A stretch of 55,537 bases of DNA, from positions 1 through 55,537 of the forward strand of contig CAZWMG010000012.1 in assembly GCA_964634945.1 (NCBI GenBank), written 5' to 3'. Source of the DNA: an uncultured Planctomycetia bacterium (GTDB lineage: Bacteria > Omnitrophota > Gorgyraeia > JABMRG01). Numbering within the stretch: position 1 is the stretch's first letter; the number at the start of each line of letters is the position of its first letter. This document shows, piece after piece, positions 1-55,537 of this stretch. The notes under the pieces were generated by a model, which saw only the letters and a list, made by a program, of their open reading frames with translations, was not told where the DNA came from and did no database searches. Position numbers and translations under genes: made by a program.

Positions 1-261
1 TTCCTTATTCCTTCCGGCCTCTTCATACATTCTTTGGCCTACATCTGCCTTGTACTGCTTTTTCTTCCTTAGTTGAGTATCTAATAAGGTTACTCTGCCT
101 CGTTTGATCTCTCTATAGATTGTTGATCGATCTCGAGCTAATAACTTTGCTATCTCTGATGCACTTTTTTTTGCTTCCAAATACCCTTCTATTTTGTATC
201 TTTCAACCTCATTTAAATGCTTGTATTTCTTCCATTTAGTGGTATTATTATATAGCTCCAT
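1..261 (-). CDS. IS30-family transposase, N-terminal HTH (partial; not in the ORF track)
   Basis: Manual translation gives MELYNNTTKWKKYKHLNEVERYKIEGYLEAKKSASEIAKLLARDRSTIYREIKRG..., matching the IS30 HTH pattern YxHL..ER..IE....S...IA..L.R..STI.REI.R. SD GGAGG lies 5 nt before the ATG. Confidence 0.85.
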   Translation of the reverse strand, partial: MELYNNTTKWKKYKHLNEVERYKIEGYLEAKKSASEIAKLLARDRSTIYREIKRGRVTLLDTQLRKKKQYKADVGQRMYEEAGRNKE

Positions 262-373
262 TAGATCCTCCTGTTTTTTGTTTATTTCACACTTACAAAA
301 TAACAGATTTTTTCGGATCTGTGGAGCTTTATTTTTTAACTCCTATTTGTTGCACTTGTAATTACAATCTTCT
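1..373 (-). mobile_element. IS30-family insertion sequence, left end (truncated by the window edge)
   Basis: Transposase N-terminus at 261..1 plus an IS30-like terminal sequence at about 348-373 (minus strand GAAGATTGTAATTACAAGTGCAACA). The exact element boundary is approximate. Confidence 0.8.
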
Positions 374-437
374 ATTGCTGTCGATAACCGTACTGCGAAG
401 GCATAAGCAATATTCTTATTTGCTTTATTTTTTTATA

Positions 438-1667
438 TTAAAAATAATCAGTGTACAATCTATGGGCATAATCAGCCAATGCTGCTATCCAGTTTTTAGG
501 GCCCATCTTGAATATTGATTTCTTGGACTGTTTAATTATGCTACCCATCTTAAGTAGACCGACAGCAGTTGCGTAAAGATGGCTTGAAATCGGCTTAGGG
601 ACTGAGCCCAAGTTCATTATATGCCCCATCTTTACAGGCAGGTTGAGTATATTTTCCGCTAACTCAAGGACGCCATCCATTACTACGGGCTGGCCACAGA
701 TTACCGCGCCGCTTGAAGCGCTATCAATATACCCGGAAGCATCAAGCTCTTTCTTAATTGCGCTAAAAATGTTGGTATATTCCGTGATAAGTATATCCTT
801 TAGCTTGGTACGGGATATTGTTCTCTTGCGCGATGCTACAATCAGGTCTATCTGCTCATCTTTTTCAGCATCCTCTATCGTATTACATTCTATCTTTAAC
901 TTTTCTGCCATGCCCTCAGGAAGAGAAAGTTGCTCCGCTATTCTTTTAGTTATACTATCTCCGCCTGATGACAAAATCTTTAAAAAGACCGGCCTTGATT
1001 CAATATATACAAGTATCTCTGTTATGTCCGCGCCGATATCAATAAAGACAACACCTAGATTTTTCTCATGCTGTGAAACAGATGAAGCTGATGTTGCCAA
1101 TGGAGAGATAATATAGCCTCCGATACCTATGCCTGCCTGGCTAATAGCTTTTTTTAGATTATCAATAATAGATATCTTTGCTGTAATAAGAAATAGCTCT
1201 GTCTCAAGTTTGATTCCGAACATGCCAACAGGGTTTATAATCCCTTTTTCGCCATCGACAATAAAGCCTCTTCTTGCGGAATAAACAATATCCCGCTCAT
1301 ATGGCATATGTATCGCCTTTGCGTTAGATACTACTCGATTCAAATCATGCCTGGTGATCTCGTTATCTCTATCTGATATTACTACCTCACCATGTGATAG
1401 AATGCCTTTTAGGTGCGTGCCTGAAATATTAAAAAAAGCCGACTGGACTTTTTTTCCGCTCATCTCCTCTGCCTTGTAAACCGCGTCTGAGACAACCTCT
1501 GAAAGAGCTTTTATATCTACTACGACACCTTTTTTTAGGCAGTCGTGATGAGATATACCATAACCTAAAATGTTAAGCATGCCTTTTGATTTGGGGAGCG
1601 CCGCTATAAGGGCACAAGCCTTGGATGCCCCAATATCGATCGCCGTTACAAAGTTCTCTTTTTTCAT
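438..1667 (-). CDS. ftsA: cell division protein FtsA
   Basis: AIDIGASK actin-like phosphate-1 motif, second motif IDIGADITE, C-terminal amphipathic helix, position after ftsQ. Confidence 0.95.
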   Translation of the reverse strand: MKKENFVTAIDIGASKACALIAALPKSKGMLNILGYGISHHDCLKKGVVVDIKALSEVVSDAVYKAEEMSGKKVQSAFFNISGTHLKGILSHGEVVISDRDNEITRHDLNRVVSNAKAIHMPYERDIVYSARRGFIVDGEKGIINPVGMFGIKLETELFLITAKISIIDNLKKAISQAGIGIGGYIISPLATSASSVSQHEKNLGVVFIDIGADITEILVYIESRPVFLKILSSGGDSITKRIAEQLSLPEGMAEKLKIECNTIEDAEKDEQIDLIVASRKRTISRTKLKDILITEYTNIFSAIKKELDASGYIDSASSGAVICGQPVVMDGVLELAENILNLPVKMGHIMNLGSVPKPISSHLYATAVGLLKMGSIIKQSKKSIFKMGPKNWIAALADYAHRLYTDYF

Positions 1668-1710
1668 ACTATATCTCTACCTCTACCTTTACCTTTTCTT
1701 ATTTACACCG

Positions 1711-2526
1711 CTATCTAGGTATCACAACAACGTCCTCAAACCTAAGGTCAATTACTCTGGCCTTCTTATCTTTAGACTCCAACTCATCTATTATCTCCTT
1801 AAGAAGGGGTTCTTTTTCCTTAAAACTGAATTCACCAAGCTCAACCTTTGTTCTGTCTTTCAAGTATAGGGCAGGATTGTTCTTATCATATACGTTTATC
1901 TTTACGACCTCCTGATAGTGGTCTGAAAAATCAGTATCATTAATCTCTTTTATTATCGAGACAGCTCTCCTGAGTCCATCCTCATACCCCTGCTTGGTAG
2001 GCTTGCGCGTTCGCTTGGATATTCTTATGCCCGTTACTATAATCAGATTAGGTTCCTGGGTTATTTGCGCGTTTGGCAGAACAGTTAGGTCATCAGATAT
2101 CAGATAATAATATCCTGAATCAACCTGGCAAACAGGCTTACGTATCTTATAGGTGACAGAGAGCGCATTCGGCAAAACTCTCTGTACAACCACTGCCTTA
2201 ATCTCTGGGCAGGCCTTCTCTATAGCGGCTTCACATATCTTTATATCTGCCCTAAAAATATTATTACCTTTTCTTGTCTCCAGCTTCTTAAGTATAACTG
2301 ACGATGCATTTGTCGATTCATTGCTCAATATTTCTATCTTTTTTATCTTGAAGTAACTTGAATTAAGCAAAAACGATAATGTTACCTTTGCTGTGAATAG
2401 GACTGCCGCAATAATTAAAATATATGGCAGCCCCTTATATGCCAAAGTAGCTATTGACGCTAACGCAGCGTTACCCTGATGGGGCCTCTTCCTTTTCGCA
2501 GCTTTTTTCTTTCTTTTTTTCGCCAT
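1711..2526 (-). CDS. ftsQ: cell division protein FtsQ/DivIB
   Basis: Basic N-tail, single TM, POTRA-like region (FKIKKIEI...VQRVLPNAL), C-terminal IDLRF; lies between ddl and ftsA. Confidence 0.88.
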   Translation of the reverse strand: MAKKRKKKAAKRKRPHQGNAALASIATLAYKGLPYILIIAAVLFTAKVTLSFLLNSSYFKIKKIEILSNESTNASSVILKKLETRKGNNIFRADIKICEAAIEKACPEIKAVVVQRVLPNALSVTYKIRKPVCQVDSGYYYLISDDLTVLPNAQITQEPNLIIVTGIRISKRTRKPTKQGYEDGLRRAVSIIKEINDTDFSDHYQEVVKINVYDKNNPALYLKDRTKVELGEFSFKEKEPLLKEIIDELESKDKKARVIDLRFEDVVVIPR

Positions 2527-2532
2527 GTTTAT

Positions 2533-3522
2533 TTACTCCTTAAATAAGTATTTTTTTCTATTGCTGGTTTTTTTCAATGCCAACCTTATAATCTCAACAC
2601 ACATCTGCCCAAAATCAATTCCCGCCGCTTTTGCGGCTTTTGGAAGAAGACTGGATGAAGTTAATCCCGGAATAGTGTTTACCTCAAGCACTGAAATAGA
2701 GCTATCCTGTTTACTGATAAGCATATCTACCCTGGAGAATGAATCACACCCTAACGCTTGATGTGCCAAAAGAGCGAGCTGCTGAACTCTTTTAGTAGTT
2801 CTTTCAGATAAATGCGCAGGGACAACATATTCACTCATGCCACTTGTATATTTAGCCTCAAAATTATAAAACTCCTCTTTTGGTTTTATGCTGACCACCG
2901 GAAGCGGAGTCTCATCCAATATGCCTACGGTTACATCATCTCCATCTATGTATCTCTCAACTATAATATGATCATCATACCTAAAAGCCTCATCCAGGGC
3001 CATAGCTATCATATCATAAGCGCGAACGATACTCATGCCTATACTTGACCCCTCCTTAGATGGTTTCACAACAAATGGTAATGGAAATACAGGCAGACTG
3101 TTCCCTCTTAAGAAAGATTCTCGCTGGTTATTAGACAAAACGATATAATTTGGAGTAGGTATATTATGCTCTATAAATACCTCTTTTGAGGCTATCTTGT
3201 CTAATGCGATCCGGCTTGCCTGTACCCCGGATCCTATATAGGGAATACCCGCCTCATCAAGCAATCGCTGTACACCTCCATCCTCTCCGAATCTGCCGTG
3301 CAATGCGATAAACGCTACACCTATTTCCGATACCTCTATCTCTTTTGTAAAAGAAGGTATATTTTTAACATCTATTTTTATCACATCATAGCCTAAAGAA
3401 AGAAGCGCGTCATAGACAGCATTGCCACTTTTTATCGAGATGGCGCGTTCGCTTGAGGGGCCTCCAAGAAGCACACCTATCCTACCTACACTATTCTTAT
3501 CCAAAACTTCTCCCATTTTCAC
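2533..3522 (-). CDS. ddl: D-alanine--D-alanine ligase
   Basis: Motifs GGPSSER, LHGRFGEDG, GSSIG, YNFEAKY and EVNTIPG. Confidence 0.96.
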   Translation of the reverse strand: MKMGEVLDKNSVGRIGVLLGGPSSERAISIKSGNAVYDALLSLGYDVIKIDVKNIPSFTKEIEVSEIGVAFIALHGRFGEDGGVQRLLDEAGIPYIGSGVQASRIALDKIASKEVFIEHNIPTPNYIVLSNNQRESFLRGNSLPVFPLPFVVKPSKEGSSIGMSIVRAYDMIAMALDEAFRYDDHIIVERYIDGDDVTVGILDETPLPVVSIKPKEEFYNFEAKYTSGMSEYVVPAHLSERTTKRVQQLALLAHQALGCDSFSRVDMLISKQDSSISVLEVNTIPGLTSSSLLPKAAKAAGIDFGQMCVEIIRLALKKTSNRKKYLFKE

Positions 3523-3586
3523 TTATCACCCAATATCTTTCCAGTATCTTGCATCCAGCATCTAGCATCTAGTTAGAACTTAACTT

Positions 3587-4516
3587 TTACCACCCTATCA
3601 CCTCTATTTCCTGCTCAAGAATTACGCCTTCTTTTAAACCTACTCTTTTCTTTATAAGCTGGATTAATTCCAACACATCCCTTGCTGTCGCCTTGCCTTT
3701 ATTAATAATAAAATTGGCGTGCTTATATGAAACCATAGCGCCGCCTACCCTTCTCCCTTTTAAGCCGCATCTATCTATTAGTTCGCCAGCGCTGCTTTGT
3801 TTGTTTTTCGGATTTTTAAAAATACATCCCGCGCTTGGGGCGCTATAATCCTGTGTTAAAAGCCTTTCCTCAATATGACCTATCGCCCTATCCCGCACAA
3901 TCGTTTGCTTTGATCTCTTAAGCGCGAATGTAGCTGATACTATTACTAAACCCCTTATATCGCTAGAGCGATAACCAAGGCCCGCTTCTTTCCCGCTTAA
4001 GGTTATCGAATTACCAGAGGGGTCGATACACCTGATCTGCTTTAGTATCTCTGATACATTCCTCTGATGCGCTCCTGCGTTCTGAATAATAGCGCCTCCG
4101 ATAGTTCCTGGTATGCCTACTAGAAATTCAGCGCCGCTTAAACCATTCCTTTCAGCAATGTCACAGAATCTATTTAAACTAAGTCCCGCGCCGCAGATTA
4201 TATCATTTCCACAAACAACCGTTCTTTTGAAAAATGGTGTAGAAAGTTTTACAAATATTTTTCGCGTACCTTTATCAGATACAATTACATTGCTACCGTT
4301 TCCTAATGGCAATAAAGTTATCCTATATCTGTTACATAAGAGAATTATCTCAATCAAATCACTCATCTGCTTTGGCATATATAGAGCCCTTGCGGGGCCA
4401 CCGACGCGCATAGTCGTGTATGACTTCATTTTAGCCCCATGCCTAAAGCTACCTGTAAGGCCGGAAAAGATCGTCTCTTGAGTAGATTTTTCACACACTT
4501 GTCTAGGCAAACTCAT
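3587..4516 (-). CDS. murB: UDP-N-acetylenolpyruvoylglucosamine reductase
   Basis: Motifs GNGSN, GIPGTIGGAIIQNAGA, SAGCIFKNP and HANFIIN. Confidence 0.96.
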   Translation of the reverse strand: MSLPRQVCEKSTQETIFSGLTGSFRHGAKMKSYTTMRVGGPARALYMPKQMSDLIEIILLCNRYRITLLPLGNGSNVIVSDKGTRKIFVKLSTPFFKRTVVCGNDIICGAGLSLNRFCDIAERNGLSGAEFLVGIPGTIGGAIIQNAGAHQRNVSEILKQIRCIDPSGNSITLSGKEAGLGYRSSDIRGLVIVSATFALKRSKQTIVRDRAIGHIEERLLTQDYSAPSAGCIFKNPKNKQSSAGELIDRCGLKGRRVGGAMVSYKHANFIINKGKATARDVLELIQLIKKRVGLKEGVILEQEIEVIGW

Positions 4517-5891
4517 TATCCTTTTTGCGTTGTAGGCGTGTGATAAATTCGCCTGAAAGCCTTCCTATGTCCCCTGCCCCTAAAAAGAGCAGTATATCTC
4601 CCGGCTTAACAAAATTTATAAGGTAATCCAAAAGCCGGCTTTTTACTATGTAATTGGCGTTTATTTTTTTTGTCTTTAATATCTCATTATAAATATTCAT
4701 TGAGGTAACTCCAAACATAGGCTTCTCATTTGCTGCGTATATATCCATTAGTATCAGATAATCCGTATCAAAGAAGGCTTGCGCAAATTCTTTTTTAAGA
4801 AATTTAGTTCTTGTAAAACGATGCGGCTGAAATATTGATATTAGGCGCTTGCATTTCATATTTCTCGCGACCTTAAGCGTTGCCTTTATCTCTGTGGGGT
4901 GGTGGGCATAATCATCTATTATTGTTATGTCATTTATATGTGCCTTGATCTGAAAACGACGTTCCGCACCTTTATACTGATATATAGCTGATCTTATCGC
5001 GTCCGGCGCGAGGCCGATCTCTAATCCTGTCAAAATCGCGGCCATACTGTTTAAAATATTATGCTCGCCCGGGACACGCAACCTAAATGAACCTATGTCA
5101 TTGCCTTCATATAGGCAGGTAAACTCGGATTCCATGGCTTTCATATTAATTATATCGTAACTGAGATTGTTCTTTTTTGATCGTCCATATCTTAGTACCC
5201 TTGCCTCCAGATTCCTTGTAATTTTCTTTATATGGGGGTCTTCCCCCCAACATATAACAGCCCCTCCATGTTTAGTCTTGTTCATAAATTTCAAATAGGC
5301 ATTTCTTATCTGCTCTATATTATCATAATAATCAAGGTGTTCGAGATCTATATTAGTAATGATACTGTAATCAGGATTAAGATGCAGAAAAGATCCATCA
5401 GATTCATCCGCCTCCACAACAAAATGTGCGCCATCACCGATAAACGCGTTACCATTAAGATAGGGCACTAAGGCGCCTACTATACCGCTTGGCGTAAGAT
5501 TGACCTCCTTGAGCATTGTCGATACCATGGAAGATGTGGTTGTCTTGCCATGCGCTCCTGTAACCGCGATACATTTTTTCCCCTCGGCAAGATAAGTTAA
5601 AAATTCCCCTCTCTTAAATACCGGTATATTTTTCTTATTGGCTTCCGAGAGTTCCGGGTTATTCGTTAAGACCGCTGATGAATAAACAACGATATCGATC
5701 TCCTTAACATTTTCCCACCTGTGTCCGATATCTATTTTAGCGCCCTCGCTTCTTAACTTATCTATGATATTGCTCGATTTTATATCAGACCCGCTTATCT
5801 TGTGTCCCTTCTTAAGGCATAGCCATGCTATGCCACTCATACCTATACCGCCAATGCCTATAAAATGAATCTTTTTGGGGCTACTCAGCAT
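4503..5891 (-). CDS. murC: UDP-N-acetylmuramate--L-alanine ligase
   Basis: Motifs IGIGGIGMSG, GAHGKTTT, EADESD, DDYAHHPTEI and FQPHR. Confidence 0.97.
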   Translation of the reverse strand: MLSSPKKIHFIGIGGIGMSGIAWLCLKKGHKISGSDIKSSNIIDKLRSEGAKIDIGHRWENVKEIDIVVYSSAVLTNNPELSEANKKNIPVFKRGEFLTYLAEGKKCIAVTGAHGKTTTSSMVSTMLKEVNLTPSGIVGALVPYLNGNAFIGDGAHFVVEADESDGSFLHLNPDYSIITNIDLEHLDYYDNIEQIRNAYLKFMNKTKHGGAVICWGEDPHIKKITRNLEARVLRYGRSKKNNLSYDIINMKAMESEFTCLYEGNDIGSFRLRVPGEHNILNSMAAILTGLEIGLAPDAIRSAIYQYKGAERRFQIKAHINDITIIDDYAHHPTEIKATLKVARNMKCKRLISIFQPHRFTRTKFLKKEFAQAFFDTDYLILMDIYAANEKPMFGVTSMNIYNEILKTKKINANYIVKSRLLDYLINFVKPGDILLFLGAGDIGRLSGEFITRLQRKKDNEFA

Positions 5892-6984
5892 CTACAAGCT
5901 CCTTAACTGTGCCTGCCAGAGTTTTAGCAGCCTCGGGTTTTGAAAATAACCGCATGTTTGTAACCATTCTTTTCATTCCACTCTCATCGCTAATAATAGA
6001 AAATATCTTCTCTTTAAGCTTTTTTGGGGACAATTTAGACTCCTTAAGCATTACCGCCGCGCCTTCTCGTGCGATACATGCGGCATTATCCTTCTGATGG
6101 CTGCCTGCCCATGGATATGGTATAAATAAGGCGGGTATTCCAAAAAACGCTACCTCTGAAATCGTAGCGGCACCTGCACGGGATATCACCATATCTGAGG
6201 CTTTATAAGCAATGGCCATCTTATCATGAAAACCTCTTACCCAGTGTATTATCTTGTTTACTCTATATGTCCGCTCCACTATTTCACGATCCTTGTATCC
6301 TGCTATATGAATTATTTGAATGCGATCTCTTTGCTCAGGGTCAAGAATTTTAACCATATCCATCATCGCCTTATTAATTACTGAAGCACCTCTGCTTCCT
6401 CCAAGGACAAGTAGTGTCTTTCTTTCTTTGGAGAACCTAAACGCCTTAAGCGCCTCATCGTTGGTAACCATCTTAAACCCATCTAAAAGCTCCTGCCTTA
6501 TGGGGTTACCGGTTAAAATACACTTTGAGTGGTTCTTCATTAGCGGGCTCTTAAAACTCAAACAGGCCCTATCAACCACATTAAAGAGTATACTATTGGC
6601 GCGGCCTAATAAAACATTTTGCTCATGTATCAGTGTTTTTATGCCCATTGAAGCCGCTGTTTGTATCACCGGACCTGATATATATGCCCCGAAACCTATA
6701 GCGACATTGGGATTTATCTGCGCGACAATAGGCTCCGCGTCTAGTCGTGAATTAATAAGTTTGACGATAAAAAGAGGCCACATACCTGAGATACCATAAG
6801 GCATCTTAGGAACATTGATAACCATAAAATCAAAACCCGCCTCTTTTATCAGGGCCCTGCTTGCCATGCTATCATCTATAACAAACACGGAATCATTAAA
6901 ACCTCTTCTTTTAAGCTCTTGGGCAAGGCCGATAGCGGGAAATATATGCCCTCCTGTACCACCGCACGCTATAAGTATTCTCAT
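5881..6984 (-). CDS. murG: lipid II N-acetylglucosaminyltransferase MurG
   Basis: Motifs GGTGGHIFP, HEQN, GNPIR, GGSRGA and RAGAATISE. Confidence 0.97.
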   Translation of the reverse strand: MRILIACGGTGGHIFPAIGLAQELKRRGFNDSVFVIDDSMASRALIKEAGFDFMVINVPKMPYGISGMWPLFIVKLINSRLDAEPIVAQINPNVAIGFGAYISGPVIQTAASMGIKTLIHEQNVLLGRANSILFNVVDRACLSFKSPLMKNHSKCILTGNPIRQELLDGFKMVTNDEALKAFRFSKERKTLLVLGGSRGASVINKAMMDMVKILDPEQRDRIQIIHIAGYKDREIVERTYRVNKIIHWVRGFHDKMAIAYKASDMVISRAGAATISEVAFFGIPALFIPYPWAGSHQKDNAACIAREGAAVMLKESKLSPKKLKEKIFSIISDESGMKRMVTNMRLFSKPEAAKTLAGTVKELVDAE

Positions 6985-7052
6985 CCTATTACTCTTCGGT
7001 CTTTAATATTTGGTTTTCGGCGATAACCAAAAACCAAAAACCGCGAACCGAA

Positions 7053-8138
7053 TTATCTCCTATGTTTTGCTATATTCAACAACAACCCTACGCTTGCCAG
7101 ACTGTAGACAAGTGAGGTGCCTCCATAGCTTATAAATGGTAAAGGCATTCCTTTTGTAGGTATCGAACCTGTAACCGCCGCAATATTTATTATAACCTGT
7201 AAGGCCAGCATCGTAACTAGTCCAAAAGCCAGAAACTGGCCAAATAGATCCCTTGCTGAATACGCTATCCTAAAACCTATCCATATAAACACCGCAAAAA
7301 GCGCAACGATACCCAATGTACCAACAAGTCCAAGCTCCTCACCAATTATGGAAAAAATGAAATCTGTGTGTGCCTCAGGCAGATAAAATAATTTCTGCTT
7401 GGAATGCGCGAGCCCTACACCAAAAAGCCCGCCTGTGCCCATAGCTACCATTGACTGTATTATCTGAAAGCCTGACCCCTTTGGGTCGTTCCAAGGGTTC
7501 CAAAAAGCCATTACCCGCTTTATGCGATAGGGCTTCATCACTATGAGTCCTATGACGGCAAGCAAGCCAGGCACCATCATAATACCTAACTGCTTTATAT
7601 CGACTCCCGCGATAAACGCCATAATAATTATCAGAAGGGCTAAAGCTACAGCGGTCCCAAGATCAGGCTCCAGCAATATAAGTAAGATACAGACACCCAA
7701 TGCTATCATAAGGGGCAAGAAACCATAAAGAAAATCCTTGATCTCTGATTGCTTTCGGGCAAGTACATCCGCCGCGTAAAAGACAAGTGCCATCTTTGCT
7801 ATCTCTGAAGGCTGAAAACTGATTGAACCTAAACTTATCCAGCGCCTTGCGCCACCGGCACTCCTGCCTACACCAGGTATAAATACCGCTACAAGCAGTA
7901 GTATGGAAAAGATCAAAAACGGTTTTGTAAAATTCTTAAGCTTGCCATAATCAAAACTCATAAGGGCCACCGCGCCTATGATGCCGAGAAGCATAAAGAT
8001 AAGGTGCCTTTTTAAAAAATAGGCACTACTTCCATAAGATTCATAAGCAAAAGCAGAGCTTGAAGAGTATATCATCACTGTGCCTATGGCAAGCAAAATC
8101 GTTGTAACTAAAAAAAGGTTTATACGTATCTGTCTCAT
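7053..8138 (-). CDS. ftsW: peptidoglycan glycosyltransferase FtsW
   Basis: SEDS motifs RW..G..FQPSE, EPDLGT, LPEAHTDFIF and PFISYGG; dcw position. Confidence 0.95.
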   Translation of the reverse strand: MRQIRINLFLVTTILLAIGTVMIYSSSSAFAYESYGSSAYFLKRHLIFMLLGIIGAVALMSFDYGKLKNFTKPFLIFSILLLVAVFIPGVGRSAGGARRWISLGSISFQPSEIAKMALVFYAADVLARKQSEIKDFLYGFLPLMIALGVCILLILLEPDLGTAVALALLIIIMAFIAGVDIKQLGIMMVPGLLAVIGLIVMKPYRIKRVMAFWNPWNDPKGSGFQIIQSMVAMGTGGLFGVGLAHSKQKLFYLPEAHTDFIFSIIGEELGLVGTLGIVALFAVFIWIGFRIAYSARDLFGQFLAFGLVTMLALQVIINIAAVTGSIPTKGMPLPFISYGGTSLVYSLASVGLLLNIAKHRR

Positions 8139-9583
8139 GTTTTCATCGTGCGTCGTGCGTCGTGCGTATTGCGTAATCTCAATACTGCCCGTTGAAATGC
8201 GTCACCACGGTCCTTATAATTGGAAAACATGTCAAAGCTCGCACACATGGGGGAGAGCAAAACCGTATCCCCTGCTACAGCTTTATCCCTGCATATAGCA
8301 ACAGCCTTATTCATAGAGGAGGCTTCGAGAATATTTACAGCGCCCACAAGATCATCTTGTATCTTCTTCTTGGACTCTCCTATCAGTACCATGGATATTA
8401 CTTTCTTCTTTACCGTCTCTCTTATAACCTTATAGTCACTGCCCTTATCTCTTCCACCCGCGATAAGTATGACACGTTCATCAAATGAGTCCAATGCTGC
8501 TTTACAGGCATCAACGGTCGTTGCCTTGGAATCATCTATATATCTTACTCCATCAATGACAGAGACCTGCTGAAGGCGATGGTCAAGCCCTTTAAATAAT
8601 GTAAGCGCGGTTCTGATATCTTGCAACGCTGCCCCCGCAAGATATGAACACAAACTGGCAGCGAGTGCATTTGATATATTATGCTTTCCAATCAGCTGCA
8701 TATCATTTACAGAGCATATCCTTAACTCTTCTGAATCGATGTTGAGCACAAGTTCATCTTGATTAAAATAAGCTCCTCTGACTTTTTTCTTTACGCTGTA
8801 ATAATATACATTAGCGCCAGGTTCACGGCCAAGTGCTTTTATCTTATTGTCATCGTAATTTAAAACACAAAAATCATGGCTATCTTGATTTCTATATATA
8901 TTCTTCTTGGATGTAAAATAATCAATAAGATCTCCATGCCAATCCAAATGGTTCTGTGTAATATTTGCTATAAGGGCTATCTTCGGCTTAAACTTATCTA
9001 TTCTTTTAAGCTGAAAAGAGCTAACCTCTAAAACTACGGGTTGATCTTGGGCTATAGAAGAGACCTCACCGGAAAAAACCCTCCCTATATTGCCGCAGAC
9101 AATCGGGCTCCTGCCTGATTGCTCAAGCATTAAACCTATAAGCGTAACGATAGTGCTTTTTCCATTTGTACCTGTAACCGCTATAATAGGCCCCTTACAT
9201 AACCGATACGCTAACTCGATCTCGCTTATTACAGGTATGGATTTTTTTTCTGCTATGCTCACTACAGCGGAATTATCCTTAACACCAGGACTAACAACGA
9301 GAAAATCGGAATCTTCTACAAGCGCCTGAGTGTAACCACCAAGCTCTACCCTAATATCTTTCGACTCTAGGCGCTTAGCGATCTGTAGTAACTCACTGTT
9401 GGCATTTGAATCCGTGCAATAGACAAAAGCGCCTCTTTGCTTAAGTATCAAAGATGCGGACTGACCGCTGATCCCTAAACCAACTACTATCACTTTTTTA
9501 TTCTTTAGATTAAAGGGGGCACCCCTAAGTACGTTATCAACTTGGTTTTTCATATTTTTATTAAGCACGTCTTTGGAATTCAT
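8135..9583 (-). CDS. murD: UDP-MurNAc-L-Ala--D-glutamate ligase, with a repeat-derived 24-aa N-terminal leader
   Basis: Motifs VVGLGISG, SPGV, GTNGKST, EVSSFQL, DDSKAT and LSPMCASFD. The start codon lies inside the 9511-9623 element. Confidence 0.96.
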   Translation of the reverse strand: MNSKDVLNKNMKNQVDNVLRGAPFNLKNKKVIVVGLGISGQSASLILKQRGAFVYCTDSNANSELLQIAKRLESKDIRVELGGYTQALVEDSDFLVVSPGVKDNSAVVSIAEKKSIPVISEIELAYRLCKGPIIAVTGTNGKSTIVTLIGLMLEQSGRSPIVCGNIGRVFSGEVSSIAQDQPVVLEVSSFQLKRIDKFKPKIALIANITQNHLDWHGDLIDYFTSKKNIYRNQDSHDFCVLNYDDNKIKALGREPGANVYYYSVKKKVRGAYFNQDELVLNIDSEELRICSVNDMQLIGKHNISNALAASLCSYLAGAALQDIRTALTLFKGLDHRLQQVSVIDGVRYIDDSKATTVDACKAALDSFDERVILIAGGRDKGSDYKVIRETVKKKVISMVLIGESKKKIQDDLVGAVNILEASSMNKAVAICRDKAVAGDTVLLSPMCASFDMFSNYKDRGDAFQRAVLRLRNTHDARRTMKT

Positions 9584-9623
9584 AAATTTTTGTATTTTTC
9601 TATTCTTAGGGATGTCCCCTTTA
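9511..9623. mobile_element. ~113-bp inverted-repeat cassette (MITE/REPIN-like), copy 1, overlapping the murD start
   Basis: Imperfect terminal inverted repeats taaagggggcacccctaag / cttagggatgtccccttta. A 24-nt core is identical to the copy at 47238-47345. Confidence 0.7.
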
Positions 9624-9665
9624 GGACCGTTTAGTTGTAAGGATTAAGCAACAAACCTGATCCTT

Positions 9666-9800
9666 AAATTCTAAATCCTAAGCTCTAAACTCTAAACAAT
9701 ATCAAATTACCAAAATTCAAATGCTCAAAACAAAAGTTTTGAATTTTGAAAATTAGAATTTTGAATTTGTTTAGTATTTAGATATTAAAGTTTAGTATTT
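9666..9800. repeat. ~135-bp imperfect palindrome built from converging 7-mer units
   Basis: Left arm aaattct-aaatcct-aagctct-aaactct-aaac, centre tcaaaac-aaaa-gttttga, right arm gtttagtatttagatattaaagtttagtattt. Confidence 0.75.
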
Positions 9801-9810
9801 ATTTTCTCCC

Positions 9811-9831
9811 TTTTCAGCCGAAGGCTGAAAA
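9811..9831. repeat. 21-bp hairpin TTTTCAGCC-GAA-GGCTGAAAA (mini-palindrome or possible terminator)
   Basis: Perfect 9-bp stem with a 3-nt loop, flanked by T/A runs. Confidence 0.6.
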
Positions 9832-9943
9832 ATGTTATAAGATTTTAGTTTTTATAATTTTTTAACTTTTGTGACCGTATTCCTTTTTACTCTTTACTTG
9901 CACCTTATGCCCTGTGCCTTTTTCTTTGCCTCTGCCTCTACCC

Positions 9944-11035
9944 TTATCTAAGCTTTAAGGTCATAAGTGTAAAGAGTGCTAATATGGCAGCTACTATCCA
10001 AAAACGAACAACTATTTTTGACTCGGGCCACCCCTTCATCTCTAAATGGTGATGAAATGGTGCGCACAAAAATACCCTTTGGCGCCTTATTTTAAAAATA
10101 ACAACCTGCAATATCACAGATATGGCTTCAAAGACAAATATCCCACCTACTATAAGAAGTAACATCTCTTTCTTTATGCAGCAAGCGACAACGCCTATCC
10201 CGCCACCCAAAGCGAGAGATCCTACATCACCCATAAATACATTAGCGGGATATGAATTAAACCAGAGAAAACCTAAACCTGCTCCTACGATCGCGGCGCA
10301 ATATATAGCGAGTTCGCCGGTACCTGGAATATAATTTATAAACAAGTAACTTGAAAGTTGGCTGTTTCCTACAACGTAACTTATTATTGTGTAAGCTAAG
10401 GCGACCATTACCATGCATCCTATAGCCAAACCGTCAAGCCCATCTGTCAAATTTACCGCGTTAGATGTACCTACGACAACAAATGTAACAAAGAATATGT
10501 AAAGTATACCGGCATTACAGGTTAAGTTTTTGAAGAAAGGAAAATATATACTGCTCCCAACATTGGAGTCAAAGAAAAGTATGATACCTATTATAAGGCC
10601 TAGGGTGATTTGTCCGAAAAATTTAGTTTTTTTGCTAAGCCCGTTACTTTTTTTCGCGACAAGTTTTATGTAATCATCTATAAAGCCTACCGCACCAAGC
10701 CATATAGTAGCGAATATTGTTATAAGTATATAATGATTATCCAAGCGCGCCCATAGAATGGTGGCGAATAATATAGATCCTAGCATGATCAGCCCCCCCA
10801 TTGTGGGGGTACCTTCTTTATCCTTGTGGTTAGAATATATGCCCGGAACCTCTTCTCTGGAACGTACCCGCTCACCAATATTAAACCTCTTAAGCAATTT
10901 TATAATATACGGCCCAAAAATAATACTTACCAAAAATGCGGTGATAATCGCCCCTACCGCCCTGAATGTTATGTAGCGGAATACATTAAATCCGGAGAAT
11001 ATCTCTTTTAGTGAATAGAACAGGTGGTAAAGCAA
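9944..11035 (-). CDS. mraY: phospho-N-acetylmuramoyl-pentapeptide transferase
   Basis: Motifs KEGTPTMGG, GFIDDY, NAVNLTDGLDGL, FMGDVGS and APFHHHLE. Confidence 0.97.
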   Translation of the reverse strand: MLYHLFYSLKEIFSGFNVFRYITFRAVGAIITAFLVSIIFGPYIIKLLKRFNIGERVRSREEVPGIYSNHKDKEGTPTMGGLIMLGSILFATILWARLDNHYILITIFATIWLGAVGFIDDYIKLVAKKSNGLSKKTKFFGQITLGLIIGIILFFDSNVGSSIYFPFFKNLTCNAGILYIFFVTFVVVGTSNAVNLTDGLDGLAIGCMVMVALAYTIISYVVGNSQLSSYLFINYIPGTGELAIYCAAIVGAGLGFLWFNSYPANVFMGDVGSLALGGGIGVVACCIKKEMLLLIVGGIFVFEAISVILQVVIFKIRRQRVFLCAPFHHHLEMKGWPESKIVVRFWIVAAILALFTLMTLKLR

Positions 11036-11062
11036 AACTATTACTCCTTGGTTTATTACTTA

Positions 11063-11130
11063 GTTATTGCGTTATTGGGTTATTGAGGTATTGAGTTTTG
11101 AAAGTTTCCAAACGCCATAACGCATAACGC
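11063..11130. repeat. 8-mer-array palindromic repeat, copy 1 (murF-mraY junction)
   Basis: Units gttattgc/gttattgg/gttattga followed by cataacg units. The core 11095-11123 matches 44731-44759 at 27/29 nt. Confidence 0.75.
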
Positions 11131-12489
11131 CTACACGCATACGTGCGCTGATAACTTCTCGGCTATCTCCTCCATTTTCATAGACCTAGAGCCTTTTATC
11201 AGGACTACGTCATCCTTGTCAATTATATTTCTTAGAAAAGTGGGTATACCTACCTTATCTGTGAATACTTTTACCCTATTTTTATTCATACCGCTATCGA
11301 TCGCGCCCTTAGCGATAAACCGGGCCTTATCCCCCACTACAATAAGAATGTCTGATGCATCTATTCTGGCAAGCAATATTCCGCAATCATAGTGAAATTT
11401 ATCTGAATTTTCACCAAGCTCTAACATGTCCGCGCAACATACTATCTTTTTTCCCTTAGTCTTATATCTCTTAAGCGCGTCAATCGCATATTCAAATGAT
11501 ATAGGGTTGGCGTTATAAGCGTCGTTTATTATGATAAAATCAGCGCAATTAAGGACTTCCATTCTCATAGAAGCGCTCTTAAAATTCTCAAGCGCATCTT
11601 GCGTTTTATTATCAGTGAAAAGTGACGCTGTCGCAATCGCAGCTAACGCATTATATACATTATGTCTGCCCAAAAGCGGTAATTTGATCAAATCGCCATT
11701 AAGAAAAAATTCCATGCCTTGCGCGGTTTGTTTTACATTTTCTGCCTTGAAATCAGCTTTTTCGTTTCTGATACCAAAATTTACAGTCTTTATGTGATTG
11801 TAGTTCTTTTTAAGAAGCATTTCATCATCACAGTTGCGTACCCAGACACCACATTTATCAAGAGACTCTACCATAGCGATCTTTTCTCTAAGAACTCCTT
11901 CTTTGGTGCTAAGCCCTTTAAGATGCGCAAAGCCTATATTCGTCGTTATAACAACGGTAGGCCCAAGGATATCGCTGTTATACTCTATTTCACCGGGGGT
12001 GCTAGTTCCAACTTCTATTACAGCTATCTTCTCATCCTTTAATCTTAATAGAGCTTTTGCTACGCCAATCTTATTATTAAGATTACCTTGAGTTTTTAGT
12101 ACGGCCAACTCTCTACCCAGTATATGACTAAGCATATCCTTTGTTGTTGTCTTGCCGTTTGACCCTACAATACCTATGACCGGAATGTGAAACTTTCCCC
12201 TGTGCGCCTTAGCGAGATCACTTAAGGCCCTTAGTGCGTCCTTTACCTTTATTACGGGAATACGAGCTGAAACACTATCACCTTTTTGCGCTATTATCGC
12301 ACAAGCCCCTTTTTTAACAGCTTCATCGACAAACTCTGTCCCATTGTAACTTTCACCTTTTAATACTAGAAAAAGATCGTTCTTATTTATACAACGTGAA
12401 TCAGTAGATATAGACCTTATCCGCGTATTATAACTACAATCAACACCTTCGGCACCGGTCACTCTGATTATATCATTTATTGTAAACAC
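11131..12489 (-). CDS. murF: UDP-MurNAc-tripeptide--D-Ala-D-Ala ligase
   Basis: Motifs STDSR, GSNGKTTTK, NDAYNANP, DMLELG and KGSR. Confidence 0.96.
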   Translation of the reverse strand: MFTINDIIRVTGAEGVDCSYNTRIRSISTDSRCINKNDLFLVLKGESYNGTEFVDEAVKKGACAIIAQKGDSVSARIPVIKVKDALRALSDLAKAHRGKFHIPVIGIVGSNGKTTTKDMLSHILGRELAVLKTQGNLNNKIGVAKALLRLKDEKIAVIEVGTSTPGEIEYNSDILGPTVVITTNIGFAHLKGLSTKEGVLREKIAMVESLDKCGVWVRNCDDEMLLKKNYNHIKTVNFGIRNEKADFKAENVKQTAQGMEFFLNGDLIKLPLLGRHNVYNALAAIATASLFTDNKTQDALENFKSASMRMEVLNCADFIIINDAYNANPISFEYAIDALKRYKTKGKKIVCCADMLELGENSDKFHYDCGILLARIDASDILIVVGDKARFIAKGAIDSGMNKNRVKVFTDKVGIPTFLRNIIDKDDVVLIKGSRSMKMEEIAEKLSAHVCV

Positions 12490-13966
12490 TTATGCCCTCT
12501 TGCGCAACATTATCTTGCTGTAATATCTCTTCCGCGATTTTCCTATCATCAAAGGGAATCGTTGTATCCTTAAATATCTGGTAACCCTCATGGCCTTTAC
12601 CGGCTATCAATAATATATCTTCTTTTCCCGCGATAGATATCGCGTATTCTATGGCCTTCTTACGATCAACGCAGACTTTATAATCCTTAAAACCTTCCGG
12701 TATGCCCGCTACTACCTGATTTATGATCTCTTCGGGATCCTCTCCGCGAGGGTTATCGCTTGTTATGACAACGTAATCCGCTAGTTCTGCGGCAACCTTC
12801 GCCATCCTTGGACGCTTTTCTCTGTCCCTATTACCCCCGCATCCAAAGGCCACAATAAGCTTGCCTTCAACAATTCCATTAAGCGCGCTCAATACATTAG
12901 AAAGCGCGTCATCAGTATGCGCGTAATCAATAAAAACGGAAAACCCCGCATCGGCTCCTCCGATTCTCTGAAGCCTGCCCGGAGCTCCTCTGAAGCCTCT
13001 TATCGCATCCTCTATATAGGAGGGTTGCAAACCGGTAGAATAAGCAAAAGAGATAGCGGCAAGTATATTATATATGTTATACTCACCAATAAGCGATGTC
13101 TCGATATCCAGGACCTGGTTAGGTGTTTTTACTTTAAAAGACGCTCCGTTTATTGACATCTTTATGTCAAACGCTCTTATCTCTGATGTACTTTTAATGC
13201 CGTATGTCAACGACTGACCTTGATATGTTTTAATAAGAACTCTGCCATAGTCATCATCACTGTTTATTATCGCTACCGCGTCTTTTTTTAACATGCCAAA
13301 GAGCCTTGCTTTAGCGGCAAAATATTCTTCTATGCTCTTATGATAATCAAGGTGTTCACTTGATAAATTCGTAAAAATAGCTTTGTTGAATTCAATAGCA
13401 TCGACACGGTTCTGATCAAGCGCGTGACTTGAAACCTCCATAATGCAGCTGGTGATACCAGATGCCTCCATTTCACGCAGAAACACCTGAAGCATAATAG
13501 GTGAAGGTGTTGTATTTACGGCAGGTATAAGCCTATCTCCGATTCGATAATTAATAGTACCTATAACGCCGCAATCACGGCCCGAATAACGCATAATAGC
13601 GGCGATTAAATAGAGCGTGGTTGTCTTTCCATTTGTCCCTGTAATACCTGTAGTCTCTACTCGTTGTGATGGGTGCGAATAAAAATTACCCGCTATTAAC
13701 GCGCATGCTTTTCGGATATCCCGGACAATCACCTTTGTAACATTCTTATATGTTATAAAATCCTTCTCAGAGACTACAACAACCGCTCCGCGTTCTATCG
13801 CTTCATCTATAAACTCATAACCATTGCTTTCTTTTCCGGTTATAGCGAAGAAGAGACCGCAAGATTTTAACTGCTTGGAGTTATAGGATATATTCTCAAT
13901 ATCAATATGCCTCTCTCCTCTGATTGAAGTTGGGTTCACCCCTTTAAGTAGGTTATTAAGCTTCAC
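12473..13966 (-). CDS. murE: UDP-MurNAc-dipeptide--meso-DAP ligase
   Basis: Motifs GTNGKTT, MEVSSH, DYAHT, GCGGNRD and DNPR (meso-DAP specificity). Likely start is GTG 13966 after SD AGGAG; the ORF track starts at 13990. Confidence 0.96.
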   Translation of the reverse strand: MKLNNLLKGVNPTSIRGERHIDIENISYNSKQLKSCGLFFAITGKESNGYEFIDEAIERGAVVVVSEKDFITYKNVTKVIVRDIRKACALIAGNFYSHPSQRVETTGITGTNGKTTTLYLIAAIMRYSGRDCGVIGTINYRIGDRLIPAVNTTPSPIMLQVFLREMEASGITSCIMEVSSHALDQNRVDAIEFNKAIFTNLSSEHLDYHKSIEEYFAAKARLFGMLKKDAVAIINSDDDYGRVLIKTYQGQSLTYGIKSTSEIRAFDIKMSINGASFKVKTPNQVLDIETSLIGEYNIYNILAAISFAYSTGLQPSYIEDAIRGFRGAPGRLQRIGGADAGFSVFIDYAHTDDALSNVLSALNGIVEGKLIVAFGCGGNRDREKRPRMAKVAAELADYVVITSDNPRGEDPEEIINQVVAGIPEGFKDYKVCVDRKKAIEYAISIAGKEDILLIAGKGHEGYQIFKDTTIPFDDRKIAEEILQQDNVAQEGISVYNK

Positions 13967-15650
13967 TGCCTCTCTCCTGTTCAATATCAAGATACCTCAA
14001 TGTAGCGTCACATATATCCTTAAATACAGGGCCTGATACCGTACCGCCATAATAGCCATTGCGCGGGGTATCTACCATTACGCATACAGTTATAACAGGC
14101 TTTTCTACCGGCGCAAATCCGACAAAGGACGCTATGTAATCCCTGCGAGAATATCTGCCTGAGAGATCGATCTTCTGCGCTGTGCCTGTCTTGCCTCCAG
14201 CTTTAAACTTATTAAGTTTGGCCCTTCCACCTGTACCGCTCTCTATTACACCTCTCATTATCTCTCTTAATTGCCTCGATGTCTCTTTAGATGTAACGCG
14301 CCGTACAATTGAAGGTGCATATTTTTTTATAGTCTCACCCTTAGAATCTATTATCCTATCCACAATACGTGGCTTTACAAGTTCTCCTCCATTGGCAATA
14401 GCGGATAAACTTGTTATAAGCTGTAAAGGTGTGACACCAACCTCCTGGCCCATAGGGATTGATGTAATTGAATACTTGCTCCACTTGTTAAGAGGCCTGA
14501 CCATACCGCTTATCTCTCCCGGTAATCCAATCCCCGTGGGGATACCAAAACCATATGCCTTTATGTATCTATAGAAATCTTTTTCTCCAAGACGCATGGT
14601 TGCCTTGACAGTACCTATATTGGATGATTTTTCAATGATTTCTCTAAATGTCATGTCGCCATGGCCATGGGTATCATGAAGTGTGTGGCCAGCAACATAC
14701 CAGGCACCGTTCTCACAAAAAAAATTATCTTCAATAGAGACCTTTCCCGTATCAAGGCATGCGGATGCCGCGATGAGCTTAAATACAGATCCAGGCTCAT
14801 AGTAATCTGATATCGCGCGGTTTCTCTTAGAATCAGCTGGAGCGGAACTAAAGTTATTGAGATCAAATGATGGAAGTACCGCTAAAGCCAGGATGTCCCC
14901 TTTATATGGATCCATCACTAAGGCAACAGCTGCTTTTGCTTTATGTTTCTTATAAGCTTTTTGCAGGGCTTTTTCAGTTATATGCTGTATAACCTCATCT
15001 ATGGTAAGAACCACGCTGTAACCATCAACAGGGGGTATATACGCACCCTCAAAGGCATGCACCTCTCGGCCCTTAGCATCCCTTGCGATAGTCTTATAGC
15101 CTTTCTTGCCATACATATACGTGTCATAAAAAGCTTCAACGCCTTCTAAACCCGTATTATCGGTACCGGCAAAACCTAAAACCTGTGAAGCAAGGCTCGC
15201 TCCGGGATAGAAACGTTTTGTCTCATCAATAAGATAGATACCTTTTAGGTTTAGCTCTTCAACCCTTTTAGCGTATTCAGGTGGAAGTTTTCGTGCCAAC
15301 CATACAAAAAGCTTATCTCGGCTTAGTCTTTCATAAAGAAACGACTCATCCTTGCCAAGAATCGGCGCGAGCAATTTTGCGCTAACACCTTTCTCCTTAA
15401 CGTCTCTTGCGACAGCATAAACAGAATCTACTTTTAGATTAAGAGCGAGCTTACGCATATTCCTGTCTAATATAGCGCCTCGCATAGGTTCAAGTTCTAT
15501 ACGGACAGAATGCTGTGCTTGAGCTATATTTACTGCCCTTTTATGGAAACCAAGGTGTATATACGCTATACGAAACGTTATAAGAGTAAGTAACAATATA
15601 AAAATAAGTGTTACTAAACCTATTCGGAATTTGTATCGTCTTATATGCAA
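13956..15650 (-). CDS. ftsI: class B penicillin-binding protein FtsI/PBP3
   Basis: RGAILDRN, catalytic SVFK (SxxK), SSN and KTGTAQ; dcw position. Confidence 0.93.
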   Translation of the reverse strand: MHIRRYKFRIGLVTLIFILLLTLITFRIAYIHLGFHKRAVNIAQAQHSVRIELEPMRGAILDRNMRKLALNLKVDSVYAVARDVKEKGVSAKLLAPILGKDESFLYERLSRDKLFVWLARKLPPEYAKRVEELNLKGIYLIDETKRFYPGASLASQVLGFAGTDNTGLEGVEAFYDTYMYGKKGYKTIARDAKGREVHAFEGAYIPPVDGYSVVLTIDEVIQHITEKALQKAYKKHKAKAAVALVMDPYKGDILALAVLPSFDLNNFSSAPADSKRNRAISDYYEPGSVFKLIAASACLDTGKVSIEDNFFCENGAWYVAGHTLHDTHGHGDMTFREIIEKSSNIGTVKATMRLGEKDFYRYIKAYGFGIPTGIGLPGEISGMVRPLNKWSKYSITSIPMGQEVGVTPLQLITSLSAIANGGELVKPRIVDRIIDSKGETIKKYAPSIVRRVTSKETSRQLREIMRGVIESGTGGRAKLNKFKAGGKTGTAQKIDLSGRYSRRDYIASFVGFAPVEKPVITVCVMVDTPRNGYYGGTVSGPVFKDICDATLRYLDIEQERGSEA

Positions 15651-15684
15651 TTTAGGGACTCTTTTAAAAAAATGGAGGAATTGC

Positions 15685-16059
15685 TTACTTCAGTTCTTCT
15701 GCTACAGCTTCAGTGCTCAGCGAAAACATGCCAAGCATAATCTTGCCGACACGCGCCAGTGGAGTTGGCGCAACGATCGCAACGTCACGAATAGCAGGCT
15801 CCTTTATCTTGACGCTATAGCAATCAAGCGGCATATAAGCCTGTGTCTCTGTCTTAGCTGTCATCGCTTTTTCTAGCCGGGCAGGCGATTCTAATCTTGA
15901 TACATTATATCTTAAAGTGCGATTGCGGTCAATCAATAAAGAGAGGTTCTTTTTAGAAGCATTTATAGAATAGCTATATTCTAGTAGCCTTGCGTTCTGG
16001 TAGACATAGATGCCGGAGAATAATGTTACTACCACAATAGCTATTAGAGTTTTTTTCAT
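15685..16059 (-). CDS. ftsL: probable cell division protein FtsL
   Basis: N-terminal TM followed by a heptad coiled coil (...NRTLRYNVSRLESPARLE); lies between rsmH and ftsI. Confidence 0.7.
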   Translation of the reverse strand: MKKTLIAIVVVTLFSGIYVYQNARLLEYSYSINASKKNLSLLIDRNRTLRYNVSRLESPARLEKAMTAKTETQAYMPLDCYSVKIKEPAIRDVAIVAPTPLARVGKIMLGMFSLSTEAVAEELK

Positions 16060-16060
16060 A

Positions 16061-16939
16061 TTAAATTTTCTCCACTACCCTCAGCTTTGAACTGCGAGAA
16101 CGCGGATTATCAGCTATCTCAGTTTCCCTTGGCCGTATCGGCTTTTTCGTCATAAGCCTTAGTAGGTTATCTCTAGCCATAGACTTAAAGGTATGTTTTA
16201 CTATCCTGTCTTCAAGAGAATGGAATGATATTACTGCCATCCTCCCACCACTATTTAGAAACCTAGGGGCCTTTAAAAGCGCTTCTTTTAAGGCATTCAA
16301 TTCATCATTTATGAATATTCTAAATGCCTGAAAGGTTCTTGTCGCGGGATCAATTCTTGAACCGGGCCTATATTTCGCAGCATCCTGTATTATCCCAGCG
16401 AACCTCGATGTATCCTTTATAGGAGAGATCCTGTATTCAGCTACTATTGCTTTTGCTATTCTGCGCCAGTATCTCTCTTCTCCTAAATCCCTTATTATGG
16501 CACCTATATCAGCTTCGTTCATCCTTCTTAAGACCTGCCAAAGAGGCTGCCCTTTTTCCTTATTCATACGCATATCTAAAGGGCCTTTTTTCAAAAAACT
16601 AAAACCTCTTGCTGCCTCATCCAGCTGAAACGAGGATGTGCCAAGGTCAAAGAGCATCGCATCTACACTTACTATACCTAACTTAGCTAATACCTTATCA
16701 AAGTCTTTGTAATTTTCGTTTACCAGACTGAAAGCTTTTTTGTAGTCACTCAAAACTTGTTTCGCGTTCTCAAGCGCTAATTTATCAGCGTCTATTCCAA
16801 TGAGCTTGCCACCAGGGGTAATTATATCTAATATTTTTATCGCGTGGCCCGCGCCGCCAATCGTAGCATCCAATACAATATGCTTTTTCTTGCAACATAA
16901 ATACTCAAGAGTCTCGTTAAGCAATACGCTTTTGTGCAC
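16061..16939 (-). CDS. rsmH: 16S rRNA m4C1402 methyltransferase
   Basis: Motifs HKSVLL, DATIGGAGH, DLGTSSFQLD, PLDMRM, ISFHSLEDR and NPRSRS. Confidence 0.97.
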   Translation of the reverse strand: MHKSVLLNETLEYLCCKKKHIVLDATIGGAGHAIKILDIITPGGKLIGIDADKLALENAKQVLSDYKKAFSLVNENYKDFDKVLAKLGIVSVDAMLFDLGTSSFQLDEAARGFSFLKKGPLDMRMNKEKGQPLWQVLRRMNEADIGAIIRDLGEERYWRRIAKAIVAEYRISPIKDTSRFAGIIQDAAKYRPGSRIDPATRTFQAFRIFINDELNALKEALLKAPRFLNSGGRMAVISFHSLEDRIVKHTFKSMARDNLLRLMTKKPIRPRETEIADNPRSRSSKLRVVEKI

Positions 16940-16964
16940 CTAGAAGCCTCTCTTTGAGTAATGC

Positions 16965-17123
16965 CTACCTGTGATTACTTGAAGCCCTCTCAAGGCGAGG
17001 GTTTATGCCTACCAAACGTGAGTTACCATTTATAGCGCGTAGCTTTTTAAGCCGCTCTATTAGGACATAACTCTCTTCAAGGAGCTTCTTCTTTCTGGTT
17101 GTTGCGTCGGCGTTTAATAACAT
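16965..17123 (-). CDS. hypothetical 52-aa basic small protein between mraZ and rsmH
   Basis: ATG 17123 is preceded by SD AAGGGAG at 7 nt; the ORF fills the gap neatly. Sequence MLLNADATTRKKKLLEESYVLIERLKKLRAINGNSRLVGINPRLERASSNHR. Confidence 0.5.
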   Translation of the reverse strand: MLLNADATTRKKKLLEESYVLIERLKKLRAINGNSRLVGINPRLERASSNHR

Positions 17124-17139
17124 ATCTAATCTCCCTTCC

Positions 17140-17577
17140 TTATTCACTGATAAGGTTCTCCGCAATCTCTTCATATGATTCCTTTGAACTGCTATAGAAC
17201 TCTTCCCATAGCTCTTTTGCCCAGATCTCAATTCTATTTGACACACCTATAAAGACTACTTCTTTTTTTATATCAGCGTAATTCTTGAGATACGACGAGA
17301 GAAGAATTCTACCCTGCTTATCAGCAAGTACATCCTGCGCCCCTGAGAAAAAGAGGCGATTAAATTTGCGGTGTTCTGATTTTGTGAAAGGGATGGACCT
17401 AAATTTGGATTCTTGGATCTTCCATTCTTCTTCAGTAAAGACAAAAAGGCATTTGTCAAGACCCCGTGTAATATAAAGCTTTTCCGCATAAGCCTCTTTT
17501 AAGGCCTCACGAAACTTTGAAGGAATAATGAGCCGTCCTTTGCGGTCCAGACTATGTGCGAACTCTCCGTAAAACAT
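17140..17577 (-). CDS. mraZ: dcw transcriptional regulator MraZ
   Basis: MFYGEF start, two DxxGR motifs (DRKGR, DKQGR) and IEIW. Likely start is ATG 17577. Confidence 0.96.
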   Translation of the reverse strand: MFYGEFAHSLDRKGRLIIPSKFREALKEAYAEKLYITRGLDKCLFVFTEEEWKIQESKFRSIPFTKSEHRKFNRLFFSGAQDVLADKQGRILLSSYLKNYADIKKEVVFIGVSNRIEIWAKELWEEFYSSSKESYEEIAENLISE

Positions 17578-17678
17578 CTTCCTAGCCTCTCTCCCCACCG
17601 AGAAGGGCTTACCTGTATAAACCTAAAACTTGCTTTTTCTCAATTCCCTATCGCCCACCGAGAAGGAATTGCCTTACT

Positions 17679-17705
17679 CCACTTTACTCTACTTTCAACC
17701 ACTTT
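17679..17705 (-). promoter_or_regulatory. MraZ-binding repeats (three AAAGT(G/A)G boxes, 10-bp period)
   Basis: Minus strand AAAGTGG-TTG-AAAGTAG-AGT-AAAGTGG immediately downstream of the promoter. GTGG-type boxes at 10-bp spacing are the known MraZ operator layout. Confidence 0.8.
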
Positions 17706-17711
17706 GGTACA

Positions 17712-17740
17712 AATATACATCATAATTCCACTATTGTCAA
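17712..17740 (-). promoter_or_regulatory. sigma70-type promoter of the dcw operon
   Basis: TTGACA-17 nt-TATATT. Confidence 0.75.
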
Positions 17741-17897
17741 GTGGTTATTTTTTATTTTTTAACATGTGTTTAAAAAGTTTTTGATAGGGAGTTAAAATAT
17801 ACCAAATAGTGGGGTTGCAATATATAAGGACTACTACATATGGGAAAAGATTGATAGGGGAATTATTTTAAGGAAAATGAAACCGTTGGATGTGTTG

Positions 17898-18401
17898 TTA
17901 CTTAGCCCAGATACCTTTGCCTTGCTGCCTGGCCCTGCGCTGGAGTTTTAGAAACTCATCTGCATATTTTTCATTAGGTGGGATAACAAGTATCTTTGCA
18001 TAACCTTCTTCGACCATCTTTTTGTTTATAAATATGTCATCAACATATACATATGCCAGTAGTCTTTTATACTTATCTCTTCTTTGAGCGTCAAACTCAA
18101 GGCGCACCATCTTTCCATTAACCAGTTTTTCATTAAAAGCCTTTGCCTGCTTGGCAAAATATTGCGCGGGGGGATTTCTGTAATTCATCTCCGGGGTATC
18201 TATACCCAAGTACCGTACCTTCTCACCGTTTGCAAGTCTTACTGTATCTCCATCAAAAACACGAGTAACCTTAAAAAGATGGCTACTACGGTTCTGCTGC
18301 AAACAACCGGATACTAAAATTACTAATTGGGATAAAAAGAATAGAAAGATAAGGTGTCGCACAAAATATTGAAAACGAAAATTCGGTATCTTATTGATCA
18401 T
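17898..18401 (-). CDS. thermonuclease (SNase-like), probable lipoprotein
   Basis: Motifs VFDGDT, VRYLGIDTPE, DKYKRLLAYV and GIW; lipobox-like LVSGC. Confidence 0.88.
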   Translation of the reverse strand: MINKIPNFRFQYFVRHLIFLFFLSQLVILVSGCLQQNRSSHLFKVTRVFDGDTVRLANGEKVRYLGIDTPEMNYRNPPAQYFAKQAKAFNEKLVNGKMVRLEFDAQRRDKYKRLLAYVYVDDIFINKKMVEEGYAKILVIPPNEKYADEFLKLQRRARQQGKGIWAK

Positions 18402-18414
18402 AAAACTTCCAAAA

Positions 18415-19221
18415 TTAGTATGGTATTATATAGCTCTCTTCTTCTACTGTATTCATATAATCATCAAAAGTTATCTGCCCTGTTATCTCCTTATTTACCT
18501 GTGCCTTTCTGGCGGAAAGATAGGGGTGAGTAAACCAATAACGTTTTGGCCCTGTCTTTCCCTCCATCTGCCACTGCAGCAGCTTATCGAGCGCGTTAAG
18601 CATGCCTTCAGGGTCATAGCCTGCCTTCTTAAGATATTTTACTGCCAGGGCATCCGCCTCAAACTCATGCTCCCTGCTATTTGCGAGCATAAGCTGGCCA
18701 AAGGCCTCACCCGCCTTACGACGCGTATAAGAATCCTTCGCGCCCCTTATAACAAGTATCTGCATAATCTGATAGCCGAGGCCCGCCTGAAGCCTTTTTA
18801 TGCTATGTCTTGCGCAAACATGCCCCACCTCGTGCGCCAAAATAGCGGCAAGTTCATCATCATCCAACTTTTCAAGGAGTGCCTTAAATATATATATATA
18901 ACCACCGGGAAGAGCGAAGGCATTCTCAACATCGTCTTTATCAATAACCTTGAACGTAAATATAAGCTCTTTCCTGTCGCATACATCCGCTATCCTCTTA
19001 CCAAACTCCGCTACCTTCTCCTGATTGAGATAGTTCTCATCAAGATCAAACTTCTCCTCGACCTGCTCAGCTATAGAGCGGCCCATGTTTATCTCCTTCT
19101 CCTTGGAAATAAAAAGGTTCTCCTCCTGGCCTGTAGCAAGATTATATTCGGAATAAGCGGAATTTGTAATAAAAATGGAAGATAAGATGGATAGACCAAC
19201 AAATAACTTGCTTGCACTCAT
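18415..19221 (-). CDS. M48-family zinc metallopeptidase, exported
   Basis: Motifs NAFALPGG, HEVGH, SREHEFEAD and THP; N-terminal signal peptide. Confidence 0.9.
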   Translation of the reverse strand: MSASKLFVGLSILSSIFITNSAYSEYNLATGQEENLFISKEKEINMGRSIAEQVEEKFDLDENYLNQEKVAEFGKRIADVCDRKELIFTFKVIDKDDVENAFALPGGYIYIFKALLEKLDDDELAAILAHEVGHVCARHSIKRLQAGLGYQIMQILVIRGAKDSYTRRKAGEAFGQLMLANSREHEFEADALAVKYLKKAGYDPEGMLNALDKLLQWQMEGKTGPKRYWFTHPYLSARKAQVNKEITGQITFDDYMNTVEEESYIIPY

Positions 19222-19229
19222 TGATGAAC

Positions 19230-20300
19230 CTATAACCTCTTTTGCATCAAGAGATTTTCTAGTTCTTTTGGGTCGTTAGATCGTTGCAGAGCTACTGCTT
19301 CATCAATAATATTTTCATAGACAAGGTTTGCCAGGGAGCCATTGAGCGTAATCATCTTATCCGCGGAACCTGTCTGTATAGCTGTATAGACCTGATGCAC
19401 ATTATTTTCTCTGACAAGATGCCTTATAGCGTTGTTTACGCTCATGACTTCCGTCGCCAGAACAAGCGCGTCTTTACTTTTCATCGGAATAAGCTCTTGA
19501 ACTAACACGCCTACAAGTACAGAGCCTAACTGCATCCTGACCTGTTGCTGCTGCTGCGCCGGAAAGACATCTATTATACGATGAATAGCGTGTGCCGCAC
19601 TATGGGTATGCAAGGTAGCGAGTATAAGGTGCCCTGTCTCCGCTAATGTCAAGGCTGCCCTTATTGTGTCAAGGTCTCTCATCTCACCTATCATAATAAC
19701 GTCAGGAGTCTCCCTTAGAACATGCCTCAATGCTTCATAGAATGATACTGTATCACTTCCTACTTCACGCTGGTCTACGATAGATTTCTTGTGGGCATGC
19801 ACAAACTCTATAGGGTCCTCTATTGTAATAATATGACATTGGCGTTTTTCATTAATATGCTCTATCATACTTGAAAGTGTGGTTGATTTTCCGCTACCGG
19901 TTGGGCCTGTTACGAGTATAAGGCCGTTGGGCTTCTCTGCAAAATCTTGTACAATAGCAGGGAGGCCTAAATCCTTAAGCGTAGGGATATTGAATGGTAT
20001 GAGCCTTATAGCAACCCCTACCGAACCTCGTTGATAATAGGCATTTAGCCTGAATCGGCTTATCCCTTCAACACCAAAGGAGGCATCGAGCTCTTTATCA
20101 GTAGTAAACCGCTTGATCTGCTCTTCTGTTAACACAGAATAAAGCAGGCTCTCTATCTCTTCGTTTTTTAAGGGGGTCTGATATTTTATTGATTTTATTT
20201 CGCCGCTTAGACGCAGCATAGGGGGTGCGCCCGCGGCAAAGATCAGGTCTGAGGCCTTCATGCTATTCATCAATTCAAGCAATTGACGCAACTGTACCAT
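19230..20300 (-). CDS. pilT: type IV pilus retraction ATPase PilT family
   Basis: GPTGSGKST, TIEDPIE, GEMRD, His box TGHL..TLH and AIRHLVRE (AIRNLIRE-like). Confidence 0.88.
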   Translation of the reverse strand: MVQLRQLLELMNSMKASDLIFAAGAPPMLRLSGEIKSIKYQTPLKNEEIESLLYSVLTEEQIKRFTTDKELDASFGVEGISRFRLNAYYQRGSVGVAIRLIPFNIPTLKDLGLPAIVQDFAEKPNGLILVTGPTGSGKSTTLSSMIEHINEKRQCHIITIEDPIEFVHAHKKSIVDQREVGSDTVSFYEALRHVLRETPDVIMIGEMRDLDTIRAALTLAETGHLILATLHTHSAAHAIHRIIDVFPAQQQQQVRMQLGSVLVGVLVQELIPMKSKDALVLATEVMSVNNAIRHLVRENNVHQVYTAIQTGSADKMITLNGSLANLVYENIIDEAVALQRSNDPKELENLLMQKRL

Positions 20301-20334
20301 TTATTTATCCTCTTATGAAACTTAAGCAAATATA

Positions 20335-20925
20335 GAAGCAGGCGCTTATAAGCCGAGTTCTGTTAGTGACTCACAAGTTAGGCAACCCTTATAAATAATA
20401 AGTACCCTAACTTGCATGCCGGAATTAATACTTAAGGACGCGATAAATAAGAGCGTCCAGTGTATCCACTCCTTCGTCACCAGATGGCCATCTATCTAGC
20501 CCTGTCATTACTGACAGGGTCGTCTTCCTACTTAAAGGAAAGTAGCGACCTAACCCGCTCCGCTTACTGAGGAACGGATCATTCCTATGGCGGAGCCTAT
20601 TTGGTCTTGCACCACGTAGAGATTGCCGCGTTTCACATCACGATTAAATGCATCTGTAATATAAGAGAGATTGAGCCGCTAGGCTCATATGCTCCCATGG
20701 TAGAAACATTTATCGATACTCGTCTCTGTGGCTCTCATTTTCCCGTTTCACTACGAGAAAATGGCCTCAGGCGATAAAATTATCGCAAGAGACAATCCTC
20801 ATGAATTATTCCAAATTCATGGACGGGCATTACCCGCTACGTTATCCTATGGAGCCCGGACTTTCCTCCCCCATAGTTTTACTTCGTAAAGCTTAACATG
20901 GGGGCAGCCATCAAGCGCCTGCTTC
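20335..20925 (-). ncRNA. rnpB: RNase P RNA, unusually long (591 nt)
   Basis: P1 GAAGCAGGCGCTT...AAGCGCCTGCTTC, GAGGAAAGTCCGGGCTC, GCCACAGAGACGA, GCAAGACCAAATAGG, AGATAGATGGCCATC and ACAGAACTCGGCTTA. Confidence 0.95.
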
Positions 20926-21015
20926 AAAGAGCTGCTTAACCGTAATTCTTTCGATTAGGCTAAGGTTAATACGCACATAAAAGTCGTACACTTGTTAAGA
21001 ACCGATTCTAAAAAA

Positions 21016-21474
21016 CTACCTAGATTTCAATATAAATGACTTACCAATTTTTTTTCTACCGGCATCATCAATAGCTTTATTAGCAAGTTTATCAGCAGGC
21101 TTGTTATCTTCTCTGGGTATATTATTTATCCCTACCTGCTCAAAATCACTTAAAAGTTTTGTCACCTTTGCGTAAAGATCTTTAAGAACAGCATTCTTTA
21201 CCTTATACTCGCCACCCAACTGCTTAGCCACAAGCTCGCTGTCAGTATTAATTATAAGCTCTTTCGCCCCTAAACTGCTCGACTCTTGCATACCCGCTAT
21301 GAGGGCTGTATACTCAGCTACATTATTGGTAGCATGCCCTATAAATTTTTCTACATTTTTAATGACAAGTCCATTTTTATCGGTAATAACTACGCCTATA
21401 CCGGCTGGACCCGGATTACCGCGCGCCGCGCCATCTATATATATATGTAAGGTGCTATAATCAGGCTTTTTCAT
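21016..21474 (-). CDS. rnhA: ribonuclease HI family protein
   Basis: Motifs IDGAARGNPGPAG, TNNVAEY, TDSEL and N..ADKLAN. Confidence 0.9.
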   Translation of the reverse strand: MKKPDYSTLHIYIDGAARGNPGPAGIGVVITDKNGLVIKNVEKFIGHATNNVAEYTALIAGMQESSSLGAKELIINTDSELVAKQLGGEYKVKNAVLKDLYAKVTKLLSDFEQVGINNIPREDNKPADKLANKAIDDAGRKKIGKSFILKSR

Positions 21475-22192
21475 TTTTTATATAAAGTATGCGCTGGCAA
21501 TTCTCACAATAGATAACCTTTTCCTTCATGTTAATCTCATTTATAACCTGTGGAGGAAGCTGCATATAGCAACCACCACAATTATCATTTAAAACCTCTG
21601 CCATCGCCTGGCCGTCTTTTCCAACAAGAATGCGCTCGTATTCACTCAAAACCTTTTTCGCTATGAGCGGCGTAAGAGCGTCTCTTTTTTCCCTAAGCTC
21701 GATAATCGCCGCGTCTATATCTCTTACCTGTTTCTCTATCTCTCTTATCTGCGTATCTATACTTTTTGATTCTTCAGCAAATTTTTGCTTCTCTTTGTCA
21801 ATGCGGGTCTTTGCCTCGTCTATGCTATCCATCAACCCTATAATCTCTTCCTCCAAAAGTGAGTTATCCGCTTTATGGCTCTCTATCTCGCCGACCATAG
21901 TAGTATATTCTTTGTTGGTCTTTATAAGGTTGAGTTGGCCTTGTAGCTTCTTAACTTCTTCTTCCTTCGTACCTAGCAACATCTCTTTTTCTTTATGCTT
22001 GAGCTGAATGGCCTTAAGATTATCATCGGCATCTTTCATGCCGCATTGCTTCTGCCCAAGCGAATCCTTAAGATCGCTTATCTCTTGTGGCTTAAGTTCC
22101 TTTTCAGACTCCATCTTATATATCTGCGCATCAATCTCTTGGAGGCCTATCAAGAAATCTGTCTGTTTCGCTATATCTATATTTTCATCCAT
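21461..22192 (-). CDS. coiled-coil protein with C-terminal C4 zinc ribbon (CT398/HP0958-like)
   Basis: LQEID start, long coiled coil, CGGC...CENCQRIL; the usual neighbour of rnhA and rnpB. Confidence 0.88.
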   Translation of the reverse strand: MDENIDIAKQTDFLIGLQEIDAQIYKMESEKELKPQEISDLKDSLGQKQCGMKDADDNLKAIQLKHKEKEMLLGTKEEEVKKLQGQLNLIKTNKEYTTMVGEIESHKADNSLLEEEIIGLMDSIDEAKTRIDKEKQKFAEESKSIDTQIREIEKQVRDIDAAIIELREKRDALTPLIAKKVLSEYERILVGKDGQAMAEVLNDNCGGCYMQLPPQVINEINMKEKVIYCENCQRILYIKNEKA

Positions 22193-22201
22193 AATGTAAA
22201 A

Positions 22202-22229
22202 ATTATACCATAAGAATTTAAAAATACAA
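22202..22229 (-). promoter_or_regulatory. putative promoter of the zinc-ribbon/rnhA/rnpB unit
   Basis: TTGTAT-16 nt-TATAAT with extended TG; the ATG is 9 nt after the -10 box. Confidence 0.55.
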
Positions 22230-22252
22230 GTAAAATGAGCAGATAACTTATG

Positions 22253-22313
22253 CCTGCCTGCCGGCAGGCAAGGATCTAAACACTAGATTCTTCGGCTTAC
22301 GCCTCAGAATGAC
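22253..22313. repeat. CCTGCCTGCCGGCAGGCA palindrome abutting a REP-like arm (AGATTCTTCGGCTTACGCCTCAGAATGAC)
   Basis: Near-identical to the 20-mer at 28063-28082; the adjacent arm forms the hairpin attct-tc-ggc-ttac-gcc-tc-agaat. Confidence 0.65.
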
Positions 22314-22462
22314 ATGGAACGAAGACGACATAACTTATAGGCGCGAATTAACCCTGTACCGTATTTGCGGAGCAAATTCTGTTATCAGGGTAAGTGCTAA
22401 GTTTTTGTAAAAACGACATAATTCATATTCTGCACTACTATTATATATAACTCCTATTAAAG

Positions 22463-22510
22463 CAAGACCGGTTCTCAAGCACAACCGATCGTGCTCAAGA
22501 ACCGGTCTTG
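22463..22510. repeat. 48-bp palindromic repeat, copy 1
   Basis: caagaccggttctcaagcac-8 nt-gtgctcaagaaccggtcttg; second copy at 29435-29486. Confidence 0.85.
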
Positions 22511-22557
22511 ATGGCATTGATGGCATTATTCTAATAGCTTGCCATGAATCCGAGGTT

Positions 22558-22599
22558 TGCCCTGAACCATTCACTGCTTCGCAGTTCAGGTTCAGGGCA
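22558..22599. repeat. 42-bp hairpin element
   Basis: Outer stem tgccctgaacc...ggttcagggca with inner actgc-ttc-gcagt. Confidence 0.65.
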
Positions 22600-22604
22600 T
22601 AAGT

Positions 22605-22649
22605 CGTTTCTGCAAGTTAAGTCGCTTACACTCCTTAACTTGCGAAACG
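22605..22649. repeat. hairpin immediately 3' of tRNA-Met (REP-like or terminator)
   Basis: cgtttc(t)gcaagttaag-12 nt-cttaacttgcgaaacg. Confidence 0.6.
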
Positions 22650-22653
22650 CTAA

Positions 22654-22730
22654 TGGTAGCGGCGAGTGGACTTGAACCACTGACAACACGGGTATGAGCC
22701 GTGTGCTCTAACCAACTGAGCTACGCCGCC
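22654..22730 (-). tRNA. tRNA-Met (CAT), elongator type
   Basis: GGCGGCGTAGCTCAGTTGGTTAGAGCACACGGCTCATACCCGTGTTGTCAGTGGTTCAAGTCCACTCGCCGCTACCA: cloverleaf, CAT anticodon, encoded CCA; lacks the initiator C1:A72 and GGG/CCC features. Confidence 0.93.
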
Positions 22731-22766
22731 ACAGATTTGAACATTTACACTTGATTTTGATATGAA

Positions 22767-22795
22767 ATTATAACAGAAAAGTTTGCATGAAACAA
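22767..22795 (-). promoter_or_regulatory. putative tRNA promoter
   Basis: TTGTTT-17 nt-TATAAT with extended TG. Confidence 0.55.
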
Positions 22796-22801
22796 GTTAT
22801 T

Positions 22802-25800
22802 TTATTGTTTCTCATCGCCATTGCTGCTAGATTGTATCATGCTTGAATGATGCGTAAGCTTAAGCGCTATATCATCTACTATAGAATAGACACAAGGTAT
22901 TACGATAAGGGTTAAGAGCGTCGCGAATATGATGCCCCAGCATATAGCTAGCGCCATGGGCACCAGAAAGGGATCCTTCCCACCTATGCCATAGGCAACC
23001 GTGGATAAGCCACCTGCTGTTGTAACGGTAGTTAGGATAACCGGCCTTAGCCTTACCTGCCCTGCCCTTATAATAGAGTCATACCTGTTAGAACCTTCTC
23101 TTCTTAATTTGTTTATAAAACTTACCAGTACTATCGAATCATTTACAACGATACCATTAAGCCCGACAATACCCAATATAGCCAAAAATGACATAGGCAC
23201 GCCATGAGCTATAAAGGCTATAACAACACCTATTATGCCAAACGGAATCGCGAGCATAACAATAAAGGGCTGGATCAGTGACCTGAAAAAAGAAGCCAGT
23301 ATCAGATATATAACTAAGAAGGCGTAAAAGAATGCCTTAAGAAGGCTCGCCATCGACTTCATGGATTCCTCCTGCTCTCCGCCATACTTAATGGAATAAC
23401 CAAAATACTTATCTTTTAAATCAGTGAATTTCTCCTGCAGCATCTTATTGATCTTCACCGAGGTTATCTTATCTGTATCAAGATTAGAGGATGCGGTAAC
23501 TACCCGCTTTCCATCCAGATGATGTATGGTTGTCGTACCGGGTACCTTATCTATGCTAGCCACCTTTGTAAGCGGGATAAGCTTTCCATATTTATTTTGT
23601 ATGAATATGCTGTCAAAAACATCGTCCTTATTTGAGACCTCTTTTGAGAACATAATAGTAACATCCGTCTCTTCCTCTGCCTTTACAGGCTTTATCTGTG
23701 TAGCGATAATGCCCTCGAAAACCCCCCTTACTGTTTTTGCTATTCTAACAATCGAAAGGCCGGCAGCCTTTGCTTTATCATGATCAACCTTTATACGTAT
23801 CTCTTCTTTACCCGGCTTATGATCCCATGTTACATCGGTTGTTCCATCAATCGTCTTAAGGTAATCTATATACTCAAAGGCTATCTCATCGAGTGTATCA
23901 AAATCCTCGCCCCTTGCCTTGACCTCAACAGGCTTGCCTACAGGGGGACCCGCCTCAGGCTTATCCAGCCTAAAATCAGTAAAACCTTTAACATCTTTTG
24001 TCTTTTCCCGCAGTTCAGCTATTATCTGATCCGCGCTCCTTTTTCTATCCTGTTCAGGCTTGAGATAAATAGCTATTTGAACAAGATGGCTTGCCTTGCC
24101 GCCAAACGGATCATGGCGATCCTCTTGTATATTACCTACAGAGGTAACGAACGCGTCCATCTCTTTTTCGGAAATCTGTGCAACGATCTCTTCAACAGGC
24201 GCTATAAGCTCATTCGTCTTATCTAACGGCGTACCTATAGGAGCCTCTGCCCTTATGAAAAAATAGTTTATGCCGGCACTTGGAAATAAGACAAATTTTA
24301 ATGGCCCCTTACCGGAGAAAGAAAGCGCTACAACAGCGATAGATAGTATTGCCGCCATAAGAGTGCCTGTAAATACATACCATTTTTTCTTAACCGCGGT
24401 CTCAACTATTTTTGTATAAACAGATACGAGCCTTTTAAACCACGGCATCTCTTTTTTTAATCCCTGAGGCTTACCATCGGCACCTATTTTTACCTTTACA
24501 AAATCCGCCAAATGACTTGGCAGTATGATAAGGGCCTCACCTAATGACGCTATCAACGCTATTATAAGAACCGTGGGAATATTCCTTATAAATTTACCTA
24601 TTATTCCTGTCATAAATAGAAGAGGCGAAAACGCGGCAATAGTAGTAAATACAGCGGCTACTACCGCGCCCATCACATCCTCCGTGCCTTTTATAGCGGC
24701 TTCTCTGGGGGGGAAGCCCTCTTCCATATAACGATAGGCATTCTCCGCAACGATAATACCATCATCTACAAGCATGCCCAGCACTATTATCAATCCAAAC
24801 ATACTCATAAGATTGATAGTAATGCCCATGGCGCTCATTATAATAAATGTGGCAAGAAAGGCTATGGGTATACCCATGATAGTCACTATGGCGACACGAT
24901 ATTGTAAAAAAAGCATCATTATGGCTATAACTATCAGAAAGCTTACCCATCCATTGTTACCTAAAACATTGAGGCGCCTGCGGGCAAAATAAGAATAATC
25001 ATTAACATAAGATATTTTTAATGAATCGGGGCAGTTCTTTAAGAACTCATCACATTTTATCTTAATCGTATCTACTATGCTTAACGCGTCTCCGGACTCC
25101 TTCTTTGTGATCAAGAGATTTATAGAGCGGTCTCCAAATGTCTTATAGATAATATCCTCTTTTTTGAATAAATCCTTTACAACCGCTATATCCTTTATCC
25201 TCAACCAGTTTCCGGCGTCATTTGCCCTTATTATTATATCCTCAACCTCGGAAACGGTAGTAAACTCACCTGTAGTTCTCACGCTATATTCTGTAACATC
25301 TGTGTTAAACTCCCCTGCCGGTATGCTAACATTACGCGCGGCAAGGGCATCTTCAATCTCATCAAATGAGACATAAAACTCTCTGAGCTTATCAGGGTCG
25401 AGGTGAATCTGCACCTCGCGATCCCTGTATCCTGATTTAGTGGCCTTAGCAACTCCTGAAATATCCTCGAGCGTATCTTCTAATGCATCCGCGTAATAGC
25501 GCAGTTTAGATTCATCCATATCGCCTGAAAGTGATACCTCGATAATAGCGTACTGCTTACTATCTATCTCTGTCGTAATAGGATCTTCATATATATCCTT
25601 AGGCAGATCTTTCACCCTATCTACAGCATCTTTTATATCATTTACTACTTTTTTCTTATCTCTCTCATCAGGGTCTATCTCTACTGTTATATAAGACGCG
25701 CCCAAGGCCGAGGCGGAGGTTATCTCATCAATTCCGTCAACCTCCTTAAGCTCTTTCTCTATAGGAACTGTAATAAGTTTTTCTATATCAAGAGGTGTCG

Positions 25801-25960
25801 CGCCCGGATAAGCAGTGCTTATAGAAACCATATCAAAACTTACGTTGGGAAAGACCTCTCTATTCATGCCAAACATTACAAGCAGCCCTATTACAATAAG
25901 CATGGCAGAAACCAAATTAATAAATAATGATTGATTTACGCTAAATTTAGGAAGGCTCAT
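22802..25960 (-). CDS. RND efflux permease (AcrB/CzcA superfamily)
   Basis: 1052 aa; motifs REVFP, YPGA, GMLVDDGII.EN, GIVVNDSIV and RLRPVILTT. Confidence 0.93.
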   Translation of the reverse strand: MSLPKFSVNQSLFINLVSAMLIVIGLLVMFGMNREVFPNVSFDMVSISTAYPGATPLDIEKLITVPIEKELKEVDGIDEITSASALGASYITVEIDPDERDKKKVVNDIKDAVDRVKDLPKDIYEDPITTEIDSKQYAIIEVSLSGDMDESKLRYYADALEDTLEDISGVAKATKSGYRDREVQIHLDPDKLREFYVSFDEIEDALAARNVSIPAGEFNTDVTEYSVRTTGEFTTVSEVEDIIIRANDAGNWLRIKDIAVVKDLFKKEDIIYKTFGDRSINLLITKKESGDALSIVDTIKIKCDEFLKNCPDSLKISYVNDYSYFARRRLNVLGNNGWVSFLIVIAIMMLFLQYRVAIVTIMGIPIAFLATFIIMSAMGITINLMSMFGLIIVLGMLVDDGIIVAENAYRYMEEGFPPREAAIKGTEDVMGAVVAAVFTTIAAFSPLLFMTGIIGKFIRNIPTVLIIALIASLGEALIILPSHLADFVKVKIGADGKPQGLKKEMPWFKRLVSVYTKIVETAVKKKWYVFTGTLMAAILSIAVVALSFSGKGPLKFVLFPSAGINYFFIRAEAPIGTPLDKTNELIAPVEEIVAQISEKEMDAFVTSVGNIQEDRHDPFGGKASHLVQIAIYLKPEQDRKRSADQIIAELREKTKDVKGFTDFRLDKPEAGPPVGKPVEVKARGEDFDTLDEIAFEYIDYLKTIDGTTDVTWDHKPGKEEIRIKVDHDKAKAAGLSIVRIAKTVRGVFEGIIATQIKPVKAEEETDVTIMFSKEVSNKDDVFDSIFIQNKYGKLIPLTKVASIDKVPGTTTIHHLDGKRVVTASSNLDTDKITSVKINKMLQEKFTDLKDKYFGYSIKYGGEQEESMKSMASLLKAFFYAFLVIYLILASFFRSLIQPFIVMLAIPFGIIGVVIAFIAHGVPMSFLAILGIVGLNGIVVNDSIVLVSFINKLRREGSNRYDSIIRAGQVRLRPVILTTVTTAGGLSTVAYGIGGKDPFLVPMALAICWGIIFATLLTLIVIPCVYSIVDDIALKLTHHSSMIQSSSNGDEKQ

Positions 25961-27426
25961 AAACCGGCCTCATCAGTCTTTAATAGATTATTCATCGCTA
26001 CCTTTAAGGTGATTATAGCTGTCTGATAATTGTACATGGACCTTAAATACAAAAGCTCTGCCACAAAAAAGTCATTTTGATAACGCAGGAGCCTATCTGT
26101 ATCAGAACGGCCTCTGTTAAATCTCTGTTCTTCACCTAAATACTTTTTGTGTTCAAGCTCTGCTGCTTTTTTTAAGAGATTTACTGAATTGTACATCCGA
26201 TTCAGATGCACAAACGCGTCATTTACCTCTACAAAAATAACGCACTCTGTCTTTTTCAATGCGACAAGCGCCCTTGCCTTTTCAAGTTCTTTTTGCGAAT
26301 ATTCTGCCCTTGCCTGGCTGTTTTCCAAAGGAAAGCTAAAGACCACTTCCGCTATATATTCGGGCTGGTCCTTGCTCGTTATATCTTTTACAGAATCATT
26401 GAATTGCCGGTCAAGCCCGTTCTTTTTTAAGGTACCTTTTAAATCTATCTGCGGCCACATAGAACTCTTCTTAATCTCCAGGGAAAGGTCCATTGATCTT
26501 ACCCTATTCTTGTCTGCCTTATAATCTCTCCTGTTATTCAGAGCGGTAGTTATAACATCCGAAAATGTAGCGGTAAGCTTGCGATGCTCGAAATCATCGA
26601 CAGGATCTATTAAAACTCCCTTATCCAGGTTTAGTTTAAGCCTCATCAGGTTAAGGGCGCTATTAACCTTATCATTCGCGAACAATACATCATTCTCTTT
26701 CTGGTTAAGATCCGCTTCCACCGCATAGAACTCAGGTAGTTCTACCATGCCTATTTCATGCATCTTTTTATTGGCCGCAAAAAGATCCTTGGTGTTTTCC
26801 AGCATATTTTCCGTAAGCTCCAGATCTTTATAGGCTAAAACGAGATTCCAATAAGCTTCCTGAGAATCCGCTAACTCGGATTCTATCTTATCTAAAGAGA
26901 TATACCCTGTATTTTCTATATTGAGGCCTGTTATCTTTATTGTATTTCTATCTATTATACCTAAAAAGTTTCTTGCTAAAGGTTGCGTAATAGATATCGT
27001 AGCCGCTGATTCGTGGTAAGGGTTTAAGAGGCTGTAAGCCGAATCAGAACTATGACGTAGATGATCTACATCGAGTGAGAGGATAGTACCTGTCGGAAGT
27101 TTTTTGCTTATACCCACTTCTTGGGTAATTGTTGTTGTTCTGCTGGGGGCAAAAACAGACGGGTTATCAAGTCTATCCTCGTCATATTCATAAGAGGCAT
27201 CGAGGCTAGTATCATACACAGACTCTGCCTTGAGAAGGTCTTTTTCGCTAATGCGCTGGTCAAGCCTGTATATCAATATATCAAAGTTGTTCTTAAGCGC
27301 AAGTTTGGTCACCCTGTCTATGCCTAGTTCCATTTTATTTTCATCCTGAGCGCTCAAAGAGCAAACACCACTGCATAAAAAAAATACTAACAAGCATAAA
27401 CAGGTTGTCCGATGTAGTGTTTTCAT
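25957..27426 (-). CDS. TolC-family outer membrane efflux protein
   Basis: Signal peptide, ALKNN, AYWNL, ALNNRRD and WPQIDL repeats typical of OEP proteins. Confidence 0.88.
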   Translation of the reverse strand: MKTLHRTTCLCLLVFFLCSGVCSLSAQDENKMELGIDRVTKLALKNNFDILIYRLDQRISEKDLLKAESVYDTSLDASYEYDEDRLDNPSVFAPSRTTTITQEVGISKKLPTGTILSLDVDHLRHSSDSAYSLLNPYHESAATISITQPLARNFLGIIDRNTIKITGLNIENTGYISLDKIESELADSQEAYWNLVLAYKDLELTENMLENTKDLFAANKKMHEIGMVELPEFYAVEADLNQKENDVLFANDKVNSALNLMRLKLNLDKGVLIDPVDDFEHRKLTATFSDVITTALNNRRDYKADKNRVRSMDLSLEIKKSSMWPQIDLKGTLKKNGLDRQFNDSVKDITSKDQPEYIAEVVFSFPLENSQARAEYSQKELEKARALVALKKTECVIFVEVNDAFVHLNRMYNSVNLLKKAAELEHKKYLGEEQRFNRGRSDTDRLLRYQNDFFVAELLYLRSMYNYQTAIITLKVAMNNLLKTDEAGL

Positions 27427-27875
27427 TTCTTATCCTTAAGCCCGCTGTAAATCTTCTTGATCAAACCTAAATACAGTCGCTTCTCTTTTTCCGAAAGAAC
27501 CGAAAGTATCTCTCTTATCACAGCTAGGCGATCTTTACTTATTTTTGATACCAGGATCTTTCCATTTCCTGTAAGAGTAATCAATACAATTCTTCTATCC
27601 TCTGCGCAATGGTGCCTTTTTACCAGTTTAAGCTCTACCATCTTATCGATAATAGAAGTCGTCGCGCTCATGGTTAATTTAAGATTTTTAGCAAGCTCTG
27701 ACATATTAGAACTTTTTTTATCATTTAAGAGATTAAGTATAATGTAATGCGATACCGTAAGTTTGCCATCAAGGACTATAGAGTTGAGCTTATCTGCGAA
27801 CTTAGTATGCATGGCAGCCGCAAACCTTGCTATCTCCTTTTCGTAATAACCTTTCTTTATCTTGTCCATATCCAA
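27423..27875 (-). CDS. MarR-family transcriptional regulator
   Basis: MSELAKNL helix-turn-helix, LVKR...EDRR and LT..G. Confidence 0.92.
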   Translation of the reverse strand: MDMDKIKKGYYEKEIARFAAAMHTKFADKLNSIVLDGKLTVSHYIILNLLNDKKSSNMSELAKNLKLTMSATTSIIDKMVELKLVKRHHCAEDRRIVLITLTGNGKILVSKISKDRLAVIREILSVLSEKEKRLYLGLIKKIYSGLKDKK

Positions 27876-27898
27876 CCCTATTATATTTTATCTGCTAA

Positions 27899-27959
27899 AT
27901 AGTTTGACAATCGAAATATTTATTAAATGAAATATACACTATTCACGCGCTAAAGTCAA
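27899..27959 (-). promoter_or_regulatory. promoter of marR-tolC-RND with a putative MarR operator
   Basis: TTGACT-17 nt-TATATT; imperfect palindrome atagtttgacaatcgaaatat at 27899-27919 just downstream. Confidence 0.6.
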
Positions 27960-28009
27960 GAAAAAAAATATCGCAATCTCTTGCGCCTTTATTTTTTCTA
28001 TATCAGGGG

Positions 28010-28195
28010 GTTTCGTTGTAATTGAAGCAGGACCTTGTTGATGCGAGCGGGCCCGCCTGCCGCCTGCCTGCCGGTAGGCAGGGCGAGGCAGGCATGGTTC
28101 GATCTGATTCAGTTCTATGCGAGAGCGAGCATCAACGTGGAGTAAAATTTTCACGCCGGGGAAATTTTACGTTCCTGTGCAAATTGCTACGAAAC
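28010..28195 (+). repeat. ~185-nt structured repeat (putative ncRNA or MITE), copy 1
   Basis: Nested helices shared with 31776-31957 showing compensatory changes; carries a 20-bp insertion. Confidence 0.75.
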
Positions 28196-28235
28196 TATCT
28201 TCTAAAATATTGATGCTTGCCTTATTATAGATTAA

Positions 28236-29327
28236 CTAAGTATTTACCCCAGTAATCCAGCCCCCGCCTACTACTTTATTGTTCTTATAAAATACCGCGG
28301 CTTGTCCCGGAGTAGGCGCGTTTTGGGATTTCGCGAAAATAATTTCGCACCTTCTGGATGAAAGGATATTTATGACAGCCCTTGCCTTATCATGCCTGTA
28401 CCTTATCTTTACCATAGCGTTCAGTCTTTTCTGCTTAGGCATTAGCCTTATAGTCCAGTGAAGATTTCCTACATTAACACTTCGCCTTAAGGTAGAATTA
28501 TAATCACCTACAATAATATCTCCTGTTTTATGATTAATATCTGTTACATATATCGGACTACCATAAGCCACCCTTAACCCCCTTCTCTGTCCTATAGTAT
28601 AAAAGCATGTTCCATGATGGCGGCCTAAGGGGTTGCCTGTCTTTTCTCTGATGTATCCCGGCCTTATATCTTTCTTTAAATTCTTTTTTAGGAATCCGGC
28701 CAGGTCATTATCTTTTACAAAACATATCTCCTGTGACTCTTCTCGATAAAATGACTTGAGATTAAGCTGTTTAGCTATCATACGAATATTTTCTTTTTCA
28801 AAATCACCTACAGGCAGTATCAACCTAGAGAGGGTATCCTGATTTAGGCCAAAGAGCACATAAGACTGGTCTTTTTGCTTGTCCTTGCTTGTCTTTATAA
28901 CAAACCTCTCTGCGCTGGGACTGTACCCACATCTCGCATGATGGCCGGTTGAGATATATCGCGCATTAAACTCTTTTGCCTTTTTCAATAGTAGCGGGAA
29001 CTTAACCTTTTCGTTGCAGACAATGCAGGGGTTTGGGGTAAGCCCTCTTTTGTAGCAATCTAAAAACTTTGCAATAACCTTCTCTTTAAATTCTTTTGCG
29101 CAATCTATTACATAATGAGGAATATCGAGTTTTCTACATACCTGTCTGGCATCATTAATAGCGTCAAGAGAACAACAGCTCTTAGCCTGTTCCTTGCCGC
29201 AAACCGATTTTGGCCAGACCTTAAAGGTTATGCCTATTACAGAGTACCCTTTTTTCTTAAGCAGATAAGCGGCAACTGATGAATCAACACCGCCACTCAT
29301 AGCAAGTAATACGGATTTTTTATTCAT
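28236..29327 (-). CDS. mnmA: tRNA 2-thiouridylase MnmA
   Basis: Motifs SGGVDS, TPNPCIVCN, TGHH, KDQSY, ESQEICF, TIGQRRG and PGQ. Confidence 0.96.
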   Translation of the reverse strand: MNKKSVLLAMSGGVDSSVAAYLLKKKGYSVIGITFKVWPKSVCGKEQAKSCCSLDAINDARQVCRKLDIPHYVIDCAKEFKEKVIAKFLDCYKRGLTPNPCIVCNEKVKFPLLLKKAKEFNARYISTGHHARCGYSPSAERFVIKTSKDKQKDQSYVLFGLNQDTLSRLILPVGDFEKENIRMIAKQLNLKSFYREESQEICFVKDNDLAGFLKKNLKKDIRPGYIREKTGNPLGRHHGTCFYTIGQRRGLRVAYGSPIYVTDINHKTGDIIVGDYNSTLRRSVNVGNLHWTIRLMPKQKRLNAMVKIRYRHDKARAVINILSSRRCEIIFAKSQNAPTPGQAAVFYKNNKVVGGGWITGVNT

Positions 29328-29336
29328 TATCTAATA

Positions 29337-29365
29337 AGGATAGCATAGGAATATATTTTAGGCAA
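29337..29365 (-). promoter_or_regulatory. putative mnmA promoter
   Basis: TTGCCT-17 nt-TATCCT with extended TG; the ATG is 9 nt downstream. Confidence 0.45.
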
Positions 29366-29434
29366 GAAAAGTTTGTTTTTGAAGGGTAGCTCTTATAAGG
29401 AAAAAACTTATCGAGTTCTGAAAACTCAGGAAAA

Positions 29435-29486
29435 TTTAAGACCGGTTCTCAAGCACAAGTGGTCGTGCTTGAGAACCGGTCTTAAA
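29435..29486. repeat. 52-bp perfect palindrome, copy 2, 5 nt after the hppA stop (may act as a terminator)
   Basis: tttaagaccggttctcaagcac-aagtggtc-gtgcttgagaaccggtcttaaa: 22-bp perfect stem. Confidence 0.85.
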
Positions 29487-29491
29487 GATAT

Positions 29492-31588
29492 TTATTTTAT
29501 AAAGGTGTTAGCCATAACAAATGCCGCAAATACGACAGAGACCATTGACATAAGTTTGATTAGGATATTCAATGATGGGCCAGCGGTATCCTTGAATGGA
29601 TCGCCTACTGTATCACCTACTACACCTGCCTTATGAGCAAAAGAACCCTTGCCTCCATGCGCACCCTCTTCTATATATTTCTTAGCATTGTCCCAGACTC
29701 CGCCTGTATTTGCCATCATGACAGCAAAGACAAAACCCGAAACTAGCCCTCCAACCAAAAGGCCTACCACAGCCTCCAGCCCCGCAAAAATACCGACTAG
29801 TATAGGGGCAAGTAACGCAAGAAGCGATGGTAAGATCATCTCCTTCTGCGCGGCTGAGGTCGCTATATCAACGCATGTCGTATAATCAGCTTTCTCTGTT
29901 CCATCCATAAGGCCTTTTATCTCTTTAAATTGACGTCGCACCTCAACAACTATCTTACTTGCCGCACGGCCTACTGCCTGAAGCAGCATTGAACTAAAAA
30001 GAAACGGAAGCATGCCACCTATAAACAGACCTGTCAAAAGGCGTGGATTTAATAATGAGAGATCAAGTTCCTGGCCTAAAAGGTGTATCTGGTCCTTATA
30101 CGCAACTATAAGGGCCAATGCTGTCAATGCCGCGGAACCGATAGCAAAGCCTTTGCCGGTCGCGGCAGTTGTATTACCAAGTGAATCCAATGCATCAGTT
30201 CGCTTTCTTACTTCAGGATCCAAGCCTGCCATCTCCGCGTTTCCTCCGGCATTATCCGCTACAGGTCCGTATGCATCTGTCGCTAATGTAATGCCCAAGG
30301 TTGAAAGCATGCCAACAGCTGCTATGCCCACACCGTAAAGGCCCGCGTTAAAATTAGATGCGCCTCCTGATAAATAAAATGACGCCAATATCGCAGCGCA
30401 AACCGACATAACAGGGACAGCTGTTGAGAGCATGCCAACAGACATGCCCGCAATAACAGCGGTAGCAGGGCCTGTCTCCGCGCTCTCCGCTACCAGTTTC
30501 GTCGGCTTATAGCGTGCGGATGTGTAGTATTCCGTTGAAAATCCTATTATTATGCCACAAAAAAGCCCCGCAAGCACAGAATAATATACGCCTATATACT
30601 CCATGCCTAAGCTATATTTTATAATGAAAAAGCTTGATACGGCAACAAGCGCTGCCGCTACAATTACGCCTTTTCGCAGAGCCTTTAAAAGAGTTCCTTG
30701 CGTAGCGTCCTCTTTGCATTTTACAAAAAACGTACCTATAATGGAGCATATCACACCTGTTCCTGCCATAATCATTGGGACCTTAACCCCATTCATCCCT
30801 AATCCCGCTGCCGCGCCCAGAGCCGCTGTAGCGACCATTGACCCAACATAGGACTCATAGAGATCAGCCCCCATGCCTGCTACGTCCCCGACATTATCCC
30901 CTACATTATCAGCAATAACAGCAGGATTGCGCGGGTCATCTTCAGGAATACCTATCTCAACCTTGCCTACAAGATCAGCTCCTACATCCGCGGCCTTTGT
31001 AAAAATGCCTCCGCCTACCCTTGCGAATAATGCCTGCGCACTCGCGCCAAGCTCAAATGTAAGCATAGTGCTCGTAATAGCGAGAACTTTATCAAAACCT
31101 ATTGGTATTGGATGAGTTGAATAAAACCAATCGAGTATAAAAAACCATACCGTCAGGTCAAGCAGGCCAAGCCCAACAACAGTAAGGCCCATAACAGTGC
31201 CTGAGTCAAAGGCTATGCGTAACCCGCCATTTAAACTTTCTCTACATGCGTTAGCTGTACGTGCAGACGCGCTAGTGGCTATGTTCATACCGATATAACC
31301 TGAAAGGCCCGAGAAAAACCCCCCTGTTATAAAAGCAAACGGAACAAACATAACAAGATAGCCGCGGAAGGCAAGATAGAGCAGGATAAAAAATACCACT
31401 ATAAAGAATATGCCAACTACGGAATACTGTCTTCTCATATAAGCCTGAGCGCCTTCTCTGACCGCCTGGGCTATCTCCTTCATCCTATCGGTGCCCTCAT
31501 CTTTCTTAAGTATCTTAAAACTTAAGACCCCCGAAAAGATAAGCGCTATTAATGAACTTATTGGCGCGATAAAAAACAAGGCCTGCAT
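29492..31588 (-). CDS. hppA: membrane-integral pyrophosphatase, K+-dependent, probably Na+(/H+)-pumping
   Basis: Motifs [32 protein letters not shown] (Ala = K+-dependent) and [10 protein letters not shown]. Confidence 0.95.
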
Positions 31589-31667
31589 TATGTTACTCCC
31601 TTCTATTTTAGTAAGATGTGATTGATTATAACTTTACTGCAATTTTTAATCGTTATTAATTTTAAAG

Positions 31668-31696
31668 ATTATATGCTATATGCCTAAAATATTCAA
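31668..31696 (-). promoter_or_regulatory. putative hppA promoter
   Basis: TTGAAT-17 nt-TATAAT. Confidence 0.6.
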
Positions 31697-31775
31697 GCAC
31701 TAATTTAAACAATCTCTTAATCAACAAAGCTTATGATCAAGTGCCTCTGGCTGCTTGTTAAAAGCTGTCCTGAAA

Positions 31776-31957
31776 GTCAGCTTTTGAGTGATTGAGCAGA
31801 ACCTCTTTATTGCGAACGGGCCCGCCTGCCGGCGAGGCAGGCATGGACCACTGCAGTTTTACTTCGTTAAACTGCAGTGGGAGTGAGCAATAAAACGGAG
31901 CAAAATTTTCTCGCAGGGAAAAATTTTGCGTTTCTGCGAAATTACTCAAAAGTTGGC
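31776..31957 (+). repeat. ~182-nt structured repeat, copy 2
   Basis: 18-bp closing helix gtcagcttttgagtgatt / aattactcaaaagttggc (three G-U pairs on the + strand) and inner helices shared with copy 1. Confidence 0.75.
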
Positions 31958-31994
31958 ATTAGGTAACGTTTAGATGTGAGCCAGCTGGAAATGC

Positions 31995-32945
31995 TTAATT
32001 TAAATCATGTGTTATTATATCAATATCCTGATAAATATCTTCTAATTTAGATATAATATCCGTTCCGCCGACAGCAACTGCGGTAGCTATCGCGTCCGCT
32101 ACAAGGCATCGTTTCGCAACTACTGTCGTAGATGAAAATACGGATTCCACGGGGTAGCCTGTCTTCGGATGCAATAAATGCGTATAATCTTTGTTCTTAT
32201 AAACAAAGTATTGCTCATAGCCTCCCGATGTCGCTACCGCGGAATTAGAGAGCCTCAATATCTCCAGCATATCCCCCTTTTTGCGTGGATCTCGTATACC
32301 TACTCTCCATAAAAATAAAAGATCCTTCTTGCCAAGGCAAAAAAGATCACCCCCTGCGTTGACCAACGCAGACCTGAAACCAGAGCCCTTTATGGCTACT
32401 ATGGCCTTGTCAACGGCATAGCCTTTAGCAATAGCTGAGAGATCAATCTTCATGCCTTCTTTTGTAAAAGATACTGTTTGATTGGGCTGATTTAAAACAA
32501 TCTTATCAGAGCCTACATAATCTAGAGTCTTTTGGATAATCTCTTTCTCCGGTACTGCGTCTCTATCCCAGTAGGGCCTCCATAACTCAACAAGCGGCGC
32601 GACAGTAACATCAAACGCGCCATCACTGGCATCATATAATGCCTTAGAATCTTTTATCAGCAAGAAAAGGTCATTACTTACAACTACCGGTGACTTGTAA
32701 GCAGTTCTATTTAATATGCTTACTTCACTCTCCTCATTGTATATGTTTGCTATATTATCAATATGATCTATGGCAGAAAACGCCTTATCAAAAACAAGGT
32801 CAAAATCATGCCATCTAAAACCAAAAAGGCTAATGCTGACAAAGGTACCCATCTTATATTCCGTACGTTCCCGCTGATCAGTTAATAACGAAAAAGTGAC
32901 GGCCAAAACAATGATTATTATAACTGCGTATAAAAGAAATTTCAT
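31995..32945 (-). CDS. apbE: FAD:protein FMN transferase ApbE
   Basis: Motifs MGT, GAFDVTV, DLSAIAKGYAVD, NAGGD, ATSGGYE, HPKTG and DAIAT. Confidence 0.93.
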   Translation of the reverse strand: MKFLLYAVIIIIVLAVTFSLLTDQRERTEYKMGTFVSISLFGFRWHDFDLVFDKAFSAIDHIDNIANIYNEESEVSILNRTAYKSPVVVSNDLFLLIKDSKALYDASDGAFDVTVAPLVELWRPYWDRDAVPEKEIIQKTLDYVGSDKIVLNQPNQTVSFTKEGMKIDLSAIAKGYAVDKAIVAIKGSGFRSALVNAGGDLFCLGKKDLLFLWRVGIRDPRKKGDMLEILRLSNSAVATSGGYEQYFVYKNKDYTHLLHPKTGYPVESVFSSTTVVAKRCLVADAIATAVAVGGTDIISKLEDIYQDIDIITHDLN

Positions 32946-32963
32946 AAATATAAAGTGAGTGGT

Positions 32964-34058
32964 TTAAAGCTTTGCAAGGAGGGGTTCTAGATCAATATGA
33001 TTTCGCACCAAGCGCGCTATCATATTTATCTTTTCTTCTTCGCCTGGATGTATCTTTACGATCATCTCATCAAGCTTAGTTATAACGGCATAAGTATCAT
33101 CTTCAACAATAAGTGTAGGTATACCACTTTTCTCAAGCATCTTTCGTATTTTTCTATTTGGCATAAAACCACAAGTAATAACAAAACCCGCTATAAGGTC
33201 CGAGTAATCTTTTTTTCTGGTTACTAATTTCAAAAGATACGTAATAAGCTCTTCTCTGTCACCAGAGGTTATTATAAGGTTACGTTCACGCATCTGCCTA
33301 AAGACTACTCTGGGCTTGCCGGTTGATATAACAATATTATTTATAATCTTTAATACATTGCCATCAGAGCCGCTTATAAAGCTTCCCTTTAGCTTATCCT
33401 GTATATGTTCCATTGTAGGCATATCAAGCATACCTACATAAGGGATAACCCCCAACACCTCCAGGCCGTGTTGCTTAAAGCCTTTTCTTACCAGGCTGTT
33501 TATCTTCTTATATTTTGCTGCCTGCACCTTGTTTACTATAACACCGGCTATCTCAACACCCACCTTCTGAAAAAGAGGAACAGATAGCATGACTTCATCT
33601 ATAGGCCTGCCTATGCCACCTGAAGATATTATAATAACCTTAGCGCCAAGCATCTTCGCGACAACAGCATTTGACAAATCAAAGACTGAACCAACGCCCG
33701 CATGCCCGGTACCCTCTATCACTACGAGATCATTTCCCTCTGATATTTTTTTAAATGCGTCCTTGATCTGCTTTTCCAACGGGCCTCGGTCGGGATTCTC
33801 TATATAGCGGTGCGTAAAACCTTTTTCTATCGCGATAGGCGACATGTCCTTAAGATTTGATTTTATTCCAAAAATTTCATCTATAAGGTAAGAGTCCTCG
33901 TCTATATTATACCCCTGCTCAACAAGATAGCGCTGGCCGATAGGTTTTATAAAACCTATATTTTCGAATCTCTCCTTGAGCATAGCCATAAGCCCTAATG
34001 AAAAGGTAGTCTTTCCATCATTCTGACGTGTCGCAGCTATAAATATCTTTTTAGGCAT
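32964..34058 (-). CDS. BioD-like P-loop + DRTGG protein (phosphotransacetylase N-terminal family, no catalytic PTA domain)
   Basis: Motifs DGKTT, GFIKPIG, IEGTG, IVNKV and ITSGDR. Confidence 0.8.
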   Translation of the reverse strand: MPKKIFIAATRQNDGKTTFSLGLMAMLKERFENIGFIKPIGQRYLVEQGYNIDEDSYLIDEIFGIKSNLKDMSPIAIEKGFTHRYIENPDRGPLEKQIKDAFKKISEGNDLVVIEGTGHAGVGSVFDLSNAVVAKMLGAKVIIISSGGIGRPIDEVMLSVPLFQKVGVEIAGVIVNKVQAAKYKKINSLVRKGFKQHGLEVLGVIPYVGMLDMPTMEHIQDKLKGSFISGSDGNVLKIINNIVISTGKPRVVFRQMRERNLIITSGDREELITYLLKLVTRKKDYSDLIAGFVITCGFMPNRKIRKMLEKSGIPTLIVEDDTYAVITKLDEMIVKIHPGEEEKINMIARLVRNHIDLEPLLAKL

Positions 34059-34078
34059 ATCCCTACATTGCTCTCTTA

Positions 34079-34900
34079 TTAAATATTAAGCAAGCCGGCG
34101 CGAAAGGCCTTAATATAATTCATTGAGTATTCATCTCTGCCAAGCAAGGCGTCTTCTGCCAGAGAAAGCATACCCTTAGGTAAGTCTTTTCCGTCAAGCA
34201 TATCTTTGACCGGGCCCTGAGTTGGATCAATTATGGCAGCTTCTATGCCGGCTTCCATAGCAAGTTTTACAAATACAGCGTTAAGCAAATCTCGTCGAGG
34301 TAGCCCGAACGATACATTGCTTAACCCCCCTATACACCTTATGCCTTTTGCCTTCAAAAGTCTTACTGCCTCAAGAAAGCAGTGCGCCTGCTTTGGTTCC
34401 GTACTGATAGGCTTGGCAAGAGGGTCTATAAATATATCATTTTTGTCGATACCTTTTGATGTTGCCTTTGATACTATCTCCTCTGCGATAGAGACTCTAT
34501 CATCTATGCCAACCGGCATGCCGTCATCATTCATGGCAAGCGCTATTATGTAGCCTTCTTCTTTCATAAAATCATCCAACAGCCCAAGCCTCTTCTCTTC
34601 ACCGGAGATAGAATTTATAAATGGCTTAGCCTTGCATGCCTTAAGGGCTGACTTTACAATATTGGCATCAGGGCTATCAATACTTATCTTGCAATCAAAT
34701 TTCTCCTGAATATTACGTATAAGAGATAAGAGATTGGACTCTTCCTTGTCAAGAGTCGCGGCTGTGTTAATATCAATAAATTCCGCGCCACAATTGAGTT
34801 GTTCCTGCGCTTCATTCATTAAAGATGCTAAGTCATTATCGACTAAGGCCTTCTTTATGCTGCTACGAGTTGAATTTATCCTTTCACCAATAATAATCAT
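34079..34900 (-). CDS. acsE: methyltetrahydrofolate:corrinoid methyltransferase (AcsE/MetH pterin-binding domain)
   Basis: Motifs IIIGERIN, ISIDS, INSI, IDP, GLSNVSFGLP and D.YSMNYIKAFR. Confidence 0.75.
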   Translation of the reverse strand: MIIIGERINSTRSSIKKALVDNDLASLMNEAQEQLNCGAEFIDINTAATLDKEESNLLSLIRNIQEKFDCKISIDSPDANIVKSALKACKAKPFINSISGEEKRLGLLDDFMKEEGYIIALAMNDDGMPVGIDDRVSIAEEIVSKATSKGIDKNDIFIDPLAKPISTEPKQAHCFLEAVRLLKAKGIRCIGGLSNVSFGLPRRDLLNAVFVKLAMEAGIEAAIIDPTQGPVKDMLDGKDLPKGMLSLAEDALLGRDEYSMNYIKAFRAGLLNI

Positions 34901-35832
34901 ATCTTTACTTGCTCCTTATAGCTTGATTCAATAGCCCCCACCAATTGAGTGAGCATCTCATTAACCGGAGCCTTTACTCCGGAACTTTTTGCGTGCCTTA
35001 CTACCGCACCATTAATAAAATCTATTTCTGTCTTTTTTTTATGTATGATATCCTGTAACATGCTACATGTATTAGAAGATGTATTTCTACAGACAGCTTC
35101 CGCCTTATGCAGGGGGTCATCAAAAATAAGCTTGATCTTCTTCTTGCAAGCGACCTTTGCAGTCTCTATAACAGCTTGACGCATCAACTCCTTTGTGCCT
35201 TCATACTTAAGAAGCCCACCATTAGATAGGCGGCATATAAGAGCTAACGCATTTATACCGGAATTTATTACAAGCTTGCTCCAGATAACCCCATTTATAT
35301 CTCTTGATATCTTTGTCTGTATGCCCGCACGGTTAAAAACGCCTGATAAATGACGCAGATCCTTAGATATCTTACCAATAGGTTTTCCAATCACTGCTTC
35401 AGGCTTACCGACTTGCCTTACCCTGCCATCTTCAATAAGGGTTGCCCCATGAGTAATCATGCCGCATATCGTCCTATCTTCTCCTACCAAGTCTGCTATA
35501 AGCTCCATATTTCCTATGCCATTCTGCAATGATAATATATTTGTATCGTCTTTTAAGAAAGGCTTGACAGAAGCAAGAGCTGCCTCTGTATCATAAGATT
35601 TTGTACATATTATAACAAGCTCTGTATCTCTGACAGAATTGGGATCCGCTGTAATATTTACACGCGATCTAAAATTTTCTACACCTTCTACAATTATACC
35701 CCTTGTCCTTATTTTTTTTGCGCGGGCTCGATCCTTGTCTAGAATCCATATTTCATTATCTGAGTCTGCCCGCGTTAATAGAGCCGCGAATAAACAACCC
35801 GTAGCCCCCGGACCTACTATTGTTATATTCAT
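34897..35832 (-). CDS. panE: ketopantoate reductase
   Basis: Motifs GPGATG, TKSYD, LQNGIG, WSKL..N, SMLQD and TEIDFING. Confidence 0.9.
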   Translation of the reverse strand: MNITIVGPGATGCLFAALLTRADSDNEIWILDKDRARAKKIRTRGIIVEGVENFRSRVNITADPNSVRDTELVIICTKSYDTEAALASVKPFLKDDTNILSLQNGIGNMELIADLVGEDRTICGMITHGATLIEDGRVRQVGKPEAVIGKPIGKISKDLRHLSGVFNRAGIQTKISRDINGVIWSKLVINSGINALALICRLSNGGLLKYEGTKELMRQAVIETAKVACKKKIKLIFDDPLHKAEAVCRNTSSNTCSMLQDIIHKKKTEIDFINGAVVRHAKSSGVKAPVNEMLTQLVGAIESSYKEQVKI

Positions 35833-35846
35833 TTGCCCTCTCCCGC

Positions 35847-36692
35847 TTACTTGTAATTATCGACTAATCTTTTCGCCTCTTCTTTCTTCATTAAATAAGA
35901 ATGATCCATGGAAGGAAAGACCTTGCCCTGCACATCCTCCTTATAGGCTGTGACGGCGTCCTCTATTACTGAATATATATCCGCGTATTCTTTAACGAAT
36001 TTGGGCTTCTTTCTCCCCCTTATAAGCCCTAATATATCATGCGTAACAAGTGCCTGTCCGTCACAATCAGGCCCGGCGCCGATTCCAATAGTAGGGATTT
36101 TAAGTCTTTTAGTTATAATACCGGAAAGGATACTAGGCATACACTCAAGTATAAGGCTGAACACACCTATTTCTTCCAAGCAAAACGCCTGCTCGATTAA
36201 CTGTGACGCTCTTTCCGCGTCCTGGCCCTGTACCTTGAAGCCACCTATCTTATCCACTGTTTGTGGAGTGAGCCCGATATGTCCCATCACAGGAATACCT
36301 GCCTTTAAGATAGTCTCTGCTGCATCACTACATTTTTCAAACCATTCAAGTTTTACTCCATCACATCCCGCTTCTTCTACAAATCGTTTCGCGTTATTAA
36401 GCGCTTCAGATGGATCCAACTGATAAGATTCGTATGGCATATCTCCAATAAGCAAGGCGTTTTTAACACCGCGCCTTACGGCCTTTGTGTGATGGATCAT
36501 TTCACGCATTGTAACTGATCTGGTAGATTCTAAGCCCAGTTCGGTATTCGCGACAGAATCACCGACAAGGATAATATCTATGCCCGCGCTGTCTATTATT
36601 GAAGCTAAGGGGAAACTATAAGCCGTAAGTAATGTTATGGGTACGGATCGTTTCTTTTTCTCTATTAAGGTATCAAATGTTATTTTGTTCAT
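35847..36692 (-). CDS. panB: 3-methyl-2-oxobutanoate hydroxymethyltransferase
   Basis: Motifs LTAY, LVGDS, DMP, VKLE, GHIGLTPQ and IGIGAG. Confidence 0.95.
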   Translation of the reverse strand: MNKITFDTLIEKKKRSVPITLLTAYSFPLASIIDSAGIDIILVGDSVANTELGLESTRSVTMREMIHHTKAVRRGVKNALLIGDMPYESYQLDPSEALNNAKRFVEEAGCDGVKLEWFEKCSDAAETILKAGIPVMGHIGLTPQTVDKIGGFKVQGQDAERASQLIEQAFCLEEIGVFSLILECMPSILSGIITKRLKIPTIGIGAGPDCDGQALVTHDILGLIRGRKKPKFVKEYADIYSVIEDAVTAYKEDVQGKVFPSMDHSYLMKKEEAKRLVDNYK

Positions 36693-38125
36693 ATAATCTT
36701 TAAAAATTTTTCTAATATTTCAGGGTCAAAATCTTTTCCTTTTTTAGACAGAAGCTCTTTTTTAGCGCTCTCTTTGCTCATACCCTTGCGATATGGCCTG
36801 TCTGTTGTCATGGCGTCATACGCGTCACAAATTTTTAAGATTCGCGCGGTCAAAGGTATCTCTTCGCCTTTTAATCCATCAGGGTAACCGCTTCCATTAT
36901 ATAACTCTTGATGGTTGCGCACAAGCTCGCACAACGCTGACATGTGCCTTATAGGCCTTATAATGTTTACGCCTATAATAACGTGCTCCTCCATCTCTTT
37001 CTGCTCTTCTTTATCAAGGGGTCCATGCTTTTTTAAAACCTCATCCCTCACGCCTATCTTACCAACATCATGAAGAATAGCGCCATTTCTTAGGATCTTC
37101 ATCATCTCGCCATCAAGCTTCATAGCCGTTCCAAGGCGTTCTACATAACCAGCTACCCTGTCTATATGGCCTTTACTGTATGCATCCTTTGCCTCAACAG
37201 CAACCGCTAGTGCTGTTATGGTCTCCAAATATGTCTGTTCCGCGTCTTCATTAAGTTCAAAATTCTCGATCGCTACAGAAACTTGAGCCGCAACATTTGA
37301 AAGTAATATAATGTCATCTCTGTCAAAAAACTCATGATCAAGCTTATCGCAGACTAGCATAACTCCGTGAACATTACCTTTGCAAAGAAGCGGCGCCGCC
37401 ATAATAGAATCCTTTGCCAAACCACTCTTAAATTCCAAATAAGCAGCGGCATTAGTGCCTACATGAGAAACCGCTTCAAGCTTCTTAAGCTCTATTACCC
37501 TGCCTATTAAACCTTTTGCGGAATCTATATTGATCTCGCGCAATTTGCTCGATATATGATACCCTACCTTCATTACAAGGTTGCTCTTGCCCTCTTCAAA
37601 GAGAAATATCGCTCCGGATGTAGCGGATATGCCTGTAATCAATGTCTGTAGCACGAGTTCAAGCAGATTCTCTATGCCTCTGGTTGAAGTAACCGCGGAA
37701 CCTATCTTGTTCAAAATATTATGCAAAAGCTTTTTTGACGCCTCCAGATCTTTTATCTTCTTTTGGAGCTCATCTGTTATCTTATTAAAGGAATTGGCAA
37801 TGTCTCCAATCTCATCTTTGTTCGCTACATTTACTTTTTGACTGTAATTACCGCTAGCTATCTCTTTAGCGTTACTGCTAAAACTCGCTAGGGCTGCCAT
37901 ACTTCTTCTTATAAGATCAAATGAAGCCAGGCTTAGAAGGACTACCAGCAATATCGTTAAATTAAAAAGAGGCAACTGCTTATTCAGTAAAGGCGCTAAA
38001 TTTAAATAACGTATTATAAAAAGTATCAAAACTATGGGGACAAGCGACATAAATACAAAAGCGATACTAAATTTTCTGTGCAGACTTGTCGCTGTAAGCC
38101 TGTCGACCTTAAGCTTTTTCTTCAT
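36689..38125 (-). CDS. membrane HAMP-GAF-HD-GYP cyclic dinucleotide phosphodiesterase
   Basis: Two TMs, HAMP DEIGDIA..FN, GAF domain, HDVGK, GYPDGL and RPYR. Start probably ATG 38125 after GGAGG. Confidence 0.88.
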   Translation of the reverse strand: MKKKLKVDRLTATSLHRKFSIAFVFMSLVPIVLILFIIRYLNLAPLLNKQLPLFNLTILLVVLLSLASFDLIRRSMAALASFSSNAKEIASGNYSQKVNVANKDEIGDIANSFNKITDELQKKIKDLEASKKLLHNILNKIGSAVTSTRGIENLLELVLQTLITGISATSGAIFLFEEGKSNLVMKVGYHISSKLREINIDSAKGLIGRVIELKKLEAVSHVGTNAAAYLEFKSGLAKDSIMAAPLLCKGNVHGVMLVCDKLDHEFFDRDDIILLSNVAAQVSVAIENFELNEDAEQTYLETITALAVAVEAKDAYSKGHIDRVAGYVERLGTAMKLDGEMMKILRNGAILHDVGKIGVRDEVLKKHGPLDKEEQKEMEEHVIIGVNIIRPIRHMSALCELVRNHQELYNGSGYPDGLKGEEIPLTARILKICDAYDAMTTDRPYRKGMSKESAKKELLSKKGKDFDPEILEKFLKII

Positions 38126-38216
38126 TTTCCGGCCTCCTTGCATAATAACGTTTTACGCCATACATCCAATATCCAGTATTATACCTCGTCGTGTGTCGTG
38201 CGCCTGCCTTGCAACC

Positions 38217-39104
38217 TCATATACCTGCAGTATCGATAATTTCCAACACAAGCCTCTCCCAACCTATCGGCATAATATGCACGCCATGGCAAAGGCTCCT
38301 AATCTCACTGATCATCCTAACAGCGATCTCAATAGATTTCTTATGCTTGTCTGAAGCGCTCTCTATCTCTTGTATCAGGTTCTCAGGCACATATATACCA
38401 GCTACATTCTCGTTCATATATCTTGCCATCTTTCCGGACTTAAGCAATATAATACCCGCGATAATAGGGATATTATATGGTGCGGCCTTTGTAGCAAACT
38501 CATTGAATCTTGCTATATCAAATACTCCCTGCGTCTGAAAAAACTGCGCCCCTGAGGCTATCTTCTTCTCCATCTTGATGAGCTCAGGCTCTAGTGGATC
38601 CGCACATGGATTTACTACCGCTCCAACACAGAACTTAGGATTGCTATTAAGCTTATTTCCTTCGCTATCTCTGCCCTGCTGTAATCCCTTTATAATATCT
38701 AAGAGCTGTACAGAATCAAGGTCAAAGACAGGTTTTGCCTGTGGATGATCCCCGCTTAAAGGATGATCCCCAGTCAAAACCAGAATATTTTCTATGCCGA
38801 GACAAGCGGCAGAGAGTATATCCGATTGAAGCGCGAGCCTGTTCCTATCACGGCATGTTATCTGAAAAACAGGGTCTATACCAATCTGTTTAATAAGGTA
38901 TGAACCTGTAAGAGAGCCTAGTCTCATCACAGCGCTCTGAAGATCAGTAACATTAATCGCATCCACCTTGTTGATAAGTGGCTTTGCCTCATCGAGCATC
39001 TTTGTCACATCAGAGCCTTTTGGTGGGCCTACCTCACTTGTTACTATGAATTTTTTTGATTTTATGGCTTTTTGCAAATTCATTATATTAGATCCTTTGT
39101 TCAA
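38217..39104 (-). CDS. metF: methylenetetrahydrofolate reductase catalytic subunit
   Basis: Motifs EVGPPKG, INVTD, TCRDRNRLALQS, TGD and FFQTQ. Confidence 0.92.
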   Translation of the reverse strand: MNKGSNIMNLQKAIKSKKFIVTSEVGPPKGSDVTKMLDEAKPLINKVDAINVTDLQSAVMRLGSLTGSYLIKQIGIDPVFQITCRDRNRLALQSDILSAACLGIENILVLTGDHPLSGDHPQAKPVFDLDSVQLLDIIKGLQQGRDSEGNKLNSNPKFCVGAVVNPCADPLEPELIKMEKKIASGAQFFQTQGVFDIARFNEFATKAAPYNIPIIAGIILLKSGKMARYMNENVAGIYVPENLIQEIESASDKHKKSIEIAVRMISEIRSLCHGVHIMPIGWERLVLEIIDTAGI

Positions 39105-39127
39105 ACATCACAACTGTTTTCCCACAT

Positions 39128-39772
39128 CTATAATATGACCTTCTGTGGCTTAAGCTGCTTTGAGTAGTCCTGCGGCTTATAGATATGCCTCATGTTATCT
39201 AAATCTCCGGATTCTTTTAATTGTTTATATATCAGTATCCAGCCGCAATCTCGCTTGTTATCAACTTCGCATTTCTCATTCTTTGAGCCACCACATGGCC
39301 CGTTCAGCAAACCTTTGGTGCAGACCGTCAAAGGACATATCGTCGCTGTCTTGTCTATAATGCACTCACCGCAAAGTATACATTTTTGTGTAAAATGACC
39401 GCCGCGTTCTACCTCGCCAAGAAATAATGTCTCAAGCGCGGGGACAACCCTTTTAACCTTGGTGCCATCTTTTATAACCTGTGCTCCATCACCACAAGCT
39501 AAAACAAGTATCGCGTCTGTCCGCTCAAATACTTTTTTATTCTTATGAAAAAGTTGTTTTACCTTAACCAGGTGGCATGCAGGATCAAGTATCGCCTTGC
39601 CCATAACCTCTAAGCCGGCCTCATTAAGAAAACTCTCCATCTCATTGACCTGGTCCTCGCCACCGGTTTTACATACAGTCGCGCATTGAGCGCATCCTAT
39701 GAGAAAAACTCTTTTACTTTTTTTAAGTGAGTTAATAATCTGTTCCGGCGTTTTATTTTTTGTTATTATCAT
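39128..39772 (-). CDS. metV: MTHFR small Fe-S/Zn subunit MetV
   Basis: GCAQCATVCKTGG, CGDG, CILCGEC...CPLTVCTKGLLNGPCGG; directly upstream of metF. Confidence 0.88.
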   Translation of the reverse strand: MIITKNKTPEQIINSLKKSKRVFLIGCAQCATVCKTGGEDQVNEMESFLNEAGLEVMGKAILDPACHLVKVKQLFHKNKKVFERTDAILVLACGDGAQVIKDGTKVKRVVPALETLFLGEVERGGHFTQKCILCGECIIDKTATICPLTVCTKGLLNGPCGGSKNEKCEVDNKRDCGWILIYKQLKESGDLDNMRHIYKPQDYSKQLKPQKVIL

Positions 39773-40635
39773 CTTATGCCTTTCTGCTTCTGAAAAAGCT
39801 CAACACAGTTGCGCATTAACATAGTTGTAGTAAGCGGGCCAACGCCACCGGGCACTGGCGTAATATATGATGCCTTCTTGCTGGCTTTATCAAAATCTAC
39901 ATCGCCAACAATCTTACCATCGACCCTGTTGATCCCTATATCTATAACAACAGCTCCTTCTTTTATACAATCCCCTTTAATTATCTTTGCCTTTCCGACA
40001 GCAACGATAAGCACTTCAGCTCTACTGATATGTTCCATAAGATTGCCTGAATCATTTGTCGCGATATGGCATACAGTGACTGTAGCGAGTTTATCCAGAA
40101 GAAGCATAGCCAGAGGCTTCCCGACTATTGAACTATGTCCTATTATAACCGCCTCTTTACCATAGAGATCGATACCACAAAGATTAATAAGCTCCATAGC
40201 GGCTGATGCTGTAGGCGGCACTACCTTGTACGCATTTAGCAGGAGTTTTCCTTTGTTTTCAGGGCTTATGCCCTCAACATCCTTATCTGATGATATAAAA
40301 GACGTTATCTTAATAATATCAAATCCGTCAGGCAGAGGAGACTGCAGTATTACCCCTGTAACATTTTCATCTTTATTCAGCTGAATGATCTTCTCTATCA
40401 GGTCTTCTTCTGACACGGAAGCCGCGAGCTTAACAAGCTCGTAATCCATATCAATAGCATCCGCTATTTTTTTTTGCGAATTAGCATAGACAGAAAAAGC
40501 TCCTCCTTCGCCAATCTGCAAGGCTACTAGCCTAGGCACAGACCCTGTTGAACTCTTTAAAGCCTCTATCCTGTTGCTCAACTCATGTTTTATCTCATCG
40601 GCTTTTTTACTGCCATCGAGTATAATTGCGCCCAT
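39769..40635 (-). CDS. folD: methylene-THF dehydrogenase FolD (probably lacking cyclohydrolase activity)
   Basis: Motifs ILDG, QSPLP, KDVEG, GHSSIVGKP, DIGIN, GDVD and PVPGGVGP. Real start is ATG 40635. Confidence 0.93.
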   Translation of the reverse strand: MGAIILDGSKKADEIKHELSNRIEALKSSTGSVPRLVALQIGEGGAFSVYANSQKKIADAIDMDYELVKLAASVSEEDLIEKIIQLNKDENVTGVILQSPLPDGFDIIKITSFISSDKDVEGISPENKGKLLLNAYKVVPPTASAAMELINLCGIDLYGKEAVIIGHSSIVGKPLAMLLLDKLATVTVCHIATNDSGNLMEHISRAEVLIVAVGKAKIIKGDCIKEGAVVIDIGINRVDGKIVGDVDFDKASKKASYITPVPGGVGPLTTTMLMRNCVELFQKQKGIR

Positions 40636-40636
40636 T

Positions 40637-41248
40637 TTATGTATGCATCCTTTCCCTGGCTTTAGATAAAACATGTGTCTTAAGTTTTTTAATATCGCGC
40701 TGGAGTCTTCCATACGTTTCTGTATTGTTAATAACATATTTCTTGTCTTTTATATTCTCCAAGTTGACATGGATATTCGCGAGAGCCGATTCAAACGCGG
40801 CATCAAGCGTATAAATTGCTACTATTACATCTGAAAGTATGTGCTTATTTGCTACATATGCCAGTTCAAGCGCGATTACAGTTGCCTTATAAGCGTAACT
40901 ACAGACATTAGCTGGTGGGGTTATCGCTCTCTTTAGGGCTGGCTGCAGACTAACAACGTTATCTTTATGTTTCTTAAACGCGCTTGAGAGGTTCTCATAT
41001 GCCTTTACATCCTTATCAATAAGGCCTGCCATTTTTTCTCTTATTGATTCTGATTTTTTCAATGCCTTTTGAGACCTCTCTTTATATCCGTTAAAACCTT
41101 TTCCCGCTAAAGTGTAATTCGCTACCATGCTTAGAAGTCCACAACCCAACACCCCTAGCAGAGCGGCTGTGCTTCCTCCGCCAGGCGTTGGTGTTTTAGC
41201 TGCCAGTCTATCAGAATAATACCTTATGCTCTTATCTATATATTTCAT
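40637..41248 (-). CDS. fchA: cyclodeaminase/cyclohydrolase (FchA, FTCD_C family)
   Basis: Motifs PTPGGGS, MVANYT, D.KAY and NI.VNL. Start is ATG 41248 after AAGGAG. Confidence 0.82.
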   Translation of the reverse strand: MKYIDKSIRYYSDRLAAKTPTPGGGSTAALLGVLGCGLLSMVANYTLAGKGFNGYKERSQKALKKSESIREKMAGLIDKDVKAYENLSSAFKKHKDNVVSLQPALKRAITPPANVCSYAYKATVIALELAYVANKHILSDVIVAIYTLDAAFESALANIHVNLENIKDKKYVINNTETYGRLQRDIKKLKTHVLSKARERMHT

Positions 41249-41285
41249 AATACGATCTCCTTTATATTGCCTAAAAGAAAAACCC

Positions 41286-42893
41286 TTAAAACAGCCCTTT
41301 GATCTTGCCATGCCTGTCAGCTGTAATATTACATGCCGCGGGTTTCTTAGGTAGGCCCGGTAAAAGAAGTATATTCCCACATACAGGCACGATAAAACCT
41401 GCGCCTGAGAATATTCTTATCTTATGTATATTTAATCTCCAACCTTTTGGGGCACCCTTCAATAAACGGTTATCGGATACAGAAAATTGCGTCTTCGCTA
41501 TATTAACAGCTAGCCTATTGAATCCAAGCCCTTCTATCACTCTAAGGTCTTTCTTTGCCTGTAAGCTATAATTGACCCCCTTTGCGCCATATATTCTTGT
41601 AGCGATAATCTCTATCTTTTTCCTTGCGCTCAGCCCTTCCTCGTAAAGAGGCTTAAACCTGGATTCATTCTTTTTAAGTATGCGCATACAGCCCTCTGCC
41701 AGGTCAATTGCTCCATAACCTCCTTTGGCCACAGCGTCTGATGTATAACTATCCACTCCGAGTTCTTGGCAGCAAACCTTAATCTTTTTAAGCGATTTAT
41801 CCGTATCACCAGGAAATTTATTTATCGCAACTACAGGCTCTATTCCAAAACACCTTATTATATTTATATGTTTGGCTAGATTAGCTATACCATGCAATTT
41901 TATTGCTCTCTGAGAAACAACTATGACCGCTAGTTCCGGCTTTAATTTTCCTTGACGACATACGATATCAAAAAATTTCTCCGCGCCAAGATCGGAACCA
42001 AAACCACTTTCTGTAATCACGTAATCAGCCAGTTTTAACCCCATCAACATAGACATAATGCTGTTGGCGCCATGCGCGATATTCGCGAAAGGCCCGCAAT
42101 GGACAAAAGCGGGATTACCTTCTATTGTCTGGACAAGATTAGGCATAATGGAATTGGCTAAAAGCGCACTCATAGAGCCAACCGCGTTTAAGGTCTTAGG
42201 CGTAACAGGCTTATTCTTCTTTGTAAAAGCGATTGTCATACGAGAAAGCCTGTTTTGCAGATCTGCTATGCCTTTGCTCAAAGCGAGGATGGCCATTGCT
42301 TCAGATGCGGCGATAATATCAAAGCCGCTTTTATAAGAAGTTTTTTTATTAATATTAAAATTTATCTGTCGAAGGGTTCTGTCGCTTATATCTATGGTCC
42401 GCCTCAATTGTATATTGCTTGTATCTATATTATACTTGTTACCAAAATAAATACTGCTATCAAGCATAGCGCAAAGCAGATTATTCGCACCGGATACCGC
42501 GTAGCCATCACCGGTAAAATGTAGGTTTATATCCTCGATAGGTATTACCTGGGAATAACCTCCGCCACATGCGCCGCCTTTTATGCCGAACATAGGCCCA
42601 AGAGAAGGCTCACGTAAACAAAGAAAGGCTTTTTTCTTCAATCTTCCAAACCCCTGCGCCAGGCCTATAGCGGTAGATGTTTTACCTTCACCATATTTTG
42701 TAGGCGTTATAGAGGTAACAAGTATAAGTTTTCCATTGGGTTTGCTTTTTAATCTTGAAAGAAGCGAGGGAGATACCTTGGCTATGTGGTTACCGTAAGG
42801 CATGAGCTCATCATTTTTTATACCGGCAGATTTTGCTATCTCGGTTATCTGCTTCGGCTTTACGCGCTGAGCTATCTCTATGTCGGAAGGCAT
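41286..42893 (-). CDS. fhs: formate--tetrahydrofolate ligase
   Basis: Motifs SDIEIAQ, GEGKTS, LREPSLGP, INLHFTGD, GPFANIAHG, GAEKFFDI, AKTQFS and PGLP. Confidence 0.95.
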   Translation of the reverse strand: MPSDIEIAQRVKPKQITEIAKSAGIKNDELMPYGNHIAKVSPSLLSRLKSKPNGKLILVTSITPTKYGEGKTSTAIGLAQGFGRLKKKAFLCLREPSLGPMFGIKGGACGGGYSQVIPIEDINLHFTGDGYAVSGANNLLCAMLDSSIYFGNKYNIDTSNIQLRRTIDISDRTLRQINFNINKKTSYKSGFDIIAASEAMAILALSKGIADLQNRLSRMTIAFTKKNKPVTPKTLNAVGSMSALLANSIMPNLVQTIEGNPAFVHCGPFANIAHGANSIMSMLMGLKLADYVITESGFGSDLGAEKFFDIVCRQGKLKPELAVIVVSQRAIKLHGIANLAKHINIIRCFGIEPVVAINKFPGDTDKSLKKIKVCCQELGVDSYTSDAVAKGGYGAIDLAEGCMRILKKNESRFKPLYEEGLSARKKIEIIATRIYGAKGVNYSLQAKKDLRVIEGLGFNRLAVNIAKTQFSVSDNRLLKGAPKGWRLNIHKIRIFSGAGFIVPVCGNILLLPGLPKKPAACNITADRHGKIKGLF

Positions 42894-42939
42894 ATTGTCA
42901 TTACCTTATGTTTTAGTATTGAAACTGTTTCAAACATCT

Positions 42940-43551
42940 TTATTTTACACGAAAGCTGCGTCTATGTATAGGCGAAAACCCTTTTCTAAGAATTGCGTTT
43001 AAGTGCTCCTTAGTCCCATACCCCTTATGCCTGTAAAAGCCATACCCGGGAAAGATACGGTCATAAAACTCAAGCAGCCGGTCACGTGTAACCTTAGCGA
43101 CTATTGACGCGCATGCGATAGAGAGGCTTTTCTGATCACCTTTTACAATAGTGCGCTGCTGCACAGTAAGGCGCAGGCGCATATTTCCATCTATAAGTAA
43201 AAGATCAGGCGTGCAACGAAGGTCAAGTATCGATCTCTCCATTGCCAGCATTGTAGCGTGATATATATTTATATTATCAATAACAGTCTCTGAAACAATG
43301 CCGATACCTATTATGGCCTTATCAAGTATCTCCTCATACGCGCGTTTTCTTGCGGGAGGATTAAGCCTTTTAGAATCATCTATCCTGACTGAAAAATCAT
43401 GCCTTTTCAGTACAATAGCAGAGGCAATAACCGGTCCTGCTAAGGGCCCTCTGCCAGCTTCATCGACCCCAGCTACAGACATATAGCCTGAATCTCTTGC
43501 GTTATCTTCAAAGCGAAGCAGCTTATTTCTCTTTCTTTGGAGTGGATCCAA
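42940..43551 (-). CDS. rnhB: ribonuclease HII
   Basis: Motifs GVDEAGRGPLAGPV, DSK, IDGN, ASIVAKVTRD, HKGYGT and HRRSF. Confidence 0.96.
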   Translation of the reverse strand: MDPLQRKRNKLLRFEDNARDSGYMSVAGVDEAGRGPLAGPVIASAIVLKRHDFSVRIDDSKRLNPPARKRAYEEILDKAIIGIGIVSETVIDNINIYHATMLAMERSILDLRCTPDLLLIDGNMRLRLTVQQRTIVKGDQKSLSIACASIVAKVTRDRLLEFYDRIFPGYGFYRHKGYGTKEHLNAILRKGFSPIHRRSFRVK

Positions 43552-43888
43552 TCTTCTCTTTAACCGTTGTCTTTTTGCCTACCTTATTTCTTAAATAATA
43601 AAGTTTCGCGCGACGTACTCTCCCCCGCCTGGTTATCTCTACCTTGTCTACGCTGGGCGCATGGAGCGAGAACGTTCTCTCAACGCCCTCTCCATAAGAG
43701 ACTCTCCTTACGGTAAAAGATTCCTTTACACTGGAACCTTTTTTAGAAATAACTATACCTTCAAACGCCTGTAGCCTATGCTTATCTTCTTCAACAATTT
43801 TTATAAACACCTTGACCGTATCGCCTACTGAAAATTTAGGCACCTCTTTCTTTATATGCCTTGCCTCTACTTCCTTAATCTTGCTCAT
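43523..43888 (-). CDS. rplS: 50S ribosomal protein L19
   Basis: Motifs GDTVKV, RLQAFEG, GEGVER and VRRAKLYYLR. Start is ATG 43888 after AAGGAG. Confidence 0.97.
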   Translation of the reverse strand: MSKIKEVEARHIKKEVPKFSVGDTVKVFIKIVEEDKHRLQAFEGIVISKKGSSVKESFTVRRVSYGEGVERTFSLHAPSVDKVEITRRGRVRRAKLYYLRNKVGKKTTVKEKIGSTPKKEK

Positions 43889-43943
43889 CTTATTCTCTCC
43901 TTTTTTAGTCTTGAAACCGCTCATAATCTATTCATACAAGAAG

Positions 43944-43987
43944 GTTTCTTAAATACTGCTAGTATAACTTAAAAGTATTTAAGAAAC
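43944..43987. repeat. 14-bp perfect inverted repeat between trmD and rplS
   Basis: gtttcttaaatact-16 nt-agtatttaagaaac. Confidence 0.6.
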
Positions 43988-44010
43988 TATTTCTGATCAC
44001 TTGTTAATAA

Positions 44011-44703
44011 CTATGTCTCCAACTGGCTTATATGCTTTATCAGATCAGGCCTATTATGCATCGTCTTAAATAGAGATTCCCTTCTCCTGTATGATTTGAC
44101 GATATTATGGTTACCTGAAATAAGAAACTCGGGAACCTTTTCACCGCTATAATTGGCAGGCCGAGTATACTGTGAATACTCTAATAGCCCATTGCTAAAG
44201 CTTTCATCTATATTAGACCTTTCATGGCCAAGCACGCCAGGCAATAACCTCACTACGCTGTCGATCAGCACCATAGCAGGTAACTCGCCTCCGGTCAAAA
44301 TATAATCCCCTATTGATATCTCCTGATCAATATGGCCTCTAATCCTTTCATCCGTGCCTTCATAATGCCCGCATACTAGCATAAGCCCTGGTGCTTTTGA
44401 TAGAGACAGGCATAAAGAATGATTGAGCGTCTTGCCCCTAGGGCTCATAAGTATCACCTTCGCACGTGGCGAGGAGGCCTTTACGCTGTTTATTGTATCT
44501 ATCACAGGTTGACACTGCAATACCATGCCCGGGCCTCCGCCAAAAGGCTTATCATCAACCTTGCGATGCTTGTTGGCTGCAAAATCTCTTATGTTATGCG
44601 TCTGGATGCTTACCTTTGCGAACCTCTGAGCGCGCTCTATAATAGACTCGGAAGTTAACGCCTCAAACATACCCGGAAAAAGCGTCAATATATCTATTTT
44701 CAT
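44011..44703 (-). CDS. trmD: tRNA (guanine-N1)-methyltransferase
   Basis: Motifs LTLFP, VDDKPFGGGPGMV, CGHYEG, SIGDYILTGGE and YTRP. Confidence 0.97.
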   Translation of the reverse strand: MKIDILTLFPGMFEALTSESIIERAQRFAKVSIQTHNIRDFAANKHRKVDDKPFGGGPGMVLQCQPVIDTINSVKASSPRAKVILMSPRGKTLNHSLCLSLSKAPGLMLVCGHYEGTDERIRGHIDQEISIGDYILTGGELPAMVLIDSVVRLLPGVLGHERSNIDESFSNGLLEYSQYTRPANYSGEKVPEFLISGNHNIVKSYRRRESLFKTMHNRPDLIKHISQLET

Positions 44704-44706
44704 AAA

Positions 44707-44774
44707 ATTATTGGGTTATTGGGTTATTGGGTTTTGAACGTTTCCAAACACCATAACGCTATAACGCGACAACC
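44707..44774. repeat. 8-mer-array palindromic repeat, copy 2 (rpsP-trmD junction)
   Basis: (gttattgg)n followed by ataacgc units; core 27/29 identical to 11095-11123. Confidence 0.75.
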
Positions 44775-44778
44775 TGTT

Positions 44779-45012
44779 TTATTTCTTCTTAATTATACTC
44801 TTTATCGTATCAGTCATCTGCGCGCCAACACCTATCCAGTAATCCGCGCGCTCTTTATCTATCTTGACAAGAGCGGGGTTCTTAGAGGGGTCATAAAAAC
44901 CAAGCTCCTCTATGGCCCTTGTATTCCTGCTCCTGCGCTTATCACAGACTATTATTTTAAAATGTGGCTTCCCCTTTGCTCCCATCTTCTTTAATCGTAT
45001 TGTTACTGCCAT
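44779..45012 (-). CDS. rpsP: 30S ribosomal protein S16
   Basis: Motifs MAVTIRL, IEELGFYDP and W...GAQ.TD. Confidence 0.95.
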   Translation of the reverse strand: MAVTIRLKKMGAKGKPHFKIIVCDKRRSRNTRAIEELGFYDPSKNPALVKIDKERADYWIGVGAQMTDTIKSIIKKK

Positions 45013-45029
45013 TACATTATCTCCTTATT

Positions 45030-46295
45030 TTATGATCTTACCCTTTTAATCTTCGCTCCTAATAGTGAAAGCTTCTTTTCCATGTCTTTATATCCCCGAT
45101 CAAGGTGATATATTCTTGAGATTGTAGTCTCACCTTTTGCGACCAAACCCCCTATTACCAGGGCTGCTGATGCACGCAGGTCTGATGCCATAACTTCCGC
45201 GCCGCTTAAATTCTTAACACCACGTATAATAGCACTATCTCCTTCAAGACTTATCTGAGCGCCCATTCTGTTTAGCTCCCCCACATGCATAAATCTCTCC
45301 GGATATATCTTCTCAGTAATAATCGCTATACCTTTCGATATTGCCATAAGTGCCATCATCTGAGCCTGTAAATCAGTGGGAAATCCAGGATATGGCAACG
45401 TTGCTAAACCTATGGTATTCAGTCTCCGACCGGCTCTTACCCTTATAGCGCCCTTAGGTTTTTTTGTAATCACCGCGCCTGCTTCGATAAGAGCGTCTAT
45501 AAGAGCTCGTAGGTGATTAATACTGGACCCCTTAATAGTAATATCGCCTTTTGTGGCGCAAGCAGCGATCATATAGGTTGCGGCTTCTATGCGATCAGGT
45601 ATAATCTTATGTGTAGCTCCATGCAAACGTTTTACGCCTTCAATCTCTATGGTATGGGTTCTATGTCCCTTGATCTTAGCGCCCATCTTTATAAGAAATT
45701 CAGCTAGATCTACTATCTCTGGTTCGCATGCGGCATACTCAATAATGGTCTTGCCTTTAGCTAATGTAGCTGCCATCATAACATTTGCCGTAGCTAAGAC
45801 AGATGAGCCAAAAGCCCCGCCAAGATATACTGTGTTTCCTTTTAAACCCTCTGTTCTTGCTATTAGATAACCATGCTCGACCTTAATATCAGCTCCCAGG
45901 GCACTCAAACCTTTAGTATGTATATTTATTGGGCGCGGGCCTATTATGCAGCCACCTGGCAATGATACCTTAGCATAAAGCTGCCTAACGAGAAGAGGGC
46001 CAAGTATGCATATAGAGGCGCGCATGGTGCTTACATAGCTATAGTCTGCTGTATTACCGGTATAAGCTCCGGGAGTTATTTCAAGAGTACCATCTAAAAA
46101 ATTTACCTTTGCCCCAACTATGCGCAATATCTTGCACATGGTATATACATCACTAAGTTGAGGAACGCCCTTAATTACAGATTTGCCCTCAGTCAGCAGG
46201 CATGCCGCCATTATCGGTAACGCGGCATTTTTCGCGCCATCTATTCTCACCTCACCTGATAACCTCGTGGGGCCTTCTACTATAAGTTTATCCAT
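45030..46295 (-). CDS. murA: UDP-N-acetylglucosamine 1-carboxyvinyltransferase
   Basis: Motifs GAKNAALP, MRAS, PGGCIIGPRP, PDRIEA, PGFPTDLQ and DLRA. Confidence 0.97.
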   Translation of the reverse strand: MDKLIVEGPTRLSGEVRIDGAKNAALPIMAACLLTEGKSVIKGVPQLSDVYTMCKILRIVGAKVNFLDGTLEITPGAYTGNTADYSYVSTMRASICILGPLLVRQLYAKVSLPGGCIIGPRPINIHTKGLSALGADIKVEHGYLIARTEGLKGNTVYLGGAFGSSVLATANVMMAATLAKGKTIIEYAACEPEIVDLAEFLIKMGAKIKGHRTHTIEIEGVKRLHGATHKIIPDRIEAATYMIAACATKGDITIKGSSINHLRALIDALIEAGAVITKKPKGAIRVRAGRRLNTIGLATLPYPGFPTDLQAQMMALMAISKGIAIITEKIYPERFMHVGELNRMGAQISLEGDSAIIRGVKNLSGAEVMASDLRASAALVIGGLVAKGETTISRIYHLDRGYKDMEKKLSLLGAKIKRVRS

Positions 46296-46326
46296 TGTTT
46301 AGGTACTCGATTTTAGGCTTACAGCG

Positions 46327-47310
46327 TTACTTATCCTTATATTGTGCCGCTATAACACGTTCTACATTATTTAGATCTTTAGAGATTTTTATATTACTAA
46401 AACAACCTGCATCCTTAATCGATTTCATTACGTTATCGCTTAAGTCATCGGCAAGCTCTAAAACCAAGAAGCCTCCTTTTTTTAAGAAAGCCGGAGAGGC
46501 CTCTACAATACGACGATAAAAACTCATGCCATCGTTACCGCCATCTAACGCCTTTAACGGATCCCTCTTTACCTCATCAGGAAGACTATCAATCTCGCAT
46601 GATCTGATATATGGGGGATTAGAGACTATTACATCAAAGGTTTCTCTAAATTTTTCAGGGATATCTAGAAGATCGGCCTTTATAAACTCCATGTTCTCAT
46701 TTACGGAATTCAAGCCGGCATTTTTAAATGCTATTCCTAGAGCCTTGTCTGAAATATCAGAACTTGTTATTTTACACTGGGTTAAGGCTTTTGTCAATGA
46801 GATACCAACATTACCGCTACCTGTACATAGGTCAAGGATTCTAAGCTTCGAACCATTGTCTCTAAGGCGCAATCTCGATGCCGCCTCAATTGCGATATCA
46901 ACCAACACCTCAGTCTCAGGCCTTGGTATGAATACACCTTCTCTGATAAAAAGGTCATTACCATAAAAACATGTTTTGCCGATTATATGCTGTAAAGGCT
47001 TGCCATCTATCCGGGCAGTTATCATCTTCTCAACAGACTCAAGATGTTCCGGATTTAATGCAATTTCATCCAGATACAGATCTATTACGCGACATCCTAT
47101 CACCTCACTCAATATGACCTCTGCATTAATGCGACTTGAGGTTACCCCTGCCTTTTTAAGTCTGAGTGCGAGCTCAAGAACAAGACTATTTAGCCTTGAT
47201 AATTTTTGATGTTCTTTTGCTCTCAAGGGGACGGTCCTAAAGGGGGCACCCTTGAGCGCAATATTATCTCGTTTTTTTATATCTTTGGTAAGCATATTTA
47301 TAAAATTCAT
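46327..47310 (-). CDS. prmC: release factor glutamine methyltransferase PrmC/HemK, with a repeat-derived N-terminal leader
   Basis: Motifs PLQHI, FIPRPETE, LDLCTGSG, SNPPY and ALDGG; follows prfA. Confidence 0.94.
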   Translation of the reverse strand: MNFINMLTKDIKKRDNIALKGAPFRTVPLRAKEHQKLSRLNSLVLELALRLKKAGVTSSRINAEVILSEVIGCRVIDLYLDEIALNPEHLESVEKMITARIDGKPLQHIIGKTCFYGNDLFIREGVFIPRPETEVLVDIAIEAASRLRLRDNGSKLRILDLCTGSGNVGISLTKALTQCKITSSDISDKALGIAFKNAGLNSVNENMEFIKADLLDIPEKFRETFDVIVSNPPYIRSCEIDSLPDEVKRDPLKALDGGNDGMSFYRRIVEASPAFLKKGGFLVLELADDLSDNVMKSIKDAGCFSNIKISKDLNNVERVIAAQYKDK

Positions 47311-47345
47311 AAATTTTTGTATTTTTCAATCTCAAGGGTGTCCCC
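47238..47345. mobile_element. ~108-bp inverted-repeat cassette, copy 2, overlapping the prmC start
   Basis: Inverted repeats ggggcacccttgag / ctcaagggtgtcccc. A 14-nt left end and a 24-nt core are identical to the murD copy. Confidence 0.7.
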
Positions 47346-47349
47346 GCAT

Positions 47350-48414
47350 TTAGAGCCTTTCTAGCCTCGCCTTCTTATCGGCAGCTATAAGACCGGTTAT
47401 AATCTCATCGAGATCACCATGAAGCACGGCTTCTAATTTATGCAGCGTCAGGCCTATCCTATGATCAGTAATTCTCCTGTCCGGAAAATTATACGTTCTT
47501 ATCTTTTCGCTTCTGTCACCGGAACCTACCTGGCTCTTTCTGTCATTAGATATTTTAACCGCATGCGCCTGTCTTGCCTTGTCAAAGATGCGTGAACGTA
47601 AAACCTTCATGGCCTTAATCTTATTCTTAAGCTGTGAGCGCTCATCCTGGCATGTAACGACTATATCCGTTGGGATATGAGTTATACGTACAGCGGAGTC
47701 TGTTGTATTTACGCCTTGACCTCCATTCCCACTCGAACGATATACATCAACGCGTATATCCTTTGGATCGATACTAACATCTACCTCCTCTGCTTCAGGC
47801 AATACCGCGACAGTTACAGCGGATGTGTGAACTCTACCCTGTGATTCTGTTGACGGTACACGCTGAACTCTATGCGTACCACTCTCATACTGAAATTTTT
47901 TGTAAACACCGTTGCCTTCAATAGATAGAACTACTTCTTTTATGCCGCCCGCTTCTGAACTTGATGTGTTCATCACATCAACCTTCCATCCTCTCTCTTG
48001 CGCGTACTTAGAGTACATTCTAAAGAGATCCGCCGCGAATAGAGACGCTTCTAATCCTCCTGTTCCGGCACGTATCTCCATGATTACATTGCGATCAGCA
48101 TCAGGGTCATCTTCGATCAGCATCTGTTCCAACTCGATCTTAATCTTATCAAGCTTGAGAGTAAGTTCTTCTATCTCTGCCTGTGCTAATTCAATAAAAT
48201 CCGGTTCGTGTTTTTCGTTAAGCATAGACTCAAGCTTGGACTTCTCCTGTTCACATAAGGTATAATCGTCATACCGCTGCACCATAAAAGACGTGGAAGA
48301 AAGCTCTTTAGCGTATCTTTGATAAAGAGCCCTATCCTTTAAAACTTCATGATCAGCTAAAAGCCTCTTAAGCTCTTCAGCGCGTTGTTTCTTTTTTGCC
48401 AGTGATTCAAACAT
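47350..48414 (-). CDS. prfA: peptide chain release factor 1
   Basis: Motifs EIRAGTGG, HRVQRVPST (PxT), GGQ and RTYNF. Confidence 0.97.
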   Translation of the reverse strand: MFESLAKKKQRAEELKRLLADHEVLKDRALYQRYAKELSSTSFMVQRYDDYTLCEQEKSKLESMLNEKHEPDFIELAQAEIEELTLKLDKIKIELEQMLIEDDPDADRNVIMEIRAGTGGLEASLFAADLFRMYSKYAQERGWKVDVMNTSSSEAGGIKEVVLSIEGNGVYKKFQYESGTHRVQRVPSTESQGRVHTSAVTVAVLPEAEEVDVSIDPKDIRVDVYRSSGNGGQGVNTTDSAVRITHIPTDIVVTCQDERSQLKNKIKAMKVLRSRIFDKARQAHAVKISNDRKSQVGSGDRSEKIRTYNFPDRRITDHRIGLTLHKLEAVLHGDLDEIITGLIAADKKARLERL

Positions 48415-48513
48415 GCTTGGTCATTCCTAAGTTACATATACGTTTAGTGTAAATGGTAAGGATTAAGTGGTAAGCTTTTTCTCAATCCTTAATTGTTAAT
48501 TCTTAACTACCTA

Positions 48514-48714
48514 TTACTTCTTCCCATATTTCTTCATAAACTTCTCAACCCTACCAGCGGAATCAATAAGCTTATGCTTACCCGTAAAAAATGGGTGGCA
48601 CTTAGAGCAGATCTCAACCTTTATGTTGGGTTTTGTGCATCTGGTATGTATCACCTCGCCGCATGCGCACGTTATCGTTGTCTCTTGATATTCTGGGTGT
48701 ATCTTCTTCTTCAT
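48514..48714 (-). CDS. rpmE: 50S ribosomal protein L31 (zinc-binding type)
   Basis: Motifs [19 protein letters not shown] and GRVEKF. Confidence 0.97.
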
Positions 48715-48729
48715 TTTGTTAACCTCCTT

Positions 48730-49986
48730 TTAAATTTTATTCATGCTCATTAAAAATTCCGCGTTTGTCTTTGTCTTGTCCAGCTTATCTATAATAAGCT
48801 GCATCGCTTCATCCGAGGGCAATTCATTCAACACCTTACGAAGTACCCATACAAGCTTGAGTTCATCCGGATCAAGTAAAAGCTCTTCTTTTCTTGTATT
48901 AGAACGTTTTATATCTATAGCGGGGTATATCCTTTTCTGAAAAAGACTTCTATCTAACTGCAGCTCCATATTACCTGTCCCTTTAAACTCTTCAAAAATA
49001 ACCTCATCCATCCTGCTGCCTGTATCTACTAAAGCGGTCGATATGATTGTCAGGGACCCGCCCTCCTCGATATTACGCGCCGCGCCAAAAAACCTCTTAG
49101 GTTTATGCAGCGCGTTTGAATCAACGCCTCCTGAGAGTATCTTCCCGCTATGTGGCACAACCGAATTGTAGGCACGGGCAAGTCGTGTTATGCTATCAAG
49201 AAGGATCAAAACATCTTTCTTGTGTTCGACAAGCCTTTTCGCTTTGGCGAGAACCATATCAGCGACCTGAACATGCCTTTCCGCAGGCTCATCAAAAGTT
49301 GAACTTACTACCTCACCTTTAACAGAACGCTGCATATCCGTAACCTCTTCAGGCCTCTCATCGATAAGCAACACTATAAGTATAGTATCAGGCGCGTTCT
49401 TTGTAACCGCATTAGCGATCTTTTGAAGTATTACGGTCTTTCCGCTGTATGGGGGCGCTACTATCATACCGCGCTGCCCTTTTCCTATCGGCGTTAAGAG
49501 GTCCATTACCCTGGTTGATAAGTCTTTTGGGTCATTTTCAAGCAAGAATCTGTCAGTTGGATAGAGTGGGGTAAGATTATCAAAGACTATTTTATTCTTC
49601 GCTGTTTCAGGATCAGTAAAATTAACGCTTTCAACCTTAAGAAGCGCAAAATAACGCTCCCCCTCTTTAGGGGATCTTATCTGCCCATTAACAGTATCCC
49701 CTGTCTTTAAGTCAAATTTTCTTATCTGGCTCGGCGACACATAGATATCATCCGGGCACGGAAGATAGTTATAATTAGGTGACCTTAAAAAACCAAAACC
49801 ATCCGGTAAAACCTCAAGCACGCCGCCACCATTTATTACGCCTTCGCCGCGTGTCTGCGACTGAAGTATCTTGAATATAAGGTCTTGTTTCTTAAGGCCG
49901 CTTATCCCGTTGACCTTAAGATCGCTTGCTATCTTATTAAGCTCCAAAACCTTCATCTTTTTTAACTCTGCGGCATCTACAGCCAT
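48730..49986 (-). CDS. rho: transcription termination factor Rho
   Basis: Motifs [28 protein letters not shown] and GTGNME. Start is ATG 49986 after AAGGAG. Confidence 0.97.
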
Positions 49987-49987
49987 T

Positions 49988-50590
49988 TTATCTTCTCCTT
50001 GTTTTTTTGTTCTTAAGTTTATCGGCAATCTCTCTGCATTGTTTTCTCAATCCTGTTAATGCAGCGCCATTATCTATTATATAGTCAGCGTATCGCGCCT
50101 TTTTGTAAAGTGGCATCTGTAGGCGTATACGTGCTAAAGCATCTTTATTTGCTACCCCCTTCTTTGCCCAGGCCCGCTCAAGTTGTAATGACAGAGAAGA
50201 GGTAACTACAACCAATTCATCACATTTCTTGTAAAATCCGGATTCTATCAGCATAGGAGCATCAATCACAGAATCGTATATATTTATATCTTTGATGATG
50301 CTACTTATATGTGCGGTGATAACAGGGTATATTATGCCGCATAATTTCTTATGGCTAGCCTTATTAGCAAAGGCCTTCTTTGCTAATTTAATCCTGTCAA
50401 TCTTGCCCTTTCTGTCTAGTATCTCTTTCCCGAAGGCAAGCACAATCTGTTTCGCAAGCTCCGTATTGTTGCTAATCCGGCTATGCGCAACCTTATCCGC
50501 TACTACCAAATTAGCACTTAGACTTGTGGCAATGCACCTTGCTGCTGTCGATGTGCCTGTCCCAAGACCGCCCGTAACTCCAATTATCAT
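49988..50590 (-). CDS. coaE: dephospho-CoA kinase (degenerate P-loop)
   Basis: [22 protein letters not shown]...K...AD.IIDN; polA..coaE-rho context. Confidence 0.88.
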
Positions 50591-50606
50591 AAGTTTTATA
50601 TGTGTT

Positions 50607-50703
50607 TAGGTGCAAGGCTCAAGGTACAAGAAAGATAAGATCAAAACTCAATTTAACTTTAAATCTTTATCCTTGCGCCTTACCCCTTACCCCTTGTGCC
50701 TAA
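50607..50703. repeat. converging 7-mer arrays at the glgA-coaE junction
   Basis: aggtgca-aggctca-aggtaca facing ccttgcg-ccttacc-ccttacc-ccttgtg. Confidence 0.6.
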
Positions 50704-52074
50704 TACATTATTATATATCTCTAAGTACTTTTTAGCAGATTCATCCCATGAAAAATCATACGCGGCTATTCTTCTTATAAGCTTAAGCCAGCTTGCCTTA
50801 TCCTTATATACTACCGCTGCCTTTTTTATCGCATTAAGCAGATGTTCCGGCTTGCAATCGTTAAACAGAAAACCATTGCCTTGACCTGTCTCGTTATCAT
50901 ACTCGATTACCGTGTCTGCTAGCCCACCCGTTTTTCTGACAACGGGAACGGTCAGATACTTGAAACTTATCAACTGCCCCAAGCCACAAGGCTCATATCT
51001 GGAAGGCATGAGAAATATATCACATGCCGCATATATCTTTTGCGCAAGATCGGCGTCAAAGACTAGGTTGACAGATGTGTTTAATGGGTGTTTTTTCGCG
51101 ACCTTCTCAAAAATGCGTTGGTAGCGCTGCTCGCCGGAACCTAGCAATACAAAACCTATATCCATGTCGCAAAGCTTATCGACTATTTCAGCAAGAATAT
51201 CATAGCCCTTTTGCTCAGCCAATCTTCCTACTGTTCCTATTAACGGGGAACTAATATCAGTCTTGAGGCCTAGTTCCTTTAATAGCATCTCCTTATTCAC
51301 ATACTTTGACTCTACATCCGCTTCAGAATAGTTTTTATAAATAACATTATCTGTTAACGGATCCCATATATCGTAATCAATGCCGTTTAAAACACCGTAC
51401 AAACTATCCTCACGAGACTTCAATATGCCTTCCATGCCGCATCCAAATTCTTTGGTCTGGATCTCTTTTGCGTATGTAGGACTTACCGCGGTAATAGCAT
51501 CTGAAAAGATAAGTCCGCCTTTTAAAAGGCTAAACCTCCCATAATATTCCAAGCCGTTTATGCTGAAGAGGCTCTTGTCGAGTCCTGTCTTGGACCATTG
51601 GCTCTCATCAAAACTCCCGGTATAAGCAAGATTATGTATGGTAAATACTGTTTTTGTATCTTTAAAAAAATCATCCCCTTTGTACAAGGTTTTCAGATAG
51701 ACAGGAACAAGCCCTGTCTGCCAATCATTACAATGTATGACATCGGGCTTAAAACCGTCTCTCTTTACAAGCTCCAGCACCTCTTTACAGTAATAGGCGA
51801 AACGTTCAAGATTATCATGGTGGTCTATACCATTTTCATCAACATATATGCCATCCTTGTTATAAAGATCGTCATTTTCTATAAAATAAATCTTTATTCC
51901 TTTACCTATCTGCGCAAAATTACCCCCAACCTCTATTTCCCTATACTTGGGCAAGGCTATCCTTATATCCGCGCCCTGATGTTCTAGCGCTATAGGCAGG
52001 GCACCGGCCACATCTGCCAAGCCACCTGTCTTCGCAAACGGCACAACTTCACTCGATAAAAAAAGTATTTTCAT
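50680..52074 (-). CDS. glgA: glycogen synthase
   Basis: Motifs KTGGLADV, HCNDWQ, TIHNLAY, NGID and PSRYEPCGL. Likely start is ATG 52074. Confidence 0.96.
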   Translation of the reverse strand: MKILFLSSEVVPFAKTGGLADVAGALPIALEHQGADIRIALPKYREIEVGGNFAQIGKGIKIYFIENDDLYNKDGIYVDENGIDHHDNLERFAYYCKEVLELVKRDGFKPDVIHCNDWQTGLVPVYLKTLYKGDDFFKDTKTVFTIHNLAYTGSFDESQWSKTGLDKSLFSINGLEYYGRFSLLKGGLIFSDAITAVSPTYAKEIQTKEFGCGMEGILKSREDSLYGVLNGIDYDIWDPLTDNVIYKNYSEADVESKYVNKEMLLKELGLKTDISSPLIGTVGRLAEQKGYDILAEIVDKLCDMDIGFVLLGSGEQRYQRIFEKVAKKHPLNTSVNLVFDADLAQKIYAACDIFLMPSRYEPCGLGQLISFKYLTVPVVRKTGGLADTVIEYDNETGQGNGFLFNDCKPEHLLNAIKKAAVVYKDKASWLKLIRRIAAYDFSWDESAKKYLEIYNNVLGTRGKG

Positions 52075-52076
52075 GA

Positions 52077-54737
52077 TTAAGCTTTCATCCAACTCTGCCC
52101 ACTGGAGATATTTACCTTAACGGGCACATTTAGCTTTACTACATTTTCCATTCCGTTTTTAATAATAGCGCTCATCTCCGCAAGCTCATCTCCTGGTATG
52201 TCAAAGACAAGCTCATCGTGAACCTGAAGAACCATCTTTCCGTTCAAATTCCTATTCACTATTTCATCATGTATATGTATCATAGCTATCTTGATCATAT
52301 CCGCGGCTGAACCCTGGATAGGCGTATTTATGGCTGTTCTCTCAGCAAACTGTTGTACGTTGCGATTTTGCGAATTTATCTCCGATATATAACGTCTACG
52401 ATTAAACATAGTAAGCACATAACCATTTGTCTTAGCGATATCTATCTGATCCTGCATGTACCTGTTTACCTTTGGATATCGCAAGAAGTAAGCATCGATG
52501 AAACCTTTTGCAACTTCCGGACTGATACCTAACTCTTTGGAAAGACCATAAGGGCTCATTCCATAGACGATACCAAAATTTACGGTCTTTGCCTGATTAC
52601 GCATCTTTTTATCTATAGCCTCAATATCACAATCAAATATCAGAGAAGCGGTATAAGTATGTATGTCCATGTCATTCTTAAACGCGTCCAACAAAATCTC
52701 ATCCTGTGAGAGATGAGCCAAAATACGAAGTTCTATCTGTGAATAATCAGCCGATAATATAAGCCCGTTCTTAAAAGACGGTACAAACGCTTTTCGTATC
52801 TTTCTTCCGAGTTCCGTTTTAATAGGTATGTTCTGCAGGTTCGGTCCTGATGAACTCAAACGTCCCGTAGCTGTTACGGTTTGGTTAAATGATGTGTGCA
52901 CCTTCCCTGTATCCGGATTTATCAACTCCGGTAACGCCTCAACATATGTGCTTACAAGCTTTGCTAGCTCTCTATGCTCAAGTATAGCCTTTGGCAGCGC
53001 GTGCTGGAGAGCTAACCTTGTCAAGACTTCAACGTCAGTGGAAAAACCTGTCTTTGTCTTCTTTATAACAGGTAGCTTGAGCTTCTCAAATAAGACGCTA
53101 CCAAGCTGTTTAGGAGAACCTATGTTAAACTCACAATCAGCGATCTCATATATCTCTCTGCTTAAATCATTAAGCCTCTTCTGCATATTAGTTGACATAC
53201 TACCCAAAAACTTCTTGTCAATCTCTATACCAGAGAACTCCATATCAGAGAGCACGCCAATAAGGGGCAATTCAATCTCATTAAAGAGCTTATCCAGATC
53301 TTTTTCCTTAAGTAATTTGGACAGAATATGCTTTAACTGAAACGCTGCCTCTGAATCCTGGCAACAGTATCTTGATATAGCAGGTATATCTACCTCAGCC
53401 ATAGTTATCTTTGTCTTGCCCTTACCGATCAGATCACTTATAGGCGTCATACTTATGCCGAGATGCTCCATGCTTATATTCGCTAGGTTATGATTAGGCT
53501 TTGAAGGATTCAGGAGATATGAAGCTACCATAGTATCAAAATATATCCCTTTTAGCTCAATGCCCAGCTTCTTAAGAAGCAGCTTCTCGTATTTTATATT
53601 CTGGCCAATTTTCTTGATAGACGCGTTTTCAAAGATCGGCTTTAAGGCCTTCAATATGCGATCTTTCTCTGAGTAAGTAGCATGGGTTTTTACAAAGCTT
53701 ATGTAACACGCCGCATGTTTTTTCCAGCAAAATGATACTCCGACAATTTCGCATTCTAAGGGGTCTGTTGATGTAGTCTCAAAATCAAAGGCCCACTCTT
53801 TCTCACTATTCAATGAAGATAAAAGCCTTTCAAACTCATCTTTCGAAGATATTACTTCATAGGAACCTTCCAGCTCCTTCTTAGGAGAAAACTCATCTAT
53901 TAGCCTTCGAAATTCTAGATCAGTAAACAAGGCAAGCAGCTTTTCAGCATCAGGCTCCTTTAACAGCATATCATTAAAATCTATATCTATATCAACAGAC
54001 CTGTCTATTGTCGCAAGCTCTCGGCTAAAATTCGCGCTATCTAAATTAGCCTTTATTATCTTCTTCTTTGCCTCACTCTTTATTTTTTCAATGTTATTAA
54101 GAAGGTTATCCAGCCCGTCAAAACTTGATATGAGCTCTATAGCTGTCTTCTCACCTATGCCGGGCACTCCCGGAATATTGTCACTGGAGTCCCCCATCAA
54201 GGCCATTATATCCACGATTCTTTCAGGCCCGACGCCATAACGCTCTTTTACTTTCTGCTCATCATATATAAGGCCCTCTTTGTGCGTCGAATATACTCTT
54301 GTATTATTAGATATAAGCTGGAGCGCGTCCTTATCACCTGTGACTATAAATGTCTTCAAACCCTTTTTATCCGCTTGTGATGCTATCGTGCCTATTATAT
54401 CATCAGCCTCAAAACCATCCTTCTCGTAGATGGGGATATTATACGCCTTAATGACCTCTTTTATGATCGGCATCTGGGTAACGAGATCTTCCGGCATAGG
54501 CTTTCTATGGGCCTTATATTCTTCATAAATCTTATGCCTGAATGTTGGTCCTTTTAAATCAAATGAAACAGCGATCAGGTCCGGAGATTCCGACTCTATA
54601 AGTTTCTTAAGCATCATCACAAAACCATAGACAGCGTTAGTAGGTAATCCTTTGGAGTTCATAAGACTCTTTATTGCATAATAGGCCCTATAGCAAAACG
54701 CGTTGCCATCGATTAAAAAAAACCTCTTTTCCTTCAT
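52077..54737 (-). CDS. polA: DNA polymerase I
   Basis: 5'-3' exonuclease (LIDG, EADD, GDSSDN), 3'-5' exonuclease (FDFET), polymerase motifs DYSQIELR, K.VNFG..YG and QVHDE. Confidence 0.98.
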   Translation of the reverse strand: MKEKRFFLIDGNAFCYRAYYAIKSLMNSKGLPTNAVYGFVMMLKKLIESESPDLIAVSFDLKGPTFRHKIYEEYKAHRKPMPEDLVTQMPIIKEVIKAYNIPIYEKDGFEADDIIGTIASQADKKGLKTFIVTGDKDALQLISNNTRVYSTHKEGLIYDEQKVKERYGVGPERIVDIMALMGDSSDNIPGVPGIGEKTAIELISSFDGLDNLLNNIEKIKSEAKKKIIKANLDSANFSRELATIDRSVDIDIDFNDMLLKEPDAEKLLALFTDLEFRRLIDEFSPKKELEGSYEVISSKDEFERLLSSLNSEKEWAFDFETTSTDPLECEIVGVSFCWKKHAACYISFVKTHATYSEKDRILKALKPIFENASIKKIGQNIKYEKLLLKKLGIELKGIYFDTMVASYLLNPSKPNHNLANISMEHLGISMTPISDLIGKGKTKITMAEVDIPAISRYCCQDSEAAFQLKHILSKLLKEKDLDKLFNEIELPLIGVLSDMEFSGIEIDKKFLGSMSTNMQKRLNDLSREIYEIADCEFNIGSPKQLGSVLFEKLKLPVIKKTKTGFSTDVEVLTRLALQHALPKAILEHRELAKLVSTYVEALPELINPDTGKVHTSFNQTVTATGRLSSSGPNLQNIPIKTELGRKIRKAFVPSFKNGLILSADYSQIELRILAHLSQDEILLDAFKNDMDIHTYTASLIFDCDIEAIDKKMRNQAKTVNFGIVYGMSPYGLSKELGISPEVAKGFIDAYFLRYPKVNRYMQDQIDIAKTNGYVLTMFNRRRYISEINSQNRNVQQFAERTAINTPIQGSAADMIKIAMIHIHDEIVNRNLNGKMVLQVHDELVFDIPGDELAEMSAIIKNGMENVVKLNVPVKVNISSGQSWMKA

Positions 54738-54838
54738 ATATATAACCTTATTCCATTTTTATTAAGGATTTAAAATTCAGAAAGGGTCAAAAAAGGATTA
54801 CAGCTAAAACTTGTAAAACTTATTAGTGCAAAAAAATA

Positions 54839-55474
54839 CTAGTTCAAGGAAGATATAAGCTTATCCATCTCCATATTCTCTTCGTCAAGCTTCTTGTATA
54901 ATTCAATCAAATCGTATGTAGCTGTTACAAACCACTCTATCTTATCCTTGCTGTAAGGATAAATCTTATAACATAAGCTATAACGGCTCTCAGCAGCCTT
55001 AAAATTACCTAGTTGGCATTCCTTTTGCGCCTGTTCCAGAAAATACTTAACCGCCAAACTGTCCATGCGCTTTACGCGATTATCATACTCTGCCAAGATA
55101 TCAGTCATCTTAAGCATTATCAACTCAATCCTACCGCGCGCATTCAGTATGCCTTCCTGTATAGTGACACATTCCAGATAAAGCTTGGCCGGCTCATATG
55201 ACGGTTCAAGGCTCAGGATTTCCTGAAAACAGTTCTTAGCCTCGGTATATTTCTTAGAATTATAATACGACTTGCCCTTATTATAATACTTATTGATGGA
55301 GGTTACTCTCTCCTGCGCCTGTTTCTGCTTCATATCTGCTATTTTTGCAAATTCTTTTGTGGATCCGTCATGTGAATATGCTGGAGCAGCTTGTGAAACG
55401 GTGGGCACTAATAGTATAATAAGAGTATAACTATAAATTAATATACTTATATAAGAACTATACCTACTTTTCAT
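54839..55474 (-). CDS. exported TPR-repeat protein
   Basis: N-terminal signal/TM segment; TPR-like YYNKGKSYY...EAKNCFQEILSLEP. Confidence 0.7.
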   Translation of the reverse strand: MKSRYSSYISILIYSYTLIILLVPTVSQAAPAYSHDGSTKEFAKIADMKQKQAQERVTSINKYYNKGKSYYNSKKYTEAKNCFQEILSLEPSYEPAKLYLECVTIQEGILNARGRIELIMLKMTDILAEYDNRVKRMDSLAVKYFLEQAQKECQLGNFKAAESRYSLCYKIYPYSKDKIEWFVTATYDLIELYKKLDEENMEMDKLISSLN

Positions 55475-55482
55475 TTACGTAT

Positions 55483-55511
55483 AATATACACAAATTGATA
55501 TCCCTTGTCAA
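55483..55511 (-). promoter_or_regulatory. sigma70-type promoter
   Basis: TTGACA-17 nt-TATATT; the ATG is 8 nt after the -10 box. Confidence 0.7.
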
Positions 55512-55537
55512 GACTATTAAGTATTATTTTTGCATAA

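Follow-up and report, generated by a model that had tools for sequence, protein, structure and literature searches.

A miniature repeat derived from a transposase unit has taken the place of native start codons in conserved genes, and in our best explanation of the data (probability about 0.7) MurD is made with a leader encoded by the repeat. The window, the whole 55,537-nucleotide stretch that was analysed, holds two copies of this repeat, one at murD and one at prmC. The original prediction had proposed that such an element replaces the initiation region of its host gene, and this was found at murD as well as at several further conserved genes across two genera.

The murD ORF starts within a repeat copy

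The murD copy is an element with two inverted ends (a TIR dimer) on the minus strand at 9511..9630, with 77% identity to the prmC copy. It extends past the 9511-9623 originally noted, to an outer end, ACGGTCC, at 9630. The upstream (5′) inverted end ACGGTCCTAAAGGGGACATCCCTAAG (9605..9630, minus strand) is a truncated long form that lacks the initial GGGG of the full end, and the downstream (3′) inverted end CTTAGGGGTGCCCCCTTTA (9511..9529, minus strand) is a short form. The ATG of the cassette (9581..9583, minus strand) is codon 1 of a 482-aa murD ORF, which including its 24-aa leader spans 8135..9583 (minus strand). This ATG is placed in the AU-rich loop of a predicted hairpin. The ORF matches TIGR01087 (murD) with 420.9 bits, and position 1 of the model aligns to residue 30. 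The upstream gene mraY (9944..11035, minus strand) is separated from the cassette by a repeat-rich spacer of 313 nt. Promoter and terminator scans around the cassette gave matches at the level of shuffled sequences.

The sequence details of the original prediction were reproduced. Both cassettes contain the string taaagggggcaccc (9511-9524 and 47238-47251) and the 24-mer aattcataaatttttgtatttttc (9577-9600 and 47304-47327), the minus-strand ATG lies 72 nt from the left end in both (9583-9581 and 47310-47308), and the leaders read MNSKDVLNKNMKNQVDNVLRGAPF in MurD and MNFINMLTKDIKKRDNIALKGAPF in PrmC. The murD downstream end translates as L-R-G-A-P-F, in which F24 occupies the position of the native methionine: in 17 of 18 relatives a Met stands seven residues before the V/I of KKV/I. 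MurD N-termini were inspected in 18 of 30 relatives (those with loci returned, L014 being left out), and the leader was absent from all 18. Because the leader occurs in no relative and a Met stands at the F24 position in 17 of the 18, we conclude that the native murD ATG has been overwritten. A homologue search with residues 1-60 of MurD returned the window's own cluster only; a MurD protein with this leader (482 or 477 aa) is found on several other contigs from separate assemblies.

No ATG occurs between the cassette and the GxG motif. The sole canonical start between the cassette and GLGISG is an in-frame GTG (V31; 9491..9493, minus strand), which the original prediction had already mentioned. 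The V31 codon is GTG in the related genomes G001 and G002 and ATA in the congener G003. From the arrangement of the reading frame, MurD is most likely translated from the cassette ATG. The context of GTG31 is as A-rich as that of the cassette ATG, and a MurD beginning M-IVVGLG is conceivable.

The prmC gene carries a second copy

The prmC copy (47229..47345, minus strand) is located between the stop of prfA and the core of prmC; prfA (47350..48414, minus strand) ends 4 nt from the left end of the element. The cassette ATG (47308..47310, minus strand) is the first codon of a 327-aa ORF (46327..47310 with its leader, minus strand; TIGR03534, 239.9 bits). A second in-frame ATG encodes M6, and a public gene call for this protein begins there (322 aa). 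The downstream long inverted end (47229..47256, minus strand) translates as K-G-A-P-F-R-T-V-P and contains an AGGA 8 nt 5′ of an in-frame TTG (L29; 47224..47226, minus strand), an alternative prmC start directly 3′ of the element. The hemK_fam model implies a prmC start near residue 37, and PrmC_N one near residue 42.

An ATG right behind the prfA TAA opens a 5-codon frame (47332..47349, minus strand) that stops at a TGA in the left end, and by its position this ATG is possibly the stranded native start of prmC. The leader was not found in PrmC relatives (13 N-termini read, row L026 left out), and the leader-PrmC protein is also present on several contigs of separate assemblies. A scan of the region gave two promoter-like and one terminator-like consensus matches, slightly more than its shuffles. 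The native prmC start has probably been replaced by the element, and PrmC is likely translated from the cassette ATG, with TTG29 as a possible start.

Both cassettes belong to a dispersed repeat family

An ungapped 93-nt alignment of the murD and prmC copies has 77% identity, and within-genome blastn aligned them at 77% identity over 109 nt (E 4.7e-11). The inverted ends of the two copies pair, 9605-9630 and 47231-47256 being 85% complementary, and a terminal stem of about 18 bp is predicted in each copy (z -3.3 and -3.15 against shuffles). Both belong to one family with about 25 copies in the genome (G000; 25 curated), in which a copy consists of two inverted ends (GGGGACGGTCCTAAAGGGGACACCCCTGAGCAC) of 19-33 nt flanking an AT-rich core of 50-170 nt, for a total length of 104-231 nt. 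The motif CCTAAAGGGGRCRCCC has 25 matches in G000 and its reversed control none. Paired inverted ends occur at at least 16 loci, and every copy has unique flanks. GTAG precedes the GGGG only in some type-B copies (CGTAGGGG); others have CTCAGGGG, CTTAGGGG or CTCAAGGG. The genome consists of 31 contigs, and the copy at C4:24428 adjoins a run of N. In the window, Rfam matched an RNase P RNA and one tRNA only, with no repeat-family match.

Co-directional ORFs flank 21 of the 25 copies; 16 copies are in sense and four in antisense orientation. In 12 of the 16 sense copies the distance between the upstream stop codon and the left end falls in the range -14 to +6 nt; the left end either adjoins this stop or provides one itself (the TAA in GGTCCTAAAGG). 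Native operon junctions are 0-6 nt long or overlap. By eye, we saw neither target-site duplications or other direct repeats nor a shared target motif in the flanks of the copies; Y1 elements are not known to make target-site duplications. In G001, unrelated palindromic elements occupy the same mraY-murD and prfA-prmC junctions.

The family is linked to a single-copy transposase unit

The parental unit is an 839-bp, single-copy segment (G000:C2:171447-172285) with a gene for a RAYT/TIRYT-type Y1 (HUH) transposase. Its 210-aa ORF matches Pfam Y1_Tnp (PF01797; 43.1 bits with a cutoff of 23, E 5.3e-11, residues 13-124), and its best and only NCBIfam match is REP_Tyr_transpos (NF047646; E 4.2e-19), with 68.9 bits, below the cutoff of 80. 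HFH and YIERNPV can be read in the translation; we take HFH to be the HUH motif and the Y of YIERNPV the catalytic tyrosine. A second domain (HTH) was not found at Pfam E≤0.001, at which a weak or divergent HTH may escape detection.

The inverted ends of the unit, at C2:171447 and C2:172285, are the ends that are dispersed through the genome. The 33-nt ends contain GGGGACAC, and the transposase ORF runs through the right end, stopping 13 nt past it. The left ends of unit and cassettes can be aligned, with the ATG included (uvrB copy 52/59, murD copy 39/50), and the murD cassette ATG is homologous to the ATG at positions 51-53 of the unit's left end. The family is derived from both ends of the 839-bp unit. 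The original prediction of a non-autonomous element was thus borne out, and the proposed search for a RAYT/TnpA gene between element-type ends led to this locus. The family also has general features of MITEs (defined here as 70-300 bp): size, terminal inverted repeats, multiple copies, no transposase and kinship to an autonomous unit. Target-site duplications, a further MITE feature, were not seen by eye.

G000 encodes six RAYT paralogues. An orthologue of the cognate transposase occurs in G008 (69% identity, 35 motif matches) and, containing a stop, in G007 (59% identity, three motif matches). G002 has five repeat matches, yet a cognate transposase with more than 40% identity was not found there. 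In the collection of genome contigs, G000 excluded, the transposase search gave one distant match with 28% identity. From the sequence link and the co-occurrence, we infer that the G000 transposase presumably mobilised the repeat.

Native starts of other conserved genes are replaced

Nine copies in G000 are coding. Each of them occupies the 5′ end of a gene, and in seven the native start is gone, while tgt and mfd retain a native ATG at or just 3′ of the element. The empty alleles that the original prediction suggested looking for were found in relatives, with native starts intact. UvrB of relatives begins MEKFKIKSDF, MSKKFIIKSDF or MKFNLKSEF, and that of G000 reads ..GVPPF|KIRSDF. In ThiF of G000 about 21 native residues are replaced, the model beginning at position 22. 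The U32-family gene has MMKRVELTAPAG in G001 versus ..KGVP|RVELTAPAG in G000, and the TIGR03960 radical-SAM gene has M[KN]PVELTEEF in relatives versus ..KGVP|VKVELTEEF in G000. Outside the element, three of the nine fused genes (uvrB, thiF and U32) lack a canonical start. G000 and G002 both carry the U32 insertion, with junctions that differ at both ends, and it is missing from G001, the closest relative by identity.

At priA, the element of G002 aligns colinearly without indels and keeps an open frame. In G003 the inverted ends are absent, and the only start of priA, an ATG followed by MTNQKEQQNYKTQ, aligns to the element core with 38 of 51 positions (score 35; shuffles 20.8 ± 2.4, maximum 31); G003 priA may represent a state of the element in which the ends have decayed. 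The 5′ region of G001 priA is N. The thiF leader of G003 was also considered as a decayed element and was rejected, its best local score being 21 against 19.9 ± 3.2 in shuffles. The comparisons with relatives indicate that native starts are overwritten at murD, uvrB, thiF, U32, priA and the radical-SAM gene.

In G008, which belongs to another genus, two of 11 paired elements carry gene starts, one for an N-acetyltransferase gene and one for dapE; the G008 data comprise 20 of its 22 motif-bearing contigs, without C70 and C254. dapE of G008 has no canonical start outside the element before the conserved core. The G000 orthologues of both genes keep their native starts; the takeover at these two genes is independent of that in G000.

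Translation starts and insertion sites

The leaders could be a product of calling the longest ORF, the element being a transcribed but untranslated 5′ hairpin with MurD made from GTG31 and PrmC from TTG29. We consider this unlikely. Both in-frame codons are present, the prmC TTG with its AGGA 8 nt upstream, and Di Nocera et al. (2013, PMC3733652), in the text available to us, regard NH2-terminal REPs as mostly extragenic and misannotated. The frame statistics also leave room for it. The original prediction proposed counting how often the start in the element is in frame with the gene, and this count did not exceed chance: a start inside the element was in frame in nine of the 16 sense copies, against 8.3 expected for random frames. 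For ATG alone, eight were observed against 4.0 expected, a circular comparison, as the copies have been under selection ever since they inserted. A special openness of the sense strand was considered and rejected: frames of at least 20 codons exit 22 of 26 copies in sense and 21 of 26 in antisense orientation, so that open frames are frequent either way. No Shine-Dalgarno motif is present 5′ of the cassette ATGs; starts that lack one are common, a strict motif being found ahead of just 34% of first starts. The retained ATGs of tgt and mfd fit an untranslated element as well. That reading is hard to apply to uvrB, thiF, U32 and G008 dapE, with no start between element and conserved core, or to G003 priA, whose only possible start is the element-like ATG, and GTG31 itself is an ancestral valine codon that no Shine-Dalgarno motif precedes.

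It had further been predicted that the element lands at translation starts. A true preference of the transposase for stop/start junctions would account for the upstream stops close to 12 of the 16 sense copies, for the differing U32 junctions in G000 and G002, which may represent two hits at one junction, and for the occupation of both junctions by unrelated elements in G001. With native junctions of 0-6 nt or overlapping, however, an intergenic insertion that survives is bound to reach a start, and a target motif common to the flanks was not seen by eye. The pattern is therefore indistinguishable from a survival filter acting on random insertions, and the orientation bias is explainable by lagging-strand targeting together with the gene-strand bias, which leaves a true preference somewhat unlikely. 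For the predicted control of translation by a stem-loop, the evidence is the predicted fold.

Two further explanations concern the origin of the leaders. That they are an old inherited N-terminal module of MurD and PrmC is suggested by the MN... start and GAPF end common to both, and can be considered refuted, with next to no probability left: the leader is in none of the 18 MurD relatives nor in PrmC relatives, the DNA-level similarity continues 5′ of the ATG into the non-coding inverted ends, and about 25 copies lie elsewhere. Chimeric joins from repeats collapsed during assembly of a metagenome-assembled genome come to mind in view of the 31 contigs and the run of N beside C4:24428. They are very improbable, as no reading frame is interrupted, the flanks of every copy are unique and both leader-bearing proteins recur on contigs of separate assemblies.

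In the replacement reading that we prefer, the cassette is a miniature non-autonomous copy, presumably mobilised by the Y1 transposase of the unit, and copies persist almost solely in tiny spacers between co-directional genes, mostly in gene orientation. The element at murD and an accompanying small deletion have eliminated the native ATG with about 18 nt of its surroundings. As Y1 transposition is precise as a rule, a second event is needed for the small deletions at the junctions. The murD frame is open across the right end (L-R-G-A-P-F), which contains no stop, as far as the ATG of the AU-rich core, and MurD therefore most likely carries a 24-aa leader rich in Lys and Asn. Initiation would then be Shine-Dalgarno-less, from an unstructured loop closed by the stem of the inverted ends.

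A more far-reaching and tentative version, to which we give less than even odds, is that the repeat acts as a portable operon-junction cassette that closes the upstream gene, supplies a start and takes over the initiation regions of essential genes. Its left end would supply the TAA, its AU-rich core an AUG independent of a Shine-Dalgarno motif, and its right end a passage free of stops in all three frames. Such a cassette could colonise zero-length or overlapping stop/start junctions, where ordinary insertions could not survive, and would permanently take over the initiation regions of murD, priA, uvrB and prmC. The inverted ends would later decay, the leader staying as ordinary-looking N-terminal coding sequence.

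Relation to known repeat systems

Closest to our family are the TIRtrons, which combine genes for TIR-associated tyrosine transposases (TIRYTs) with TIR repeat families (PMC3733652; Quentin et al. 2018, PMC6006769). With these our family shares the RAYT-like Y1 gene flanked by long inverted ends in place of GTAG REPs, the reported GGGGWSAS motif in the ends (here GGGGACAC), the overlap of one end with the 3′ end of the gene, and moderately abundant end-dimers scattered in the genome (PMC3733652). It differs from the TIRtrons of these accounts in that the dimers enclose a 50-170 nt AT-rich core from the unit and overwrite the native start codons of conserved genes. According to PMC6006769, TIRYTs of subclass 2.1 mostly have a C-terminal HTH (Bac_DnaA_C, HTH_23 or HTH_28), whereas the G000 protein has none at E≤0.001.

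With the REPIN-RAYT system (Bertels & Rainey 2011, PMC3116915) the family shares one cognate transposase with tens of hairpin-folding inverted doublets, several RAYT paralogues per genome and a patchy, lineage-linked distribution. The transposase gene is flanked by inverted copies of the dispersed repeat, as in that system; the GTAG-tagged palindromic unit of 20-40 nt was not found, GTAG being inconsistent. The copies also differ from REPINs in becoming coding N-termini. REPINs are described as extragenic and are shorter than the G000 element.

The original prediction had drawn a parallel to Rickettsia palindromic elements (RPEs), which holds as an analogy and not as a family assignment. The G000 copies are not inserted in frame inside ORFs with the host start kept. 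RPEs are palindromic repeats too; they are translated as in-frame parts of host genes, some of them essential (PMC10969869, PMC3733652), and RPE-1-decorated NH2 termini are reported to be expressed (PMC3733652). Compared by description, RPEs lie mostly within ORFs, have no known dedicated transposase and belong to Rickettsia; an RPE adds an internal segment, whereas the G000 element replaces the start codon. Enterobacterial MITEs of the RU/ERIC type, which carry ORFs and occur intragenically (Delihas 2007, PMC2759123), resemble our family as small TIR elements with coding potential and host-ORF fusions. The Y1 HUH transposase fold (PF01797) is shared with IS200/IS605. In that group sub-terminal hairpins stand in place of long inverted ends, and insertion is precise, next to a short target, whereas the G000 junctions show small deletions and a target was not seen. 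RU/ERIC-type MITEs are of different origin and are not linked to RAYTs. The start-replacing repeat is a variant within the known RAYT/TIR repeats.

Significance of start-codon replacement

Repeats of the RAYT/REPIN type are regarded as lying outside genes and doing little harm, and PMC3733652 discounts those at the 5′ ends of ORFs as misannotation. The term 'start codon' does not occur in a 2024 MITE review (PMC10969869). Our literature search, covering texts other than subscription journals and supplements, found no start-codon replacement by RAYT/TIRYT-linked repeats. The empty alleles show that a RAYT-type repeat has repeatedly replaced the native starts of conserved and essential genes in two genera, and the copies provide studies of initiation with a natural collection of starts that are framed by hairpins and lack a Shine-Dalgarno motif. 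If translation begins in the repeat, a mobile element rewrites initiation regions and the gene survives, such elements can seed new N-terminal protein sequence, and start calls in repeat-rich compact genomes need to be checked against empty alleles. Should the repeat also act as a portable cassette, RAYT-type repeats would have a route to create new N-termini, and scattered housekeeping genes could share one hairpin-gated initiation signal.

Two related cassettes at the starts of murD and prmC

The left-end string taaagggggcaccc is identical in both copies, at 9511 and 47238, as is the 24-mer at 9577-9600 and 47304-47327. The distance between left end and minus-strand ATG is 72 nt in both, and the leaders (the N-terminal residues encoded inside the cassette) have the sequences first described; the initial observation is confirmed. 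The copies are 77% identical, ungapped, over 93 nt (blastn: 77% over 109 nt, E 4.7e-11). Their true extent is larger than originally described, with the murD copy reaching 9630 and the prmC copy covering 47229-47345. The ends of both are inverted repeats, and the predicted fold of each is an ~18-bp terminal stem with an AU-rich loop containing the AUG (-29.4 and -34.1 kcal/mol; z -3.3 and -3.15).

A repeat family with a sequence link to a transposase

The cassette is a member of a repeat family spread across the window's own genome (G000; 1.78 Mb, 31 contigs, 40.7% GC), in which the window is contig C12. The 16-nt motif CCTAAAGGGGRCRCCC has 25 matches there, compared to 0 for the reversed control, and 25 copies or fragments of the element were catalogued. 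Full-length ends are GGGGACGGTCCTAAAGGGGACACCCCTGAGCAC, while some copies carry short-form ends beginning AAAGGGG; the core is AT-rich, 50-170 nt long and of at least two types. Among related genomes, the motif occurs 35 times in G008 (another genus), five times in G002, three times in G007 and once in G001; seven further genomes of the family have 0 matches.

An 839-bp unit on contig C2 (171447-172285) carries a 210-aa ORF between the same ends. This ORF matches Pfam Y1_Tnp (43.1 bits, cutoff 23), and its sole NCBIfam match is the REP-associated tyrosine transposase, at 68.9 bits, under the cutoff of 80. Its reading frame continues across the right end, with the stop 13 nt past it. The short cassettes align over their left ~55 nt, a stretch that contains the ATG, with the unit's own left end (uvrB copy 52/59, murD copy 39/50), and their right side aligns weakly outside the inverted end. 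The original reading as a non-autonomous element is supported, and the transposase that was to be looked for between ends of the same type exists as a Y1 transposase unit linked by sequence. Six transposase paralogues of this type are present in G000; clear orthologues of the C2 copy were found in G008 (69% identity, likewise lying between these ends) and, with one stop, in G007 (59%).

The TIRtron, as outlined by Di Nocera et al. 2013 (PMC3733652), combines a RAYT-like TIRYT gene, long inverted ends with GGGGWSAS and dispersed end-dimers. The arrangement in G000 matches this in the features tested, GGGGWSAS being GGGGACAC here. The REPIN-RAYT architecture is also present, but the GTAG tag is found in some copies only and the NCBIfam score falls short. 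Generic MITE features are found except for target-site duplications, and Rickettsia palindromic elements offer a functional analogy only.

Other repeats and RNA in the window include the RNase P RNA at 20333-20923 (minus; RF00010, 119 bits, full model 1-367), which spans 591 nt with several large insertions (e.g. ~78 nt versus 13 in the model, and ~110 nt near the 3' end). Spacers of the cell-wall gene cluster (9631-9943, 11062-11141 and 44708-44767) contain short tandem arrays (TAAACTC x4.7, TTTTGAA x4.4, AGTTATTG x5, AACGCAT x4), and a 52-nt repeat is common to 11064-11123 and 44708-44767; similar heptamer arrays lie upstream of murD and uvrB in relatives. A second palindromic family, AAGACCGGTTCTCAAGCAC..GTGCTTGAGAACCGGTCTT, occurs at 22463-22510 and 29435-29486 and on contigs C7 (~78600), C27 (20-68) and C1 (85120-85165); one of the five other RAYT-like paralogues of G000 may be the gene to which it belongs. 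The GC-rich palindrome GCCTGCCTGCCGGCAGGCAAGG has three copies (22252-22273, 28062-28083, 31820-31841), with longer flanks in common at 28026 and 31795.

Most copies lie at stop/start junctions

Of the 25 copies in G000, 21 lie between co-directional ORFs. Orientation was assigned by the A-rich strand, which is the transposase sense strand; of the 20 orientable copies 16 are sense and four antisense, two of the latter being fragmentary. For 12 of the 16 sense copies the upstream stop codon falls between -14 and +6 nt relative to the left end, and in three cases (C3:7972-7985, C4:24439-24441, C2:160670-160672) the TAA in the end motif GGTCCTAAAGG is itself the stop of the upstream ORF. In the gene before priA this TAA adds ~4 residues, the protein ending in RDYL-GGRS versus RDYLK in G003. 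Where relatives lack the element, the junction measures 0-6 nt or the genes overlap, such as TAAaATG at uvrB in G003 and the ATGA and GTGA overlaps seen for priA in G010 and G009. No shared target motif for insertion was seen by eye in the flanks. The transposase may prefer stop/start junctions (targeted landing), and either selection or strand-specific insertion could account for the orientation bias. At the mraY-murD and prfA-prmC junctions, elements have landed or survived repeatedly. In G001, both (L002 and L022) hold different palindromic elements of the ..GGGGACGGTGG.. type, and murD there keeps its native ATG.

Native start codons are replaced

In nine genes of G000 the first in-frame start lies inside the element. 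Seven have lost the native start, and three, uvrB, thiF (~21 native residues replaced) and a U32-family gene, retain no canonical start before the conserved core. One canonical in-frame start is left outside the cassette in murD (GTG at V31, already noted originally, seven codons past the native Met) and one in prmC (TTG at L29, immediately after the element). In priA a GTG/TTG remains 4-6 codons into the conserved strand and in the TIGR03960 radical-SAM gene a TTG five codons in. The native ATG is kept at the end of the element in tgt and 20 nt past it in mfd.

That F24 of MurD occupies the native Met position agrees with 17 of 18 relatives inspected, in which a Met lies seven residues before the first-strand V/I; the leader is absent from all 18. 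Alignment by eye of the flank ACTAAAC, which G000 shares with G001 and G002, suggests replacement of ~18 nt, the ATG among them. An ATG right behind the prfA TAA (47332-47349, minus) opens a five-codon frame, M-R-G-H-P, with its TGA in the left end of the element; it could be the original start of prmC, left stranded. The U32 gene is fused to the same element family in G002 (L054) and G000 (C1:63050-63162), with differing ATGs and junctions; G001 and G003 have an empty site with a terminator hairpin, AAGAAGGA and ATG. In G008, 2 of 11 paired elements supply starts, one to an N-acetyltransferase gene and the other to dapE; the G000 orthologues of both have native N-termini.

Probable use of the element ATG

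Judged from sequence, translation very probably starts in the cassette for at least some of these genes (probability above 0.85). The three conserved, intact genes uvrB, thiF and U32 have no start other than that of the element. The priA element of G002 is colinear with the G000 copy, without indels, and its 24-codon frame is still open. In G003, priA has no inverted ends and its sole start is ATG + MTNQKEQQNYKTQ; the leader aligns to the type-B core (38/51 and 44/60; score 35 versus 20.8 +/- 2.4 for shuffles, maximum 31). The element-like ATG is taken as the working start there because it is the only one and aligns to this core. At this locus (L087) the likeness extends ~10 nt upstream of the ATG; the ends may have been lost here, or the type-B core may stem from an earlier capture of sequence at this junction.

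Against a start in the cassette, the context of GTG31 in murD is as A-rich as that of the cassette ATG, and TTG29 of prmC has AGGA 8 nt upstream, from the outer part of the end. Open frames exiting the element are equally frequent in both orientations, which argues against the sense strand being specially open, and the count of in-frame copies, originally proposed as a check, is at chance level (nine versus 8.3 expected from random frame). In favour of the cassette ATG, starts without a Shine-Dalgarno motif are ordinary in G000, where the strict motif precedes 34% of first starts versus 6% of internal ATGs, and the motif is missing from the native murD start in G001 and G002 as well. Also in its favour, an identical leader-MurD protein is found in other assemblies. 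The proposed interpretation is supported in part: the element, transposase link, empty alleles and replaced starts are established, and murD and prmC are likely to use the cassette ATG; taken singly, such use would be probable for MurD and evenly balanced for PrmC.

In-frame MITE fusions with genes are known, as stated in a review (PMC10969869), and REPs have been described at the NH2 termini of ORFs, but mostly ascribed to misannotation (PMC3733652). In our literature search no case came up in which RAYT- or TIRYT-linked repeats replace native start codons.

The data demonstrate that the repeats form a family linked by sequence to a Y1 transposase unit, that they are positioned at junctions and that native starts are replaced. 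We propose that end-dimers would be mobilised by the cognate transposase and that, in this compact genome, only insertions at stop/start junctions would survive. The native start would be removed by the insertion itself or by a later small deletion, and copies without it would have persisted only where an in-frame ATG of the AU-rich core took over. The predicted hairpin may modulate initiation. The take-over by the core ATG would yield Lys/Asn/Thr-rich leaders of 18-24 aa whose last residues are those of the translated end, (K/R)G(A/V)P(F)(RTVP).

Follow-up and report, generated by a model that had tools for sequence, protein, structure and literature searches.

Introduction

REP, BIME and REPIN sequences are dispersed, gene-less intergenic repeats that lie just after genes and fold as single strands. 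REPs are hairpins of about 20–40 nt, and in REP and REPIN systems two types form inverted doublets. The element described here shares with them the dispersed, gene-less intergenic location just after genes, the single-strand folding and the doublets (six pairs, each of type I with type II), and its genome also holds RAYT-like Y1 genes. It is different, however, in that it spans 130–220 nt with five helices and a junction, has a core conserved across phyla and flanks no Y1 gene. Bacterial MITEs, for example Correia, ERIC and RUP, are a second point of reference. Like them, the element is small, non-coding, multi-copy and intergenic, its ends pair, and its presence or absence differs between relatives. 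In contrast to MITEs, it is conserved least in its terminal helix P1 and most in its internal core, and this genome contains neither a DDE transposase (DDE_Tnp_1 and rve were searched) nor a parent IS. Its subfamily flanks show no shared direct repeat that would mark a target duplication, and the empty sites are too diverged to reveal one.

The attC sites of integrons conserve structure over sequence, one strand folds and is the active strand, and they are situated just after genes, all of which is reminiscent of the element. In sedentary integrons the active attC strand is on the leading-strand template, which is the orientation of the folding strand here as well. The element, in contrast, neighbours syntenic housekeeping genes rather than cassettes, has a conserved internal core and shows by eye no R'/R'' core sites. 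IS200/IS605 elements and PATEs are again single-stranded, strand-specific and HUH-dependent, lack classical inverted ends and have an orientation tied to replication. In IS608 it is the lagging-strand template, i.e. the G-rich strand, that carries the active strand; the orientation of our element would be the opposite if its folding strand is the active one. Furthermore, it forms one closed multi-helix fold with paired ends instead of two separate subterminal hairpins, its subfamily alignments show no conserved flanking tetranucleotide, and TnpB was found in only one of the 41 genomes searched, which is not this one.

Finally, orphan RNAs such as HEARO, ROOL and raiA resemble the element in that bases of junctions and loops are conserved, helices vary and covary, and the distribution is wide and patchy. 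It departs from them in having no Rfam match, about 40 copies per 1.8 Mb and a clear turnover between species. Relation to an omega or bridge RNA is opposed by zero TnpB and IS110 matches in this genome, and relation to a retron or group II intron by the location of the sole RVT_1 gene on contig C8, which carries no copy.

Results and Discussion

The window, by which we mean the whole stretch of 55,537 nt that was analysed, holds two copies of the element, A and B, both on the + strand. Copy A (28008–28197) belongs to type I, subfamily Ib, and is matched by our covariance model R1 with 150.8 bits (E 1.4e-36). Its closing helix P1 consists of the 5' strand 28010–28023 and the 3' strand 28182–28195. 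In P2, GCAGGA at 28027–28032 pairs and covaries with tcctgt at 28173–28178; the CC that follows (feature 28027–28034) pairs with GG at 28139–28140, thereby giving a three-way junction, and covaries as well. P3 is built from gttgatgc-GA-gc (28037–28048) and gc-GA-gcatcaac (28125–28136) and contains the tandem G.A, whose 5' part at 28045–28046 is followed by a 2-bp GC extension. The conserved junction bases G-GGC ... AUGGUU (28049–28099) are interrupted by an optional GC-rich palindromic insert or hairpin at about 28053–28093. Next come the variable P4 region (28100–28123), in which the P4 base pairs covary, and the P5 hairpin (28142–28170), whose loop reads ACGCCGG where the family consensus is NCGCUGG. 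Copy B (31774–31959), also of type I (R1 114 bits, E 5.1e-27), possesses a long P4 hairpin and the GC-rich insert.

A sequence-only reading of the window had named helices for both copies and had described compensatory differences in copy B (31776–31957); helices and differences were indeed found at those positions. Its statement that the element is present twice is correct within the window, but not as a family size, which is about 37–41 copies in the 1.78-Mb genome. Similarly, the hairpin gcccgcct..aggcaggc is found in both copies as it had noted, but is not part of the core since it occurs in only 11 of 34 aligned copies. This GC-rich palindrome is missing from the other 23 and also occurs outside elements elsewhere in the genome.

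Copy A folds with a minimum free energy of −89.2 kcal/mol (z = −5.95) and copy B with −90.0 kcal/mol (z = −9.45), and in either case none of 200 shuffled sequences folded as well. The opposite strands reach −63.8 and −74.4 kcal/mol. Both copies are antisense to their flanking genes, as had been proposed: the marR-like gene, mnmA, the H+-PPase gene and ApbE are all on the − strand. Each is bordered by a stop codon on one side and, on the other, by a promoter predicted on the − strand (27959–27931 and 31696–31668). Outside the element, a small hairpin with T-runs on both sides (27972–27985, no strand assigned), resembling a bidirectional terminator, sits between the 5' end of copy A and the marR-like promoter, so that copy A lies between the mnmA stop codon and this hairpin.

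The covariance-model search that had been suggested was performed and gave many further copies with strong covariation. In the whole genome, nhmmer detected 41 matches, 37 of them at E < 1e-15, and R1 detected 39. Six head-to-head pairs are present, with 5' ends 14–51 nt apart in five and 254 nt apart in the sixth. Many such pairs were also seen in genomes G001, G003 and G008, and two in Desulfaltia-labelled loci. A composite two-part unit was considered and rejected: the spacers of the six pairs are not homologous, and the pairs are consequently not copies of one two-part element.

The element does not correspond to an Rfam family, in agreement with the sequence-only reading: at gathering thresholds the window yields only RNase P and a tRNA. 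When 27880–32100 was searched against Rfam 15 at E <= 10, nothing fell on the copies except a 19-bit match to a phage thermoregulator, which we regard as chance and which falls inside P5 of copy B. A search with 20 diverse homologues at E <= 1 gave nothing on the elements. Our full-text literature searches, as well as a term search in an Omnitrophota genomics paper (PMC10066038), returned no description of such a repeat; RNAs were annotated with Rfam 14.5 in that paper, and the term search did not turn up the words repeat, palindrome or intergenic.

All copies have in common a long P1, P2, the three-way junction, P3 with its symmetric tandem G.A, a P4 that varies, and P5 capped by a conserved CGCUGG loop, together with a conserved asymmetric loop in which GGGCAYGGUU faces AGA. 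P1 forms a terminal inverted repeat of 10–28 pairs (median 22) and differs between subfamilies, being less conserved than any other part, while conservation is highest in the internal core. The idea that structure and not sequence is conserved had to be given up, because the junction and loop bases GAGCGGGCAYGG, AGAGCGA, GGAG and CGCUGG are nearly invariant across phyla.

We aligned 34 copies with MAFFT from sequence alone. RNAalifold predicts 27 pairs on this alignment, 21 of which show compensatory changes; 96.0% of the cells pair versus 79.3% after shuffling and 40–55% in slid controls, and double changes number 169 versus 54. For 98 sequences from several phyla, 93.6% of the cells pair versus 68.7% in shuffles, the double changes rise to 598 versus 163, and 25 of the 27 pairs are compensatory. 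The controls behind these figures are shuffles and slides. Next to the G.A of P3, GC/AU swaps occur in 12 and CG/UA swaps in 11 of the 34 copies, and all seven pairs of P5 show compensatory changes. The column pairs with the highest mutual information are the helices themselves, and the scan revealed nested helices only, with no pseudoknots. Of 38 three-base hairpin caps in the central region, 28 have the form C-(G/A)NA-G, GNRA and UUCG tetraloops not being prominent there. This form is that of the very stable DNA mini-hairpins, which hints at folding as DNA.

The folding is strongly strand-dependent. Under RNA parameters the element strand is the more stable one in 36 of 37 copies, by −10.7 kcal/mol on average, and under DNA parameters in 34 of 37. 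It also contains 217 G.U pairs compared to 102 on the other strand, which bears out the G-U bias reported initially for the + strand. Since the folding strand is itself G-rich (GC skew +0.14) yet placed on the locally C-rich strand, this G.U excess runs against the local composition. Among unpaired copies, the folding strand coincides with the C-rich strand in 22 of 25 cases in this genome, in 19 of 26 in G001, G003 and G008 together, and in 10 of 10 in G013, hence in 51 of 61 over all genomes counted. Gene orientation and replication strand are confounded in these numbers; only two informative copies separate them, and both follow the skew.

The flanking genes are unrelated housekeeping genes, syntenic in relatives that have no element, and the copies sit a median of a few tens of bases behind the stop codon of the upstream gene. 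As most copies are antisense, it is the reverse complement that ends up in the 3' untranslated region of that gene's mRNA. This raises the question of whether the repeat is a cis-acting element of host transcripts, i.e. a 3' UTR stabiliser, terminator, Rho site or insulator comparable to enterobacterial REP/BIME. Its location shortly after stop codons, with copy A between the mnmA stop and a terminator-like hairpin, fits such a role, and the reverse complements of copies A and B, which would be C-rich, still fold with the energies given above. Selection is seen, however, on the other strand in 36 of 37 copies, while on the mRNA strand G.U turns into C.A and G.A into U.C. T-runs follow the outermost pair in just three of 33 copies on the element strand and six of 33 on the opposite strand, and in other phyla the orientation of the flanking genes (upstream/downstream, relative to the element) is mixed: −/+ 20, −/− 14, +/+ 9 and +/− 8. 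We consider a cis-acting role improbable. In some subfamilies, A and U runs form part of P1.

Copies A and B turn over between species. In three congeners the sequence to the left and right of A and of B can be aligned, and the gap in between is shorter by about the length of the element. R1 has no matches at the A and B sites in G001 and G003, for which the match lists are complete, and none on the two contigs concerned in G002 among the 11 of 13 matches listed. In none of the seven nearest metagenome loci is there a copy within the up to 5 kb available on each side of mnmA. With coding identity of about 88% between the species, this presence and absence could in part reflect loss rather than gain. 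The empty sites (three congeners, four metagenome loci) are too diverged beside the element to show its exact ends, a target motif or a target duplication, and the flank alignments of the subfamilies contain no common target motif or flanking direct repeat. Contigs from four DNA runs did not join across an empty site; the joints obtained came only from paralogous copies or other organisms.

G002 retains a short hairpin whose stem matches, by eye, P3 of copy B, and this hairpin is possibly a deletion remnant. Such a hairpin-mediated deletion would suit passive DNA palindromes, in which templated quasi-palindrome correction at replication keeps the helices and the single strand has no function. 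The behaviour of P1 would suit them too: between copies about 90% identical, outer pairs vary and yet stay complementary (for example GGCAG/CTGCC versus GAGAA/TTCTT), a pattern that point mutation followed by selection would hardly produce. Nevertheless, correction of this kind leaves unexplained the strand asymmetry, the near-invariant unpaired bases across phyla and the covariation in P2 and P3, long-range helices with 80–150 nt between their arms. We judge this explanation to be very improbable.

The family is widespread. This genome and three congeners have 12–39 copies each, and R1 is positive in 22 of 41 relatives of the class and in 49 of 151 genomes of a phylum sample. A scan with an exact pattern gave at least 121 loci across phyla; the 80 listed are labelled 'Eubacteriales' (18), Aminicenantes (16), Omnitrophota (15), 'Planctomycet*' (10), Krumholzibacteriales (4), Desulfaltia (3) and others (14). 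R1 confirmed 44 of 48 tested pattern loci at E <= 1e-5. A viral origin was discarded, as the sole pattern match on a viral contig is not recognised by R1 and falls within GC-rich sequence that is densely open.

The sequence-only reading had proposed either a structured ncRNA missing from the annotation or a mobile element folding as a single strand, and the lacking Rfam match, the covariation, the G.U bias and the presence or absence at orthologous sites are in agreement with this. We favour, with a probability of roughly one half, a mobile repeat that is non-coding and non-autonomous, folds in single-stranded form and is copied in trans. Its lifestyle would be similar to that of REP/REPIN or MITE sequences, but its fold is much more elaborate than theirs and conserved much more widely. 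One specific strand of each copy forms P1, in which any sequence is allowed provided that the two arms pair, together with P2, the junction, P3, P4 and P5. The folded core would then be recognised by a trans-acting factor during copying into new intergenic positions. Inserted copies would persist mainly with the strongly folding strand on the C-rich strand, i.e. the leading-strand template, where this strand is expected to be rarely single-stranded and is also antisense to most genes. We infer that the folded form acts in mobilisation, perhaps as ssDNA, which we favour only slightly over RNA, and the orientation bias would represent a survivor effect.

Such a mobile repeat would need an enzyme in trans. 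The transposase-type genes of this genome are six Y1_Tnp, one RVT_1 and four tyrosine recombinase genes, while TnpB, IS110, DDE_Tnp_1, rve and a multi-copy IS are absent. Among the families searched, the Y1/HUH transposase-like proteins are the only transposases proper in this genome, and one of them may be the enzyme. The expectation that copies might flank an HUH gene was disappointed: none do, and the six Y1/HUH genes carry their own, unrelated inverted repeats. The single Y1 gene of G013 is likewise flanked by repeats other than the element, and R1 with its filters off found nothing near six Y1 loci from other genomes (best E 0.19). A regular expression for the GGGAC..GTCCC motif of the Y1 flanks gave no matches, and no transposase is encoded among 129 flank ORFs. 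Y1 does not track the element either, being present in 19 of 22 genomes with it and in 17 of 19 without. Thus, the mobile reading has against it that no enzyme is tied to the element and that six Y1 genes are unflanked by it, and also that its orientation is the reverse of the textbook HUH case. A hairpin target at the 5' end was also rejected, the 5' flanks of 17 unpaired copies folding with a mean of −7.4 kcal/mol, no better than the controls (3' flanks −5.8, random 70-mers −11.1 kcal/mol).

IS110, TnpB, RVT_1, DDE_Tnp_1 and rve were dismissed as the enzyme, each being absent here or not tracking the element. The same data bear on a detached guide or retroelement RNA, such as a TnpB/IscB omega RNA, an IS110 bridge RNA, a retron ncRNA or an intron fragment. 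Eight of the 41 relatives have an IS110 transposase and all eight also carry the element, one copy of which is located about 390 nt upstream of an IS110 gene, the two being on opposite strands. But two other IS110 loci have no copy nearby, and this genome and the three congeners maintain their 12–39 copies with no IS110. TnpB is restricted to one of 41 genomes, and RVT_1 to nine of 22 carriers and three of 19 non-carriers, so that 13 of the 22 carriers show no RVT_1 match. Furthermore, conservation is found in the loops and variation in the stems, whereas a programmable guide would show the converse. For this genome such a descent is already largely refuted, and we give it next to no credence.

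It is also conceivable that the product is an RNA. The + strand would be transcribed into a structured small RNA, about 170 nt long and encoded in many copies, that acts as a ribozyme, RNP component, decoy or regulator, with mobility being secondary or the RNA taking part in its own spread. A compact three-way junction, a tandem G.A, junction and loop bases nearly invariant across phyla, and covariation in all helices argue for this, as do the G.U pairs that favour one strand against the local composition; a three-way junction whose unpaired bases stay nearly invariant across phyla is indeed more typical of functional RNAs than of known DNA repeats and speaks against the mobile reading. The antisense bias could be explained by selection against an active RNA inside operons, and in most of the seven copies of subfamily Ia a TAnAAT-like box is situated about 6 nt before P1. 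On the other hand, no promoter was predicted before A or B, and 57 anchored copies gave no positional peak of −10-like hexamers, in both cases for the sigma-70 consensus only, and the terminator-like hairpin is just upstream of A. The short distances between head-to-head 5' ends, with unrelated spacers, the absence of an Rfam ribozyme or riboswitch match, and dozens of diverged copies per small genome, which is unusual for a trans-acting RNA, are further arguments against it. Altogether we regard the small RNA as a possibility with the odds against it. A coding role was rejected: a long open frame is found in 26 of 37 copies, but any anchored frame is stop-free in at most five of 37.

A bolder variant is a new cross-phylum structured RNA of about 170 nt, with a closed three-way junction, a symmetric tandem G.A and an invariant CGCUGG loop, that is itself the unit of spread, ribozyme- or RNP-based and with no protein gene of its own. 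This seems unlikely to us; if true, it would be present in dozens of copies in streamlined Omnitrophota and also in Aminicenantes-, Planctomycetota- and Desulfobacterota-labelled genomes.

If the mobile reading holds, the repeat represents an undescribed family of structured nucleic-acid elements, which makes up about 0.3–0.4% of a 1.78-Mb genome, is present in a third of the phylum sample and keeps its core across poorly known phyla. It would be a clean case for studying the copying of an intricately folded element that has no genes. The family raises the questions of why the folding strand is kept off the strand exposed in single-stranded form at replication, and whether bacterial mobile elements use a multi-helix junction as a recognition module, beyond a hairpin or inverted repeat. 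If it is an RNA instead, it adds one more large orphan motif awaiting a function. In either case the repeat is a ready marker for strain-level variation. Copies are also found at contig ends, showing that the repeat breaks assemblies.

Results and Discussion

The two stretches at 28008-28197(+) (copy A) and 31774-31959(+) (copy B) indeed read as the sequence-only reading had stated them, with 77% identical columns in a pairwise alignment. On the + strand they fold with minimum free energies (MFE) of -89.2 kcal/mol (copy A, z -5.95) and -90.0 kcal/mol (copy B, z -9.45), and 0/200 shuffles were as good for either copy; the - strands reach -63.8 and -74.4 kcal/mol. The genes around both copies all lie on the - strand, as claimed: the RND efflux pump, outer-membrane factor and MarR-type regulator genes (22802-27875), mnmA (28236-29327), the H+-pyrophosphatase gene (29492-31588) and the ApbE gene (31995-32945). 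The sole Rfam matches in the window are the RNase P RNA and one tRNA, and no credible match at E <= 10 was found on copy A or copy B, in agreement with the view that the element is not an Rfam family. The RNase P RNA itself (20333-20923, -; class A, 119 bits) measures 591 nt against a 367-position model; several large insertions, each some 60-90 nt long, sit in its P3, its P12 and near its 3' end.

Searching the window's own genome (G000; 1.78 Mb, 31 contigs, 97.6% complete) with copy A by BLAST gave 72 matches. Iterated nhmmer converged on 41 hits, 37 of them at E < 1e-15, and R1, a covariance model built from 34 copies (alignment A2), matches 39. The element is thus present twice in the window only, not in the genome. 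It falls into two types. Type I, to which copies A and B both belong, reads GCGAGCGGGC ... GAGCGAGC around the tandem G.A and has an A/U-rich P5 helix; type II reads GCGAAUGGCAUGG ... AAUGAGC at the same place, with P5 as GAGnAAACC...GGUUU. Some long open frame exists in many copies without anchoring to the core, and no core-anchored frame is stop-free in more than 5/37 copies; the element does not code for protein.

The compensatory changes reported for the two copies hold when more copies are added. RNAalifold predicted 27 pairs from A2, which was aligned by MAFFT from sequence only, and 21 of these 27 show compensatory change; in A4, 98 sequences from several phyla aligned to R1, the figure is 25/27. 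Paired cells amount to 96.0% in A2 (79.3% when shuffled) and 93.6% in A4 (68.7%), observed values that 0/500 shuffles reach in either alignment, and double-change cells number 169 against 54 shuffled (A2) and 598 against 163 (A4), where the A4 counts lean towards structure because this alignment was fitted to the model. Slid controls paired only 40-55% (A2) and 35-61% (A4) of cells. The top mutual-information pairs include the first three pairs of the variable helix P4 and the closing helix P1, with no pseudoknot among them. P1 is 10-28 pairs long (median 22), and its sequence varies by subfamily, e.g. AAAAUCUAAG..., CAAACUACGG... and CCACACRC.... The idea that structure and not sequence is conserved therefore survives in its first half only, since GAGCGGGCAYGG, AGAGCGA, GGAG, CGCUGG and GCGU are near-invariant, all of them unpaired or at junctions. 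The element family is real and strongly supported; as far as full-text literature searches and Rfam 15 show, it is also undescribed.

By R1, the element occurs in 22/41 relatives, among them 9/11 of the same family and 4/4 of the sister family, with 1 to 39 copies per genome, and under stricter filters in 49/151 genomes sampled across the phylum. Matching an exact pattern of the type I core against a species-representative genome collection yielded at least 121 loci. By the depositors' unverified labels, the 80 loci listed comprise Aminicenantes 16, Omnitrophota 15, "uncultured Eubacteriales" 18, "Planctomycet*" 10, Krumholzibacteriales 4, Desulfaltia 3 and others 14. R1 recognized 44 of the 48 pattern loci submitted to it, at E <= 1e-5. 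The best-scoring named R1 records are labelled Omnitrophota, which probably places G000 in this phylum as well. In Aminicenantes-type copies only the central domain matches by sequence, with the same overall architecture, and 20 diverse homologues had no match in Rfam. The one pattern match among 2.9 million viral contigs was a chance match.

Copies A and B are absent from the orthologous sites in congeners, which supports the mobile-element part of the sequence-only reading. Three congeners (G001-G003) align on both sides of the two copies, with gaps shorter by about the length of the element. The complete R1 match lists for G001 and G003 contain nothing at these sites; for G002 there is none on the two relevant contigs among the 11 of 13 matches listed. 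At site B, G003 carries an unrelated hairpin (C15:98170-98330; 161 nt with an MFE of -75.6 kcal/mol and a stem some 38 bp long), showing that one intergenic site hosts different structured inserts across species. G002 has a short hairpin there with a stem that by eye corresponds to P3 of copy B, possibly a deletion remnant of the element. In the seven closest metagenome loci (MnmA 62-92% identical), R1 found no match in sequence extending at most 5 kb to each side of mnmA, and three of these loci align across site B with a gap 193 nt shorter. The absences at sites A and B in relatives thus point to gain and loss of copies on the time scale that separates species of about 88% coding identity.

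The folding strand is clearly preferred. The element strand is the more stable one in 36/37 copies under RNA parameters (mean difference -10.7 kcal/mol) and in 34/37 under DNA parameters (-38.4 versus -34.3 kcal/mol), and the proposed G-U bias is confirmed by 217/2304 G.U pairs on this strand compared to 102/2118 on the opposite one. The element strand is G-rich (skew +0.14) in DNA that is C-rich on the same strand, so mutation pressure would be expected to yield the opposite asymmetry. In G000, 25/37 copies are antisense to the flanking genes, 6/37 are sense and 6/37 lie between genes of differing orientation; the folding strand lies on the C-rich strand in 28/37. Twelve copies form six head-to-head pairs with unrelated spacers, the 5' ends being separated by 14-51 nt in five of them and by 254 nt in the sixth. 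Every pair joins a type I to a type II copy, and in 6/6 it is the type I copy that sits on the C-rich strand. Such pairs are common in G001, G003 and another carrier, G008, and present in two Desulfaltia-labelled loci. Among unpaired copies the folding strand is on the C-rich strand in 22/25 (G000), 19/26 (G001, G003 and G008) and 10/10 (the single contig of the carrier G013), overall 51/61. Gene orientation and skew are confounded; the two copies in which they can be told apart both follow skew. G000 has an unusually strong GC skew (+-0.11 to 0.19 over 20-kb windows), which gene orientation tracks closely. In other phyla the orientation to genes is mixed, with divergent intergenic regions in excess, and the 129 flanking ORF fragments of 80 loci belong to unrelated housekeeping genes, with no transposase among them.

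Could the element be a new functional RNA class instead of a mobile repeat? Conservation across phyla of the junction architecture and of invariant unpaired bases argues for this, and a TAnAAT-like box lies about 6 nt before P1 in subfamily Ia. No + strand sigma-70 promoter was predicted before copy A or copy B, no positional peak of -10-like hexamers appeared across 57 anchored copies, and promoters of the downstream genes are predicted beyond the 5' ends of both copies. A bidirectional terminator-like hairpin is predicted just upstream of copy A (27972-27985). These promoter scans speak weakly against an independent sRNA gene. We regard a new RNA class as the less likely reading, though one with a real chance of being right.

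As the active form we favor single-stranded DNA, if only slightly. The orientation is linked to the replication strand, a promoter is not detectable, and G000 also harbors six HUH genes along with several further families of hairpin repeats. Additionally, 28 of 38 three-base loops capping the variable hairpin are C-GAA-G (15), C-AAA-G (7), C-GCA-G (5) or C-GTA-G (1), which we take to be DNA mini-hairpins of the exceptionally stable class; GNRA and UUCG tetraloops do not stand out there. In IS608 the active strand lies on the lagging-strand template. The element is oriented opposite to this rule and in the same way as the attC sites of sedentary integrons, and we therefore read the bias as a probable survivor effect: excision or deletion would more often remove those copies that expose their strongly folding strand on the lagging-strand template. 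The possible deletion remnant in G002 would fit this reading.

The mobilizing enzyme was sought in seven families, and none was identified among them. G000 contains six Y1_Tnp (HUH), four tyrosine recombinase and one RVT_1 genes, no TnpB, IS110, DDE_Tnp_1 or rve, and no multi-copy IS. The suggested check for copies flanking HUH genes was negative: each Y1 gene bears its own unrelated flanking repeats, and R1 found no match beside the Y1 genes of six other genomes. The RAYT-like Y1 genes of G000 (C26:417-746, C4:109887-110216, C11:7268-7594, C2:171695-172030, C1:131534-131875 and C8:19416-19742) are diverged (211-307 aa), and several of them lie between short inverted repeats of the AATAGGGACAG...CTGTCCCTATT type. 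Y1 occurs in 19/22 carriers versus 17/19 non-carriers, RVT_1 in 9/22 versus 3/19 and IS110 in 8/22 versus 0/19. The genomes richest in copies lack IS110, and just a single IS110 gene is located close to a copy. In lifestyle the element resembles REP/REPIN or MITE sequences; the defining tests of each named family testable here came out negative. We place it among the dispersed, single-strand-folding, non-autonomous bacterial repeats. The 1.3-kb duplicate C5:31305-32605/C5:46951-48251 (99.8% identity) encodes EF-Tu (two tuf copies), and the other large repeats of G000 are surface-protein genes, not insertion sequences. Direct repeats some 120 nt long, 80% identical and containing a CAGGGACACTGTCCTG palindrome, stand on either side of the copy at C11:20573-20734 (region C11:20400-20880).

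The gcccgcct..aggcaggc hairpin, taken before as a shared part of the element, turned out to be an optional GC-rich palindrome (CCGCCUGCC...GGCAGG) that splits the conserved GGGC^AUGG loop in 11/34 aligned copies (A2). It is also found alone and within other repeat families, with 56 regular-expression matches in the genome, and is therefore a separate module outside the core. In the window it lies at 22253-22268, 28063-28082 and 31825-31841 (CCTGCC..GGCAGG, often CCTGCCTGCCGGCAGGCAGG). It forms the tip of several distinct hairpin repeat families and takes an identical loop position in type I and type II copies. All this suggests a tiny insertion module aimed at hairpin loops. A hairpin at 29437-29484, between the H+-pyrophosphatase stop and the mnmA start, has a near-perfect 20-bp stem (TAAGACCGGTTCTCAAGCAC...) and a T-run on the - strand, and seems to represent a further repeat family; in a related sequence on C10 (about 42740-42800) the loop contains the GC-rich palindrome.
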